DNA from: Lytechinus pictus
Lineage: Eukaryota
Direction of reading: 5' to 3'
Length of the DNA: 64,000 bases
NCBI RefSeq assembly: GCF_037042905.1
Contig: NC_087251.1
Location: forward strand, 16,368,001 to 16,432,000
Shown: one piece after another, positions 1-64,000 of the stretch
Layout: each line of letters starts with the position of its first letter
How positions within the stretch are numbered: position 1 is the stretch's first letter
Program-made: the position numbers and the translations under genes
Notes under the pieces: generated by a model
What the model was told of the DNA's origin: nothing
The model's input: only the letters and a program-made list of their open reading frames with translations
Database searches by the model: none

Positions 1-2199
1 CATATACAGAACTATATTAATGATTCTAATCAATACAAGCAAAAATTAAAATAATTTTTTTAAGTTCTTACAAACATCACAATTTATAAATACATATTTT
101 ACATAATTGACTCGTAGAGCCGTTAGCTTAAGGTGAGTACTGTAGACAATTAAATTCTATATACGCTTCTAAATAGTTGAGCAATATAAGCATTTGCTAT
201 CTTCACAAAAAAATGCTTATATATATGTAGTAACGGGGGCCACATTTTTTTAAAACAAAGTGTGGGGATGAGGCCCAGCCCGTCGGTTCTGCGACCCCTG
301 AGATAGAAGTAAAGATTTCATAACAGTGAGAAAGCCGAACACGTTTTATTATACGTGCAACGAGGAAGGAGAAAAAACAAGTGTATTTTTCCGTTACTGA
401 CGGACAATATTTCATAAAATCATTAATTATCTAGTAGGATAGAATTATTTCCCATTAATTACTTTGTGATTTTCGCAAGCATTCTATTCAATAATAATGT
501 GAAACTTTAAAAAGATTCGTTGATATTTAATCATTAATTAATCGGAAATGTCCGTCCGTGATATTGATTTTTTAGTGTTTTTGCTCATTAACCTCGAAAA
601 TATTTTGCCACCAAAGCACAAAACTTAAGAATTTCCTTTATGCTCACTCTTAAACTGATCAAACTCACTTAATTTTTTTCCTTTCAAAATTGCATTCCAG
701 CTTATACAATTTTTCTAATTCGTCCTTAAAAGAATTAAGTTCACGAAATTTACATTCTAATTCGTCGTATAAAATATGGTTTGACAAATTCCTTAAATAT
801 ACTACAAGTAGCACTCTGCGACTTAAAAAATATAATTTAACATCGGACTTTTAGTTCTCGACAATGACAAGCTTGATTACACATTTTAATAGGTCGATGG
901 AAATGATGGACAACATGTTAGAATGAAAGGCGAAACACATAACGAATAAATGAAATAAATATTTTACCAAAAAATAATTCAGTGACGATTGTCATAATAT
1001 GTCTCTTTTAAAGGAAATAATTCACCCACTTGCTAATCCTCTTAGTCACATTTTAAACAAATAATTATCACAAGGTTTTTTTCCTCACTAATTCAAAATC
1101 GCCAAAGTCAAACCAATTTTCAAAAAAGACAATCCTCATGAAGTTAGTAATTATCTCCCCATTTTTCTCCTCCCAACTATATAAATAATATTTAAAAAAA
1201 TAGTATATAACAGACTTTATAAATTCATTCACAAACACAATCTGCTAAATTCTAATCAATATGGCTCAGGAAAAAATACTAAACAATCTATGATAGCAAA
1301 CACCATTGCTAACAAAGAACTTGTCTTTAGTAAGGCATTCGGTACACTTAATCACGATATTTTGCTTTCAAAACTTAATTATTGTGTACGAGGTCAATCC
1401 CTCTTATGGTTTCAAGATTATTTAAGAAATACGTCACATTTGATGGCTATGAAATACTTAACAATCTATGATAACAAACACCATCGCTAACAAAGAACGT
1501 GTCTTTAGTAAGGCATTCGGTACACTTATAAATCACGATATTTTACTTTCAAAACTTAATTATTATGGTGTTCGAGGTCAATCCCACTTTTGGTTTCAAG
1601 ATTAAGAAATTGAAATAATACGTCACATTTGATGGTTATGACTCTGATTCACTTTTAGGTCATTGTGGTGTCCATCAAGGCTCCATTTTGGGCCCACTAT
1701 TATTTCTAATATATGTCAATGACATTATTAATATATCATCCATTTTATCTTTTCTGTTATTCGCTGACGACACAAATATTTTTTTCTTCTCACAAAAATC
1801 TCACTTCCTTAAACAACACATTAAATCATGAAATAGATAAAGTATCACAGTGGTTTAAAGCTAAACAAATTATCTTTGAATATCACAAAAAAGACTCTTT
1901 ATATATATCTAAAACATCATTCTCATATTTCTGATACTCAAATTCACTTACAGATTGACGAAACGGCACGTCATTAGAACGGAACACTCACTCTAAACTT
2001 TTAGGGGATATCATAGATCAAGCTTTATCTTTGAGTGAGCATATGCATCATTATATCGTATATTTCGAGAAGTATTGGAATTATTCCAGTTGAAATTTAT
2101 TTTACCTCATATAACTTTATCCCCATTGTATAATCCTTAGTACTCTCGTATATAACCTATTGTAACGTTGTTTGGGCTTTATTTTTACAGGATCACATT

Positions 2200-2472
2200 C
2201 AGGGGCGGATCCAGCTTTATATAAAGGGGGGTTGGGGTGGTATGCGAGGGAGCGTAGCGACCGAGTCCAAGCGAGCGGAGCAAGCGAGGGGGAGGGTGTG
2301 GGAGGGGGGTGTCCCCCTCCCACAGTAGGGAAAATTTTTGAAAATCTGTGTGTGAAAATGGCGTTTTCTTGCATCTAAAAAAGATAAGATTTAAAAAAAT
2401 GGTCACCGGATTTTTTTTTTTTTGGGGGGGGGGGTTTGCAACCCCCCCAACCCCCCTCTAGATCCGCTTCTG
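2200..2472. mobile_element. CAGGGG-ended MITE inserted in the LINE
   Basis: Ends CAGGGGCGGATC...GATCCGCTTCTG, flanked by the 5-bp direct repeat ACATT. Confidence 0.75.
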
Positions 2473-2987
2473 ACATTACTTGGCTCACACCGATCCTTTA
2501 TTTTTCAAACAGAAAACACTAAAAGTTGCAGACTTGCTTACTCTTCAAGTAGCTATCATTATGTTTAGGTGTATTTATAATCTACTCCCTTCGTCACTTG
2601 ATGGAATGTTTAAGTGCAATAATTCTGTCCATACCTACCCAATTCGTACATCTGGGAACTTTCATCTCACAAACCCCAGACTGCTAATTACCTCTAAATC
2701 AATTCGGTGTCATGGTCCAGATATTTGGAATAATCTTGCAGACAATATTAAATCTTGTTCCACTTTGTACTCTTTAAAAGCAACTCTTAAAAGAAATATC
2801 ATTCAATCTTAATCATCCCATACTACAAATTAACGTAAGCACACAAATATCATCATTAGCCACTTAACATTTTTTAAATTATATTCTACTGCTATCTACA
2901 GCACCCGCACCTGCACCTGCATTGCACCCATCTTGATGAGACCGCCATCAATTTCAAGCTTAACCGCTCACGATGGCAGACTCCTGC

Positions 2988-3155
2988 TAGTCTGCTGGGC
3001 AAACCCTTCACTCGAGTTAAGGGTCTGAATGTGCAGCCTACTCATGCCTTGTGTACTGAAGGCGTATTGGAACAGCAAGTTTTGTATGTGGTAGTCTTTG
3101 CGTGGAGCCACACTTATTGATCAAAGTTCCAATCAGGGTCTGTGCCTGCAGACTA
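2988..3155. mobile_element. Small TAG...CTA non-autonomous DNA transposon (Academ-like) with 9-bp TSD
   Basis: Ends TAGTCTGC...GCAGACTA; perfect direct repeat GACTCCTGC at 2979-2987 and 3156-3164. Confidence 0.65.
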
Positions 3156-4514
3156 GACTCCTGCCATGCCTGCGTTCAGTAGTAAATTTTAGTTTTTTAT
3201 TATTGAAAAGTGAAGTACATGCTCAAATCATTTTTGTTCTAATTATGTATTATGATGATATTGTATACAATATCGATTATTTTGTATATTGCAAACAATG
3301 TTAATACTTTTGATAATGTATTATTGTGAACGCAGAAATAAAAATAAAACAAACAAACAAAAACCATTGTTCAAATGATAAAAAGTCATCTCATTTACTC
3401 TAATTTTTCTTTCTTGCACACAACTTTCCTGAATATATATAATTAATAAAAAAAGATCCGGCAAATCCAAAATTGTGGAATGAATAAATAAATGAAATAA
3501 ATGCGCATAAAAATGATGAATGAAATGGTGTAATAAGACTTACCCCAAGACCCTTCAATAACCGTTTTTACCAGGCAATGCTGATTACAGAAAGATCACC
3601 GCAATCTTTATAGCAGTGGTTGATCAGGCGTGACACATTTTATTAAAAGGATTGAATTGAAGATTCACATCTAATAAATATTTCAATTCAAACATGATTT
3701 CATTTGTTACGAAACCCAGGTATTAAAGAAATCACCCTACCCCCCCCCCCCCCTCAATAAAAGGAAAAGAAGAGAGAAGGAAACATCGAGGTCTCCAAGG
3801 GTTTAGTGTATTGGTTGTTTTATTAAGACACAAAACAACTCTGTACATTCCCAAACTATGGTTTTACAGAGGCGGGGTTATGAGACGATAGTTGTCTCCC
3901 TTTCTTCCTCCCAGAGTAATAAAAAAAATCGTTCGAATTCACCCATCCCGTATTTCTAACCAACAATTCAATCTCTCTGTTCTGAATGTCAGTCCATTAT
4001 GATTATCTCAACTCATACGATTTTATGTGATTTACAAAAGTTTGTATAATATTCTGTGCAACCTTAGCAGATGTTTGATACTTTCTGAAACCTGTGCTGT
4101 TTAGAGATTGAATGCCATTTGAAAAATATCACGCTCCTACCTTAAGGCCAAAATTCCACCAATTTAATTTCGGGTTTGTGTTTTGTATGTTTATGGCAAA
4201 TGTGATTTCATCAGGATAATTAATATCAAGAGCAGCGTCACAGGACAGGGGTGACCGCTCCCCCTCCCTGTTTTCTCACGCAATGAAAAGGGTGACAGTC
4301 ATGAGAAAAGGGAAGGGGGAGAAAGAAGGCAAAGGGGATAGCATAGATCTTTGTATCGTGTTACCCTATCATAGTCCAACCTTTTATTCAACTGAAGAAA
4401 AAAATTAAATCAAATTTAATACCCCTATCAAAATACCCTAGCATCGAACCATATTAGGATTTCAAAACGAAGGACCATGGACGACACTCTAACATGCGTG
4501 ATCCCATGAATCTC

Positions 4515-4856
4515 GTCTCGCAATCTGAGAGACGTGGGTTCGAATCCCAGCCATGGCGTGTTTTCCTTCAGCAAGAGATTTACCCACATAGTTCATGGAC
4601 CTATCCACGGAGGATTATTCTATTGTTACTGGAGGTGCTGAGCATTGTCACAACACCCCCAGTAACAATAGATAATAGTTCTGCACTCAACCCAGGTGAG
4701 GTGAATGGGTATACCCGTAGGAAGAAATTCCACGAATGCTTGAGCGCCTATACAAAAATTATGGACACGGCGCAGCTAAAGCCGATATAATAATAGCAGC
4801 GCTTTGTATCCTTAAGCAAAAAGTGCTTTTTAAATCCAGCAGTTATTATTATTACT
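4515..4856 (+). mobile_element. tRNA-derived SINE
   Basis: B-box GGTTCGAATCC near 4537, central TGCACTCAACCCAGGTG...AATGGGTA motif, L2-like tail (GCGCTTTG...AAGTGCTTTT) ending in (TAT)n. A related fragment lies at about 37170-37300. Confidence 0.75.
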
Positions 4857-7660
4857 TTTATCCTTCAGCCAGGATTTCATTTTTCTTTTTCCGGGTTGAC
4901 TTTCAATCGAAGCAGTATACATTTCTTTTTCATCTGTATGAATTTGTATTGTATTTAATATTTATTTATAATGTTTACTTTGTATTTTGTTATATTTCTA
5001 TTTGTACATGTAGACATTCACTCATTTCAGTCTTTGACTGCTTGTGATTGTATTTTGATAGTTTTTATTGCAATAAAATCCAATATATATATAAGTTGTT
5101 TTGGAGGTTCAAAGGGGGGGGGGGGCGAGGGATAAACACCAAATTTTTCGCCTGTAATAATTCCCGCCCTCTTTCCCTTTTCTCTCTCTCTCTCTTCTTT
5201 CTTTCTTTCTTTTTAAATGTACCCCGAGCCAAGGAGTGATGCTCAGTTTATGTAACGCTTCGTCTATAAATAAAGGAGACAATCATTTAGAGGAAAAGGG
5301 TCCAACCATGCAGCCCCTGAACTGGGGATCCAATTAAGAGCACAAATAGCCCTATTTATACACCCCTTCGAAGCGTGAGAGATTAGACAGGGGTTGAGAG
5401 GGGGATTAGACTGGATATTGATTTATCAGCTGATGGTGATTTTCTTCAGGTGTTTATTTTTCTACTTTTTCGAGATTTTTTAATAATGTTCCACATCCCC
5501 GTCCCGTTGAGGAAAAAAACGCCAGGCCTCATCAATGAAAACACATTTTGCTCTGCATCAGGCTATAGTATTGGCAACCCATTACATGGAAATAGTCTTT
5601 AATGACGTCACTGTCACCAGTGTACTAATAAGAAAGGAAGACCACACCGTAATGTATTTAAATACCTAATTTGCGTGACGTATGAGTACTTCTAATTTTA
5701 CATATTTTTCTTCCCATATTATGTTGTCCTGTTAACCATTCTTTTTTCCTCCCTGGCGTTGCATCCTTCTTGCTACGCTGTATACCCTCCCCTGTTTCCT
5801 TTCCGAAATGTCACCTCCTCCCTTTCGAGATGAGATTAGGCCTATTGTTCAATATTTACAATTTACAACATTTATCATAGAAATATCAAATGAATTACCA
5901 TCTCCCCTCTCTATGACATGCATATTTAGGGAATATGATGTGGGACATTAGGCTTCATTGAAGTCCATATAATTATAGGAAGTAATTACTTATAACGACT
6001 TGTTTACTTCAAATACATGTATTTGCAACAAGTCGACATTTTAGATAATGCGATAATCTATTGGTGTGTCAAGTCCACTTGCCTAATGTTTAGAACTATG
6101 CCATGAATAGTGGTACAAAATGATGTCGTAACCCCCAATTATGACTGAAGTCCATCCCTTTATTCATGCGAATGAATGGGAATCTTTGCATTTTATGATT
6201 GTTATGAGATTCACTCATGAACATATTGTTCCGTATATTCCTTCATTACCCCTTTCGACTTTATTCAGAGCTGTCCTTCATTAATTTATTGGAGTTTATA
6301 TGATCAGAGAAGTTCCTCGGTGGTGTAGCAAGGCGTGAATGTTAATGTGTCAATCTAATCTGTTCAACTATTCAAATATTGATTAAATGTATTAATAATG
6401 ATTTTTTCTGTTATAAATACAAATTAACAATATGGCGTGTCAGAGAAAGCGTAGTTTATAAATATTCTTTATCATCGTGTGGCCTATAATCATACAACTA
6501 TTGTAGAACGCTAACAGCAGGATCTAGACAAGCAATTTAATTTACCTTTCCACTGAGAAAAATAAACATCATTTTGTAAAAATAAAAAGAAAGAGACCAT
6601 AAAGCCGGTAGATAATACTTCCTTTGATCATGAGTCATAACTAATATTGGAATAACTTATATTTCTACCATATAGCATTGTCTTTCAGACCTTAACCTCT
6701 GGTTGACTTTTAGTCACGTGTATAGTACGACCATCATCAGATCACCTCGCTAATTTCATACGGACGAATCATTCAGATGCTTGAAATGTTTCCGTGTGTT
6801 TAAAATTGAATATCTATATGTGATACTTTTTATCATGTGAAAGTAAAAATTGCTTTCTCTTGATATACATAACATATGTGTTAAGGTAGCAGGAAAATTT
6901 CAGTCCAAAATGAATCTACCGTTTTCATAACTATGAAAAAAAGCAGCGCACATTAAAACAAAATTACGGCCGTAAAAATGAATGATTGATTAAATTATCA
7001 CACCTCATTCATTCGTCAATTACCATTTTACAAAATGTAAAGCATGCATGTGTAATGAGTTTGGCAACACTTCTAAACAGTCGCATGTGAAATAGCGAGG
7101 GAACGTTTTTTTTTTATCATTATCATATTATTTGTCTTTTTAAAATTAAAGTATATATCTTTTTTTGTTCGATCGTGCTCAGTAAAATAATGTAATTTGA
7201 ACTAAGAATAAATTCAGTGCTTACATGACAAGTTCATTTAAAGAGATGTTGGAAGTAGATAGGATGTAATACAGCTATATAGGTAGAGCAAAGTTTGTAT
7301 GTTTTTCATAATCATCATCTTTGTTCGATAACATATTTTCATAAGGGATTTTTTTTTATTGAAATATGTAACAAAATTACAGCTTTAATGGAATTAAAGC
7401 TCTATTTCCAATAGAGCCTATTCTCTCACAAAATTTGAATGTAATTTTTATAGCTTTCCCCACCTTTACTAAATATGCTATACAGAAATCTTTACATATA
7501 GCGATAGATGTGTAGATCGGACCACAAGCGTTGGAATATAATTGTATAAGAGCTTAAAGGGCGATTGTTTCAATCCATATACTTCACTGAGGTTTCAATT
7601 CGAAATAAACCAATCCAATTTGGCAAAATTCAATCTCTACTCATGGTCTTTGTCAATTAC

Positions 7661-7876
7661 CACACATTTAAAATGTTGGGCAACATACCGTCCACTATAG
7701 TTGGGTAATGTATGTCGGTAAAAAATAATTCTGAGCAATTATTATCCAATTGACCAAATTTATTACCAAATTATTAGTTTAATTACCCAATTTGGGCAGA
7801 TTTTAACCAATAGTTGTGTGGACATGCAGGGTTGGTTAAAAGTTGGGCATTTTTTTGCCCAACTATTTTAAGAGTG
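7661..7876. mobile_element. CAC...GTG-ended MITE
   Basis: Imperfect TIRs CACACATTTAAAATGTTGGGCAA / TTGCCCAACTATTTTAAGAGTG. Its right end is locally duplicated at about 7962-8009 and 8599-8616. Confidence 0.55.
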
Positions 7877-8006
7877 CATGTATTTGTAAAAATCACGGTA
7901 TTTGTACATTTAAATTATTGCATTATTTTTCTTTTATCTCTGGCTGTTTTGAAATTATTTTCATGCAGGGTTGGTTAAAAGTTGGGCATTTTTTGCCCAA
8001 CTATTT

Positions 8007-8570
8007 TAATCGCTGATGTGGTTTACGGTACACCATGTGGAGTGTTATAGAAACAGTGGATAGTAGAAGAAAAGAAATGGATAGGCGAGAAAGTGGGAAT
8101 TTGAGAGTAGAGTAATCTTTCTTGAATGTAGTCCTGAAAAAGACTGTAAACCAGTAGAGATTGATGATTTGAAAACAGCTTGAGTAGTAGGATGGATGAG
8201 GAGATGCTGGCTTGAGTCGACGAGTAGAGATGATGAGAAGAAGCAGTAGAGAGACTCGACGTTTCGGGAAGTCTCTGACAGTCAACCTGCCCGAAACGTC
8301 GAGTCTCTGACAGTCAACCTGCCCGATACGTCGAGTCTCTCTACTGCTTCTACTCATCATCTCTACTCGTCGACTCAAGCCAGCATCTCCTCATCCATCA
8401 TACTACTCAAGCTGTTTTCAAATCATCAGTCTCTTCTGGTTTACAGTCCTTTCCAGGACTACATTCAAGAAAGATTACTCTACTCTCAAATTTTCACTTT
8501 CTCGCCTATCCATTTCTTTTCTTCTTCTATAACACTCCACATGGTGTACCGTAAACCACATCAGCGATTA
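8007..8570. repeat. 564-bp foldback (long inverted repeat) element
   Basis: Arms about 8007-8268 and 8322-8570 are near-perfect reverse complements (TAATCGCTGATGTGGTTTACGG.../...CCGTAAACCACATCAGCGATTA). The centre holds a 32-bp tandem duplication. Confidence 0.9.
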
Positions 8571-9735
8571 TGCCACCATGCAAACCTTCAAACAACATCC
8601 AACTATTTTAAGAGTGCATGTATTTGTAAAATCACGGTATTTGTACAATTAAATCATTGTATTATTTTTCTTTCATCTCTGGCTGTTTTGAAATTATTTT
8701 CTTTGCCCATTCGCAGACCCTTTTATACATGGGACAAATAACTTCTCACAGCATTCATCTTTATGTCAAAATCATTACCTTTTTGCCTAGAGGGCCTTCT
8801 TACTCGTATATTTCAAAATCATTGTGTGTCGCATCAAAATTTCATCCCCTAAAAGTTTATGGAAAAATACGCCATTGATATAACAATAATCCTGTGTTTC
8901 GGGTGAGAATTATTCCCTTTATGTATATAAGGAGGAACAACGGGGTTCAAGAAATGAACTTTTTGCTATCATTTATATTTTTAACAGTTTATCTTATGTT
9001 CACACTGAAAAAGTTCCCGGTTTTCAAACCACAAACGGAAAAGTGATATACTGAAAGGTGATGAGATCATCGATATGTTTATATATCGATGACTATATTG
9101 CCAAGATATAAACACTATAATCTTTACACCAGATGACTGCCAAACACGAAAGATGGTATACTGCATTTTCTTAAAACAAAGTTTGTTGAATTGTGTCGGG
9201 TAAAGTTCACAGAGATATTCGGTTCAAAACATTATTATTCATGCCGGTTCCAGTTGATCCGGCGACAATTGCTCCGATGGAAAATCTGCACTTTAAGCCA
9301 AACATGAAATCAAACCTCCAAAACTAAATATATTCTTATCCTTATCTTTACATTATTCTGAACCAAATACTCTATTACAATCCTTGTAGCCCAAACCATA
9401 TGCCCTCTGAGATATTAAGACCGGTGCAAATGTCGTGTACGTCATGCACCTGCAGCCATATAATGAGGGCTTCCCAAAACCGGACAGAAGACTAGACCAT
9501 TTTATGTGACTTGAGATTGATACTTTCTGTATGCAATTGTAACATATTTGATTATCTCATTGTCAAAACATTAAAAAATGAGTTAGTGAAATTTAATGAA
9601 TCATATTTTTAATTCCATGAAGAAAGATACGAGATCTTGGATGGGAGACACACAAAACTCACCAATATTGTTGACAGAAGTTATTACTCCCAAACAGCCC
9701 TAGCTTCTATTAATAAAATCTGACCCCCCCCCCCC

Positions 9736-9766
<31 letters not shown>

Positions 9767-12217
9767 TCAAAAAAAAAGAAGAAATGATTGAGTTTTCGAG
9801 CTCTCTCCAAAACAGAAATAGGTGGCTGACAGTGTCAGTAACAGAATGGGGTTATAAATGATAGGAAAGTAATTTTGGCAAATATTGAGGACAGTTCATA
9901 CGCCCCCCCCCCCCTGTTAACCAAAATAGTACTTTCGTCTTGTACTTCATTTTGACAAATTGAAAAATATGTGACATTTATCCGCTTTCTTTATTCACAT
10001 TTCATGTTGTTGCATTTAATACTATTTGTGTTATTTGTGGCTTTATGGGGACATTTTAACCTTAAACCTATAAAAGAATCAAATCCGCATCGCCTTTGCA
10101 TTGTTTTCCCCATTTCCGTGGTGTCTCCAAAGAGGAAATTGAGAATGTCTGCCTGGACAAAAGAAAATCTGCACAACGAAAAAAAAAAATCAATTTGATC
10201 ATACAATCATACGAAACTACACTCATTGCCTTTTAGGGACTCAGAATTCACTTTATTGCCCTGATGATAAATCTCACTGACACAAATGAATTGTTCATAA
10301 TTATTTCAACAACAAAAAAAACATAAAAATTCACACACTGAAAAAAATGGAAGGATACAATACATTTTCTCTGGTTCATGTCGATTACTCCCCCCCCCCC
10401 TTTTGTGTGATTTTGTCATTACGTGATCCTATATAAAAAAATTGTATTATAATAAAATTCTGCATTTCCACTTTTTTGTTAAGAATCATAACGAAAGTTA
10501 ATAACTTTCATCGAGGATCTTTTTTCGCTAATAAAGGGAAAGAAAGGTTAATATAGGCTATATTCATTACAAAAATGATCAATGTATGATGATAAAGACC
10601 TATCAGTCCTTTCTAAAGAAAGATGGCGCTAGAGTCACAAAATAATATACATGTACATGCTCATTTCACTGATGTAATATCATGTCTCAATATCAGGTAT
10701 GTATATGATAATCAGCGTATATAGAGCTTGAAGAAATTTGTTGAAAATTAAAACGCAGACGTTCAGTTGTAAGACAGGAGCTCTGAAATATGGTCAAGAT
10801 ATGATTCACTTGACTGGAGATACGTGCCTTTGTATTTCTATAACTGAAATACCCAAAAGGATTCAACCTTCGTCTGATTAAAATGCAACATAAAGTATTA
10901 CAGGTTCTCTAGTCTAGTTAAACACATTTACTTAAAATGAAAAATGTCCCATTTGGGTTTATAACAATTTACTCCAAGTTATTTGGCCTAAACTCAGTCA
11001 ATGTTGCTTCCTTGCTTTAACTATTATCATTTATATATCTGCTAGGATCGAAAGCTTAGGCCCCTTTTGACTTTCTAATTTACTCCATTGGCTCTCTTTT
11101 ATTAGATAAGCAGTTTTTAGCAGCTTCTTTTTGCCATTTATATATCTCGTACAATGAGACCTGAAATAAGTGGAGATCGGAGAGGAACACCTTAACACCC
11201 GCTTTACCTTAGTTCTAGTCATTACTTATTGTCCCCTATTGAATTTCTCATATAGAGAAATAACCAAAGAAAATTATGCTACATTCTAAAGATCCAAAAC
11301 AACAAGATTTTCTAGGCTATCCAACGTCACGGTGGGGATAAACGTATGTAGTGTTTGCACTAATGAGTCAACAAATTCAGACTATAAAAATGGACGCACA
11401 TATTTAATATAAGAATAAAAAATAAAATTGGTTTACTGCCATTTGATCTTCCAATTATAAAAAAGCAATTTATGCAATAACAATCGAACTGTTGAACAAG
11501 TATTTAATGAGTTGTAAATTACGCTCTTACATAACATTATTTGTTATTATCGCTTTTTGAGGCCTTTTTTTATCGAGCATTGCACACTGGCGGTGAATGA
11601 TTTGCCAGTATTGGGATGCATATGTAAAAGAAAAATAAATAGATAATGAAAAAAAAACTGTGTGGATCTTCGTTAAAAATCTCAGTGGCGGATTATATAG
11701 GACTTTGTGGTTGACGCGCAGATGTTTGCTACAAAGATGAAATAAAGGCAGTGCACATAATGGTGGGATTCCCTCCCCTCCAGTTAAAGCGTGTAAAATT
11801 GTATGATCATCCCTGTATTTTCATGCTACTCTGAAAAAAAAAAATATAATGTACAGACTATTGGAGAGTCAAAGATTTACTAATTCTAATATCTGAAATC
11901 GTTTTACGTAACAAAATTTATATCAAATTATATCCTGGCACTTTTTTTTTCTTTTTTTTGCCAAACTTTCAAAGCCGAGGAAAATAAAAGTAAAAAGTTA
12001 CGTGGCTTTGTTGCAGACTATACAGCAGAGATCACGAGACTCACGACTGAAGCTGAAGTAGTGAAAGAGGTATTGTGGAGTCAGAAAGTAAAATTCGATG
12101 TCTAATTTTAAGTTATGAAATGAAATAATATTGACACATAAGTGAATACTTAATGTTAATCGAGCAGTGCTTCGAAAATTTGTGAGAATCGACGAATAAA
12201 GCTTGGCAGACGTGAAG

Positions 12218-15200
12218 ATGGTTGAGGTGAGTAATCATTTTCCATACAAATAGTAAAATACGTGGGACTGTAATATAAATCGTCGCAGAGCGTACATTGA
12301 TATATTCAGTCATTAACATTTGTCTGTCTTCTGATAATATGACAATTTCATCAAAATCTGAGAATCATATAAGAGTAGAGTTAGAATAATTCATTCGGCC
12401 AAATTCTGTATTATGCTCAGCGGCCTTAAGGCTTAAATCCACCAGACCTACTGAATATCTTGTGAACTTTTAAAAAATATAGATGATAATAGATCTAGCC
12501 TAGCCCTAGACCTAGTTGATTCTAGATTCTAGTCCAGAAATCTAGATCAAACATTCACGATTCTCGTTTATTAACGTTAGCCCAGATATCGGCCATTGCG
12601 CTCGTATGTTGGAACTTTGACTGGCGCTTAGCTACAGCATCTAAAAGGGGAAGCTTGATCACCCTCCTTGATTACTGCTTAATTCCCTCTTGTAAGTTGT
12701 ATTATGTGCATGGGCAAAAAGGTGCGCAGTAAAACAAAAGAGCAAATAATATTGAAGCTTACCACCTTTCCAAATTGGTATATAACGTTATGGAAAATAC
12801 AGAATTTTTATGACAAACATGCAGGATCAGCCGGGGTTTTCTTTGTTTGCCATCATGTTTGTAATATGTAATGAGGATCGTCCCTGTATGGTAGTGGATC
12901 GTATTACCGAACACTTTTCATGAATTCAATCATATCAAACACACTATTCTCATAAAATTCACCAAACTTTCACCATGAATACACAATTACCTACAAAATA
13001 TAAATATGTAAAAATTTGGCCGAAATCGTTTTTCCTATTTACGATATTAGCTTCCAATCGGACCCCTCTTCGCATGTGAAATATTTTGGTCACTTGAAAA
13101 AGGTATCGTATTACCGAACGTGTGTTTTCTATGGGAAAAGTTGAGAAAACAACCAAAACAACAAAGTCACTGATGCGCTATTTTGACCATATCTTATTGT
13201 TTTTCGAATATTAAGACTTTGAAATTGTGTTTTTGACAATTTTTCATCATCTTTCTATTCAAGTTCTCTTTGAAAGGATGTTGCAAATTTTTGAGCATAT
13301 GGAATTATTTTCTGATGCGTATGATGCGCACGTTCGGTAATACAAGGCCGGTCGGTAATACAATCACTCACTATACATATAGACGTTGTTTTACACTACA
13401 GGTATTGTCTTTTTTACAATGATTTCTCCACATAAGAAATCTAGAAAGTTCATTCACCTGCCAAGTGTCATCATGTGGTCGTCATTAATCAAGAGTGATA
13501 GACAATATAAACTTATCAGGTTTATAACAAGATTATTTAGTAAAAAATAGACGGTGAACTGTGGGAACGGAGGTCACAGAATCTATTTTTAGCACTCAAA
13601 TTCCCTAATACTGTATGTCCTACAGGCGGAAGTGAAAACAAAAACTGTCTTCAGTAATAAGGACAACCTCATTTTATCGAGACATGATTGATGTTTGTTT
13701 ATGAGGATATCCTTGTTTTCTGGGATGACACCTCTAATGCACCAAATACAGAGGCTTCAGGTTTAATTTAAACTCTTGTCTAAAGCTGTGGTTTAGCAAA
13801 TTGTGACAGGAATCTTTAAAAGTACCTGTACAGGTATAATTGATATATCAGTTACTCTGATTATTCATAACTGCGTTAATATGCATAGCGGGACATAGTA
13901 ATTTATATAAATTAGGAACTGAAAATTGTAGCACTTGATCACAATTTGAAAGTTTGTACAACTATGAAAACAGCTTCTATTTCAAAAGTTTAAACATGGT
14001 TCCATTTAAAATTGTTTCAAATGTTATTTTTGGTTGCAGCAACTGAAGAGATATTTGTGGAGTCTTTTGCAAATGTGAGTATTCAAATACTGTTTCATAA
14101 ACATTATTTTGATTTTTTTGTAATCGGGGTTGGTCTTTAATGGGAGTGGTAGATTTTCAAGTGATCAAGGGCAAAAAGTGTAAAGATGGGGAGGATGTAA
14201 AGAAAAAAATGCATTGTTGATGAGATGATTTGCATCTATGAGATGTCTTGTATCTTTCTTTCATTCAATATTGATTAAAACTTTTTGAATTGCAAAAATA
14301 TCCAATATTCCTTCACCTTTCTATAAAAATATTGCATTTATTTACAGACTAAAATGGCATGCTAGACTAAGGGTCTAGAGCAAAGTCCTCCACATCAACA
14401 TGAATGCAGCCTCTCAACTCATTCTTTATGACCAATATTTGTATGTCAGTATATGATAAAGATGAAATACATGTCCTTCTCATAAGTGAATGATGATTGG
14501 TAGCAAAATATTTGAAATGAATAATTTTTTAATTTATCCCAAGTCTTTCTATTTACCAATGTCAAATTTTGAAAGATGATTTCATATTTCTGTCTGAATC
14601 ATATTCAGGGTTGAAGGGCTAGAAGCCATAGTAATTACAGATAGAGATGGTGTCCCTGTTATTAAAGGTAAGTCCTACTGCGTTCAGTTTTTAATATATT
14701 TTGGGTTGAAAATGCCTTGGCAATTGGCAAAGTTTTATGTGGTTCAAACTTTTTTTCTTCTTCTACATGTAGCTTTAAAAGCAGAATCTACGGCCAATTA
14801 AAATTGATATTAATTAAAAAAAAATTTTTTTAAAGCGCTAAAAATTAAAGTATGAAAATGAGAATGGCGGCAGATCAAGATGGGGTGCAAGAGACATACA
14901 AGCACTATTTATTTTATATTCATATTATGATACTGATTGTTTATTATCAAATATCACTAATCCGTAATTGTGTAAAGTTTATACAAAAGTCTTTTGGTTG
15001 AATTGTAAGAAAGAAAATAGCTGAATCGACATGTTCAAGATGGAGAAACCCACATTTTGCATAATTGAATTGTAAATTAATTGAAAACTTCTTTGTAACA
15101 AATTACAAAAGAAATTATGAATGCATAATCTTACTTGCATTACCTGTGCTTTGCCTACTGTACATGTAACTGTTATGTGAAAAGAAATAAATCTTAAAAG

Positions 15201-18200
15201 TATTATTATCTTTCATCCAATTTTTATGCAATTTTCAATAATATGCTTGTTCAATTATTTTTTTATTTATTCAGATCAATTGTTGCTTGGGGTGGACTTT
15301 GCCTTTATTTGTAAAATTTTGATTTGGTGGTGTAGAAGGAGCAAAGAGTTTGCTTTTAATCTTTTTAAGGGTCTTGTATAGTTAGAGCAATGTAATCCCC
15401 TGTGTTTGTACGTGCTTGTGTTTTTGTTTTGAGAGTCTATTACTTATGCTCTAAAAAATGAATTTGTGATATAAATGAGTGAATATGAGTCAGTAGTGGA
15501 AATACACTGTCATAAAACTATTTTATTAAAAAAAAAAACAGGCATATTAAAGATATTGGACTACAGTCTAAAAAAGTGTATATTACCCTGGAATCTGATT
15601 ATTTAAAGAATGATTACATGTTAAGATTTGTTTAGGAGCTTTCTTTCTCACTTTTTTCTTTGGTAGTGAAATCTGATACCACTCCAGAACATGCAATGAG
15701 ACCAGCCTTCCTTGCCACATTCGCCATGGCTGCTGACCAGGCCAGTAAACTAGGGCTTTCTGCCAACAAGAGTATTATATGCACATACTCATCACATCAG
15801 GTAACAATTATTTGTGTGATTAATTTAGAGTGATATTTAGTGGGCCAATTGCACAAAAAGAAACAATTGCTTGCAAGATTTTGGTTTAAGCAAAATCACA
15901 AGAAATAGGAACTACATGTATGATACAACTGTATGTTTTGCTGAAGTTGGATAATACAATTATAAGCAGTCCCATAGAAGTAATTGCTCAAACAAATAAA
16001 TCACCAACAACCTATTGAAGAGTTGTAGGGTTCCATCCTTTTAAGCACTGAAATTATCAGTGCTATTTTCCTCTTCAAATAATAAAAAAATTGAATTCAT
16101 AATCTGGAAATCAGAAAAATAATCTTTTTTTTTTTACGTACAAACCTGTGGAATCACAATTTTCCTGACACGGTGTGATGTCATATAATTCAAGCTGTTA
16201 AAGTGATGCTCTAGGCTGAAGATATTTATATCTCAATAAATAAAGTAATATTCACAGAGCAAAATGCTGAAAATTGATCAAAATCGGATAACAAATAAAC
16301 AAGTTAGTAATAATTTTATATACCGCAAATTGCCTCTAAGCGATTTAGAGAAAGGAAATATGAAGTATATGGAAATAGAAATACTTTGCACAACAAAATG
16401 TATCAAAACTAATATTACAATTTACAACTAGTTCTCACCAGATCATGAATAAAGAAATACCATCAAATTGGCCAATAAACATATATGATATGATAAATTT
16501 AAGATTTAAAAAGATGAGTTTTAAGCATAACTTTAAATATATTAACAGTTAGCATTGCGAATTTGTAGGGGGAGATTGTTCCAAAGAAATGAAGCTGCAT
16601 AAGAGAAAGAACGCTGACCGTATTGTTTGTAAGAAGTATGAGATCGAGAAAGAAGAGATTGAGAAGCAGAACGTAGAACTCGAACTGGCTGATATCGAGG
16701 AAGGAAATCAGAAAGGTATGAAGGAGCTACACCATGATATGACTTGAAAGCAAGAAGAAGAATTTTGTAGGTGATACGAGAAGTAATAGGAAGCCAGTGG
16801 ACTTTACGAAGCACAGGAGTAATGTGGGAAGAAGGAGGGACACAGGAAACAAGACGAGCTGCTGTGTTTTGGATGAGCTGGAGCTTTGAGGTCATTTTTG
16901 TGGAAAGACCAAAAGAAGGGAATTACAATTATCTAAGCAAGATGTGACAAAAGCATGAAAAAGACGATGGGCAAGAAACCTACGGATTTTACTTATTTTT
17001 CGTAAGGCTACAAAGGCAGACTTACATAACATCAACATTTTGAGACATGGAAAGGGACGAGTCCATGACAGCACCATGATTCCGCACTATATTTGAAGGC
17101 TTAATTACAGACTGCCTGATCCTTACACTAATTTGCGGAACGTCAGAGCAATACTGAAATAATGAAAGTGAACAAGTTCATTCTTAGAATCATTTAAAGA
17201 TATCTTATTCTGAAATGACCAAGTTCTAACATCCTTCAAACAATTTTCCATATTTTCATTATTCCGGAGAATCAGTTTTAGGCATTTCTTCATGAATATT
17301 CCTTAGGTGGGCTGATGATGTCATATCCCAACTTTTTATTTTGTATTTCATTATATGAAATTAGGTTTATTAAAAAAATTTCTAACAAGAACTAAAACAA
17401 TTGTATTGACAACTGATTAACTGCATTAGATATTTCTTGTTGCAACTTATTTCATTATAATGGAGACACAACATTTACACATTTATGAAAAATTAAAACA
17501 ATTATTATTTCATGTAATACCATAAGAAAAAGGAAAGTAGGTATGTGACATCATCAGCCCACCTAATGAATATCCAAGAAGACATGCCGAGAACTATTTC
17601 ACTAGAATAATGCAAATCTTTAAAATTCAATAACTTTGTTATTTGTTATGCGATTTTGATGAAATTTTCAGCATTTTGCTCTGTGAATTTTACTATATTT
17701 TTAAAGATATAAATATTTTCAGCCCGGAGTATCCCTTTAAGAGGCTCCACAAAGCCTATTGTAAAAATCAGTTAAATTGATTTTTTCTTAAGCAAAGTAC
17801 TGAGCAGTCACGCGGTAAATATGCATAAAACTATGTAGCTAATACTACGGTCACAAATACCTTTACACTGTACAAAGGATTTTTATACATAGCAATGAAT
17901 GCTATGAAACCATTCGTACAGTGTTCGTAAAGGTATTTGTTAGCATAGCATTATCCCATTTGTCAATTTCTCTTTTATCTTCAGTCTTGAGTAGAAGTAG
18001 ACATGTCCATTATGAGCATTGAGCACCGTGCAAACAACTGCACATGTCTTTTGTATTCACATCAATTTTTTGGCCATATGATTTTATTTTAGAAGCAACT
18101 ACATGTATCACTATCCAGGCCTGCACTATCACATATTTTTATTTAGATGACAATTATGGTACCATTTCTCTTTGTATCAGTATTATCTTGATTACCTTCG

Positions 18201-19382
18201 GTTAGAAAATATCACTTTCAGTTACTCATTCCTTTCTACTTCCATTGCAGGTTGTTCATTTTAATAAGCAGCCCCTCTTTGTCAGTTTGATTGCCACAAG
18301 AAAAGCTAATACAGGTAAGAATTCAGTGTAAACCTGATGAAAGAGGGTCTTTAAAGGCTTGATCCCACTGCACTTATGGATGCAGAGGAAAAATGGAAAA
18401 GTAACTTGCCATCCGTTGGAAAACGTTATGTATCCGTTGTGTGTTACATACGCTCTATATCCATCGAGCATCCGTCCACTGTGATTTCATCGTTTGCCCA
18501 ATTTGTCCATTGTCTGGAGCGGATGAAAATGGATGGAGCCTACCCGAAATTTTACTTGTCCACTGTATCCATTATGAGTATGTTTTGTGTCCGTCGGCCA
18601 GTGGGACCAGGCTTTAACAGAGTACAAGAAATATTTAGTTACAGGGCAGGCAGTGTGATTTGAAAGTGCAGAAAATTAAAAAGGAAAGGAACAAAGCCAA
18701 GTAAAAAAAACAGTATCAAAAAGATTGTGCCGTGTCATGTATTGTACTCTTATTTTTCATTGAGCATTCAGAAAATTGGAGGAACCTTGCCCTGTTATCA
18801 AAATATCCCAGCACTGCCTCTGCCTTGTATTTGTTGTGAAACAGACAACATAATGTGGCTTGGCATGAACATGAAGTTAGAGTCAAAAGCTTAACATACC
18901 CCTGGCCATCTCACCCACCCAAAGTGCTATATCTAATAAATGGATTTGGTATTAAACAATAGAGGTTATCAAGCTTTTTGAGTAGATTTTAATTTCTAAA
19001 ACCCTCATATTCCTTTTACTCCAATTGTGAAATGTAACTTTGGTACTTGTACAGTAATGCTCACCTAACTGGTGCCAGCATTTGGAAGATGCTTGTAATC
19101 AAAGCTAACCTTGTTTGCAGGTTTTATACCTTTGAATTTAGACATTGTGGTGATAAAGATTAAAAAAATAATTAAACTTCTAAGATTTAAAATCTTTAAA
19201 CACAGATATCACACTCCAGACTACTCCCCTTTTTGGGGGAGGGGGTAGATTTTTTTTTTCATGAAATGAAGAGATTTTTAATTAATGTCATCTTTTCTCC
19301 TCTTATTCCAGGGCTATTAATGGATTTGGAGTCGGAACTTGAGGGTTTGCTACCAGAGCTAAAGGCTGCCATTGACGTATAG
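12218..19382 (+). CDS. LAMTOR3: Ragulator complex protein LAMTOR3 (MP1/MAPKSP1), 123 aa
   Basis: Exons 12218-12226, 14040-14074, 14609-14667, 15667-15800, 18251-18314, 19312-19382, all GT-AG, total 372 nt. Protein MVEQLKRYLWSLLQMVEGLEAIVITDRDGVPVIKVKSDTTPEHAMRPAFLATFAMAADQASKLGLSANKSIICTYSSHQVVHFNKQPLFVSLIATRKANTGLLMDLESELEGLLPELKAAIDV matches LAMTOR3 throughout. AATAAA at 19401. Confidence 0.95.
12884..13378. mobile_element. MITE in LAMTOR3 intron 1
   Basis: Imperfect TIRs (GTATGGTAGTGGATCGTATTACCG / CGGTAATACAATCACTCACTATAC) and internal GTATTACCGAAC repeats. Confidence 0.55.
16202..17736. mobile_element. TTAA-flanked Kolobok-like MITE interrupted by an L2 LINE
   Basis: TTAA|AGTGATGCTCTAGGCTGAAGATATTT ... 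AATATTTTCAGCCCGGAGTATCCCT|TTAA; subterminal sequence shared with the 20796 and 29286 elements. Confidence 0.65.
16305..17260 (-). mobile_element. L2 LINE 3' fragment
   Basis: ORFs 16542-16895 and 16892-17077 (HAFVTSCLDNCNSLL; KLQLIQNTAARLV...HITPVLRKVHWLPI...LWNNLP) are the typical L2 ORF2 C-terminus. L2-type tail near 16310-16345. Confidence 0.85.
18353..18615. mobile_element. Harbinger-like MITE in LAMTOR3 intron 5
   Basis: AGGCTTGATCCCACTG ... CAGTGGGACCAGGCT ends in a TAA context, with internal (CATCCG) repeats. Confidence 0.5.
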
Positions 19383-19426
19383 GCTCTAGTTATTATTTGT
19401 AATAAATATTGTAGTGTTCAACTTTA

Positions 19427-19648
19427 CTGGGTGTATCACATAGAAAAGGAAACCCAGTACCTTTTCCGAAAAATTTACATTTCACTGATATCTTAATAAG
19501 TGATATAGGACACTCATCACCAAACACAAATGTTGTTAATATTGTTCTCTTGCGAAGTGAACATGTATACCTACTATTTTAAACAATGCATCAAGTTATT
19601 CTTGGTCATAGAAACCTTATTTCAGTTTCATTTTATTGATACACCCTG
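19427..19648. mobile_element. Tc1/mariner-type MITE just 3' of the LAMTOR3 stop
   Basis: TA|CTGGGTGTATCA ... TGATACACCCTG|TA. Confidence 0.65.
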
Positions 19649-20795
19649 TATATTTACATGGATATGAGAAAGTTTCACACTTTTTTCATATGCGTGTTGT
19701 TTTGTAGGCATTGATGTGGGCCCATATAATGTTAATTGTGTCACAGAGTACTTTTCCCGAGCTTTTTGATATCGAGTATGTTTTTATGATTATTTTGGTG
19801 TTTAATTCAGCTGGACTACAAGGAGATTACTATGGCTAAGAACTTGTCAGCTCCAGTACTTATATTTATTTAGATTTCAGGCAAAGCACTTTTTGACAAT
19901 TGCATGCATTGGGGTGACCGCACAAGACTTTAATGGATTTTCTGGTATTTTTGCAACTTTTCGTCAGGGTGAATTTTCCATTTAAAGATCTTTATCAGAC
20001 TCATGCTTATGTTTACTAAGGCCGCGTCAAAATGCAGTTCAAAGCAAATGTTTATACCTATTTTGACAACCACATATAGACCCAAGGCCAAGGGGAAAAA
20101 AAAAACCTTCCCAAAAAATTGCTGAAAGTTCACATCTTTATATTCATGAAATGGCAATCTAATTTTCATATTTCCTTGAAATTATTTTGATTTAATTGGA
20201 AATTTACTGAAAAAATGAAGAATATTCACCTCTTTCAAAGATTTCAGTGAGAAATGTTGCAATACCATGAAGGTCTACATGTGGGACTACAATAATTACA
20301 AATTAGCGTAACATCATAAAACATTTTAGAGTCAAGAGAAAATGAATATTATTCTTTTTCTTGATAGTTTTCAACTTCATCAAAACAATTTCTAGGGAAT
20401 ATGGATTTAAAGATGCAAAATATGAAAATTTTGCAAATTTTGAACATCTCAAGCCTAACATTTACGTTATGTTGACTGAAACAATTTTACTGGCTCCATC
20501 TTCCTACAGTATACAAGTAATGCATACAGCAGTGAACATGAGGGTAGTATGTTTAGCAAGATTGATTTTTCATTTCATTGTGAATACTTGAGTTTCGAAT
20601 TTGTATTTTATTTCAAATCCCTGCTTTTAACATCTGCCTATTATAACATCACAAGCATAGCCGTATGATTCTAGTTTTTTTTTATGAAGCTGATAAAAAA
20701 TACTTCTAGTCATAACCTTTGAGGGATGTAAAATCTTATACAACTCTAAATATTGAATTTTGAGCATAGGGTATGTATAGAGATCTAGATGTTAA

Positions 20796-21277
20796 AGGTC
20801 AAGTCCACCCCAGGAAAATGCTGACTTGAATAAATAAAGAAAAATCAAACTAGCATAGTGCTGAAAATTTCATCAAAATCGGATGTAAAATAAGAAAGTT
20901 ATGACATTTTAAAGTTTCGCTTAATTTCACAAAACAGTTATATGCACATCCTGGCTGGTATGCAAATGAGGAGACTATGATGTCATCCACTCACTATTTC
21001 TTTTGTATTTTATTATAAATATTCTAATTTTCTCATTGTCAAGTGATACAACGATTAATCCCTCCTTGAACATGTGGAATTAGCATTGTTTAATACTATA
21101 TGGTTCAGTCAAGTTGGTCCTTATTGTCAAATTTATAAAAAATGATTTTCATTTATAGATTTGTCAATAAGGACCAACTTGACTGAACCATAACAATGCT
21201 AATTCCACATTGATTGATGAAATTTTCAGTGTTATGCTTGTTGGATTTTTCTCTTTTTGTTAAGGTGGACTTGTCCT
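20796..21277. mobile_element. Kolobok-like MITE, rearranged copy of the 29286 element
   Basis: TTAA|AGGTCAAGTCCACCCC ... GGTGGACTTGTCCTTAA; about 350 bp nearly identical to the left and central part of the 29286 element. Confidence 0.8.
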
Positions 21278-22070
21278 TAAAAAATACATTAAAATGGATG
21301 TAAATTTATGTATATTTCATTTTTTGTAAAAAAGAAATTATGAATAAATGATATATTTACCTGTATACATGTGCACCAGTTTGTTTCTTATAGTCATGCA
21401 AGGGCAAATACAGCAATATAATAATCCAATTCAAAGACTCTTTCAGGCACACACTATTGGCTGAGATTTTCATTCTCATCATTTTATTACAATGAAGAAT
21501 GTTGGCATTTCATTCTAGCCAACTTAATTCTTGCTTCAAGCTATCATTCAAAATATACAGAATAGGATAAGTGCTTATTTAGTCCAAAGAAATGCAAATC
21601 TAGACAAATTTTTGTTCAGATTGGCTGTTGACTCCGAGTCAACTTGGGCATTGCTTCAAGATGTCCTACTCGCACTGAACATCTTGCTACTACAATTACA
21701 AGAGGTGTATGTTAGTAGCAAGTACACGCTTGCTCCTCGCTTCCAAACTCAGCAAATGATCATGCACATGCCCACAAAAGAATACATGTTGTGCCATGAA
21801 ACCTCTTCACTCGTTTGTGTTATTGAGCCAAGAAAAAATAGTAATCCAAAATGAAGATCTGCAGCTAATGAAATATTGTTGGCAATTTCAAGATGTCCAT
21901 ATTACTAAAATGTACTTCTGTCATAGCATGTGGCAATGGTTGCATAGTTTTCCAACTTTATCTTGTCTTTCTTCCAGCTAAGGACCATCATTCCATGAAA
22001 TGAATTGCTTTGGAAAAAAGAATCCTTTCCTTCAAACACATGAGTTGTAAAATGTACACATCAGTGACTC

Positions 22071-25000
22071 CTACAGGATGTCTTCACCAAAGTCTTTCAT
22101 CTTACTACTCCCACCACCCATGGAGGTACTCGGTAGGCGGGTGGATCGTCCAGCCAGCATACGACTGTGTCCTGCCTGCTGTGATGATGACTGCTGCTGG
22201 GGCTGAGGCTGTATCACACCATCAACATAAGCCTTGACCGCTAGACTGGTCTTAGGCCCCGTCCTCCAGAGCTGACCATCTTCATCGGCTATACTGGTCT
22301 CAACGTTGATGGAATGAAGACCGACCGTTGGGAACAACAGGAGGACTTGACGGCTGAAGTAGTCATTGTGCGGGGTGATGCGGCATTCAATTTCCTTTGG
22401 TCCAGTCTGTAAAATATTTAAATCATATCAAATAGCATGGTGGAAACTTATAAACAATGGTGAACTTTAAAATTTAACATCATGATCCCACAAATATCCT
22501 TTGCTAACAACATAACCTTATCAATTTGTTTTTCAGTTAGTTGAGTATACAAAAGTTACCCTTCCTGTTGTCCCAAGAGATTTGACAACCTAATCCTGGG
22601 ATACTAAATTTGACATTTTGTTTTGGTTATCTGCAGAGATTGAACACCAAATAAGAAATTTAATTTAGCTTACCTCTTGTTGTTTTTCCTCAGTTTTGTT
22701 GTTGGATGAAGAAGTGGTGTTCACATTGATGACAATTTGGTCTACTTTTCGAAACAGTCCTGTTGTAATTTTGATAAACAAGAAAAAATTATTCATAAAT
22801 ATCACAAGTGCAGTTAATGGCGAGTATCAAAAAGCAAATTTCACATGACATTTGATGCAAGCTTTCTAAATGTAATCATACTTGATGAGACAGTAAAATG
22901 GAGATACAATCATCAGTTTATGTACATCTCTTCTTCACTATATGATTAAAAGATGAGGTTTGATTCAAATTCAGTGTTTTTTTGCAGACATGCATCATTA
23001 TTAAAAAAATAATCTGCTATTTACGAACAGTTCACTCAGTACTTGGTCAAAAAATAAATAAAAGAAGAGATTTCACTCTCATTAGTGTCAAACATCTAAT
23101 AAAAAAAATTTCAATTTTATGATATACCTCTCGAATTTTTTTTTTGGGGGGTGCGCACATTTGTGATATCATACCTGGTTGAGAGCCATGCTGAATGACA
23201 CCTTCTACTTTGAGAGCAAGATGAGTGTTGGTTGCTATGGATACAGGTTCACCCGAAGCTCTGGGTGATGGAGATAGATTCAGCTGAAAGAGAGAATATA
23301 ATGATAGGAAACTAATTTCAAAGATCTAACCACAGATCTCTCAATGTCTGAAAAAAAAATCTTCAGTAAAGATCCCCTCATATAAAAAAGAAATATTGCA
23401 CAAATGTTATCAACTACCTCAAGGAAGTGCAATTTTATGTTAACTTCCAATTAGTAAAAGAATTGCACATTTTGATCCACACCACCAAGTTTACCTCCTG
23501 GATAAAAAGACAAGGTATATACACCACGAAGTGTCCCCTAAGAATGCATCTGTCTCGGTATTTGGTCAAACTTTGGTATTACGAAGGACAATTTGACCAT
23601 TACACACAATGTTACACATCAATACCAAGTGACACAGTGAGATACAAACCTTGATACTGGTGGATTGAAGAGCCTGGTAGAAGTATCTAGGAAACCCAAA
23701 GGACATCTTGAGAAGAGCTAGAGATGCTCTTTGTATACACTCAGTATGCTGTATGATAAACAAAGAACAAAACAGATATCGAGAGCTCATTAAGAATGTA
23801 TACCCTTTCTGGAGAGTTGGGTTCAGGATGAAGGATGCACTTATCACATCGCAGATGAAAACAATGAATTACACGTTCTGACTGCATCACTCCAGCACAA
23901 ACACTACGGGGGAGGGAGGGAGGGGTCAGATTCATAATCGTGAACACTCCCTCTCTAATGTGAGATCCATCACCAACACCTACCACTACATCTTGTTCCT
24001 AAGAAATGTTCATGCCCCTCCTAATGTGGTCAGTTCTCGAACCATAGACACATGACGAAAGTCCAGAATGATATCCATTAAAGTGTCAAATAATGAGACT
24101 AGACTCTAAATATATATGAGACTACTACTATCAACATTCTTATTCATTCATCAATATCTACTTGAGGATAAGGGTGGTGTTTCATAAAGCTGTTCATAAG
24201 CTACAAATGACTTTACGCACGATGGGTGACCCTTTCTTAGATCAGGGGAGTGTTTCATCATTATTTTCATCCGACAAGTTGTCAGATCTGACATCTTTCC
24301 GTGATTTTGATTGGCTGAGAGGCACTGTTCCTATGGTAACTGTCGGATAAAATGGGACTTGTCGGATAAAACGTCCGACAAGTCCTTTCATGAAACGCCC
24401 CCCTGTATTCCCATCAGCTGAAGTTGAAATCTGACCAATTAAAATTAACATTCTGAACTAGTATTTGAATGCAATTTTTTTATCTGCCAGGGGTATCTCA
24501 TTCAGTACAAGAAATGGTCACCAGTTAACTTAAGAACAGCTGCATGAAACAGCCCCCAAGATGAGAACAGGTTGAGATTATAGTGGATTACCTGATGTGA
24601 TACTGAATTGCCTTCAGTCTCTTCCAGCACAGTCTGAAGGTCAGCAAGGATCTGATTGGTCACTCTACTGCTTTCAGCCATCAGGTCATTGCCATGGTCA
24701 CCAGCATTGCTTGACCCTAACAGATCCTGCTGGATCATGTGCTTTCCACTGTCATAGATACAGATGAGATGAGAAGATTAAGAAGGCCAAATATTCCTTT
24801 ATTTGTTTTAACCCAACCAGCCTTTTTAATAGTAAAACTGCAGTCTTTACTGTTAAATTCAATTTTGATGAGAAAAAAAAAATGCACCAACTGTAACTAT
24901 TTTCATACCCTTTTGGAAACCATTCAAAATTAAGGGAATGGAGAATATGCCCTTATCACATGGATAGTAAGGCTTGTGCCATTAAATCGGGTTACCGCAT

Positions 25001-28000
25001 CCAGTCAGGCAATCGTGTAACCCGACCATTCAAGAAAAGGGCACCCTATTTGCCAAAACGTCGGGTACAGTTTACCTGACCATTTGAGATAGGTTGAGTG
25101 TAAATTACCTGATGTTTTGTGAAAATTATAGCCTTATTTACAAAAGGTTGGATAGGCTGGACCGTTGTTTCAGGGATTTAGAGGGCCCTTTTCTTGAATG
25201 ATCGGGTTACATGATTGCCAGCGATCAGACACGATAACCTAATGTGATGGCACAAGCCGATAGTACAGGGATTTCTCATGGAGGTTTAAGAAGTCATTTG
25301 TGTTGTTGTTGTACCTTCCCCTCACAGTGAATCAATACCACAATCTCTAAGAGGGAACCAGTTTACAGGTGGCCTAAATAATCTTACACTTACCTGTTGG
25401 TAATCTATAAGGCATTTGTCATAAAATAAAAGGTGAAAGATGAGAAGTACTAACCTGTATGATGAACTGTTGAGTATAAGGGCATCAATCAGATACACTA
25501 GGAGAAGACAATGCCTCTGAAGACTGTTATTACAACAAAGTAAAGGAATTCTAAATTGATTCTAGGAACATACAACATTCTGTACAATCTGCCAATCATC
25601 CAGATTGTACAAGGACCATCTAGTCCCTGTAGACAATTGGTTTAGACCATTCTATTTTAGCTCAAAAACAAGATGAATTACAATATAAATCATGACAAAC
25701 AACCCAATGGAACACAGTGGTGAGAAATTATGAAAAAAAAAAAAATCATCTCCAATATTGGTCCACTTGACCCACAAAAAAACAATTAAAAAAATTATCA
25801 AGGAAATTCACTTTCCGATCCAAAGCATTATGATGATAATATTGACGATTGGGTGTAGTGGTTGGTGTGATATTGATATCAATGATGGTAATGACATTGT
25901 TGATGGTGATATTAGATAAGATCACAGTAATTCCCCCATTACAAAAGGATACATCTTGATGCTACTCAGAGTGACCATGTCAGCATCAAATGATGATAGG
26001 TATAGATCAGCATAGCTATCAGCCAAAGATTGCAGTCTCTGGGACGACTTCTGCATCTGCAAGCATAACGCAGTAGGATATATTATGGTCATTCTTTTAT
26101 GAAAATTAATGTAATCACAATGAACAGTTCTGATTTTGGAAACAACCTTAAGAGCTACAGATGCACTGAGGTCTCAAATAATGCGGTGCATCAAGTAATG
26201 AAATCACACTGCTCCTGTTAACCCTTATTAAACTGGGGAGGGGGGGGTCAATTTGACCCCCCCCCCCCTCGACAAATTTTGTCACTATGCCGTCGCGCCA
26301 AATTTTTTTACCGCACCGCTCGCTGCCTTTTTCTTTCAAGTCTTGCGCATCTTTTGAGACCAAATTTGCGACGCCTGGGTACGTGGTTACGAAATTACGC
26401 AACATTTTGTAAGTGCATGTCAGACCCGAAATTGCTCAAAAACGTGATTCTGTGTCCAAAGTCAATGCAAATTGTGTTTTTCAACCAAAAATCATAAATG
26501 TATGATTATTTTCACTTTTGTTGGTTTTAATGGACTTATTTTATGCTATTTATGATCGCAAAAGGGTACCTGACAAAGTTCATTGGAAAAAACAATAAAA
26601 AACAAAGGTTTGAAAAAACAAAGAAATACATAAGAATTTAAAAAAACAATAAAATACATAAGAAATTAATCATATTTTTGCAATTTGTTTGTATATGTTT
26701 GTTAGAAATGTAATCATTGATACTCCCACCAAAAATTAGCATTCTTCTAGCTATATAAATTAAGTTAAAGGCAAAAACATACACAAAAAACCAAATTTAG
26801 GGCAAATTTCATATGCTTATTTGCATAATTAATTAATAAAAAATATAAACAATTAATATTTTGAAAATTTTTCTATACAGTCTTGTAGTTTACATCCGGC
26901 TCTACGTGTGTGCAAATTTTTGCGGCGATCGCGCAATCAGCGGCCGAGATCTGAGGGGAGGGGGTCAAATTGACCCCCCCCCCCAGTTTATACTGGTATG
27001 AAATAGCCCAGTTAAGATAGGGTTAAAGAATCTCCCATGGGAACTTGACAAAGCATCAATGCTAAGCTGGTTTAAGCTGAATAAATTCAATTCCATTAAC
27101 GGCCACTGTTTGAAGATCAAACTGTTATGCATTACATAAAGTTGTCAGAAAGGTTTATTTTTTAATGTAAAAATTGAAAATTACAATGCAAATTTGCATA
27201 TGACCTAAGCCTACAGTGTAAGGAAATATATAGCACAAAATCAAATCATGACCAAGAGCTTATCTTGTGAACAATTTGATATAACTTTGGGTAAAAATTT
27301 CTACTATTGACACTACTGACATTTCAAATTTGGTCTAGGGTAACACACCTGCATTCATTTTACATTTGATTGAGGATTATTATATGAAGCGTATGATTTT
27401 CATAATTGTGGTCTTTTTCGTGCAACTAGACCAATGTACGCACGAGCCCTTGAGCCATACATACCTGAGTAGCCATGTGACCACAGCGCAGAAGATCTTG
27501 TCCAGTCGTCATGGCAACAGCTGGTGCTATGGCAGGTGGAGGGCAGGTCCTGATGCTGGCTAGGTTTGTCATTAGGACAAGACACGTGTGAAGCCAGTCA
27601 GCTCTCAGACGGGCAAACTCTGTCTGGAACTTGAGGGGATGGTTAGGTGTAGCTCCAGCCTGAACAAGATAACAATATAAAAATAGACACAGACTTACTT
27701 AAAAGAATAAAGATGGGTCTTATAAGTTTAAAATCTTGTGAATGAGAATTAACTGACAAGAGGAAAGGTACATTTTGAAATAAATTAAGCTATCATTGGC
27801 ACAAGTTTATAATTGATGAAATACATTAGTTCCTTGCATTTCCTAATACATTAATCTCTACTTAACTTCACTTTCCATAATAGAAATTTAGCCTAAGTCC
27901 GAAGCATTCTTTCAGACCAGAAAATGTAAACATATGTTTAGTACATGTTATTCCAATGCCTATGTTGCCCCAAAAGAGAAAGACTTTGGCAGATTCACCT

Positions 28001-31000
28001 GTACAACACTAAATAAGCCTCTAGTTAATACATACAAACAGGAATATCCTTTCAAAAGAGGGAAAAAATACTGTGTATCTCTTTTAGTTTTATATGCAAC
28101 TATTGTTGATTTTTTTACCTGATCACTCAGAGAGCCTGAAAACGAATAGCAAGTGATAAGAGGTCCAAAGGCTGAAGGTCACCTAAGAGGGACCTGGTAA
28201 TGAGGATAAATGCCTTACCAGAGGGCACTAGAAACGAATCTGGGTCATCAGAATCCGAAACCCCCACTTTGAGCTATCATGCCTCCCACCCTATTCTGAT
28301 GGTTTTTAAAATCTCTACAAAGGAGAATCTGCCCATCAAGGTTTCATGCGCTGCAAAAACAACATGTTGGTTTGGACTGTCAGCTAAAACTTCCAGGGGC
28401 CTTTGAGACAAAACTTAGCAATTCTCGCTACCCCAAATAGCGATTTCACCGAGATCCGGGAAAATCCCTGTAACGCGCATTGCATTATGGGATAGCTTTT
28501 CGGTATTACAACTTCCTTATCGGAAGTCCAATGCACTGTTTTGCCATTCAGATCAACAGTGCCGTCATGCACAACGTCGCTTTCGCTCGGAAAGTTCGTG
28601 ATCACAACCCTCTCTTTCACATTTTCTCGTGAAATATATTTTTTATTTTTATTTATAATTCAAATGGAATCAAAACTGACCAAATTAGATAAAAAGTATT
28701 ATAATCTGTACATATTACGCTGATTGGCATCGATTTCAGCGTGGTGGAAAACTCAGTATTGCGAACCTCGCGCGAGCATGACTCTGAACCGGAAGTGGTG
28801 ATGACGACCCGACGGAGTGAAAATTATCTCGTCTCGCGCATTATGAGATTTTTGTTCCTATTTGGGGTAGCGAGAATTGATCGTACAGTTCATTGCTCAT
28901 AATGATTAATGTAAACATCAGCCCTATGATCAAGTAATAAGGTTTATATGGCCACTGTAAGGACTTCAATATCAAAGACTTTGTGATGTTACTTGCCTTT
29001 AAAGCAGCGAGTCCACTCTCATATTCCTGCAGAGCTCTGGAGAGTTTAGCAGCATTGCTTGGATCAATCTCAGTCTTGAGTTCCATAAGGTAGGCTTCTG
29101 CTTGACTCAGGACCTCCAAAGAGCCAAGCCAGTAATAGAAATGCTCAGAGGCAACCTGTAAAACAAAGGCAATGAATTAGTAGTAAAAACAGATCAATCT
29201 CTGTCTTGAGTTCCATCAGGGGGATGTTTCACAAAGATTTAAGTGCGACTTACAGTCGTCCTTAGTGCCGACACATTGACATTAAAGGACAAGTCCACCC
29301 CAACAAAAAGTAGATTTGAATAAAAAGAGAAAAATCCAACAAAAATAACATTGAAAATTTCATCAAAATCGGATGTAAAATAAGAAAGTTATGACATTTT
29401 AAAGTTTCGCTTAATTTCACAAAACAGTTATATGCACATCCTGGCTGGTATGCAAATGAGGAGACTATGACGTCATCCACTCACTGTTTCTTTTGTATTT
29501 TATTATATAAAATATGAAATATTATAATTTTCTCCCCATTGAAAGTGATACAACGATTAATTCCTCCCTGAACATGTGGAATTAGCATTGTTTAATACTA
29601 TATGGTTCAGTCAAGTTGGTCCTTATTGTCAAATCTATGAAAAATGAAATATTGTATAATTCAAACAATAAAAAACAAAGGAAATAGTGAGTGATGGACA
29701 TCATCGACTGACTCACCTAGTTGTGCATGTCACTGTTTTGTGAAAAATAAGCGAAACTTTAAAATGTCATAACTTTCTTATTTTACATCCGATTTTGATG
29801 AAATTTTCAGCACTATGCTAGTTTGATTTTTCTCTATTTATTCAAGTCAGCTTTTCCCTGGGGTGGACTTGACCTTTAAACATGCAATCTCATAATTTCT
29901 CACTGATTGATACGCAGTAGCACGTGTCCTCCTAGCATGATTTGACCCCAGGTAAGCCTCAGCTTGACTCAGGGCCCTAAAAGAACTAAGCCTGCTATGC
30001 AGCTGAGACAGATGGGTAGGTGTTTTATTTCATGTATCTGTTCTTGATAAATGTATGATTTCAAATCAAATGAATCATCCTCTTGTATCATGACATTAAA
30101 AAGCCTTAATATAGCAAGCAGTATTGACTTAAATCCATTTTCTTTCAATACCATGGACATTTCATTGTGCAGCTGTGGACCATTGTGACAAACACAACAA
30201 CAAGAATACAGCAGTCAAAACAATAGTGTACAACTATCAACCATTGTGGATGTGGCAGGTTCACCTGAAAAGAATAGCTTACTGAGCTATTCATGAAAGC
30301 TTCTCTCTAGTGGATTTAGTAACAGGGTATTTCAATCACCTGTGATCAATGAATATGCCACAATACTAGATCGCCAAGAATCTGAATATGCATGAAGAAA
30401 AGGGCCCGACAGGTCAAGGATCATATCCCATTCAAATAACCAATGAATATTCACAGCCTAGTGAGGATTTCCACAAGACGTTATCAACTTTAACCAACTT
30501 TGAACAAAACCACCAAAACTCTTGACAGCTATATGAGGGAAGTTCACCTAGGCCTAGGTTGTGAGAAGTCGAGCGAGCAAGGCCAGGATACAGTGATACA
30601 TGTAACCAACATCGTGACATCATCATTATCATACAGCCAAGTACAACACACGACTATACAACGTGCCTAACCCCTAACCTTTTCACTGTATCCTGGTCTT
30701 GTTATTATCTATTAATGCTAGCCTTTTTCGCCAGCATGAATTGGTAATGCTAGTGGGGCTGTGTTCTCGACTCCTACTTTGACTCATGTTATGCTAATTA
30801 TTTTGGGGATGAAATAAAAAGCTATGATGAAATTTTTTAATGGAAGTTTGCAGTAAACACCATGAATGTAGTCCTGAAAAGGACTGTTTATCTTTCTTGG
30901 TTGTTTGATAGCTCTTAAAAATACCACCAAGATAAACAAGCAGTCCTTTTCAGGACTAGATACATGTTTACTGCAAACTTCCATAATTCCCTTCACCATT

Positions 31001-34000
31001 AAAACCTTCAAGGATGATCTGACATTCTTTAGCCCGGTTGATATGCACTGTGGTGCCTGCATTGATGCAGTGCAGGACATTTTATGGCATGACTTGGCCT
31101 ATATCAGTACACACAGTGTCCCATAGTGCGCATAGTTCACGCAATGTTCAACAGTCAATTAAACTTCCATGACAATTATCTCCATGTTTAGATTTTAAAG
31201 TCTTACCTGTGTAGTTAGATTCTTGAAGATTTTACTTGCAGTCTTGTGACAACCCTAAATAGATATAAATAAAAGAAATCAAATATTCAAAATTTAACAA
31301 ATATGATGATGTAAATAATTAGGGTACTTTATATAAAAAATGTAACTATCTGTGAAATGGGGAAAAGGAGATGATTTTCTTAAATAACCATTCTTTGAAG
31401 ACAATATTTTCAATATAAAAAAAAAAAAAAAATTGACAGTGAATTCCCAAGGACTGGTCATTAGCAAAATTTGCATACTCCTGATTGTAATCATCATATT
31501 ATATTGGACTAAATAATGCCTTATCTTAAGATAATTAAAGAAGGTAGGAATTCACACAGAACCCTGGCAAAACAAAGACAAATCCTGAGGATGCAGTAGA
31601 ATACGAGAATTGTATCTTGTCATGGTTTTTAGGTTATTTTCAATTCCTGAGGCTATTTGGTTCATTGCACTGGGTTACTTTCATATAGGGCATTTATCAA
31701 GTCTCCACTTAACATATCAATTATTTTCATAATATCCTATTAGATGGCACATTTGTCCAAAGTAAAATAATGCTGTTACTTTCTTATTCTTAAAACATTC
31801 ATTTAATGAAAAAAAGTTGTGCCAGGCTGAAATGGGTGCAACTTCTTAAGGAAACAGTTTACCACAATATCAAGGTCTTATTTAGGTTTTGAGGATTAGG
31901 GGAGTGACTTTGGCTGTGCTGAGAGTGACATCGCTCACTGCCCATGATTATAATCTGACACTGGTTGCTAGGAAGATGAATACCATACAATGTGACAGTT
32001 AACATTTGGCCTTTCGAAAACAGTGACAACCCACCACTCTTGTAGCTTGCCTAGCAATTCGGTAAGCAACCCAAGGTCTACATTCAGCTAAGAACACAGC
32101 TTTGTCCTCAATAAAAGTCTGCTTCGAAGTCTTCTCTTCAATCAGCAACAGCACTGCAAGTGCAACCTGTATCAAAAACAGCCATGATCAGAAGTTGAAA
32201 AGTTGCAAAATAATGTATATTATGTTCAGTTTAAAAACAAAGAGTCTGAATAAAAAATTGTCTTAAACACTTGCCCCAATACTGCCTAAAAAGAAAAAAT
32301 AATCTCCAAGATTCAAAATGAAAACGATGAACAATATGAAATAAGTAAATTATGCATTATATCAACCCTTCAACATGCAAAAATCTTGTACTTTTTTTTG
32401 AAAAACCACACAATTTTGGGTTATTTTCCAGAGAACTAAAGATGTGAAACATTCTTCATCATATTCTGCTTTAATATAGGACAATGTCTCTATTCACTTC
32501 CCACAGTTCCATAAACTGCTAAACAAGATCTATTATATAGATCTAACTGAAGGACCAATAACCCCCTTCCCCATTTATTTCTCTAATATTCAATTTTTCA
32601 CTCAAGACCAAGTCCACATAAAAGAAATTCCTCTGGACCTACTAGGTAAACTCTCTGGTCTCCATCTGATCCACTCTCTTCCTTCTGTAGGACCAGACTG
32701 AACTGGTCTTGGAGGATATCCCTGTTCTGGACCAGGAACTTGGGCTTGATCTCAGACAGGCTAGCCAGGCAGTGACACATCAAGATACTACTCTCAACAT
32801 CTGTAAAAGAAACAAGGATAAATAATCTCACACAATCAGGACAATTCTCGCTACCCCAAATAGCGATTTCGCCGAGATACGGGAAAATCCCTGTAACGCG
32901 CATTGCATTATGGGATAGCTTTTCGGTATTACAACTTCCTGTTCGGAAGTCCAATGCACTGTTTTGCCATTCGGATCAACAGTGTCGTCATGCACAACAA
33001 CACAACGTCGCTTTCGCTCGGAAAGTTCGTGATCACAACCCTCTCTTTCACGATACAGTTTAACTGCCTTTTCTGCTAAAGTCACTAATTCTGCCCAACC
33101 CTTTCCATTGCGCGGTATTCCTCTGTCAGTCAAGATTTTTTTAAGTTCCGAAACTGATTTTTTATCCATTTTGTGGTCGACAAAAAATTGAACGGAATGA
33201 ATGCTGTATATATTTAGCGTCTAGTCGAATACGATCGTGATGTCAGGCCGGTCGCTAAATGCAGATTTTAAGATATTCATTTTTTGTTTACTTTTTTTAT
33301 AACCAAATAAAAACATGAATAAAAATTATTTTCACGTGAAATATATATATTTTTTTTAATTTATAATTCAAATGGAATCAAAACTGACCAAATTAAATAA
33401 AAAGTATTATAATCTGTACATATTAGGCTGATTGGCATCGATTTCAGCGTGGTGGAAAACTCAGGATCGCGAATCTCGCGCGAGCATGACTCTGAACCGG
33501 AAGTGGTGATGACGACCCGACGGAGTGAAAATTATCTCGTCTCGCGCATTATGAGATTTTTGTTCCTATTTGGGGTAGCGAGAATTCATCAGTGTAATAC
33601 AAATATGCAGTTCGTGCTCATGAAAGTTTGCTAAAACATCATAAAATGATAGCTACAGAGGAAACTAATTCAGACTAGACTAAAACTGTCTCTAAAAACA
33701 TTCCTGCTCTAAATCTTGGCCAGGCTGGCTAGGAAATGACACAACTACCTTTAAACATCTGAAAAAAGATGCAAATATGAAATGACCAAAAAATCATGAA
33801 ATCTATGCTAATTGTCATCTACTTTTAACAAAACAAGTTTATATGACTAGTATAAGATGGTAAAAACTTACAACATATTCAAACTTTTGTTTATGCACAA
33901 GCATGACCTATGAAAGTCCTTTGTGAGATTCTTCGAGATTTGAGAATTGACTATAATTTTTTTTTTTTCTTACCTGGTGCTAATGACAAGTTTGTGGCTA

Positions 34001-37000
34001 ACATCTCAATGAAGTTGGATGTTTGTGACGGACATGCCTTACACAGACTGTGTATGCTTTCTAATGTGATCTGAAAAAGAAAACGGATACCAGTACATAG
34101 TACATACAATTACAAAGCTCAATCATCTCGAAATATGGTTAGAAAGAAGACTACCCTTGCTTCAATGGGATGTTTCATTCAAACAGAGCTGCCAAACTCT
34201 GGGAATGTGAAACTGTATTACATTCATCTATTTGCCTTTACTTTATGAAGTAGAGAAGTGCAGAGACAACTATTCTCAATGAAATATGATTATTATATTT
34301 GTTTAAATAAGTAGTGCCAAAATTTTGTTTAAAAAACGTCACAATTATGGCAAAAATATAATGGTTGGCAGATCTTTTTTTACCATTCTTTGCAAGAGGC
34401 AGGCAGTCATTGAATTTCATTAGGTATCATTTCACAAGTCTACCACTGCAGTCACCTCAACTGAGAGCAAGCCCTATAAATAATGGATAAAGCAATTCAA
34501 ATGAATATGCGACATCAGTAAAAAAAAAAAAAAAATTAGTAATATCTCAAATAAAAATATTGGCTTCTTAAATCTAAAGAGCTTCTCTACTGATCACCAT
34601 GTTGATAACTATTGCATTACAAGAACTCTTATGATCATATACCAACCAACCTTTAGACTCTTCCCAGCAGATTTTGAGCCTTCCTCCATGAGGCACTGAG
34701 TGGCAACTGTCTCCATGGCAACACTGACATCCTCGATACCATCCTTCACCTTTTCGTCAACGAGTCCTCCCTGTCGACACATGAGCCTGATAAGAACCTG
34801 AAGGGCCCTGGAGGTTACGCATACTTCCCAGTGTGTCAAGAGATTCTTGCACAGTTCTCGGACCGAGCCATCTGATATTGGATCAAAGGTGTTTTATTTG
34901 ATTATCAACATTATCCAGAGATAACCCTAACCCCCTCAATATTTGTGACCTTATACTTTCATAGCGACATTTTATTTTTGTGTCTTTGATGCAAAATTTA
35001 CGACGACTAAGTAGTTCAGGTGTTGAGCTGCATTCTGTACCTGCACATCAGTTCATAAATCGCTCAAAAACATGCATTGTATCTTTTAGACTTTCTAACC
35101 ATGCAGTACAATTTATTTGTTTTGCCATTCCATTAATATTCTTTAACTACTGTATCAAGTACAGACTTGATACCAATGCAATTAGATTTTGTCCACCCAA
35201 TATTATCGCCAATTCAAGTGGAAAGGGAATTTTGAAGGAAACTAACCAGGTATTAGTTCTCAAGAAACACACAAGTCAACAAATTCTTCCTCACCTGTAT
35301 CAGATGTCAGGAACGCCGGCGATGAGGACAGTACCCTGAGGATATCTAGGCAACCAACAACCAGCCTCTTCTCCTGGTCAGCATTGCAGAACAGACACAG
35401 GGAGTCAACATTGGCCTGGGACCAAGCATGGGGTGCCTTGTGGGCCAGGGTCTGGAGCTTGGCGATGCAGATGGACTTGATGGAACGTCGGATGTCGTTT
35501 TCAAGGTAACCTAACAACAGATCAACCTGAGAGCAAGATAGATGAATTTTATTTGAATTTTCTGATGCTTAAGCATTTTGAAAATAGATTATATTATGCA
35601 ATGACCTGTGATACTAGTATGACATTTCAAAGATCTTTAAAAAGTACGTGCCAGGAAAAGATGCATATCTTTATATTTAAACAGAGAGATTTATACCCCC
35701 CCCCCCCAAAGAGAGTTATCTCTAGTGTTCGTTATTCTCCTAGCAGTTTATTCATGAATTACATTAAAAATGTATAACATAATTCTTCAGTACTACGATT
35801 TTTCTTTGCTGCCTTCACTGAAATCCAAGCAGTCGAAATGTGGTTCATGAGAAGAATACTTACGGTACCTAGGAATGACAAAATATCAATTAATAAGTTT
35901 ATGACATGACTTTTGTTGATCATTCCTCATTTATCTCAGAATGCAGTAAATAGATAATTCCAGTTTGTTGGGTATATTTAGAAAAGTGATTGTACAGCCA
36001 ACATGATTGATGAAGAGATACTCTTTGCAGTGAAGCAAAATTAGATTTGTGCTAAAATTAGGTAAGAATGAATCCAGTTGTCAATAGCTCTTACAATGTG
36101 AAGTAAACTTCATTGGAAAATACAATTTGAATTGATACTAAAAAGCAAGCACACAAGCACCTTGCAATACCCAGTCATGCCTCGTTACCTGATCAGGGAT
36201 GTGTATATGTGAAGCAGCAGCAAGGTCTGTCAGGGTGTCCAGGGTGACGGTCAAGAAACTCTCTGCAGGATAGGACTCCAGGAGTCGCAGACACATGTGA
36301 CGCACGCTACCAGACAGCTCACTGTCATAGTGCATGTGACAGAAGATAGGGATGAGCTTCATCTTGATGTCAATAGGTGTAGCTAAACCTGTGTAAGGAA
36401 AAGAGGCAACAAATTTAGAGTTGCCAAACATCAATACTGACCATAGGCCCATTTCAGCATCCAACGGCATCTCTTAGAGAAAGGGATTTGTGGTACATTG
36501 CCAGGGAGTCAATTTCAGGTAATGAAATAAAAAATTAAGGGGAAAAGGAAAAGAGAGTGAAGAAAAGTGAAATAAAGGGCAAAGATCAAGATAATCAGCT
36601 GAAAAGTTTCGAATTTCATATGGAAGCTGACAATGTTATTCCATTTTAAATAGCACAGACCTGTTTTGTAAAACAAGCAGCAAGACACTTCACCTATCAA
36701 CTTCAGGGTATGGGATATCACTTTCATTATTCATTAACTACGAAAAACACCCGTTAGAAATACAAAAAAAAAGTACAATCTATTCATTCTGGCCATCAGA
36801 ACTTGTTCTTACCTTCTATTAACTGGACCAGTTTGTTGCTGATACCGGAAGCAAATGTCTTAGACTCTGCTGCAAAGCAAGAGGCAGCAAAGATGGCTGC
36901 CTCCAGCTCAACAAGATCATGAGAATCCAGACCAGCATGGATGCTATGATGGACCCGTTTACGTTCTGCAATGATTGGAGCTATGCTACCAAGAACCCTT

Positions 37001-40000
37001 GATAGATGAAGTAAAGATTATAGAAATTTCATTTTCACTATACAGTCTATGTCAATTGAAGATCAGAATTCATTATATGTGATTTGAATTAACTGATTTT
37101 ATCTGTTTGATTTACTATTGATCTGAACCTTATGAAAAATTAATACATGAGATACAATTTCATTCCTAGCAGATATAGTAAATGGGTACCCAGTAGAAAG
37201 AAATTCCTTGAATGCCTGATCAGGATAGCCATACAGGGAAATAGTATGCAGCACTTAGAAATATTGTCATAAGCACTTTATAAATGTGACATATTGCTAT
37301 CATTTAATTATTGTTGTTGTTATAATTATTAGAAAAAGTGAACTTGCACATCCCCCAAAATATAAATTTGATGTAAATTCTTCATGTTGAGCTAAAACCT
37401 AAAAGCGGTGTTAAATTGATAACCATTTTGACTTTAGACAGACACTTTTATGTCTTTCAAACTTATGATTATAGCACTACACTGGGAGGTTGCAAGATTG
37501 GTGCTGACATAATGGTGATGGTGTTGTACTACAGCACCAAACTTAACATAAAGCTGGCCTCATGATGAATCTCACGAGGTTAAACAATCAATAATGTGAT
37601 TTTAATCTTTTGTGTAAACTCATATTACAAGTTGGATTCAGGGAAGGCAATATGAATAATGCTTCAACCACCAACACTAGCACCAACATCAAAGCACCCA
37701 CCTGAGAGTAATGGCCCTTGCCACAGGATCATTGCTGTGGATGACAAAGAATATCCTCCTCACAAACTCATCCACATTGAGAATCTTATCAAGATGCTTC
37801 ACGCTCTGCTGAGAGACCTTCAAGACACACTGACGCAAGAAGTTATTTCTGGACATCAAATTGGACATGAAAACAGACAAATTAAGGAGGAGAACATGAG
37901 AATAGTATAGACAGAGCTGCTAACCCTTAAAATATTGTATTTGCTACATGTAAATAATAAATGATAAAAGGAATGATGATTGCAGTCACTCGAAGTGCAT
38001 CCAAAAAGGATAAATTAGTGGTACAGAACAAAATCTATAAAAAGGACACTTGAAATGCCTTTAGAAAATATCAAAAGTCCATCTGCCTTTGACCTCCTTA
38101 TTACTCCTATGAACTGTTAGTTATTTACAGATGTACATGTAAGGTAAATGTCCCAGTTTTCTGCTATTTAAATATAAATTGTATTCTGTATTGTTTGGTG
38201 TGTCCTAAAATTCAGAGTCTAATTCCTTCTGTGAAATGAAATTCTGTTTAAAACCTAACTGTCGCTTTGCGGACAAGGGCTAAACATGATGTATATTAGA
38301 TGGTTCCATTGTTTTGGTGTAATTTGATATATTTAATAGTAATAACCACATTATCCCCCTCCCCAATCATGTTCTTTATATTTGGTAAATTCTCTGTTCT
38401 TGAAATCTGTGAAATTTTCCAAAAACTTTTTATTTTGGTCTAACACCATGAACTACTAACCAAGTTAACTCCTTCCATATTATTCTTTGTTGCCAACATA
38501 CACAAAAATCACATCACATACACATACCCATCTCTGAAGACGTCAGCTAGCTTGAGAAATGCCGAGTTGATTAGGATGGGGAAGGGATACTTCTCAAACA
38601 GTCTGGGAAACCGAACAATAGCTTCACACTGCTCCCCAGCTTTGCTGGAATGAAGACCTGAAAGAATAACAAATATGGAAAATTATTTCTGCTGAAATTT
38701 GAATTCAAGTAGCTGTTGCGGTTGTTAAGTTGTTGTTGATATTATTGTTCGTGTTGGGTTATTATCACACCCAAATTATATCATTCAGCGTGTTTCTACA
38801 GAGAATCGTTAAAAACGGTTTATCTTTTCCAGAATCGAAAAACCTTATCGCCCTTAAACCAACCCATCTCTTCAGAGCAATAATCAGATTAACTCATATT
38901 CCGCATCGCAAATAAACAGATTAACATGGCAATAACCACCTCCCAGAGGTGGTTTTAAGAAACTATATTTTGCGCGATGCAGTTTATCAATAAACTGCAT
39001 TGCGTCTCTTTCTACAGGGAAGTTTTCCGGAATTCTTGATACTTATGAGGGTAATATTGTTCAACGATTCTCTGTAGAAACATGCCGTTTGGTATTCTCT
39101 CAGTGTAACAAGGTTGATGCGATGCCACATACAAGGCATTGTTAAATGTAAAGAATTCACATAACTCTGTATACAACCTTCTACAATTTAGCAGTCGTAT
39201 GATAAAATGCATCTATAACAAAGTACAATGCCATTCCAGGAATTCACAGTGTGACAACCGTCTCCACTAAAGCCACCAAAGGGAAACAGAAATAGTGACC
39301 ACTGTAGACAGGTTCTTTAACACACATTCTTTTCAATTCAGAGACAATTCTGTTAACTACCAAAGACAGGTTATCACTAAAGACAGGTTGCCACTAAGAC
39401 AGGTAAACTGTAAATTGAATGACATTGTGGTAATGATCTAACAATGAGTTCAACATAATCCCCCAAAATGGCAATGGATGTGCCAAATGATTTTGGTGTT
39501 ATTGCCAAGACATATGATGATGATGATGATGATGATGCACAGCATTTGTATAGCGCCATGTATCTGTCAAAGACATTCAAAGGCGCATTGGAGGAGCCAG
39601 CCAATCTGGGTCGCCTACAAGGGCGCGCACACAGAACTGTGACCCGCAGGTCTCTCCTCCCGATAACTGGGGGAATGCAGGTGGACCACTACACCGGGGT
39701 TTCCCCCTACTCTTATTCGAATAGTGCAGTGGGTTCTTAACGTGCAAAGGTGGTGATTCTCCTCTACACGGGGCCTCCATTTAACGTCCTATCCGAGGGA
39801 CGGAGTGTTTTCCACTGTAACATAGCCTGCATCTATGAAACATGGGAGAGACGTTTACACACAACGCACTGGCTTCAGTCATCCGCCCGAGGTGGACTCG
39901 AACCCACGATCTTTGGTTCGACGGGCAGACGCGTTACTGACTGAGCCAACTTCGCTCTCATGCAACATATGCAAAAGAAACATGGCATACTTAAAAATAT

Positions 40001-43000
40001 CTAAACAAGATTATGTACACTTTAATTTATATCTGTGTTATTCACCAGTAGCAGGCTTCTAAACTACACATTTGAGCACTCTGGTGAACAAAACATGAAA
40101 GCCAAATTTATAAAGAAATTTAATCAAGAATGCCTTTGAAAGTCTCATCTGCATTACACGATTCGATATAAACTGGGTTGCAAAAGAAACTTGTCAAACT
40201 TTTACAAGGACACTGTATAAATTCAACTCTGTCAAAATGAACAATATTTTTAACAGGCTATCTTCAATAATCTTTACTAAGCACATGTCAATTATTAGAA
40301 GAGATTGGGGTTCAATCACAGGGAGACTATAGCCCCTTACATCAATTGGTTTCTGAATCTAAAGTCACAAAAGAGCACAAAAAAAGGGCCAATAAAAATG
40401 AGATGGGATGAAACAAACTTCCCAATTTAGTTTAAGTGATTGACTCAATCACAAAGAAGCTACAGGAAGTTAACATCAAAATTTTAAATGACAGGAACAA
40501 TCACACTTCTTTAGAACAATCATGCTTCTTTGGTCTCAACACGTGTCTGGCTTTTTGTGACATTTGAGAAAATTTCAGAATTTTTTTAATGTTACATCTG
40601 TAGCTAATAACCTCTTTGTATCTGTCTGTGGCTGTTCCAGTCAATCTGTGATTGAACCAATCTTTTAACTATTGACATGTGCTTTTAAAAGATTACTGAA
40701 GCTAACCTGGGTAAATATATTGTTCCATTTTGAATGAGTGGAGTTTGTACAATGCCCTTGTAAAAGTTTCTTTTGGTACCCAGTTTACATGTAGCAGCAG
40801 TGCTGACTCGGAAAACAACTGAGATATAATCACGAAAAACACTGTTAATAAAATACTCAGTTCATTGACCCTAAATGACCTTGATCATGTGACCTAAAAC
40901 TTTTGCAAAATGATTGGTGATACTTGATTGCACTTATGTCAAAGCTCCATAAAAATAGGTCAATATACTTCTAAAGTTATGTCATTTCAAAAACTTAACT
41001 TTGGTTAAGATGTCAATGTTGAAACAAACAACATGGTCAAAGTCCATTGACCCTACATGACCTTTGACCTTAGTCATGTGAGCTGTAACTCATGTAAGAT
41101 TATCAATCAGTGATACTTGATAATCCTTATGTCCAAGTTTCTAAACAAGATCCATATACTTTATGAGTGCATTTCAAAACCTTCGTTAAGATTAAGATTT
41201 CATTGTTGATGCCGCCGCTGCTCTCAGCAAACACATCGTGCTACATTATGCAGGCAAGAAAAAAAAAGCAGATTCTAATGTGTTAAGTCATCCATCAATC
41301 ATTCATATTCTTTTACTTTGAGTCAAGATTTTGTGAAATTGGGTAAACTGCAGACTTGACACGGCCAGGTAAGTTTCTTATTCTTCTCCTTCTGTTCTGG
41401 CTCCCTCGTCATCTTCTTCTTAATCTTTGGCTTCTTCTTCGTCTACGTCTTCTCCTTCTTCTACATGTAGCATCTGTCTTCTGTAGGTCTAGTCTAGATC
41501 TACTTCTCTTTGTCTTCTTCATCTTCTTTGACTTTGCTTTCTCTTCTCTACCTCCTCCATCATCATCATCATCGTCATCCATAATCATCATCATTGATCA
41601 TCATCATCATTCATCATCATCATCAATCTTTTTCTTCTTCTTCTCCAGACTGGTGGCACCTGCGCTAGCACCAGAATGTCTCAGAGAATAGACATGCAAA
41701 ATAGAAAGGTGTTGTTCCTTTTGTTTTGGGCCTATATCACACCCTAGCTAGTCTCCTCAGTAGACACTTGGTGTTGAGAACTCAAAGGTCGAGAAACTGC
41801 TAACTCGCGTCTCTCAACAATTATGTACCTAGCAGCTAGTTACATAATTGTCAAGAGACTTGAGACGCGAGAGACATGACACTGCTTAATACCGATAAAC
41901 ATCATGGGCTGATTGCACGAAAGGGTCTTTCCAAGGACCGTCTTTCGTGTCACCCATCTTTTATGATAAGCTGTATGCGGGATATTTCTGAAATTAGGGT
42001 GGGCAATGGCACCAGATTTGTGCTGTAGACATGTGTCAAAAAAGTCAATGGGTGAATTTGCCTCAAATTTTCATTCTCTATTTTGAGTGCACAATGTAGT
42101 GAAATGTAGCAACATCTTCACATTTTCTGGTAGCCAAGTTGATTATCTATCAATGTAACACAGTGGCAAATCGTCCATAGACTGTGTGCAACGGATAGAC
42201 CGTCTCAGCTCAGCGAATCGCAGACCGCTGATTGGTCAATCGCGCAGATCACATGACTACGTGGTGGCCAAAATAATTCCCTCGGACTGCGTGCGAAAGT
42301 ATCGATAGCGATAACGATATCTGTTCACATTGTCTACGCGGGAAACGGTCTTGGTTTGCGATCGGATCGCTCCAGTATCGATCGAAAATTATCGAGACTC
42401 GGCAATTTCATGGATATTCACGCGACGCTCCGAAACCCGGAAATCAATTGACTTTGTGCACGTTGCGATAGACTCTACAAACTCCAACGAACACGATGCG
42501 ATATCGACGCTAATTCGTAAGATTTTGACAGAAAAGCAAGAAGTAATCGAAATTCGCTTACCTGTGCGGTATCGTTGAGAAAATAGATCCTCCGAGAATA
42601 CCTTTCATAATTCATATACATTATAGAGAAGTGAAATTCTTGGTCGATTTTGTACGAGGTGATAGAGAATTGCACACTTGTTTTGGTGGAATACTGTGTG
42701 GGGCTATGGAAGGCTTTCACTGCGCATGCTTACTATATTTTCATTCATAAATTGGCTCTCGGCAGTAGCTGGATGACGTCATGTAATAAGCAAAATATAC
42801 ATGCCCGCTAGCGTTAAACGCACCGCTATCCGTTCTATACAATTTGCCACTGTGTGTGACATGTTTCCATGGCAGCTCACATAGGCTCAAACAGTCTAGG
42901 TCAGCATAAAGACTTAAAAATGCCCATTTTCAGCCACTAGCCCACACAGTATAGCCTATGGGCACTCACACTATTGCGAGGTTAGTATATGCTATACGAA

Positions 43001-46000
43001 CCTCGCACAACCAACGTGTTTTTGTAGTGGATTTTAGAGTTGTCGTTAACATCGCTTCATAACGTGAATGATGTTAGCCGAAACCCATTCCGCTACTCAC
43101 CAGGGGTGGTATTCTGAAAACGTTCTTATCTTTGTTCTTATCTTTTATCTTATCTCATTGAGATAAGAAGAAGCTAAAATAATTGCAAATCGGTATTCTG
43201 AAAATCTTCTTATCTTTGTAAGGACTGCCTCCTTCTTATCTTCAACACGCCCATTTTTAGGATATTACCAATCAAAATGCGCTTTATATTGGCAGTTTAA
43301 CCAATAGAAGCGTCCCTTATGTCAAGAGAATATCATGGGCGCTGCGCGTACACTGTTTCTGGCGCATTGCGCGAAATAGGCAATTTATACGCAATGACTG
43401 ATTATTATTTTGAGACACGTGCATAAAATAAAGAAAGAAAGTAAAGAAAAAAGTAAATAAAGCAGGTACGAATATAAGGAATAAAATATGAAGAAAAGAA
43501 AGTAAGTAGGTAAGTAAGAAGACAGAAAAGTGTCAGAATGAAGGAGAAATTTAAAAAAAAAAGATGAAAGGAACAAAGCAGAAAATAATGAAAGAAATAA
43601 AGAGTAAACGAAAGTAAGCAAGCAAAAAAAAACAACTTAAAAATGAAAAAAATAAATAAAGAAAAAAGAATGAATAAAAGAAGGAAAAAGAAATAGAACG
43701 ATTATCAATGATAAAGCGAGGAAGAAAAAATAAAGAAAGAAAAGAAATAACCTTAAAGGAAAAAAAGTAAAAGGAAAAAATAAAAAGATTAAGAAAGGAT
43801 AAAATGAAGTAATAAAGAACCGAAAAAGAAAAAAGTTAGAAAAAACGAATGAAAGACAGTAAGAAAGAAAAGAAGGAATAAAAAATGTAAAAAGTGAAGG
43901 AAAAGAGAAAAAACAAAAATGAAACAAAGAAATAAAGATTAGAGAGAAAAAAATAAAGGATAATTAAAGCAAAAATAAAGACTACAGAAAGATAAAAGGA
44001 AAGAAAGGTAAATTCAAAGAAAGAAAAGGAACGAAAAGGAAAATTAAAAAGTCAGGAAAAGTGAAGAATGAATTTAAAAAAAAAACGAAAAATATTAATG
44101 GAAAGAATAAAGAAAAAGATTTTTAAATATTAATAGAAGAAAGATACAGGAAAGAAAGTAAGGAAAGAGAGCAAATAAAGAACGAACAAAAAAGAATGAG
44201 CGAAATAAAGAATAAAATAGAAGAAAGAAAGTAAATAAGACACAAGAGTGTCAGGAAGCAGAAATAAACAAAATGAAAGAAAGAACAAACGAACGAACGA
44301 AAACAGAAAAAAGAACCCAAAAATAAAAGGGAAAAAATAAAAGAAAGAAAAATAAATAAGGGAAGATACAAATTAAGGGAAGGAAGAAAGTAAGAAAAAG
44401 GGGGAAAAGGAAAAGCATGTAAAAAGACGAAAGAAAAACAAAATAAGGAAGAAAAAAAAAGAAAAAAAAAAGTGAAGGTAGAAAGAAAAAAAAAGGAAAG
44501 GATGAGAGAAAAGGGCAAAGAAAAAAAAGCACAAAGGGAAAATAAAAAAGGAAGAAAGATGAAGAATAAATGAAACAAAGCAAAAGAAAATTAAAGAAAT
44601 TAAAAGATTCAAAAAGAATAAAACAAAAGATATAAATGAAGAATGAAAGAAAGGAAGAAAGACAGACAAATAAAAAGGAAGAAAAAAAGAAAATAAATAA
44701 AGAAAAAAGGGATAGAAAAAAAGAGACGGGCAAAATAAAGGGTGAATAAAAGAAAGGGTGGGATGAATACTTGTGGGTACTTGTTACTACTAGTGACCAT
44801 CGAGTTTGAGCAAGAAAGAACGCGGACATCGTGATAACCCTCTAGCTATCTTAAATATTATCATAAATATCGTGAAAGATAAGAAAGAGAAAAGATAAGA
44901 ACGTTTTCAGAATACCACTTATCTTCATTTTGTTCTTATCTTTTTAGCGCGCTTTTGTATTATATGCGCGAGTAATACATTTACGCGCTCAGCATAGGAT
45001 GTTTAGCAAGATAAGAAAAAGATAAGAACAAAAGATAAGAAAAAGATAAGAACGTTTTCAGAATACCAATTTCAGATCGTGACGTAGATAAGAACAAAAT
45101 TAAGATAAGAACGTTTTCAGAATACCGCCCCAGGGCTTTTTCTGGTAGAAAGCGTTCCATTATAAATTTTTAACATATTTTTTTAATTTAAAAAGGACAC
45201 AAAAAAGAGCAAAATCGCTTACCTCCGCCTGGAAAGTGGCTTCGCACGTCTCTTCCACGGAAATAAAAGGAAGGTCGTTGGTGGCGCTAATACAGTTCGC
45301 AACCTTAATTCGGCTTGGTGGTATTTTTAAAACTAGATTCATTATTCATTGTATGCGCAATTCCAATAATTGTTTGATAAAATAGAGACCCCAATAAATG
45401 CAATAACTTAAAAAACATACTTTTTTATTATTTTTGCTGACGATAATACTTTTTGGAAAATATTCAAAACGATGACAAATTAAACAAAAAATATAGAAAA
45501 TTCTATGTACCTTGAACAAAGCCCAGCAAGTGCTACCGTTCGTTTGTCAATTAACGTTCCACCAAAGTCTTTACAGTAAAAAGATTGAACACTTTGCCGA
45601 CTTCGCGTAACGCTTTGCATCGATTTACGTGTAAGATAATTTCTGTGTCTAGTCTTTCAATTGTAGTGTCTTTGATATGAAGATAAATCGCGCGCCCTCT
45701 TTCGCTCATTAGACGAAAAATTTGAGAGCTAGAAAGGTAGCTCTCGTATTTTGTCAACGAGAAGAAAAATCAACGCTTAAATGACGCATTTTGTGTTTGA
45801 GGGATATTCATCAAATTATGAGGAATTGACTTCACATCGTTTCGTAAGTTTTGTAGGAGGACTTCATTCTGTAAGTCCTCGTATTAATTTTTCGCAAATT
45901 AACGTTATTTGTTGAATGCACCGTGCCTTCAATTATTCTGTAGTCGGCGGCTGAGATGTAGCTGTGTGTGCCTATGGGGATGGGCCAAAATGCTGTATGC

Positions 46001-49000
46001 AAATCCAGACACATTTTATGGAGCATTTAAGCCTTATGGAACAACTGCAGAATACCCGGACACTGCGTTACCTTATCGTTGGAGAGCCAACGCACAACGA
46101 TGTACTTAAGCTATCAAATCAGAAAATCAGCTATAATAAATAATTGAATGATTTACAACTTACAAGTATTTTTTGAATAGATTCTAAGTGTTCAGACTGC
46201 ACTGTAACGCTAACGATGCGAGCGCGCGCGATTAGTATGTAGACCAACAGTGTCCGCGATGCCAACGATGTGTATATTTTCGTAGTACGTGTAGGCCAAC
46301 ACAGTCCGCGATGCTAGCGGTGCGTTGGTGTCCGTAGTACAGGCCAACACTGCCCGCGATGCCAACGATCTATATATATATCTGTGTGCATCTGTAGTAT
46401 GTAGGCCGACATTGCCCGCGATGCCAACGATGTGTATATTTTCGTAGTACGTGTAGGCCAACACAGTCCGCGATGGTAGCGGTGTGTTGGTGTCTGTAGT
46501 CGGTACAGGCCAACACTGCCCTCGATGCCAACGATCTATATCTGTGTTCTGTAGTATGTAGACCAACAGTGTCCGCGATGCCAACGATGTGTATATTTCC
46601 GTAGTATGTGTAGACCAACATTGCCCGCGATGCCAACGATGTGTTGGTGTCTGTAGTACAGGCCAACATTGCCCTCGATGCCAACGATGCGATCATATCT
46701 GTAGTTGCCTATGTAAACCAACATTGCCCGCCATGGCAACGATGTGTTGGTGTCTGTAGTACATGCCAACAGTGCCCGCGATGCCAACGATGCGATCATA
46801 TCTGTAGTTTCCTATGTAGACCAACATTGCCCGCGATGCCAACGATGTGTTGGTGTCTGTACTGTAGAGTACAGGCCAACATTGCCCTCGATGCCAACGA
46901 TGTGAATGTATCTTTAGTAGGTATAGGCCAACAGCGCCCGCGATGCCAACGATGTGTTGGTGCCTGTAGTAGATGCAAACAGTGCCAACGATGCCAACAA
47001 TGTAAATGTATCTTTAGTACGTATAGGCCAACAGCGCCGGCCAGGATGCCAACGATGTGTTGGTGTCTGTAGTATAGGCCAACCTTGCCCGCGATGCCAA
47101 CGATGTGAATGTATCTTTTGTATGTATAGGCCAACAGCGCCCGCGATGCCAACGATGTGTTGGTGCCTGTAGTAGATGCCAACAGTGCCAACGATGCCAA
47201 CAATGTAAATGTATCTTTAGTACGTATAGGCCAACAGCGCCGGCCAGGATGCCAACGATGTGTTGGTGTCTGTAGTACAGGCCAACCTTGCCATCGATGC
47301 CAACGATGTGAATGTATCTTTAGTAAGTATAGGCCAACTTTGCCGGCGATGCCAACGATGTGAACGTATGTTTAGTATGTATATACCAACAGCGCCCGCG
47401 ATGCCAACGATGTGTTGGTGCCTGTAGTAGATGCCAACAGTGCCAACGATGTGAATGTATCTTACATAGGCCAACATTGCCGGCGATGCCAACGATGTGA
47501 ATATGCCTGTAGTAGAGGCCAACATTGCCGGCGATGCCAACGATGTGAATATGCCTGTAGTAGAGGCCAACATTGCCGGCGATGCCAACGATGTGAATGT
47601 ATCTTTAGTAAGTATAGGCCAACTTTGCCGGCGATGCCAACGATGTGAATGTATGTTTAGTATGTATATACCAACAGCGCCCGCGATGCCAACGATGTGT
47701 TGGTGCCTGTAGTAGATGCCAACAGTGCCAACGATGTGAATGTATCTTACATAGGCCAACATTGCCGGCGATGCCAACGATGTGAATATGCCTGTTGTAG
47801 AGGCCAACATTGCCGGCGATGNNNNNNNNNNNNNNNNNNNNNNNNNNNNNNNNNNNNNNNNNNNNNNNNNNNNNNNNNNNNNNNNNNNNNNNNNNNNNNN
47901 NNNNNNNNNNNNNNNNNNNNNNNNNNNNNNNNNNNNNNNNNNNNNNNNNNNNNNNNNNNNNNNNNNNNNNNNNNNNNNNNNNNNNNNNNNNNNNNNNNNN
48001 NNNNNNNNNNNNNATTGAATTCAATTCCCATTGAATTCCTTCAATGGGAATTAAAACTTTATTTCATATTTTAATGAAGAAAAAATGAAAATATTTCATG
48101 TATAAAAAATACAAAAGAAATAGAGAGTGAATGACATCGATCACCTCACTAACCAGGATATGCATATATTAAACTGTTTTGTGAAACCATACTTTGAAAC
48201 GCTTGCCAACGATGTTTTGAATGTTGCATTGCACGGTCACATCGTTGGTCGTTGGCTAGCGGCGCACCCAACGATGTATAGCAATAGCTAGTAGTAGTAG
48301 GTAATTTAAAAGAGTGTATTAATCTTGTACTATTGCACCTTCACATCGTGGGTCGTTGGTTAGCCAACGATGTTTTAAATGTTACATGGCACCGTCACAT
48401 CGTTGGTCGTTGGCTAGCGGCGCACCCAAGGATGTATATAGCTCTAGTAGGTAATTTAAAAGAGTGTATTAATCTTATTTTATAATATAACAGTTTCACA
48501 TCGTGGGTCGTTGGTTAGCCAACGATGTTTTGAATATTATATTGCACCGTCCGTACCGTCACAACGTGGGTCGTTGGCTAGCAGCGCACCCAACGATGTT
48601 TAATTATAGCTCTAGTAGTAGTCAAAGGGCAAAGGTCATTACGTATGGCCTGGATGCATTGCTCGTACGTACCGTCATACGTACGTACGTACGTAGTATA
48701 GTAGTAGTAGTAGTACCAGTAATGCATGTACGTATATAATAGTATGGATATATCTAGGCTATATACCATTGAATTAGTATATAGCTATAGGTCTTGACAT
48801 CGTTGTGTTGGCTGACCAACGATTGGGTAGTGAGCAGTGTCGGGGTATTCTGCAGTTAAGCCAGCCTTATTTTTCACTATTTACTTAGGAAATTTTATGG
48901 TAAGTTTTGAGCAATGTTTTTTTTTTTTTCGTTGTCCTACCTACTGAAATGTATGATGATAAACAAATACTAAATAGAATTCGTTAGCTGGCATTTAAAT

Positions 49001-49486
49001 CAATTTGTAATTGTAATTTGTATACGATTTCATGATATTATTACATCATTTCATAAATTGTCTACTTAAAGTTAAACGGATGAATAAAATATGTTTGCAG
49101 GTAATTCATTTAAAATGCGTTTCACATGGCGCATCATAATAAATGTGCGACACGAAAGACGGTTCTTGCAAAGACCCTTACGTGCAATCGGCCCCAGGCC
49201 ATGGCATATCCACGCCGCTACTCCCGGGCAGCGCGAAGCTAGACTCTTGGACTGGAGAAAGACGGGAGAGCTGAGGCAGCAGTTGTGCTGGACGTGCCTG
49301 TGCAGCTGCACAGCCTGCAGCAGGTCGCGGCGGGGGTCGCGGTCGGCAACTAGCGCAAATAGTGCTGCAATTTTGCTCATGCTCACCTTTATCAAGCTCA
49401 AGAAGAGCTGAATTTGCATCATGTTCTTGTTCTCCATATCCGACATCAGTACCGAAGTTTGACAAACGAGAAGTTGCACTTGACAT
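22071..49486 (-). CDS. INTS7: Integrator complex subunit 7, about 987 aa, 20 coding exons
   Basis: Exons (minus): 49486-49387, 38657-38528, 37848-37702, 36997-36813, 36388-36189, 35526-35295, 34871-34651, 34070-33974, 32800-32643, 32166-32035, 31254-31207, 29155-28997, 27659-27465, 26056-25953, 25523-25455, 24748-24592, 23748-23650, 23283-23175, 22759-22674, 22406-22071; total 2964 nt, phases consistent. Diagnostic peptides: GYGEQEHDANSALLELDKG, GEQCEAIVRFPRLFEKYPFPILINSAFLKLADVF, NNFLRQCVLKV, HSNDPVARAITLR, VASEHFYYWL, RYFYQALQSTSIKL, PHNDYFS, WRTGP. Confidence 0.96.
24172..24405. mobile_element. Nested Harbinger-like GGG...CCC MITEs
   Basis: GGGAGTGTTTCAT ... ATGAAACGCCCCC with internal palindromic TCCGACAA/TTGTCGGA, following a GGGTGGTGTTTCATAAAG end. 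Confidence 0.6.
24971..25258. mobile_element. MITE with 8-bp TSD (hAT-like)
   Basis: TIRs GGCTTGTGCCAT / ATGGCACAAGCC; flanks GATAGTAA / GATAGTAC (7 of 8 match). Confidence 0.7.
26222..27022. mobile_element. piggyBac-type MITE
   Basis: TTAA|CCCT ... AGGG|TTAA, with subterminal palindromes GGGGTCAATTTGACCCC at both ends. Confidence 0.85.
28424..28874 (-). mobile_element. Internally deleted copy of the AATT-flanked transposon at 32847
   Basis: AATT|CTCGCTACCCCAAATAG ... CTATTTGGGGTAGCGAG|AATT; near identical to 32847-33582 except that about 280 bp are missing. Confidence 0.88.
29286..29875. mobile_element. Kolobok-like MITE with long TIRs
   Basis: TTAA|AGGACAAGTCCACCCC ... GGGGTGGACTTGACCT|TTAA; about 140-bp imperfect inverted arms. 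Confidence 0.85.
30839..30985. repeat. Short foldback element related to the 8007-8570 palindrome
   Basis: Arms ATGGAAGTTTGCAGTAAACA / TGTTTACTGCAAACTTCCAT; shares GAATGTAGTCCTGAAAAGGACTG with about 8124-8147. Confidence 0.7.
32847..33582 (-). mobile_element. Non-autonomous DNA transposon (17-bp TIR, AATT TSD) carrying a SAP-like ORF fragment
   Basis: TIR CTCGCTACCCCAAATAG; ORF 33169-32828 begins MDKKSVSELKKILTDRGIPRNGKGWAELVTLA, which follows the SAP-motif pattern. Confidence 0.85.
38788..39085. mobile_element. MITE
   Basis: TIRs GCGTGTTTCTACAGAGAATCGTT / AACGATTCTCTGTAGAAACATGC. Confidence 0.7.
39513..39958 (-). mobile_element. tRNA-headed DeuSINE (Nin/Deu-domain) with L2-like tail
   Basis: Minus strand: A-box TGGCTCAGTCAG, B-box GTTCGAGTCC, central CGGATAGGACGTTAAA...TTAAGAACCCAC...TAAGAGTAGGGG...CCCCGGTG resembling the Deu domain, and tail GGCGCTATACAAATGC(ATC)n. 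Confidence 0.8.
40170..40790. mobile_element. Degenerate long-TIR (palindromic) MITE
   Basis: AAACTGGGTTGCAAAAGAAACTT...TTCAATCACAG is mirrored by CTGTGATTGAA...AAGTTTCTTTTGGTACCCAGTTT. Confidence 0.65.
40800..41265 (-). mobile_element. Diverged short copy of the satellite-bearing Helentron-like element at 56594
   Basis: TGACCTTTGACC units and the terminal TTGATGCCGCCGC...TATGCAGGCAAGAAAA match the reverse complement of 56594-57100. Confidence 0.7.
41395..41645. repeat. (CTT)n/(TCA)n low-complexity tract
   Basis: Runs of CTT and TCA trinucleotides; they generate spurious ORFs. Confidence 0.85.
42159..42854. mobile_element. Transib/RAG-like non-autonomous transposon with asymmetric RSS-like ends
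   Basis: Left end CACAGTG(42159-65) + 24 bp + AACGGATAG(42190-98). Right end (reverse complement) CACAGTG(42854-48) + 13 bp + AACGGATAG(42834-26). Terminal 13 bp are a perfect TIR. Flanks TGTAA / TGTGA (5-bp TSD, one mismatch). Confidence 0.82.
43104..45130. mobile_element. Harbinger-like non-autonomous element with a purine-rich core
   Basis: CAG|GGGTGGTATTCTGAAAACGTTCTTATC ... GATAAGAACGTTTTCAGAATACCGCCC|CAG (3-bp TSD). Repeated subterminal GATAAGAACGTTTTCAGAATACC; A/GAAA-rich tract about 43420-44760. Confidence 0.8.
46232..47821. repeat. Variant-unit minisatellite (about 40-50 bp, core GCCAACA..GCCCGCGATGCCAACGATG)
   Basis: More than 30 tandem cores separated by a few recurring spacer variants; runs into the N gap. 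Confidence 0.92.
47822..48013. other. Assembly gap
   Basis: Run of N. Confidence 0.99.
48200..48830. repeat. CCAACGATG / CATCGTTGG repeats in mixed orientation (probable transposon subterminal region)
   Basis: About 170-bp tandem duplication (about 48205-48520) with palindromes such as CGTTGGTTAGCCAACG; ends ...CCAACGATTGGGTAGTG. Confidence 0.6.
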
Positions 49487-49859
49487 GGTATTTCAAGTCT
49501 TGAGATATTGTTTGGCGTGTGTAAAATTCTTTTAGAATTTTTAGATTGGCGAATCTACATGTACTTCCGGGTTCAAATCTTTAAGCTCTAGCTAGGCGTT
49601 TTGATGTAAAATCGTGCAACAATGTGCATCGCGTATGCTGCTTCGTCCGTGATAGATCTAAAAAGCGTCTGGGTTTTGAAACTATCTTTCGGGAGGCGCG
49701 CCAAATTCGATGCATTGCAGATACAACGTAAACAAGTGTGGAAATGAAGTTTTTGTGAAACGAAACTGAAATTCTAAGCTTAGACGCCAACCATTAATTT
49801 AGATTTTACTTAAATCTACCAGAAAATCTCCAGCCAGCTGATTTTATCATTTTTTCACA
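49487..49859. promoter_or_regulatory. Bidirectional INTS7/DTL promoter
   Basis: 373 bp between divergent ATGs. E2F-type GGCGCGCCAAA (49695-49705) and TTTGGCG (49511); CCAAT box as ATTGG (49545); ETS ACTTCCGG (49563); CHR-type TTTGAA on both strands (49572-77, 49675-80). Confidence 0.8.
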
Positions 49860-52800
49860 ATGTCATCCAGGAATTTGATTACTGCTTATCACCAAGATCG
49901 CCGACGCTGGGCTTGGAAATCACAAACAAAGAATATTGGTGAGTTCAACTTTACTTTACTCATTTAGTTTAATGAGAATTTTGAGATAGTATTAGTAATG
50001 ACGTTCCACACTACCACAGTCAGTTATTGAGTTAACATGAAATTCATGTCATTTTCACAAAATTTTGCGTAGGCCTAGAGTTAATTTTGCACCTTAATAC
50101 TCCAAATTATGCAAAAATTGACATGGGTTAATGAAATCATGTGCTTGAATTTTCGCTATCGAGCTTTCAAGTTAATCTTTTTGAAAGGTCTTCTTGAGTT
50201 GAGAAATGTACGTCATAATTTTTAGACCCCACGCCCACAGGCTAACGTCGAGTTTATTATACCTCTATTACTTTGAAATCCATCAAAATTTTACCAAAAT
50301 TTACATTATACTTATAGGCCTAGTTTAGAATTATATAGGGGTCCTACTTCTTCTTCCATTAGACTTAGATTACATCCATTGATGTCAATGACCTAGACAG
50401 CTGGCAGCCGTCTGTTTCGAGAAGTTATTCAACATTTTTTTATTTTTTAAATTTCTCGTACACAGACGGCTCGCTATCATGTATAACCCAGGGAGCCCAG
50501 GGGCTTACCGTGTATTTGACCATACTAACGGGACTAGCGTGATTTATGGTCTAAATATTTCTCCAAATGAATTGTGAAAACAGAAATTATGCACTTACCA
50601 AGATTATATGGATGAAGGTATAACGAGTGGCATTTTCCTGACATCGAGGCACAGACTGGAACCTCAAAAAACGAAAAGTTCTCTCCTACCACAGTCTCGA
50701 TCGGCCATTTTTGTTATGAATCTTAACAAAATGGCCGATCGAGACTGGGGTAGAAGGAGAGAACAGTCCAGTTGGTGTGTTATCTGCCAATTTGAAAAAA
50801 GCCTTCCGTGCTAAGCTTAGACAAGCAAGAGCTGCTTGCAGGAATGGTCTTCTGTCAAGAATTGAGGGAGCCGACGAACACAACGACAGACTGTTCTATA
50901 CACTAGTGAAAGAACGAGGCCCTGGCTCTGATGTGCACCAACTCAACCCTGGAGGTCTCACCTACTCTGGGCCCGATATCATCCAGGGGTGGACTCGGCA
51001 TTTCCAGGATCTTGCCACCCCATCTGACTTCAGTTCTACACAGGCTCTGAATCCAACACATCCTGAGAATATGGACTCCCTTGCTATACATCATCCACAA
51101 GGGCTTGACCATCTCTTCACTTCAAAGGAGCTGTCCTTGGCCATCTCTTCATTAAGGCCTGACAAAGCTAGTGGTCCAGACAACATCTCTCCTGAGCACC
51201 TAATGTACACTGGGTGCACCACTAGGATCCTTATCCTCATCATGATGAACTGGATGATATATCTGAAGCACATTCCTCTCAGCCTTAAAGATGGCCTTGT
51301 CATTCCTCTCTTCAAAGGTGGGAGCAAGAATCCAACAGACCCAGGAAATTATAGGGGTATCACTCTGAATCCAGTCTTAGGAAAGCTGTTTGAGTTGTTG
51401 GTAAAGCCCAAACTTTCCCAACACTTACAAGAACACCAAATTCCAGACCCGTTGCAATTTGGTTTCCAACGAGAGAGGTCCTGTACTCTTACAGGTAAAG
51501 CACTTGACCTTCTCATCGAATCGTACAAGTCCCTCAACTAACCTCTGTACATAGCTATGTTGGATGCCCAGAAAGCATTCGACAGGGTCTGGCAAGATGG
51601 TCTCCTTTCGAAGATAGCAGCGACTCATCCACCTACAGTGCTGCTGGATACCATTACTGAATTTTACAACAGTTGCTCAAGCAAGGTATTCTGGAAGCAT
51701 GAAGTTGGTCCCTCCTTTCCTGTTCTCCAAGGAGTAAGGCAGGGGGAGTGCTTTCCCCCATGCTGTACACTCTCTACATCAACGACCTTATTAAGCGTCT
51801 GAGGGAGTGTCATCTTGCTGCTCAGTCGGCAACCTATATGTTGGGGTCATAGCCTTCGCGGATGACATTGCACTTCTTAGCAATGAGCCCATGGAACTGC
51901 AACAGATGTTGAATGTCACATTTAATTACACCCAGGAGTGGAATTACAAGATCGACCCCTCCAAGAGTGCAATCATTGTGCTTAATCAAGATCTTCAGAA
52001 CAGTGGCAACTCTTGGCAGATCAATGGTGAACCGATTGCACAGGTCTCCTCACACAAGCACCTTGGCATCGTCAGGACTGACATCTTCAGTATGACTACG
52101 CTGCTGATGCGATCACAAAGGGATACAGATCATTTTATGCCCTTGTGGGAACCTCACCACTAGGAGCAAGGGTAGTTCCCCATGTCGCTGCAAAACTGTG
52201 GAAAACTTTTTGTGTTACCAGGATGATCTTTGGCTGCTCTAGCATTCCCTTTTCAAGGGCAATGTTGAATCGCCTAGATAAAGCACAGGTTCACCTATTT
52301 AAGCGGATTCTGGGTCTACCAACAACATCAGCCGACGAAGCAGTATATCTTCTCACTGACATACATGTAATCCCAATGAGCCTGTTGGTCACCCAGGAAA
52401 AGCTCCTACTCCTGGGACAGACCTTGAGCACTGACATGGACAGGATAGAACGAAGGATGCTTCTTCATGGTATCTGTGCCAACACCAAATCCGTACAAGA
52501 ATGGCGTGCTGCACTTAAACAAAATTCAGCCTTCCCCACTTGATGAACTTGTAAGGAATCCCCCTAGCTACCATCTATGGAAGCGAATGGTTCAGTCGGT
52601 AGTGATTCAGGTATCCGGGGCCAGACAGCATAACGCCCTTACCAACAAGACATCCTTGTCCTTCTGGACTAGAACCCCTAAGCCAAAGGCGAAGGATCTG
52701 TACCCTGGGCACATTGCCAATCCAAATCTGAGTCAGCCATCACCATCCGTGCTCAGATCTCTTGCCAAGTCTATCTGACCCAAGCCAGGCTCGCCAAGAT

Positions 52801-55800
52801 CGGCAAAGCACCTGATGATTGCTGTCGTCTGTGCATGTCAGCCTGCGAGGATGTGGAACATCTGGTTGCTACCTGTCCAGCCCTAGCACCTGTCCGACAG
52901 GACCTTATCCAGCGGGTTAAGGCTAATCCCAACACCAAGCAGTTTGGACCGTGCTTTGAATCTACCCCTGCTCTTTTTGTAGAGTCGGTCCTTTTTTTTA
53001 CCTCCTGGGCGTATCAGTAGCAACACAAAAGCCCAATTACATACACTTGTTCTACACTTCTTACGCAACCTCCATACAACTCGTCAGAACTTACTCAGTA
53101 CTTCTTCATGATTGCAACTTAAAGCCTTCAATGAATTGCGGCCCTTCCAACGGTGCCGTTGATCTCCGACCTTAGCGGAGGAAGAACACAGGAGAGAGAG
53201 AGAGCATGTTTTCAAACTACCCGCACTTTTGTTGGAGCAAATGTGCTTTTAAATTTTATAAATAAACAAAACAAAAGGTGTCAAAAGGCTTGTATCTACT
53301 TAAAGGAAAATTCTTGAACCTTGAAGAGTAATCCCTTTTAGCAGCTTCAAAGCTATCCTGGGTGAAAACATTCTGATTCTGTGTATCAGTGCAGGGTGCC
53401 ATGCTGAAGTAATATACATTAAAAGAGAGTGTGCACCGTACAAGTAGAAACTGCCTCCTTGTTTACAGCATAATATGTAAAAGACCCAACAGGAGGCTGC
53501 ATCGTGTGGATTAATGGCTGTGCGGCCTCTCTAAACATTCTGGGTTTGTTCCTTACAACGGGTCCTGGTAGAGTGGTAGGTGATTCCAAATTTTGACAGG
53601 ACGTGCGAAGAAAGAGAACTTGTATGCATCAGTGGTTGCTTTCGGGATAACATATGTAAGGCTGTGATCATGTCGTCCAATATATTTGGCAGGACCAATG
53701 GTAGGAGGAATAGGTACAGCAACTAGATGATGATGAATTTTATGGAAGAGGGTACACTGAGTCAGAAGATGGCGTGTATAGAGACTATCCCATCCGAGTG
53801 CAGACACAAGGACTGAGGAAGATGTTGAGGTCCTGAAGTCACCGTGTACAAAGCGAGCAGCTGATCCTTGCACTTTTTCAATTGAGCTTAAATTGTACAT
53901 GTAGCTGTATGTGAGTTCCATGCCTCTGATGCATGTTCCAGTCGTAGACGGACCAATTCTACACAACACCACTATGCCATTTAAACAAACTCGATGTCAT
54001 ATTTTGCAGTAATGCAGAGTAAAGTATTCTAAAGAGGTAGATCTAGTGGCATTTGAAAATTTGGTCCACATATTATTTTCAGCTAATACTAATAGCTTCG
54101 TAAAATAACACATCAAGATTTGGTGAGTGCTGATGACTGGAAAAATAAGCTGATACCTGTAGCTGATTACTCACCTGTTCACTTATGACGTCAACGCGGA
54201 TGGCTCAAAATATGCGCAGATAGGGATGCGCACAAGCATAACTGGGATACGTCCTTAAATTAGTCCTCGGTCTAGATTGAGTAACCTAGGCCTACCCAAG
54301 CAACAACACTAGTCTAACATGTCTAACCTTTATAGTCTAGATCAGGGATTCTCAAATGGTGGCGCGCGCGCCACTTGTGGCGCACCGAGCCTTGCGGAGT
54401 GGCGCTTGGGAGCCGGTATAAAAAAAATTAAAAACAAGGAAAAATTGGTGAGAAAAAATGTACTACCAGTAACCTGGAAATAAGGATTTGGTGATCATTT
54501 TAATACAAAGAGAAAACAAAAACTCTTTACTTGACACTTAATTGCTAAAATTGATTACCTCAAATTTTGTCAAATTTAGCACTCGATAACCCCTATTATG
54601 GAAGATCGATGGTGTTCTACTTTTTATTTATTCTATATATGCTGTACAAAGTTTATGTGCCACACAAGTGATTTGAAAACCCCGTTTGTAGGATTTCTAT
54701 TTCAACGGCGAGAAATTTTGCATTTCCAGAGTATACGTTTTGGTTAAGAGTTAAACATCAAATAATATGATATTCAAAGAACATGATCATAAAAGATTAT
54801 GACTTTGGGACATAACAAGCAGAAACTTTGTTTCCGGAGCCGATTAAAATCCGAAGTTGTAAAAGTGAAATATGTTCAGATGTATTGCATGTACTCTCAA
54901 AACGAACTGAATGAATGATACCGCACCTGAGTTGTAGAGAGAGAGAGAGGGGCAGTTTGGGGCGTTAGTGCAGTGCAACGCATAATTTTCAGCCCTTGCA
55001 AAATCGGGGAATGTAACTTCAGCCACTGGCGTACAGATGGGGTGGGGATTGGGGGCCCTCCAAGTTTTTCACGGCCAAGAAAAAAAAGGAGAAAAGGAAA
55101 GGGAAAGAGTGGAACATTGTATTATTTTCTTAATATTATGTCAAAATATAGATTTTTGTATTGAATTTTTTTTTACTCATTACGCCACTTGCTTCAGCCA
55201 ATAGATCTGGTGCAGAACAGTCTGAACTCGTGGTATCATTGGTATGTTGTGAAAAAGTGACTGGTCATTTTTCTTTTAATGTTAATATTGTGTAGTTTGT
55301 TGGCATTTGTATTTCTTCTGTTGATATTAATTAGAGCCCCTATGGGCAATTTAAAAGGCCTCATATTCCAAAACTTATGGGGGCTCTGCCCCATCGACCC
55401 CCACCAGGGGCCTCATCTGGACCCCCTCCGCTGATACATTGCTGGTTTGCGTAATGGATAGTGGAGCATTACAGATTCTCAACAAGAAAAGTGGCGCTTC
55501 AGAAAAAGTAATTGAGAATGGCTAGATCCTACATTAAAAAGACAAAGTTTGTCAAAGTCTACTTTATGTTACATGGATTTTCTTTAACTTTTATTAAAAA
55601 CTGTACATGTATAAAGTAGATCTAGACTCTAATGGAACAGAGAAAAAAAATTATTATTTGATCTCCATGTTCTTATTACTAATAACTGGATGTACTGGAA
55701 AATGCATAGATCTGCAGCCCAGTTTCCAGGTCTATTTTTCATCCAAATTCTTTGTATCTTCCTCGTCAAAGTTTGCTTCATGTATAATGGTGTCATTGTC

Positions 55801-58800
55801 CAGTGTGCATAAAGGGCATGGCTTAAAGATTCTTGTTCTGTCTTGTGACAGTTCCACATGTTCACAGTTAGTTCCAAAATTCTAAGTTAAGAAATTATAG
55901 GAGGAAGAAGTAACAAGGGTGAAAGTACCCTATGTATGGACAGTGATTTTCTATTGAAAAAAAATTACTTTTTCCAAAAATGTCTCCATTTCAAACTTGA
56001 TATAAACTAGAAATTCTGTTTTGTCATAGAAAATTTACACAGCAAAAACATGAATTCTGTTTTGCAAAGGTAAATCCAATGAATTTTCACAAGATAAGTA
56101 AAGAACCGAAAAGGAACTGCTATTTCTATTTACTGGTAAATGGAAAATCAATGTCCTTCATATAAAATGAATCTCAGAAAGTATCACAACTCAAGATAAT
56201 TGGGTTGGTTTTTTTTACAATGCTTTATATCTTTTTGTTGATTTCAGCAGACGGTGCTCTGGAAAGCTGCTTAGAGCGTTTTGAGTGCCAGCGAGGGGAT
56301 GAGATTCATTTCACCACCCCTGAGTTTGTTGAAGGAATTCCACCATTTGCCTGTGAGTTTGCTGAGCTGCCTTCAATAAGTAATCATCTAGCTGCAGCCG
56401 ATGAGGATGGTAGGGTGTTCATCTATAACACCAACAAGTCTGGACCAGCCAAGCAGGTTCAAGGTAAATATCTTCTCAAGTACTAGCAGGCAGTAGCAGC
56501 TATGGTTCTAAGTTAAAAACAGAATTCAAAAGATATAGTTCAGGCCCTTCTCCTTCTGTCTCAATTACATGTACATGTAGTGATGAGACAAAAGTTTTTG
56601 TCTCGCCTGCATAGCAGAGCGAGACTATAGGCGCCGCTTTTCCGACGGCGGCGGCGTCAACATCAAATCTTAACCTAAGGTTAAGTTTTTGAAATGACAT
56701 CGTAACTTAGAAAGTATATGGACCTAGTTCATGAAACTCGGATTTAAGGGCAATCAAGTATTACTGAATATCCTGCCTGAGTTTCAGGTCACATGACCAA
56801 GGTCAAAGGTCATTTAGGGTCAATGAACTTAGACCATGTTGGGAGAATTATTTTCAAAATCTTAACCAAGGTTAAGTTTTTGAAATGACATAACTTAAAA
56901 AGTATATGGACCTAGTTCATGAAACTTAAGCATAAGATTAATCAAGTATTAGTGAACATCCTGATCGAGTTTCAGGTCACATGACCAAGGTCAAAGGTCA
57001 TTTAGGGTCAATGAACTTTGGCCAAGTTGGGGGTATTTGTTGAATTACCATCATAACTCTGAAAGTTTATGGATCTAGTTCATAAAACTTGGACATAAGA
57101 GTAATCAAGTATCACTGAACATCCTGTACGAGTTTCAGGTCATATGACCATGGTCGAAGGTCAGTTAAGGTCAATGAATTTTGGCCGAATTGGGGGTATT
57201 TGTTGAATTACCATCCTAACTCTGAAAGTTTATGGATCCAGTTCATAAAACTTGGGATATAAGAGTAATTAAGTATCACTGAACATCCCCTGTGAGTTTC
57301 AGGTCACAAAACCAAGGTCAAAGGTCAGTTAAGGTCAATAAACTTTGGCCAAGTTGGGGGTGTTTGTTAAATTACCATCATAACTCTGAAAGTTTATGGA
57401 TCTAGTTCATAAAACTTGGACATAAGAGTAATCAAGTATCACTGAACATCCTGTACGAGTTTCAGGTCATATGACCATGGTCAAAGGTCAGTTAAGGTCA
57501 ATGAACTTTGGCCGAATTGGGGGTATTTGTTGAATTACCATCCTAACTCTGAAAGTTTATGGATCCAGTTCATAAAACTTGGGATATAAGAGTAATCAAG
57601 TATCACTGAACATCCCCTGTGAGTTTCAGGTCACAAAACCAAGGTCAAAGGTCAGTTAAGGTCAATAAACTTTGGCCATATTGGGGTATTTGTTGAATTG
57701 CCATCATAACTTTGAAAGTTTATAGATAGAGTGAATGAAATGTGGACATGGGTGTAGTTGACAAGTCTTTATATAAGTCACCGTTCAAATGTCATTTATG
57801 GTCAATGAACTTGGTATTATGTCATTATATGAATGGTGTTTTTGTGAATGATTATTTTATAGTAGTTTTCAAAGTTAGCACTGCTGCTATATTAAATTGC
57901 GTAATGCAGGCGAGACTGCCAGAGGCGTTCCACTTGTTTATTATGTCTACTACCTCTTTATATTCATACAGGTCACTGGTTTTGAGTGGGAAATTATCAG
58001 TTTTTATTTCTTTGGATAAATATAAGTTAAATCTCATTTTATTTTATTCAAATTTATTAATCTACTTGATCTTTTCACAAATTATTTTTGTATGCCATAT
58101 TGCTTATTAATAGATTGGTCAGCACACAATAATGCTATCTTTGATGTTGCCTGGTCATACACGGAACCACACATAGTGACAGCATCAGGTGACCAGTCTG
58201 CTGCCCTCTGGGACGTTCAGACTGCCAAACGACTGGCTACGTTCAAGCAGCACAAATGCAGTCTGAAATCTGTCAGTTTCCGGCCTTGGGATGGGCATGT
58301 TTTTGCCTCGGGTGCAAGAGACGGGAGCATTATGATATGGGATGACCGCTGCAAGAAAAAAGGTTTGAAAGTTTTACTGTCACTTTCCTCCCCGTTTCTG
58401 AATTGGTCACAATTTTGGAGTGGGGGAGATGATGTGATGAACTCTTGTAGAAATGCCATCATATTTTATGTCTGATTGTCCAGTAGAGAGACACAATTTC
58501 AAGCTTTATTGGATCTGATATTTCAGATTTCCAGATTTCAGTTACGCTTATTTTGTTAAAAGTACATTGATTTGTTGCTGAAAAATTTGAGGAATGAATA
58601 AAAACTGTAATATAGTTTTATTCTATAAGATTTAAATAGCAAGATTGTCCTTGAAGACAATTGAATTTTTTAGGCCTGAAATTGCAACAAGAAATGTATG
58701 CAAACTTAATTCCAAGTAATGTACTAGTTAATAGTTCATTTATCTTCACGAAAGTAAAAGGGTTGGAGTGAGAGACTGTACTTTTTAAAGCGTGCAAAGA

Positions 58801-61800
58801 ATAGCAATCTTGATACCAACGAATGTACATCTTTATGAGGGAAGAAGACTGAATCTGAAAAACTTGTCTAAGGATGCATCAATATATTAATTCTCACTTT
58901 TTTTTATTTGTATTATGTTATACAGGAAAAGGATCAAGTCTGCTTCCTGTATTATGGGTTAGTGATGCCCACATTGACCAGACTACAGCCAAAGCTCAGC
59001 CGAAACGTCGCAGGAAGTTAGCACCAAACCTCCCGACCATTAACTCATCCTACAGCGTCAGTGTGGTGCTCTTCCAGAAAGAGGACATCCTACTTTCGGC
59101 TGGCTCCGCAGATGGGTAAGAATAGAAGAATTCCTCCGAAACTCTCTGTGCTTAATTTCACATTCAATTTCACATATGATATTAACATTTGGTAATTAGA
59201 TTTACAGGAAAACTAACAAAACTGTATTAAAGCTACTGGTAAGTGTATAAAAATAGAAAAAAGTACTTGTCATCTTGTCATCACTTCAAAAATAATGATT
59301 TGAAATTGAAAATGGAAGCTTGGACGGACTGATACCTGTTTCAAGATGAATAATTTATTGGTGAAGTCATTTTTTTCCTGAACGCCCCCATTCTTCCTCA
59401 GGATTGTCAAGGTTTGGGATGTCCGTAAACTGAAGACTTCAGGATCATCAACCCCTACCCCTTCACATCAATTCCCATACAGAGGCACAAGCAACAGAAA
59501 GAGAGGTATGAGCTACGCTTACAAGTCTATCTGTGTAGAACATGAATGTGTCTTATCTATTGCTATATCATCATGAACTCCACCAAATCGAGTCATTTAT
59601 TTCTTATCATCTGCCAATACGTGGAGCATTATGAATCATTACTTTCATTTATAGATGTCCAGCAGTGTATTAAAATGAAAAGCATATGAAATGCACAGCT
59701 AGATTGTCTGGTAATTATCTTCCAATGTCCCGGTTTGGTGTAGGTGATATGTAATATATCTGTACAAGTAATATTTTCTTAATTCATGTTCATTGTTAAA
59801 TGTATACAAATTTTGCAAAAAAAGTATTGAGACAACTCTAAAGGTGTTTCTTTTCTTTTGTTATTTTATTATTCAAGTTTACAATTTTCCCCCTCCAAAT
59901 TGTGATGTATTTGATCTTGATAGAAGAAAAAAATTCTCGAGATTCATTTGTCGGACTCAAATCATAAAAAAATTATGAAATGCTTAATATGAATGAACAC
60001 ATTTCAAATTTTCATTTTGCCATTTCTTCAGAATTTCTTACATGTTTCTATATACCATGAAACGCATGCATTTGATGCCTAATTTACGAAACTTTATTCC
60101 TTGTAGGCTATTCCTCATTATCGCTGACATCAACACGAACCCGGGTGTTTGCAAGCTGCACAGACAGTGTAGTCTATGAGTACGATCTCAGTGGTGTGCT
60201 TCGATCGCAGCCCGTCGCTAGGTATCAGGGTCATGTGAACTCTACATTCTTTGTAAAAGCTGCCATCTCTCCTGACGACCTCTACCTTTTATCTGGGTCC
60301 AGTGACAACTATGCTTACATTTGGAAGGTAATATTAATCTGTTCTTTTTATTGTGTGATATACGTAAGGTATTTCTTGGTGTTTGCCTATCATTAAAGAT
60401 TACTTAATAGATGGAATAATGCATCTAATAATAATACTGACTTTGTATTTTGTTTAAGAATGAATATGGTACTTCCAGCTTGGAAATAAAACGAACAATC
60501 TGTAGTTGGTGCAGTATACTATGTTGCTAATTGTCTTTCATGTGTTTTTGTTATACCAATAACAGATAGGAGAGCCTGAATCCCCTTCAGTGATTTTAGA
60601 AGGTCATGATGCAGAGGTCACTTCTGTTACATGGTGCCCAACAGATTTCACTAAGGTAAAATCCCAGATAATCTATCAAATTTCTTCTTTTTGCCCAGTT
60701 CAAAGTTGCATAAATTTGTTTTTCTTATTTATCATTATTGTCTTCCTATTGATGTATAGGCCTTAGCGTATACATATATAAGGGGGGGGGGGGTTGGTTA
60801 CCTACATACGTACACAGGAGTGTACTACTTTGATTCCCAATATTTTTACCGAAAATTACTAATTGTAGGGTATCTTTTAAATTTCAATTTGTAGAATACA
60901 TTGCTGTTCATTTTGTCACCAAGGAGCAAGAAACTTATCTTCTTGATAAAAGGCCACGCTTGAATAAGGAATGGGAGCTTGAATGGCACATTTCAGTCAG
61001 AAACAATTTCTTAATGATTCATTATTGCAACAATGTTGACCAGATTTACATATTTTAAAGATTGAAATGGTTCTAATCTGAATGGGGTGATTTTCTTTGT
61101 CTTTGAAGGTTGTGACATGTTCTGATGATAACACTATGAGGATATGGAAGATGTCTACCGGTGAGAAGGTTGATGATGATGGGATCAATAGGGTCATAGG
61201 ATGGGCCAAGAGATGCAAAAGGAAATTAGTTAAAGAGAGTCAAGGTAAGGGACTTGTGTTCAGAATTGCCAGTATTCACAAACTATGATGTACTTAAATC
61301 AACTTACATGTAGATCTCACAAGGCAATTCCACGTAGATCTGTCACTTAGAGATCTTGTTGATTGGCTATGTGTCCACCTGTCTTGCACAATTGATTGTA
61401 AATATTAATATTTATTTTCATCTCTATGTTACCGGGTCCTGATTTTCTCTTATGATCATTCTATTTTTTTTTTCCTTTACTTTTTTACTTTAAATTCATA
61501 TATTCCAGTTGCCATAAATATACCAAATTACAATTCAAATCATTTCATATTTGTTGTTTTGCTTTCCAGGACATTAACTGAAGAAAAGAACTTGGCATAT
61601 TACAGTACAGTTTTATAACCTATCTCTTATTTTTGTTCTGTTGTATTTCAGTATTCTTGGGTATTTGTCAATCATGAAAAGATATTTCAATATATTTGTC
61701 TGAATTTATTGAAAGTTTTACATTAGTATTAAATCTTGCCCTCTCTCTTTGACAGAAACAGAAAGTGGGCCTTCACAGTCATGTTCAGAGAGTAGCAGGA

Positions 61801-62780
61801 CTACTCCTTCAACTGGTGAAGTGCCCCTTTCACCTCAACCCAGCCCTACACCATCTAGCACAAAGAAGAGAAGGTTTAGTTTGAAGGAATGGGTAACCAT
61901 CTCCCCCAAACCCTCAAGATCGGCTTCCCCAGTGCCATCACCCAAAAGACTCAAGAGTGAAAGCTCAGAAGATATTCAGGATTCACAAATAAATGGACAG
62001 AGTGAGTCAGTCCTGAAGAGGAAGGTGAATTCGGAAGAGAAAGAGGAAACCAGTGCTGTCAAGAAGATCAAAATTGGCAACTGCAAAGCCAAGTTTGCAG
62101 CATCAGCGAGTTCCTCTGTGCCTGCATCCGAAGTATCTGAGATTGAAGGTTCAGCATGCAGCCAGGGAATGCAAAAGAATCATGAAAGTGTATTGCCTCA
62201 GAAGAGAAAGATGGCTGCAGTCAATGCAAAGGACATTTGTACTGTGAAGAAGGCAAAAGTTGATAGTGTAGGAGCTGCTTCAGGTTTGCTGGAAACCTTG
62301 AAATGTGTTGATGATACAAGTGCAATACCAAGAAGTGATGACAATGGCCATGTGAAAGACACACCTCATAGGCCACTTGCAAGGGATCATGATGATAGTA
62401 GCGAGATTGGACAAGACAAAGAAAATCTAAAGGAAGACAGTGTCAGATTTGATCAGCCAAAGAATCCTCACACCAATGTCCAACGTTCCCCTCTCAAGGA
62501 TGATCTTCCAATGAACAGGCCAAAGGGCAGTTCCACCTCAAAATTGACAACAAAACGGAACATTGCATTCCACTTTCAGGCATCTCCCAGAGCGAGTGAG
62601 GAGCAGGTAAAGCTACTGAAGGAGGATGGGGGCAGTCCAGAGATGCAGCAGCAGAACTTGAAGGAGTGTTTCAAGGAGAAGAAGAGTGGAGGACTTGTCC
62701 CATCGAAAAGAAGAAGTATTACCAGACCCATTTCTGGTTACTTCAAGCCAATTGAAAAGAAATCTAAATCAGATACATGA
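49860..62780 (+). CDS. DTL: Denticleless/CDT2, WD40 substrate receptor of CRL4, about 769 aa
   Basis: Exons 49860-49938 (inferred from ATG, strong donor and phase), 56248-56463, 58114-58362, 58926-59115, 59402-59505, 60107-60327, 60566-60655, 61109-61244, 61756-62780; total 2310 nt. Peptides PPFACEF, WSAHNNAIFDVAW, TASGDQ, HKCSLKSV, GARDGSIMIWDDR, GHVNSTFFVK, SGSSD, EVTSVTWCPTDFTK, TCSDDNTMRIW match CDT2. Confidence 0.93.
50770..53205 (+). mobile_element. 5'-truncated non-LTR retrotransposon (RTEX/CR1-group-like) in DTL intron 1
   Basis: RT motifs KASGPDNI, IPLFKG, NYRGITL, QFGF, LDAQKAFDRV, QGVRQG, AFADDIAL; C-terminal CRLC...H...CPAL zinc knuckle; few stops or frameshifts; (GA)n tail. Confidence 0.9.
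53531..53900 (-). mobile_element. CR1-group LINE 3' fragment
   Basis: IEKVQGSAARFV...LGWDSL...YKFSFFARPVKIWNHLP. Confidence 0.8.
54343..55525. mobile_element. hAT-like composite MITE
   Basis: CAGGGATTCTCAAA..GTGGCGC at the left and GTGGCGC...TTGAGAATGGCTA at the right, with internal nested fragments. Confidence 0.5.
56594..57940 (+). mobile_element. Helentron/HINE-like element carrying a ~163-bp tandem array, in DTL intron 2
   Basis: T-rich insertion site, subterminal inverted repeat GTCTCGCCTGCA / TGCAGGCGAGAC, (GGC)n microsatellite, about 6 internal units containing GGTCAAAGGTCA. Confidence 0.75.
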
Positions 62781-63238
62781 CAGAGGCAGAAGTCCTTGTC
62801 CTTGTTTAAAATGTGTTTTTCTAAATTTGAATATGGGATCTTGTTATGATAAGTGTAGCACTCTTCAAATCGTAGTTGCCATTGTTTTGTTATTCAACGC
62901 CATCAGTATGTACATATTGTTTTACATACAATACATGCATGTGTGTCTCTGCAAAAGTATTTCTGACTGAAACAGTGGATTGAGGCTAAATGTACATTAA
63001 CACATCTTATCAGTTTTAACCTTCAACACTGTCAATGAGAAATAAGTTTCACAAATAATATTTGTGTGAGAGAACTTTGAATTTCATTGCCTACCCCTTT
63101 TCCCCTATATTCATTAACTTATCATCAGGCTTGCCAATTTACGAAGTTCCCTTTCAAATAAAAATGATGGACAATCTATCTTTTTATTTGAAAAAAAAAA
63201 TTTAATTGCAAGAAACAGTGTTTGCAATAGAATCCAAT

Positions 63239-63378
63239 CAGGGGCCTGTGCCAGAAAGAGTTGCGATCAAACAACTCCAAAAATTAAATGCAACTTCATT
63301 TTCAGCCAATGAAATGTTCATAAGGGGACTTGCAATTGATTTGTTTCTTATGTTCAATCGCAACTCTTTCTGCAACAT
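63239..63378. mobile_element. Palindromic Harbinger-like MITE 3' of DTL
   Basis: CAGAAAGAGTTGCGAT / ATCGCAACTCTTTCTG inverted pair. Confidence 0.55.
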
Positions 63379-63696
63379 ATATCTCTTGACTTTGACTACC
63401 TTGTCTTCAGTGAATTCAGTGACCACTTGCTATAGCTTTTACAGACTCATTTTTAAATTCATTCTGTAAAGGAGAACTGAAATTGTTTTCACATTTCACA
63501 ATTCCCTATACAACTTTTTTTACTCCAAGTAATACAAGTTTAAACAATGACATGTAAAGATGAAGAGTTAACTGTTATAAATGAATTTGAATGATTGTAG
63601 AATTATAATGCAACTGGCTGGTGACATGCATGTAAAAAGCCAACTTCAGAAATTTTAGAATTTCTATGAGTATTGCAAGTTTTCAAAAACACTACT

Positions 63697-63851
63697 CAGG
63701 GGCCGCGGAACCGGGGGGGGGGGGGGGGCTTTAGCCCCCCCCCCCCCCACTTTTTTCCAAAACTGTGTACAAAAATGTAAAAATGACCATATGATTGTGA
63801 TTTTTAGCATAGTCAGCCCCCCCCACTTTTAAAAACGTTCTGCGGCCCCTG
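63697..63851. mobile_element. CAGGGG-ended MITE with 5-bp TSD
   Basis: CTACT|CAGGGGCCGCGGAAC ... GTTCTGCGGCCCCTG|CTACT. Confidence 0.8.
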
Positions 63852-64000
63852 CTACTTGTGAAGCAAAATGTGCATATTGAAAGCAGTTCATTCATAAAGA
63901 CCTAAAACATTTATGAATATTTGTCACTTTAGAGGGGGTGTACTTTAAATCAAGAAGTTTGATTAAAGGTATAGTCTTATAGCCATATTGGAAAAAATAT

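Follow-up and report, generated by a model that had tools for sequence, protein, structure and literature searches.

Introduction

Transib and RAGL transposons are defined by bipartite, asymmetric ends together with 5-bp target-site duplications (PMC1131882; PMC9435367; PMC10629977; PMC7204232). Kapitonov and Jurka resolved the 38-bp Transib end into a heptamer, a 23-bp spacer, and a nonamer, and found that several insect Transib families possess both RSS12-like and RSS23-like ends, making the 12/23 rule derivable from Transibs; the same work reported the elements Transib1_SP and TransibN1_SP from sea urchin (Kapitonov and Jurka, 2005; PMC1131882). Bipartite asymmetric ends have since been described as a general property of subgroup I Transibs and RAGL elements (Tao et al.; PMC9435367). 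In PflRAGL-A, each end is laid out as a heptamer, TR2, an asymmetric spacer, and a nonamer, and the two ends differ by 10 bp (Martin et al.; PMC10629977). Intact Transibs are present in many echinoderms, and mobile RAGL elements are not known there (PMC10629977).

The origin of the 12/23 rule is a live question, and asymmetric ends are known from insect Transibs, ProtoRAG, the acorn-worm RAGL-A, and algal RAGL. To our knowledge, echinoid RAG1L and RAG2L are regarded as domesticated genes that lack inverted repeats of their own, and no ends or targets are known for the echinoid RAG-like genes. Here, we describe a 696-bp mobile element in a 64-kb stretch of Lytechinus pictus DNA (hereafter, the window) and compare it with these systems. 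Judging from the sequence of the element and of its relatives, we regard it as probably a non-autonomous transposon of the Transib/RAGL superfamily with functionally constrained bipartite asymmetric ends.

Structure of the Element and Its Host Locus

Both termini of the element consist of the heptamer CACAGTG, which opens a terminal inverted repeat that is perfect over 13 nt (CACAGTGGCAAAT), and both are followed inward by the 9-mer AACGGATAG (Table 1). Heptamer and 9-mer are 24 bp apart at the left end and 13 bp apart at the right end; counted from the 13-mer, the gaps are 18 and 7 bp. The ends thus measure 40 and 29 bp; these lengths and the 11-bp difference between them are firm quantities. 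For reference, RSS23 and RSS12 are 39 and 28 bp long. Within the 64-kb window, the 9-mer occurs twice, both times at the ends of the element, against 0.25 occurrences expected; the exact 13-mer is likewise confined to the two ends, and no further copies of the element were found.

These observations bear out most of the initial annotation, which had pointed to CACAGTG at both termini, to the 9-mer at 24 and 13 bp, to a difference of 11 bp between the ends, and to an inner motif unlike the vertebrate nonamer: AACGGATAG agrees with ACAAAAACC at 2/9 positions. Its further remark, that counting from one base earlier gives exactly 23 and 12, depends on where counting starts; because the base preceding the 9-mer differs between the two ends (C vs. 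G), "exactly 23 and 12" is a mere counting convention. V(D)J signals proper were considered and rejected, as the 9-mer matches the vertebrate nonamer so poorly and the ends bound an intronic element of INTS7.

The placement in intron 1 of INTS7, also proposed at the outset, was confirmed by domain and exon mapping. Pfam INTS7_N and INTS7_HB were matched in minus-strand ORFs of the window, and tblastn with echinoid INTS7 proteins mapped exons 1 and 2 on either side of the element, which is therefore inside intron 1; the mapping of these proteins carries the INTS7 coding sequence down to ~22074. The locus encoding XP_063957446.1 of L. pictus shows 100% identity with window positions 38000-42582, but it comes from the same assembly as the window (GCA_037042905.1, CM073232.1) and hence supplies no second allele for comparison. 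In L. variegatus, intron 1 of INTS7 (locus L022) can be aligned only at window positions 38.5-40.7 kb and at exon 1. That locus holds no counterpart of window positions 40727-49335, making the insertion site unalignable, and no copy of the family was found in it. A search for a paralogous empty site of the window insertion also returned none.

Table 1. Features of the INTS7 intron 1 element (window coordinates).
Feature	Position	Strand	Evidence
Host context: INTS7 exon 1, intron 1, exon 2	38527..49486	-	Pfam + tblastn
INTS7 exon 2	38527-38658	-	tblastn, echinoid INTS7 proteins
INTS7 exon 1	~49385-49486	-	tblastn, echinoid INTS7 proteins
Left flank TGTAA, putative 5-bp target-site duplication	42154..42158	+	4/5 match to right flank
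Mobile element, 696 bp	42159-42854
Long (left) terminal inverted repeat, 40 bp: heptamer, 13-nt terminal element, 24-bp spacer, 9-mer	42159..42198	+	Layout common to 18 distinct left junctions
Left heptamer CACAGTG	42159-42165	+
Left 13-nt terminal repeat CACAGTGGCAAAT	42159-42171
Left heptamer-to-9-mer gap	42166-42189
Left inner 9-mer AACGGATAG	42190-42198	+
Non-coding interior	42199..42825	.	No ORF > 82 aa, no Rfam match
Conserved block	42223-42235		Identical across three lineages
Conserved block	42239-42251		Identical across three lineages
Conserved block, run of TATCGATA/CGATA motifs	42297-42321		Identical across three lineages
Conserved block containing GCGCATGC	42718-42753		Identical across three lineages
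Conserved block containing TGACGTCA	42768-42793		Identical across three lineages
Short (right) terminal inverted repeat, 29 bp: heptamer, 13-bp spacer, inner 9-mer	42826..42854	-	13-bp spacer in 14/14 family right ends
Right inner 9-mer AACGGATAG	42826-42834	-
Right heptamer-to-9-mer gap	42835-42847
Right heptamer CACAGTG	42848-42854	-
Right flank TGTGA, putative 5-bp target-site duplication	42855..42859	+	4/5 match to left flank

A Family of Recently Mobile Copies

Relatives of the element were recovered by using a chance 82-aa ORF within it as bait against a protein collection. The hits fell into three clusters of ORFs from marine-metagenome contigs in ENA, chiefly Tara Oceans, and each of the 25 contigs to which these clusters led carries the same element in unrelated flanks. 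The suspected mobile element is real, multi-copy, and non-coding. Patterns built from the end sequences gave 0 matches in JGI metagenomes (two patterns), viral contigs, and prokaryote genomes. The contig copies form two lineages, A and B, beyond the window copy, and the three lineages differ from one another by 13-20%: identity of the window copy is 86-87% with B and 82% with A, and that between A and B is ~80%. Since further repeats in the lineage-A flanks also occur in L. variegatus and L. pictus, the source organisms of the contigs are echinoids. The family is best explained as a set of roughly 690-705-bp non-autonomous cut-and-paste DNA transposons of echinoids.

Identity within the lineages is far higher (98-99.4% among B copies, 95.6-98% among A copies). 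As the copies within a lineage are 96-99.4% identical, the family was mobile recently. The window copy itself, with ~5% private change, little of it CpG decay, is a fairly young insertion that encodes nothing. Two configurations among the contigs likewise point to recent mobility: L015 represents a filled site whose flank runs uninterrupted in L007 (98.8% identity over 82 bp), and in L006/L008 one family copy is inserted within another. The mates of both the nested insertion and the filled/empty pair are absent among the recovered contigs.

Asymmetry of the Ends Across the Family

The arrangement of a long left and a short right end, each with its 9-mer, is conserved throughout the three lineages. 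Across 18 distinct left junctions, the left spacer is 24 bp, the exceptions being L028 with 25 bp and the L003/L016 locus with 28 bp, and the right spacer is 13 bp in 14/14 right ends. No copy with two long or two short ends was present among these 18 left junctions and 14 right ends. The 9-mer is invariant in all left ends and mutated in 7/14 right ends. At the termini, the heptamer variants CACAATG, CACTATG, and CACAACG occur in the family, and CAC is retained in every end except one decayed left end (L027).

Lineage B is particularly informative. Both of its termini read CACAACGAAC[T/A]AT, in place of the CACAGTGGCAAAT shared by the window copy and lineage A, and despite this new terminal 13 bp, the lineage keeps the CAC, the 9-mer, and the difference of 11 bp between its ends. 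Bases 8-10 after the heptamer, where RAGL transposons have the A-rich block TR2, are AAC/ACA in lineage B and GCA followed by AAT in the window copy and lineage A. The joint change of both termini under a fixed geometry is the best internal evidence available, and it suggests that the ends are functional and would be read by a matching transposase. At the same time, the two ends of lineage B are identical over 29 bp except for one 11-bp insertion and one mismatch; because they are alike over all 29 bp but for this insertion, the 9-mer does not stand apart from the sequence around it, and the description of the ends as heptamer, spacer, and nonamer is itself an interpretation.

Putative Target-Site Duplication

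The flanks of the window copy, TGTAA and TGTGA, match at 4/5 positions, for which the chance probability is 2.0% (from composition) to 2.5% (empirical, at the same spacing). Matches at other lengths are poor, at 0/2, 1/3, 0/4, and 1/8. hAT elements generate 8-bp duplications and have YARNG termini; this superfamily was rejected, given the 1/8 match of the flanks and a terminus whose third base is C, not G.

In the 11 two-ended metagenome contigs, no duplication of any length was seen, and the mean match of ~1.3/5 is at chance level. These contigs are, however, demonstrably chimeric, low-coverage assemblies and thus carry no weight either way. A shared left flank is joined to differing right flanks in L011/L013, L003/L016, and L006/L008, one right flank is joined to differing left flanks in L001/L006/L007/L026, and SNP patterns among lineage-A contigs are mosaic. 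Moreover, many contig flanks extend only ~50-120 bp, about as far as one read, from a stack of nearly identical copies. A single cross-contig match of 5/5 (TTCTT; L009 left, L024 right) is within chance expectation. Base composition around the insertions offers weak hints: across 26 flanks, GC is 0.50 at positions 1-5 vs. 0.40 beyond 10 bp (the window's own flanks are AT-rich), G occupies the fifth outward position in 14/26, and C is found at left -5 in 60% and at right +1 in 55%. The base-composition profiles of left and right flanks did not discriminate between duplication lengths. The suggestion that the flanks fit a 5-bp duplication therefore stands on the 4/5 match, in AT-rich sequence, of one copy, with no second copy showing a duplication.

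Conserved Interior

Compared with the window (GC 37%, CpG observed/expected 0.60), the element is rich in GC (45%) and in CpG (1.54). Its longest ORF is the 82-aa frame used as bait, and it has no Rfam match. ORF1 shows a dN/dS of 0.4-0.65 over 77 codons and lacks its ATG in the window copy, and on these two grounds it was treated as non-coding. RAG1L and RAG2L genes are not present between the inverted repeats, where open frames reach 82 aa at most and coding constraint is not convincing. A RAGL transposon with convergent RAG1L and RAG2L was accordingly rejected: with these genes absent, the element could be a non-autonomous derivative at most.

Five interior blocks are identical across the three lineages (Table 1) and may represent additional protein-binding sites or promoter-like modules. 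Some are as conserved as the ends, or more so, and hence the conservation of the 9-mer is not unique within the element. The pentamer CGATA/TATCG occurs 8-10 times per element vs. 1.5 expected and is 5-7x over-represented in the interior. Such enrichment is reminiscent of the arrays of subterminal binding sites in other superfamilies.

Classification and Alternative Explanations

The assignment to the Transib/RAGL superfamily follows from the inverted repeats, which begin with CAC heptamers of the CACWATG/CACAGTG type, and from the bipartite ends, whose two blocks lie 13 and 24 bp apart in the window copy and in the family, as in Transib. It is drawn solely from the ends, as no transposase or long copy was found in the scans or among the contigs recovered, and the initial interpretation as a Transib/RAG-type transposon is partly supported. 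In the mechanism we propose, a DDE transposase of the Transib or RAG1-like type, provided in trans, would bind both elements of each end, cut beside the CAC, and insert the element via a 5-bp staggered cut. The 11-bp difference amounts to about one helical turn and would let the inner element face the same side of the helix at either end; from the fixity of this difference, we infer a synaptic complex that would pair a long end with a short one, in the manner of the 12/23 rule. A rule of unlike-end pairing is a plausible prediction. We think it very doubtful that an active sea-urchin transposase, possibly RAG1L/RAG2L, both mobilizes the family and requires one long and one short end, although such a finding would mean that a 12/23-type rule operates in an invertebrate deuterostome on an RSS-consensus heptamer and an unrelated "nonamer."

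The element could also belong to the Transib/RAGL superfamily without any 12/23-like pairing, the 11 bp being a historical insertion that is tolerated by a transposase needing only the terminal 13-17 bp. It has been proposed that RAGL-B transposases depend mainly on the terminal 15-17 bp and do not sense asymmetry (PMC7204232), and the lineage-B ends form an unbroken 29-bp repeat but for the one 11-bp block in which they differ. Half of the right ends (7/14) have a mutated 9-mer, and all three lineages could have inherited one indel. Even so, lineage B exchanged its terminal 13 bp at both ends while keeping the spacing and the 9-mer, the helical turn was neither lost nor gained in 18 left junctions and 14 right ends, and the left-end 9-mer is invariant in all left ends; bipartite ends are, moreover, functionally required in ProtoRAG (PMC8289069). 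With these points set against it, we consider a tolerated indel possible but rather unlikely, and prefer functional constraint on both parts of each end.

Other affiliations appear less probable still. CMC (CACTA/Chapaev/Mirage) elements create 2-4-bp target-site duplications and have CACTA-type ends, and CACTA elements carry subterminal binding sites. A miniature element of this or another CAC-ended superfamily, whose resemblance to the RSS would then be superficial, would account for ends that begin with CAC, for the interior CGATA/TATCG motifs (8-10 copies vs. 1.5 expected) that resemble CACTA subterminal sites, and for the missing 5-bp duplication in the metagenome contigs. We judge it unlikely, however, as the heptamers fit CACWATG/CACAGTG rather than CACTA, and the flanks of the window copy, the single reliable one, match at 0/2, 1/3, and 0/4 for lengths of 2-4 bp vs. 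4/5 at 5 bp. The end lengths of 29 and 40 bp also mirror the 28 and 39 bp of the RSS and the 38-bp Transib consensus (PMC1131882). Alternatively, the family could be the natural substrate of echinoid RAG1L/RAG2L and not be moved by a classical single-gene Transib. The order of heptamer, adjacent conserved block, asymmetric spacer, and inner element is that of PflRAGL-A (PMC10629977), and echinoid RAGL genes are intact and expressed without known targets (PMC8355894; PMC9885083). There is, however, no direct link to these genes; positions 8-10 are A-rich in lineage B only, SpRAG1L and SpRAG2L together gave no recombination activity (PMC8355894), and Transibs with intact ends in echinoderms are a simpler source (PMC1131882; PMC10629977). 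We consider a RAG1L/RAG2L substrate unlikely, and a non-autonomous Transib/RAGL element with constrained ends is the preferred reading.

Comparison With Known Systems

The novelty of the asymmetric ends, which the initial annotation had marked for checking, does not stand: 12/23-like Transib ends have been in the literature since 2005 (PMC1131882), and asymmetric bipartite ends are now considered general for Transib and RAGL transposons (PMC9435367; PMC10629977). As related transposons with 12/23-like unequal ends are already known, the family is a good new example rather than a new kind. It fits the field's expectations and leaves the overall picture unchanged. A young and abundant echinoid family with an RSS-consensus heptamer and spacers within one base of 12 and 23 offers a concrete substrate, and matching termini in the L. 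pictus assembly could lead to the transposase. In addition, an inner element that is not A-rich provides a way to ask whether a transposase can sense spacer asymmetry regardless of the nonamer sequence. The end sequences of the family had no relevant match in the literature full texts and supplements searched.

Among the transposons compared, spacers within +/-1 of 12/23 are confined to the insect Transibs and the family described here. The insect elements with RSS12/RSS23-like ends are Transib5 of D. melanogaster and Transib2_AG and TransibN1-3_AG of A. gambiae (PMC1131882; reviewed in PMC8355894). Shared with them are the CAC heptamer, spacers of ~12 vs. ~23 bp before a second block, the existence of non-autonomous derivatives, and the expectation of a 5-bp duplication; the present family differs in its echinoid, i.e., deuterostome, host, in the heptamer CACAGTG instead of CACAATG, in an inner AACGGATAG that is not A-rich, and in spacers of 13/24 bp. 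Its variants CACAATG and CACTATG agree with the published Transib consensus CACWATG and with the ProtoRAG heptamer. Transib1_SP and TransibN1_SP of Strongylocentrotus purpuratus, compared by description only, are sea-urchin Transibs, the latter non-autonomous, with 5-bp duplications, and are not among the asymmetric families named by Kapitonov and Jurka (PMC1131882).

Among RAGL elements, PflRAGL-A of the acorn worm Ptychodera flava shares the end organization and an ambulacrarian host, with a difference between the ends of 10 bp vs. 11 bp here. Unlike the present element, which is non-coding and has a GC-containing inner element, PflRAGL-A is autonomous (RAG1L + RAG2L) and has an AT-rich nonamer. 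ProtoRAG and AanRAGL likewise possess bipartite asymmetric ends with a ~13-bp terminal and a 9-10-bp inner element, but their sequences and spacer lengths differ (27/31-bp spacers in ProtoRAG, PMC8289069; 13-bp + 10-bp elements with 4/13-bp spacers in AanRAGL, PMC9435367). The vertebrate V(D)J RSS, finally, has the identical heptamer CACAGTG and spacers within +/-1 of those found here, and is set apart by its nonamer (2/9 agreement) and by flanking gene segments instead of a mobile element in an intron; in the present family, moreover, the spacers are conserved in sequence.

Conserved Interior and Variable Right Ends of the Element

Although the three lineages of the transposon family (the copy in INTS7 intron 1, lineage A and lineage B) are 13-20% apart overall, they share identical blocks in the interior of the element. 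These blocks include a reverse CCAAT box, TATCGATA/CGATA runs, GCGCATGC, and TGACGTCA. CGATA/TATCG occurs in the interior at an excess of 5-7 times, and the CpG observed/expected ratio is ~1.5 in every lineage. The conserved blocks could represent promoter-like modules or, alternatively, additional transposase-binding sites.

The ends of lineage B were compared in marine-metagenome contigs (right ends of L001, L002, L006-L013, and L024-L026). Despite interiors that are 98-99% identical, the right terminal 13 nt are variable (CACAACGAACAAT, CACAGTGACAAAT, CACATCGACAAGT, and CACAACGACAAGT); a single sequence is common to nearly all left termini. The right-end 9-mer is frequently mutated, chiefly at its CpG, whereas the 9-mer of the left end is invariant.

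Coordinates of features in the window and in one metagenome contig
Feature	Position	Strand	Remarks
Interior blocks identical across three lineages	42223-42251, 42297-42321, 42718-42753, 42768-42793		Window coordinates
Hairpin-forming repeat, ~62 bp	41906-41967, 49133-49194		Two window copies
Minisatellite, ~50-bp units	46240-47821		Roughly 1.6 kb; INTS7 intron 1
158-bp repeat	48205-48551		Far side of N gap
254-aa ORF	50777-51541	+	Weak reverse-transcriptase match, E = 0.007
WD40-repeat gene	~50-63 kb	+	Long disordered last exon, 61749-62780
Lineage-A copy	L020 594-1395		Without right inverted repeat from 9-mer onward

Insertion Contexts of Metagenome Copies

One junction of contig L015 (1-82) forms a filled/empty pair with L007 (210-300): in the former, the flank ending in GTTACGTCA is followed by the element, whereas the latter reads GTTCCGTCA|GGCATGC without it. 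Seen at this one junction, the pair suggests that the insertion is polymorphic or else that the empty site is a paralogous one. The truncated lineage-A copy in L020 adjoins other sequence with a 62-aa ORF, which we take to resemble the N-terminus of Harbinger/HARBI1-type proteins. Another lineage-A copy (L003, L004, and L016) is flanked by inverted copies of a different repeat, GACCCCCTTTTTCA...CCAGAGCATCACC, and is therefore probably nested within a second inverted-repeat element.

Neighboring Repeats and Genes

The two ~62-bp repeat copies in the window lie in opposite orientation with 87% identity. This repeat, with a DNA fold z of -3.7, recurs in sequence flanking a metagenome copy of the element (L018 10-35) and is probably another small echinoid repeat family. 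The minisatellite extends to an N gap at 47822-48013.

The NCBI model of L. pictus INTS7, XP_063957446.1, leaves the conserved exon 1 at ~49.4 kb unused and begins at an alternative first exon at ~41582 on the minus strand (with 41558-41625), held in a (CAT)n low-complexity stretch ~577 bp from the left end of the element. This exon may be an annotation artefact, or else an alternative start close to the CpG-rich element. The 254-aa ORF is probably a decayed retroelement. INTS7 and the WD40-repeat gene are transcribed divergently, and the same arrangement is found in L. variegatus (L022 1896-9574); presumably, these genes correspond to the vertebrate DTL-INTS7 pair, which is likewise arranged head to head.
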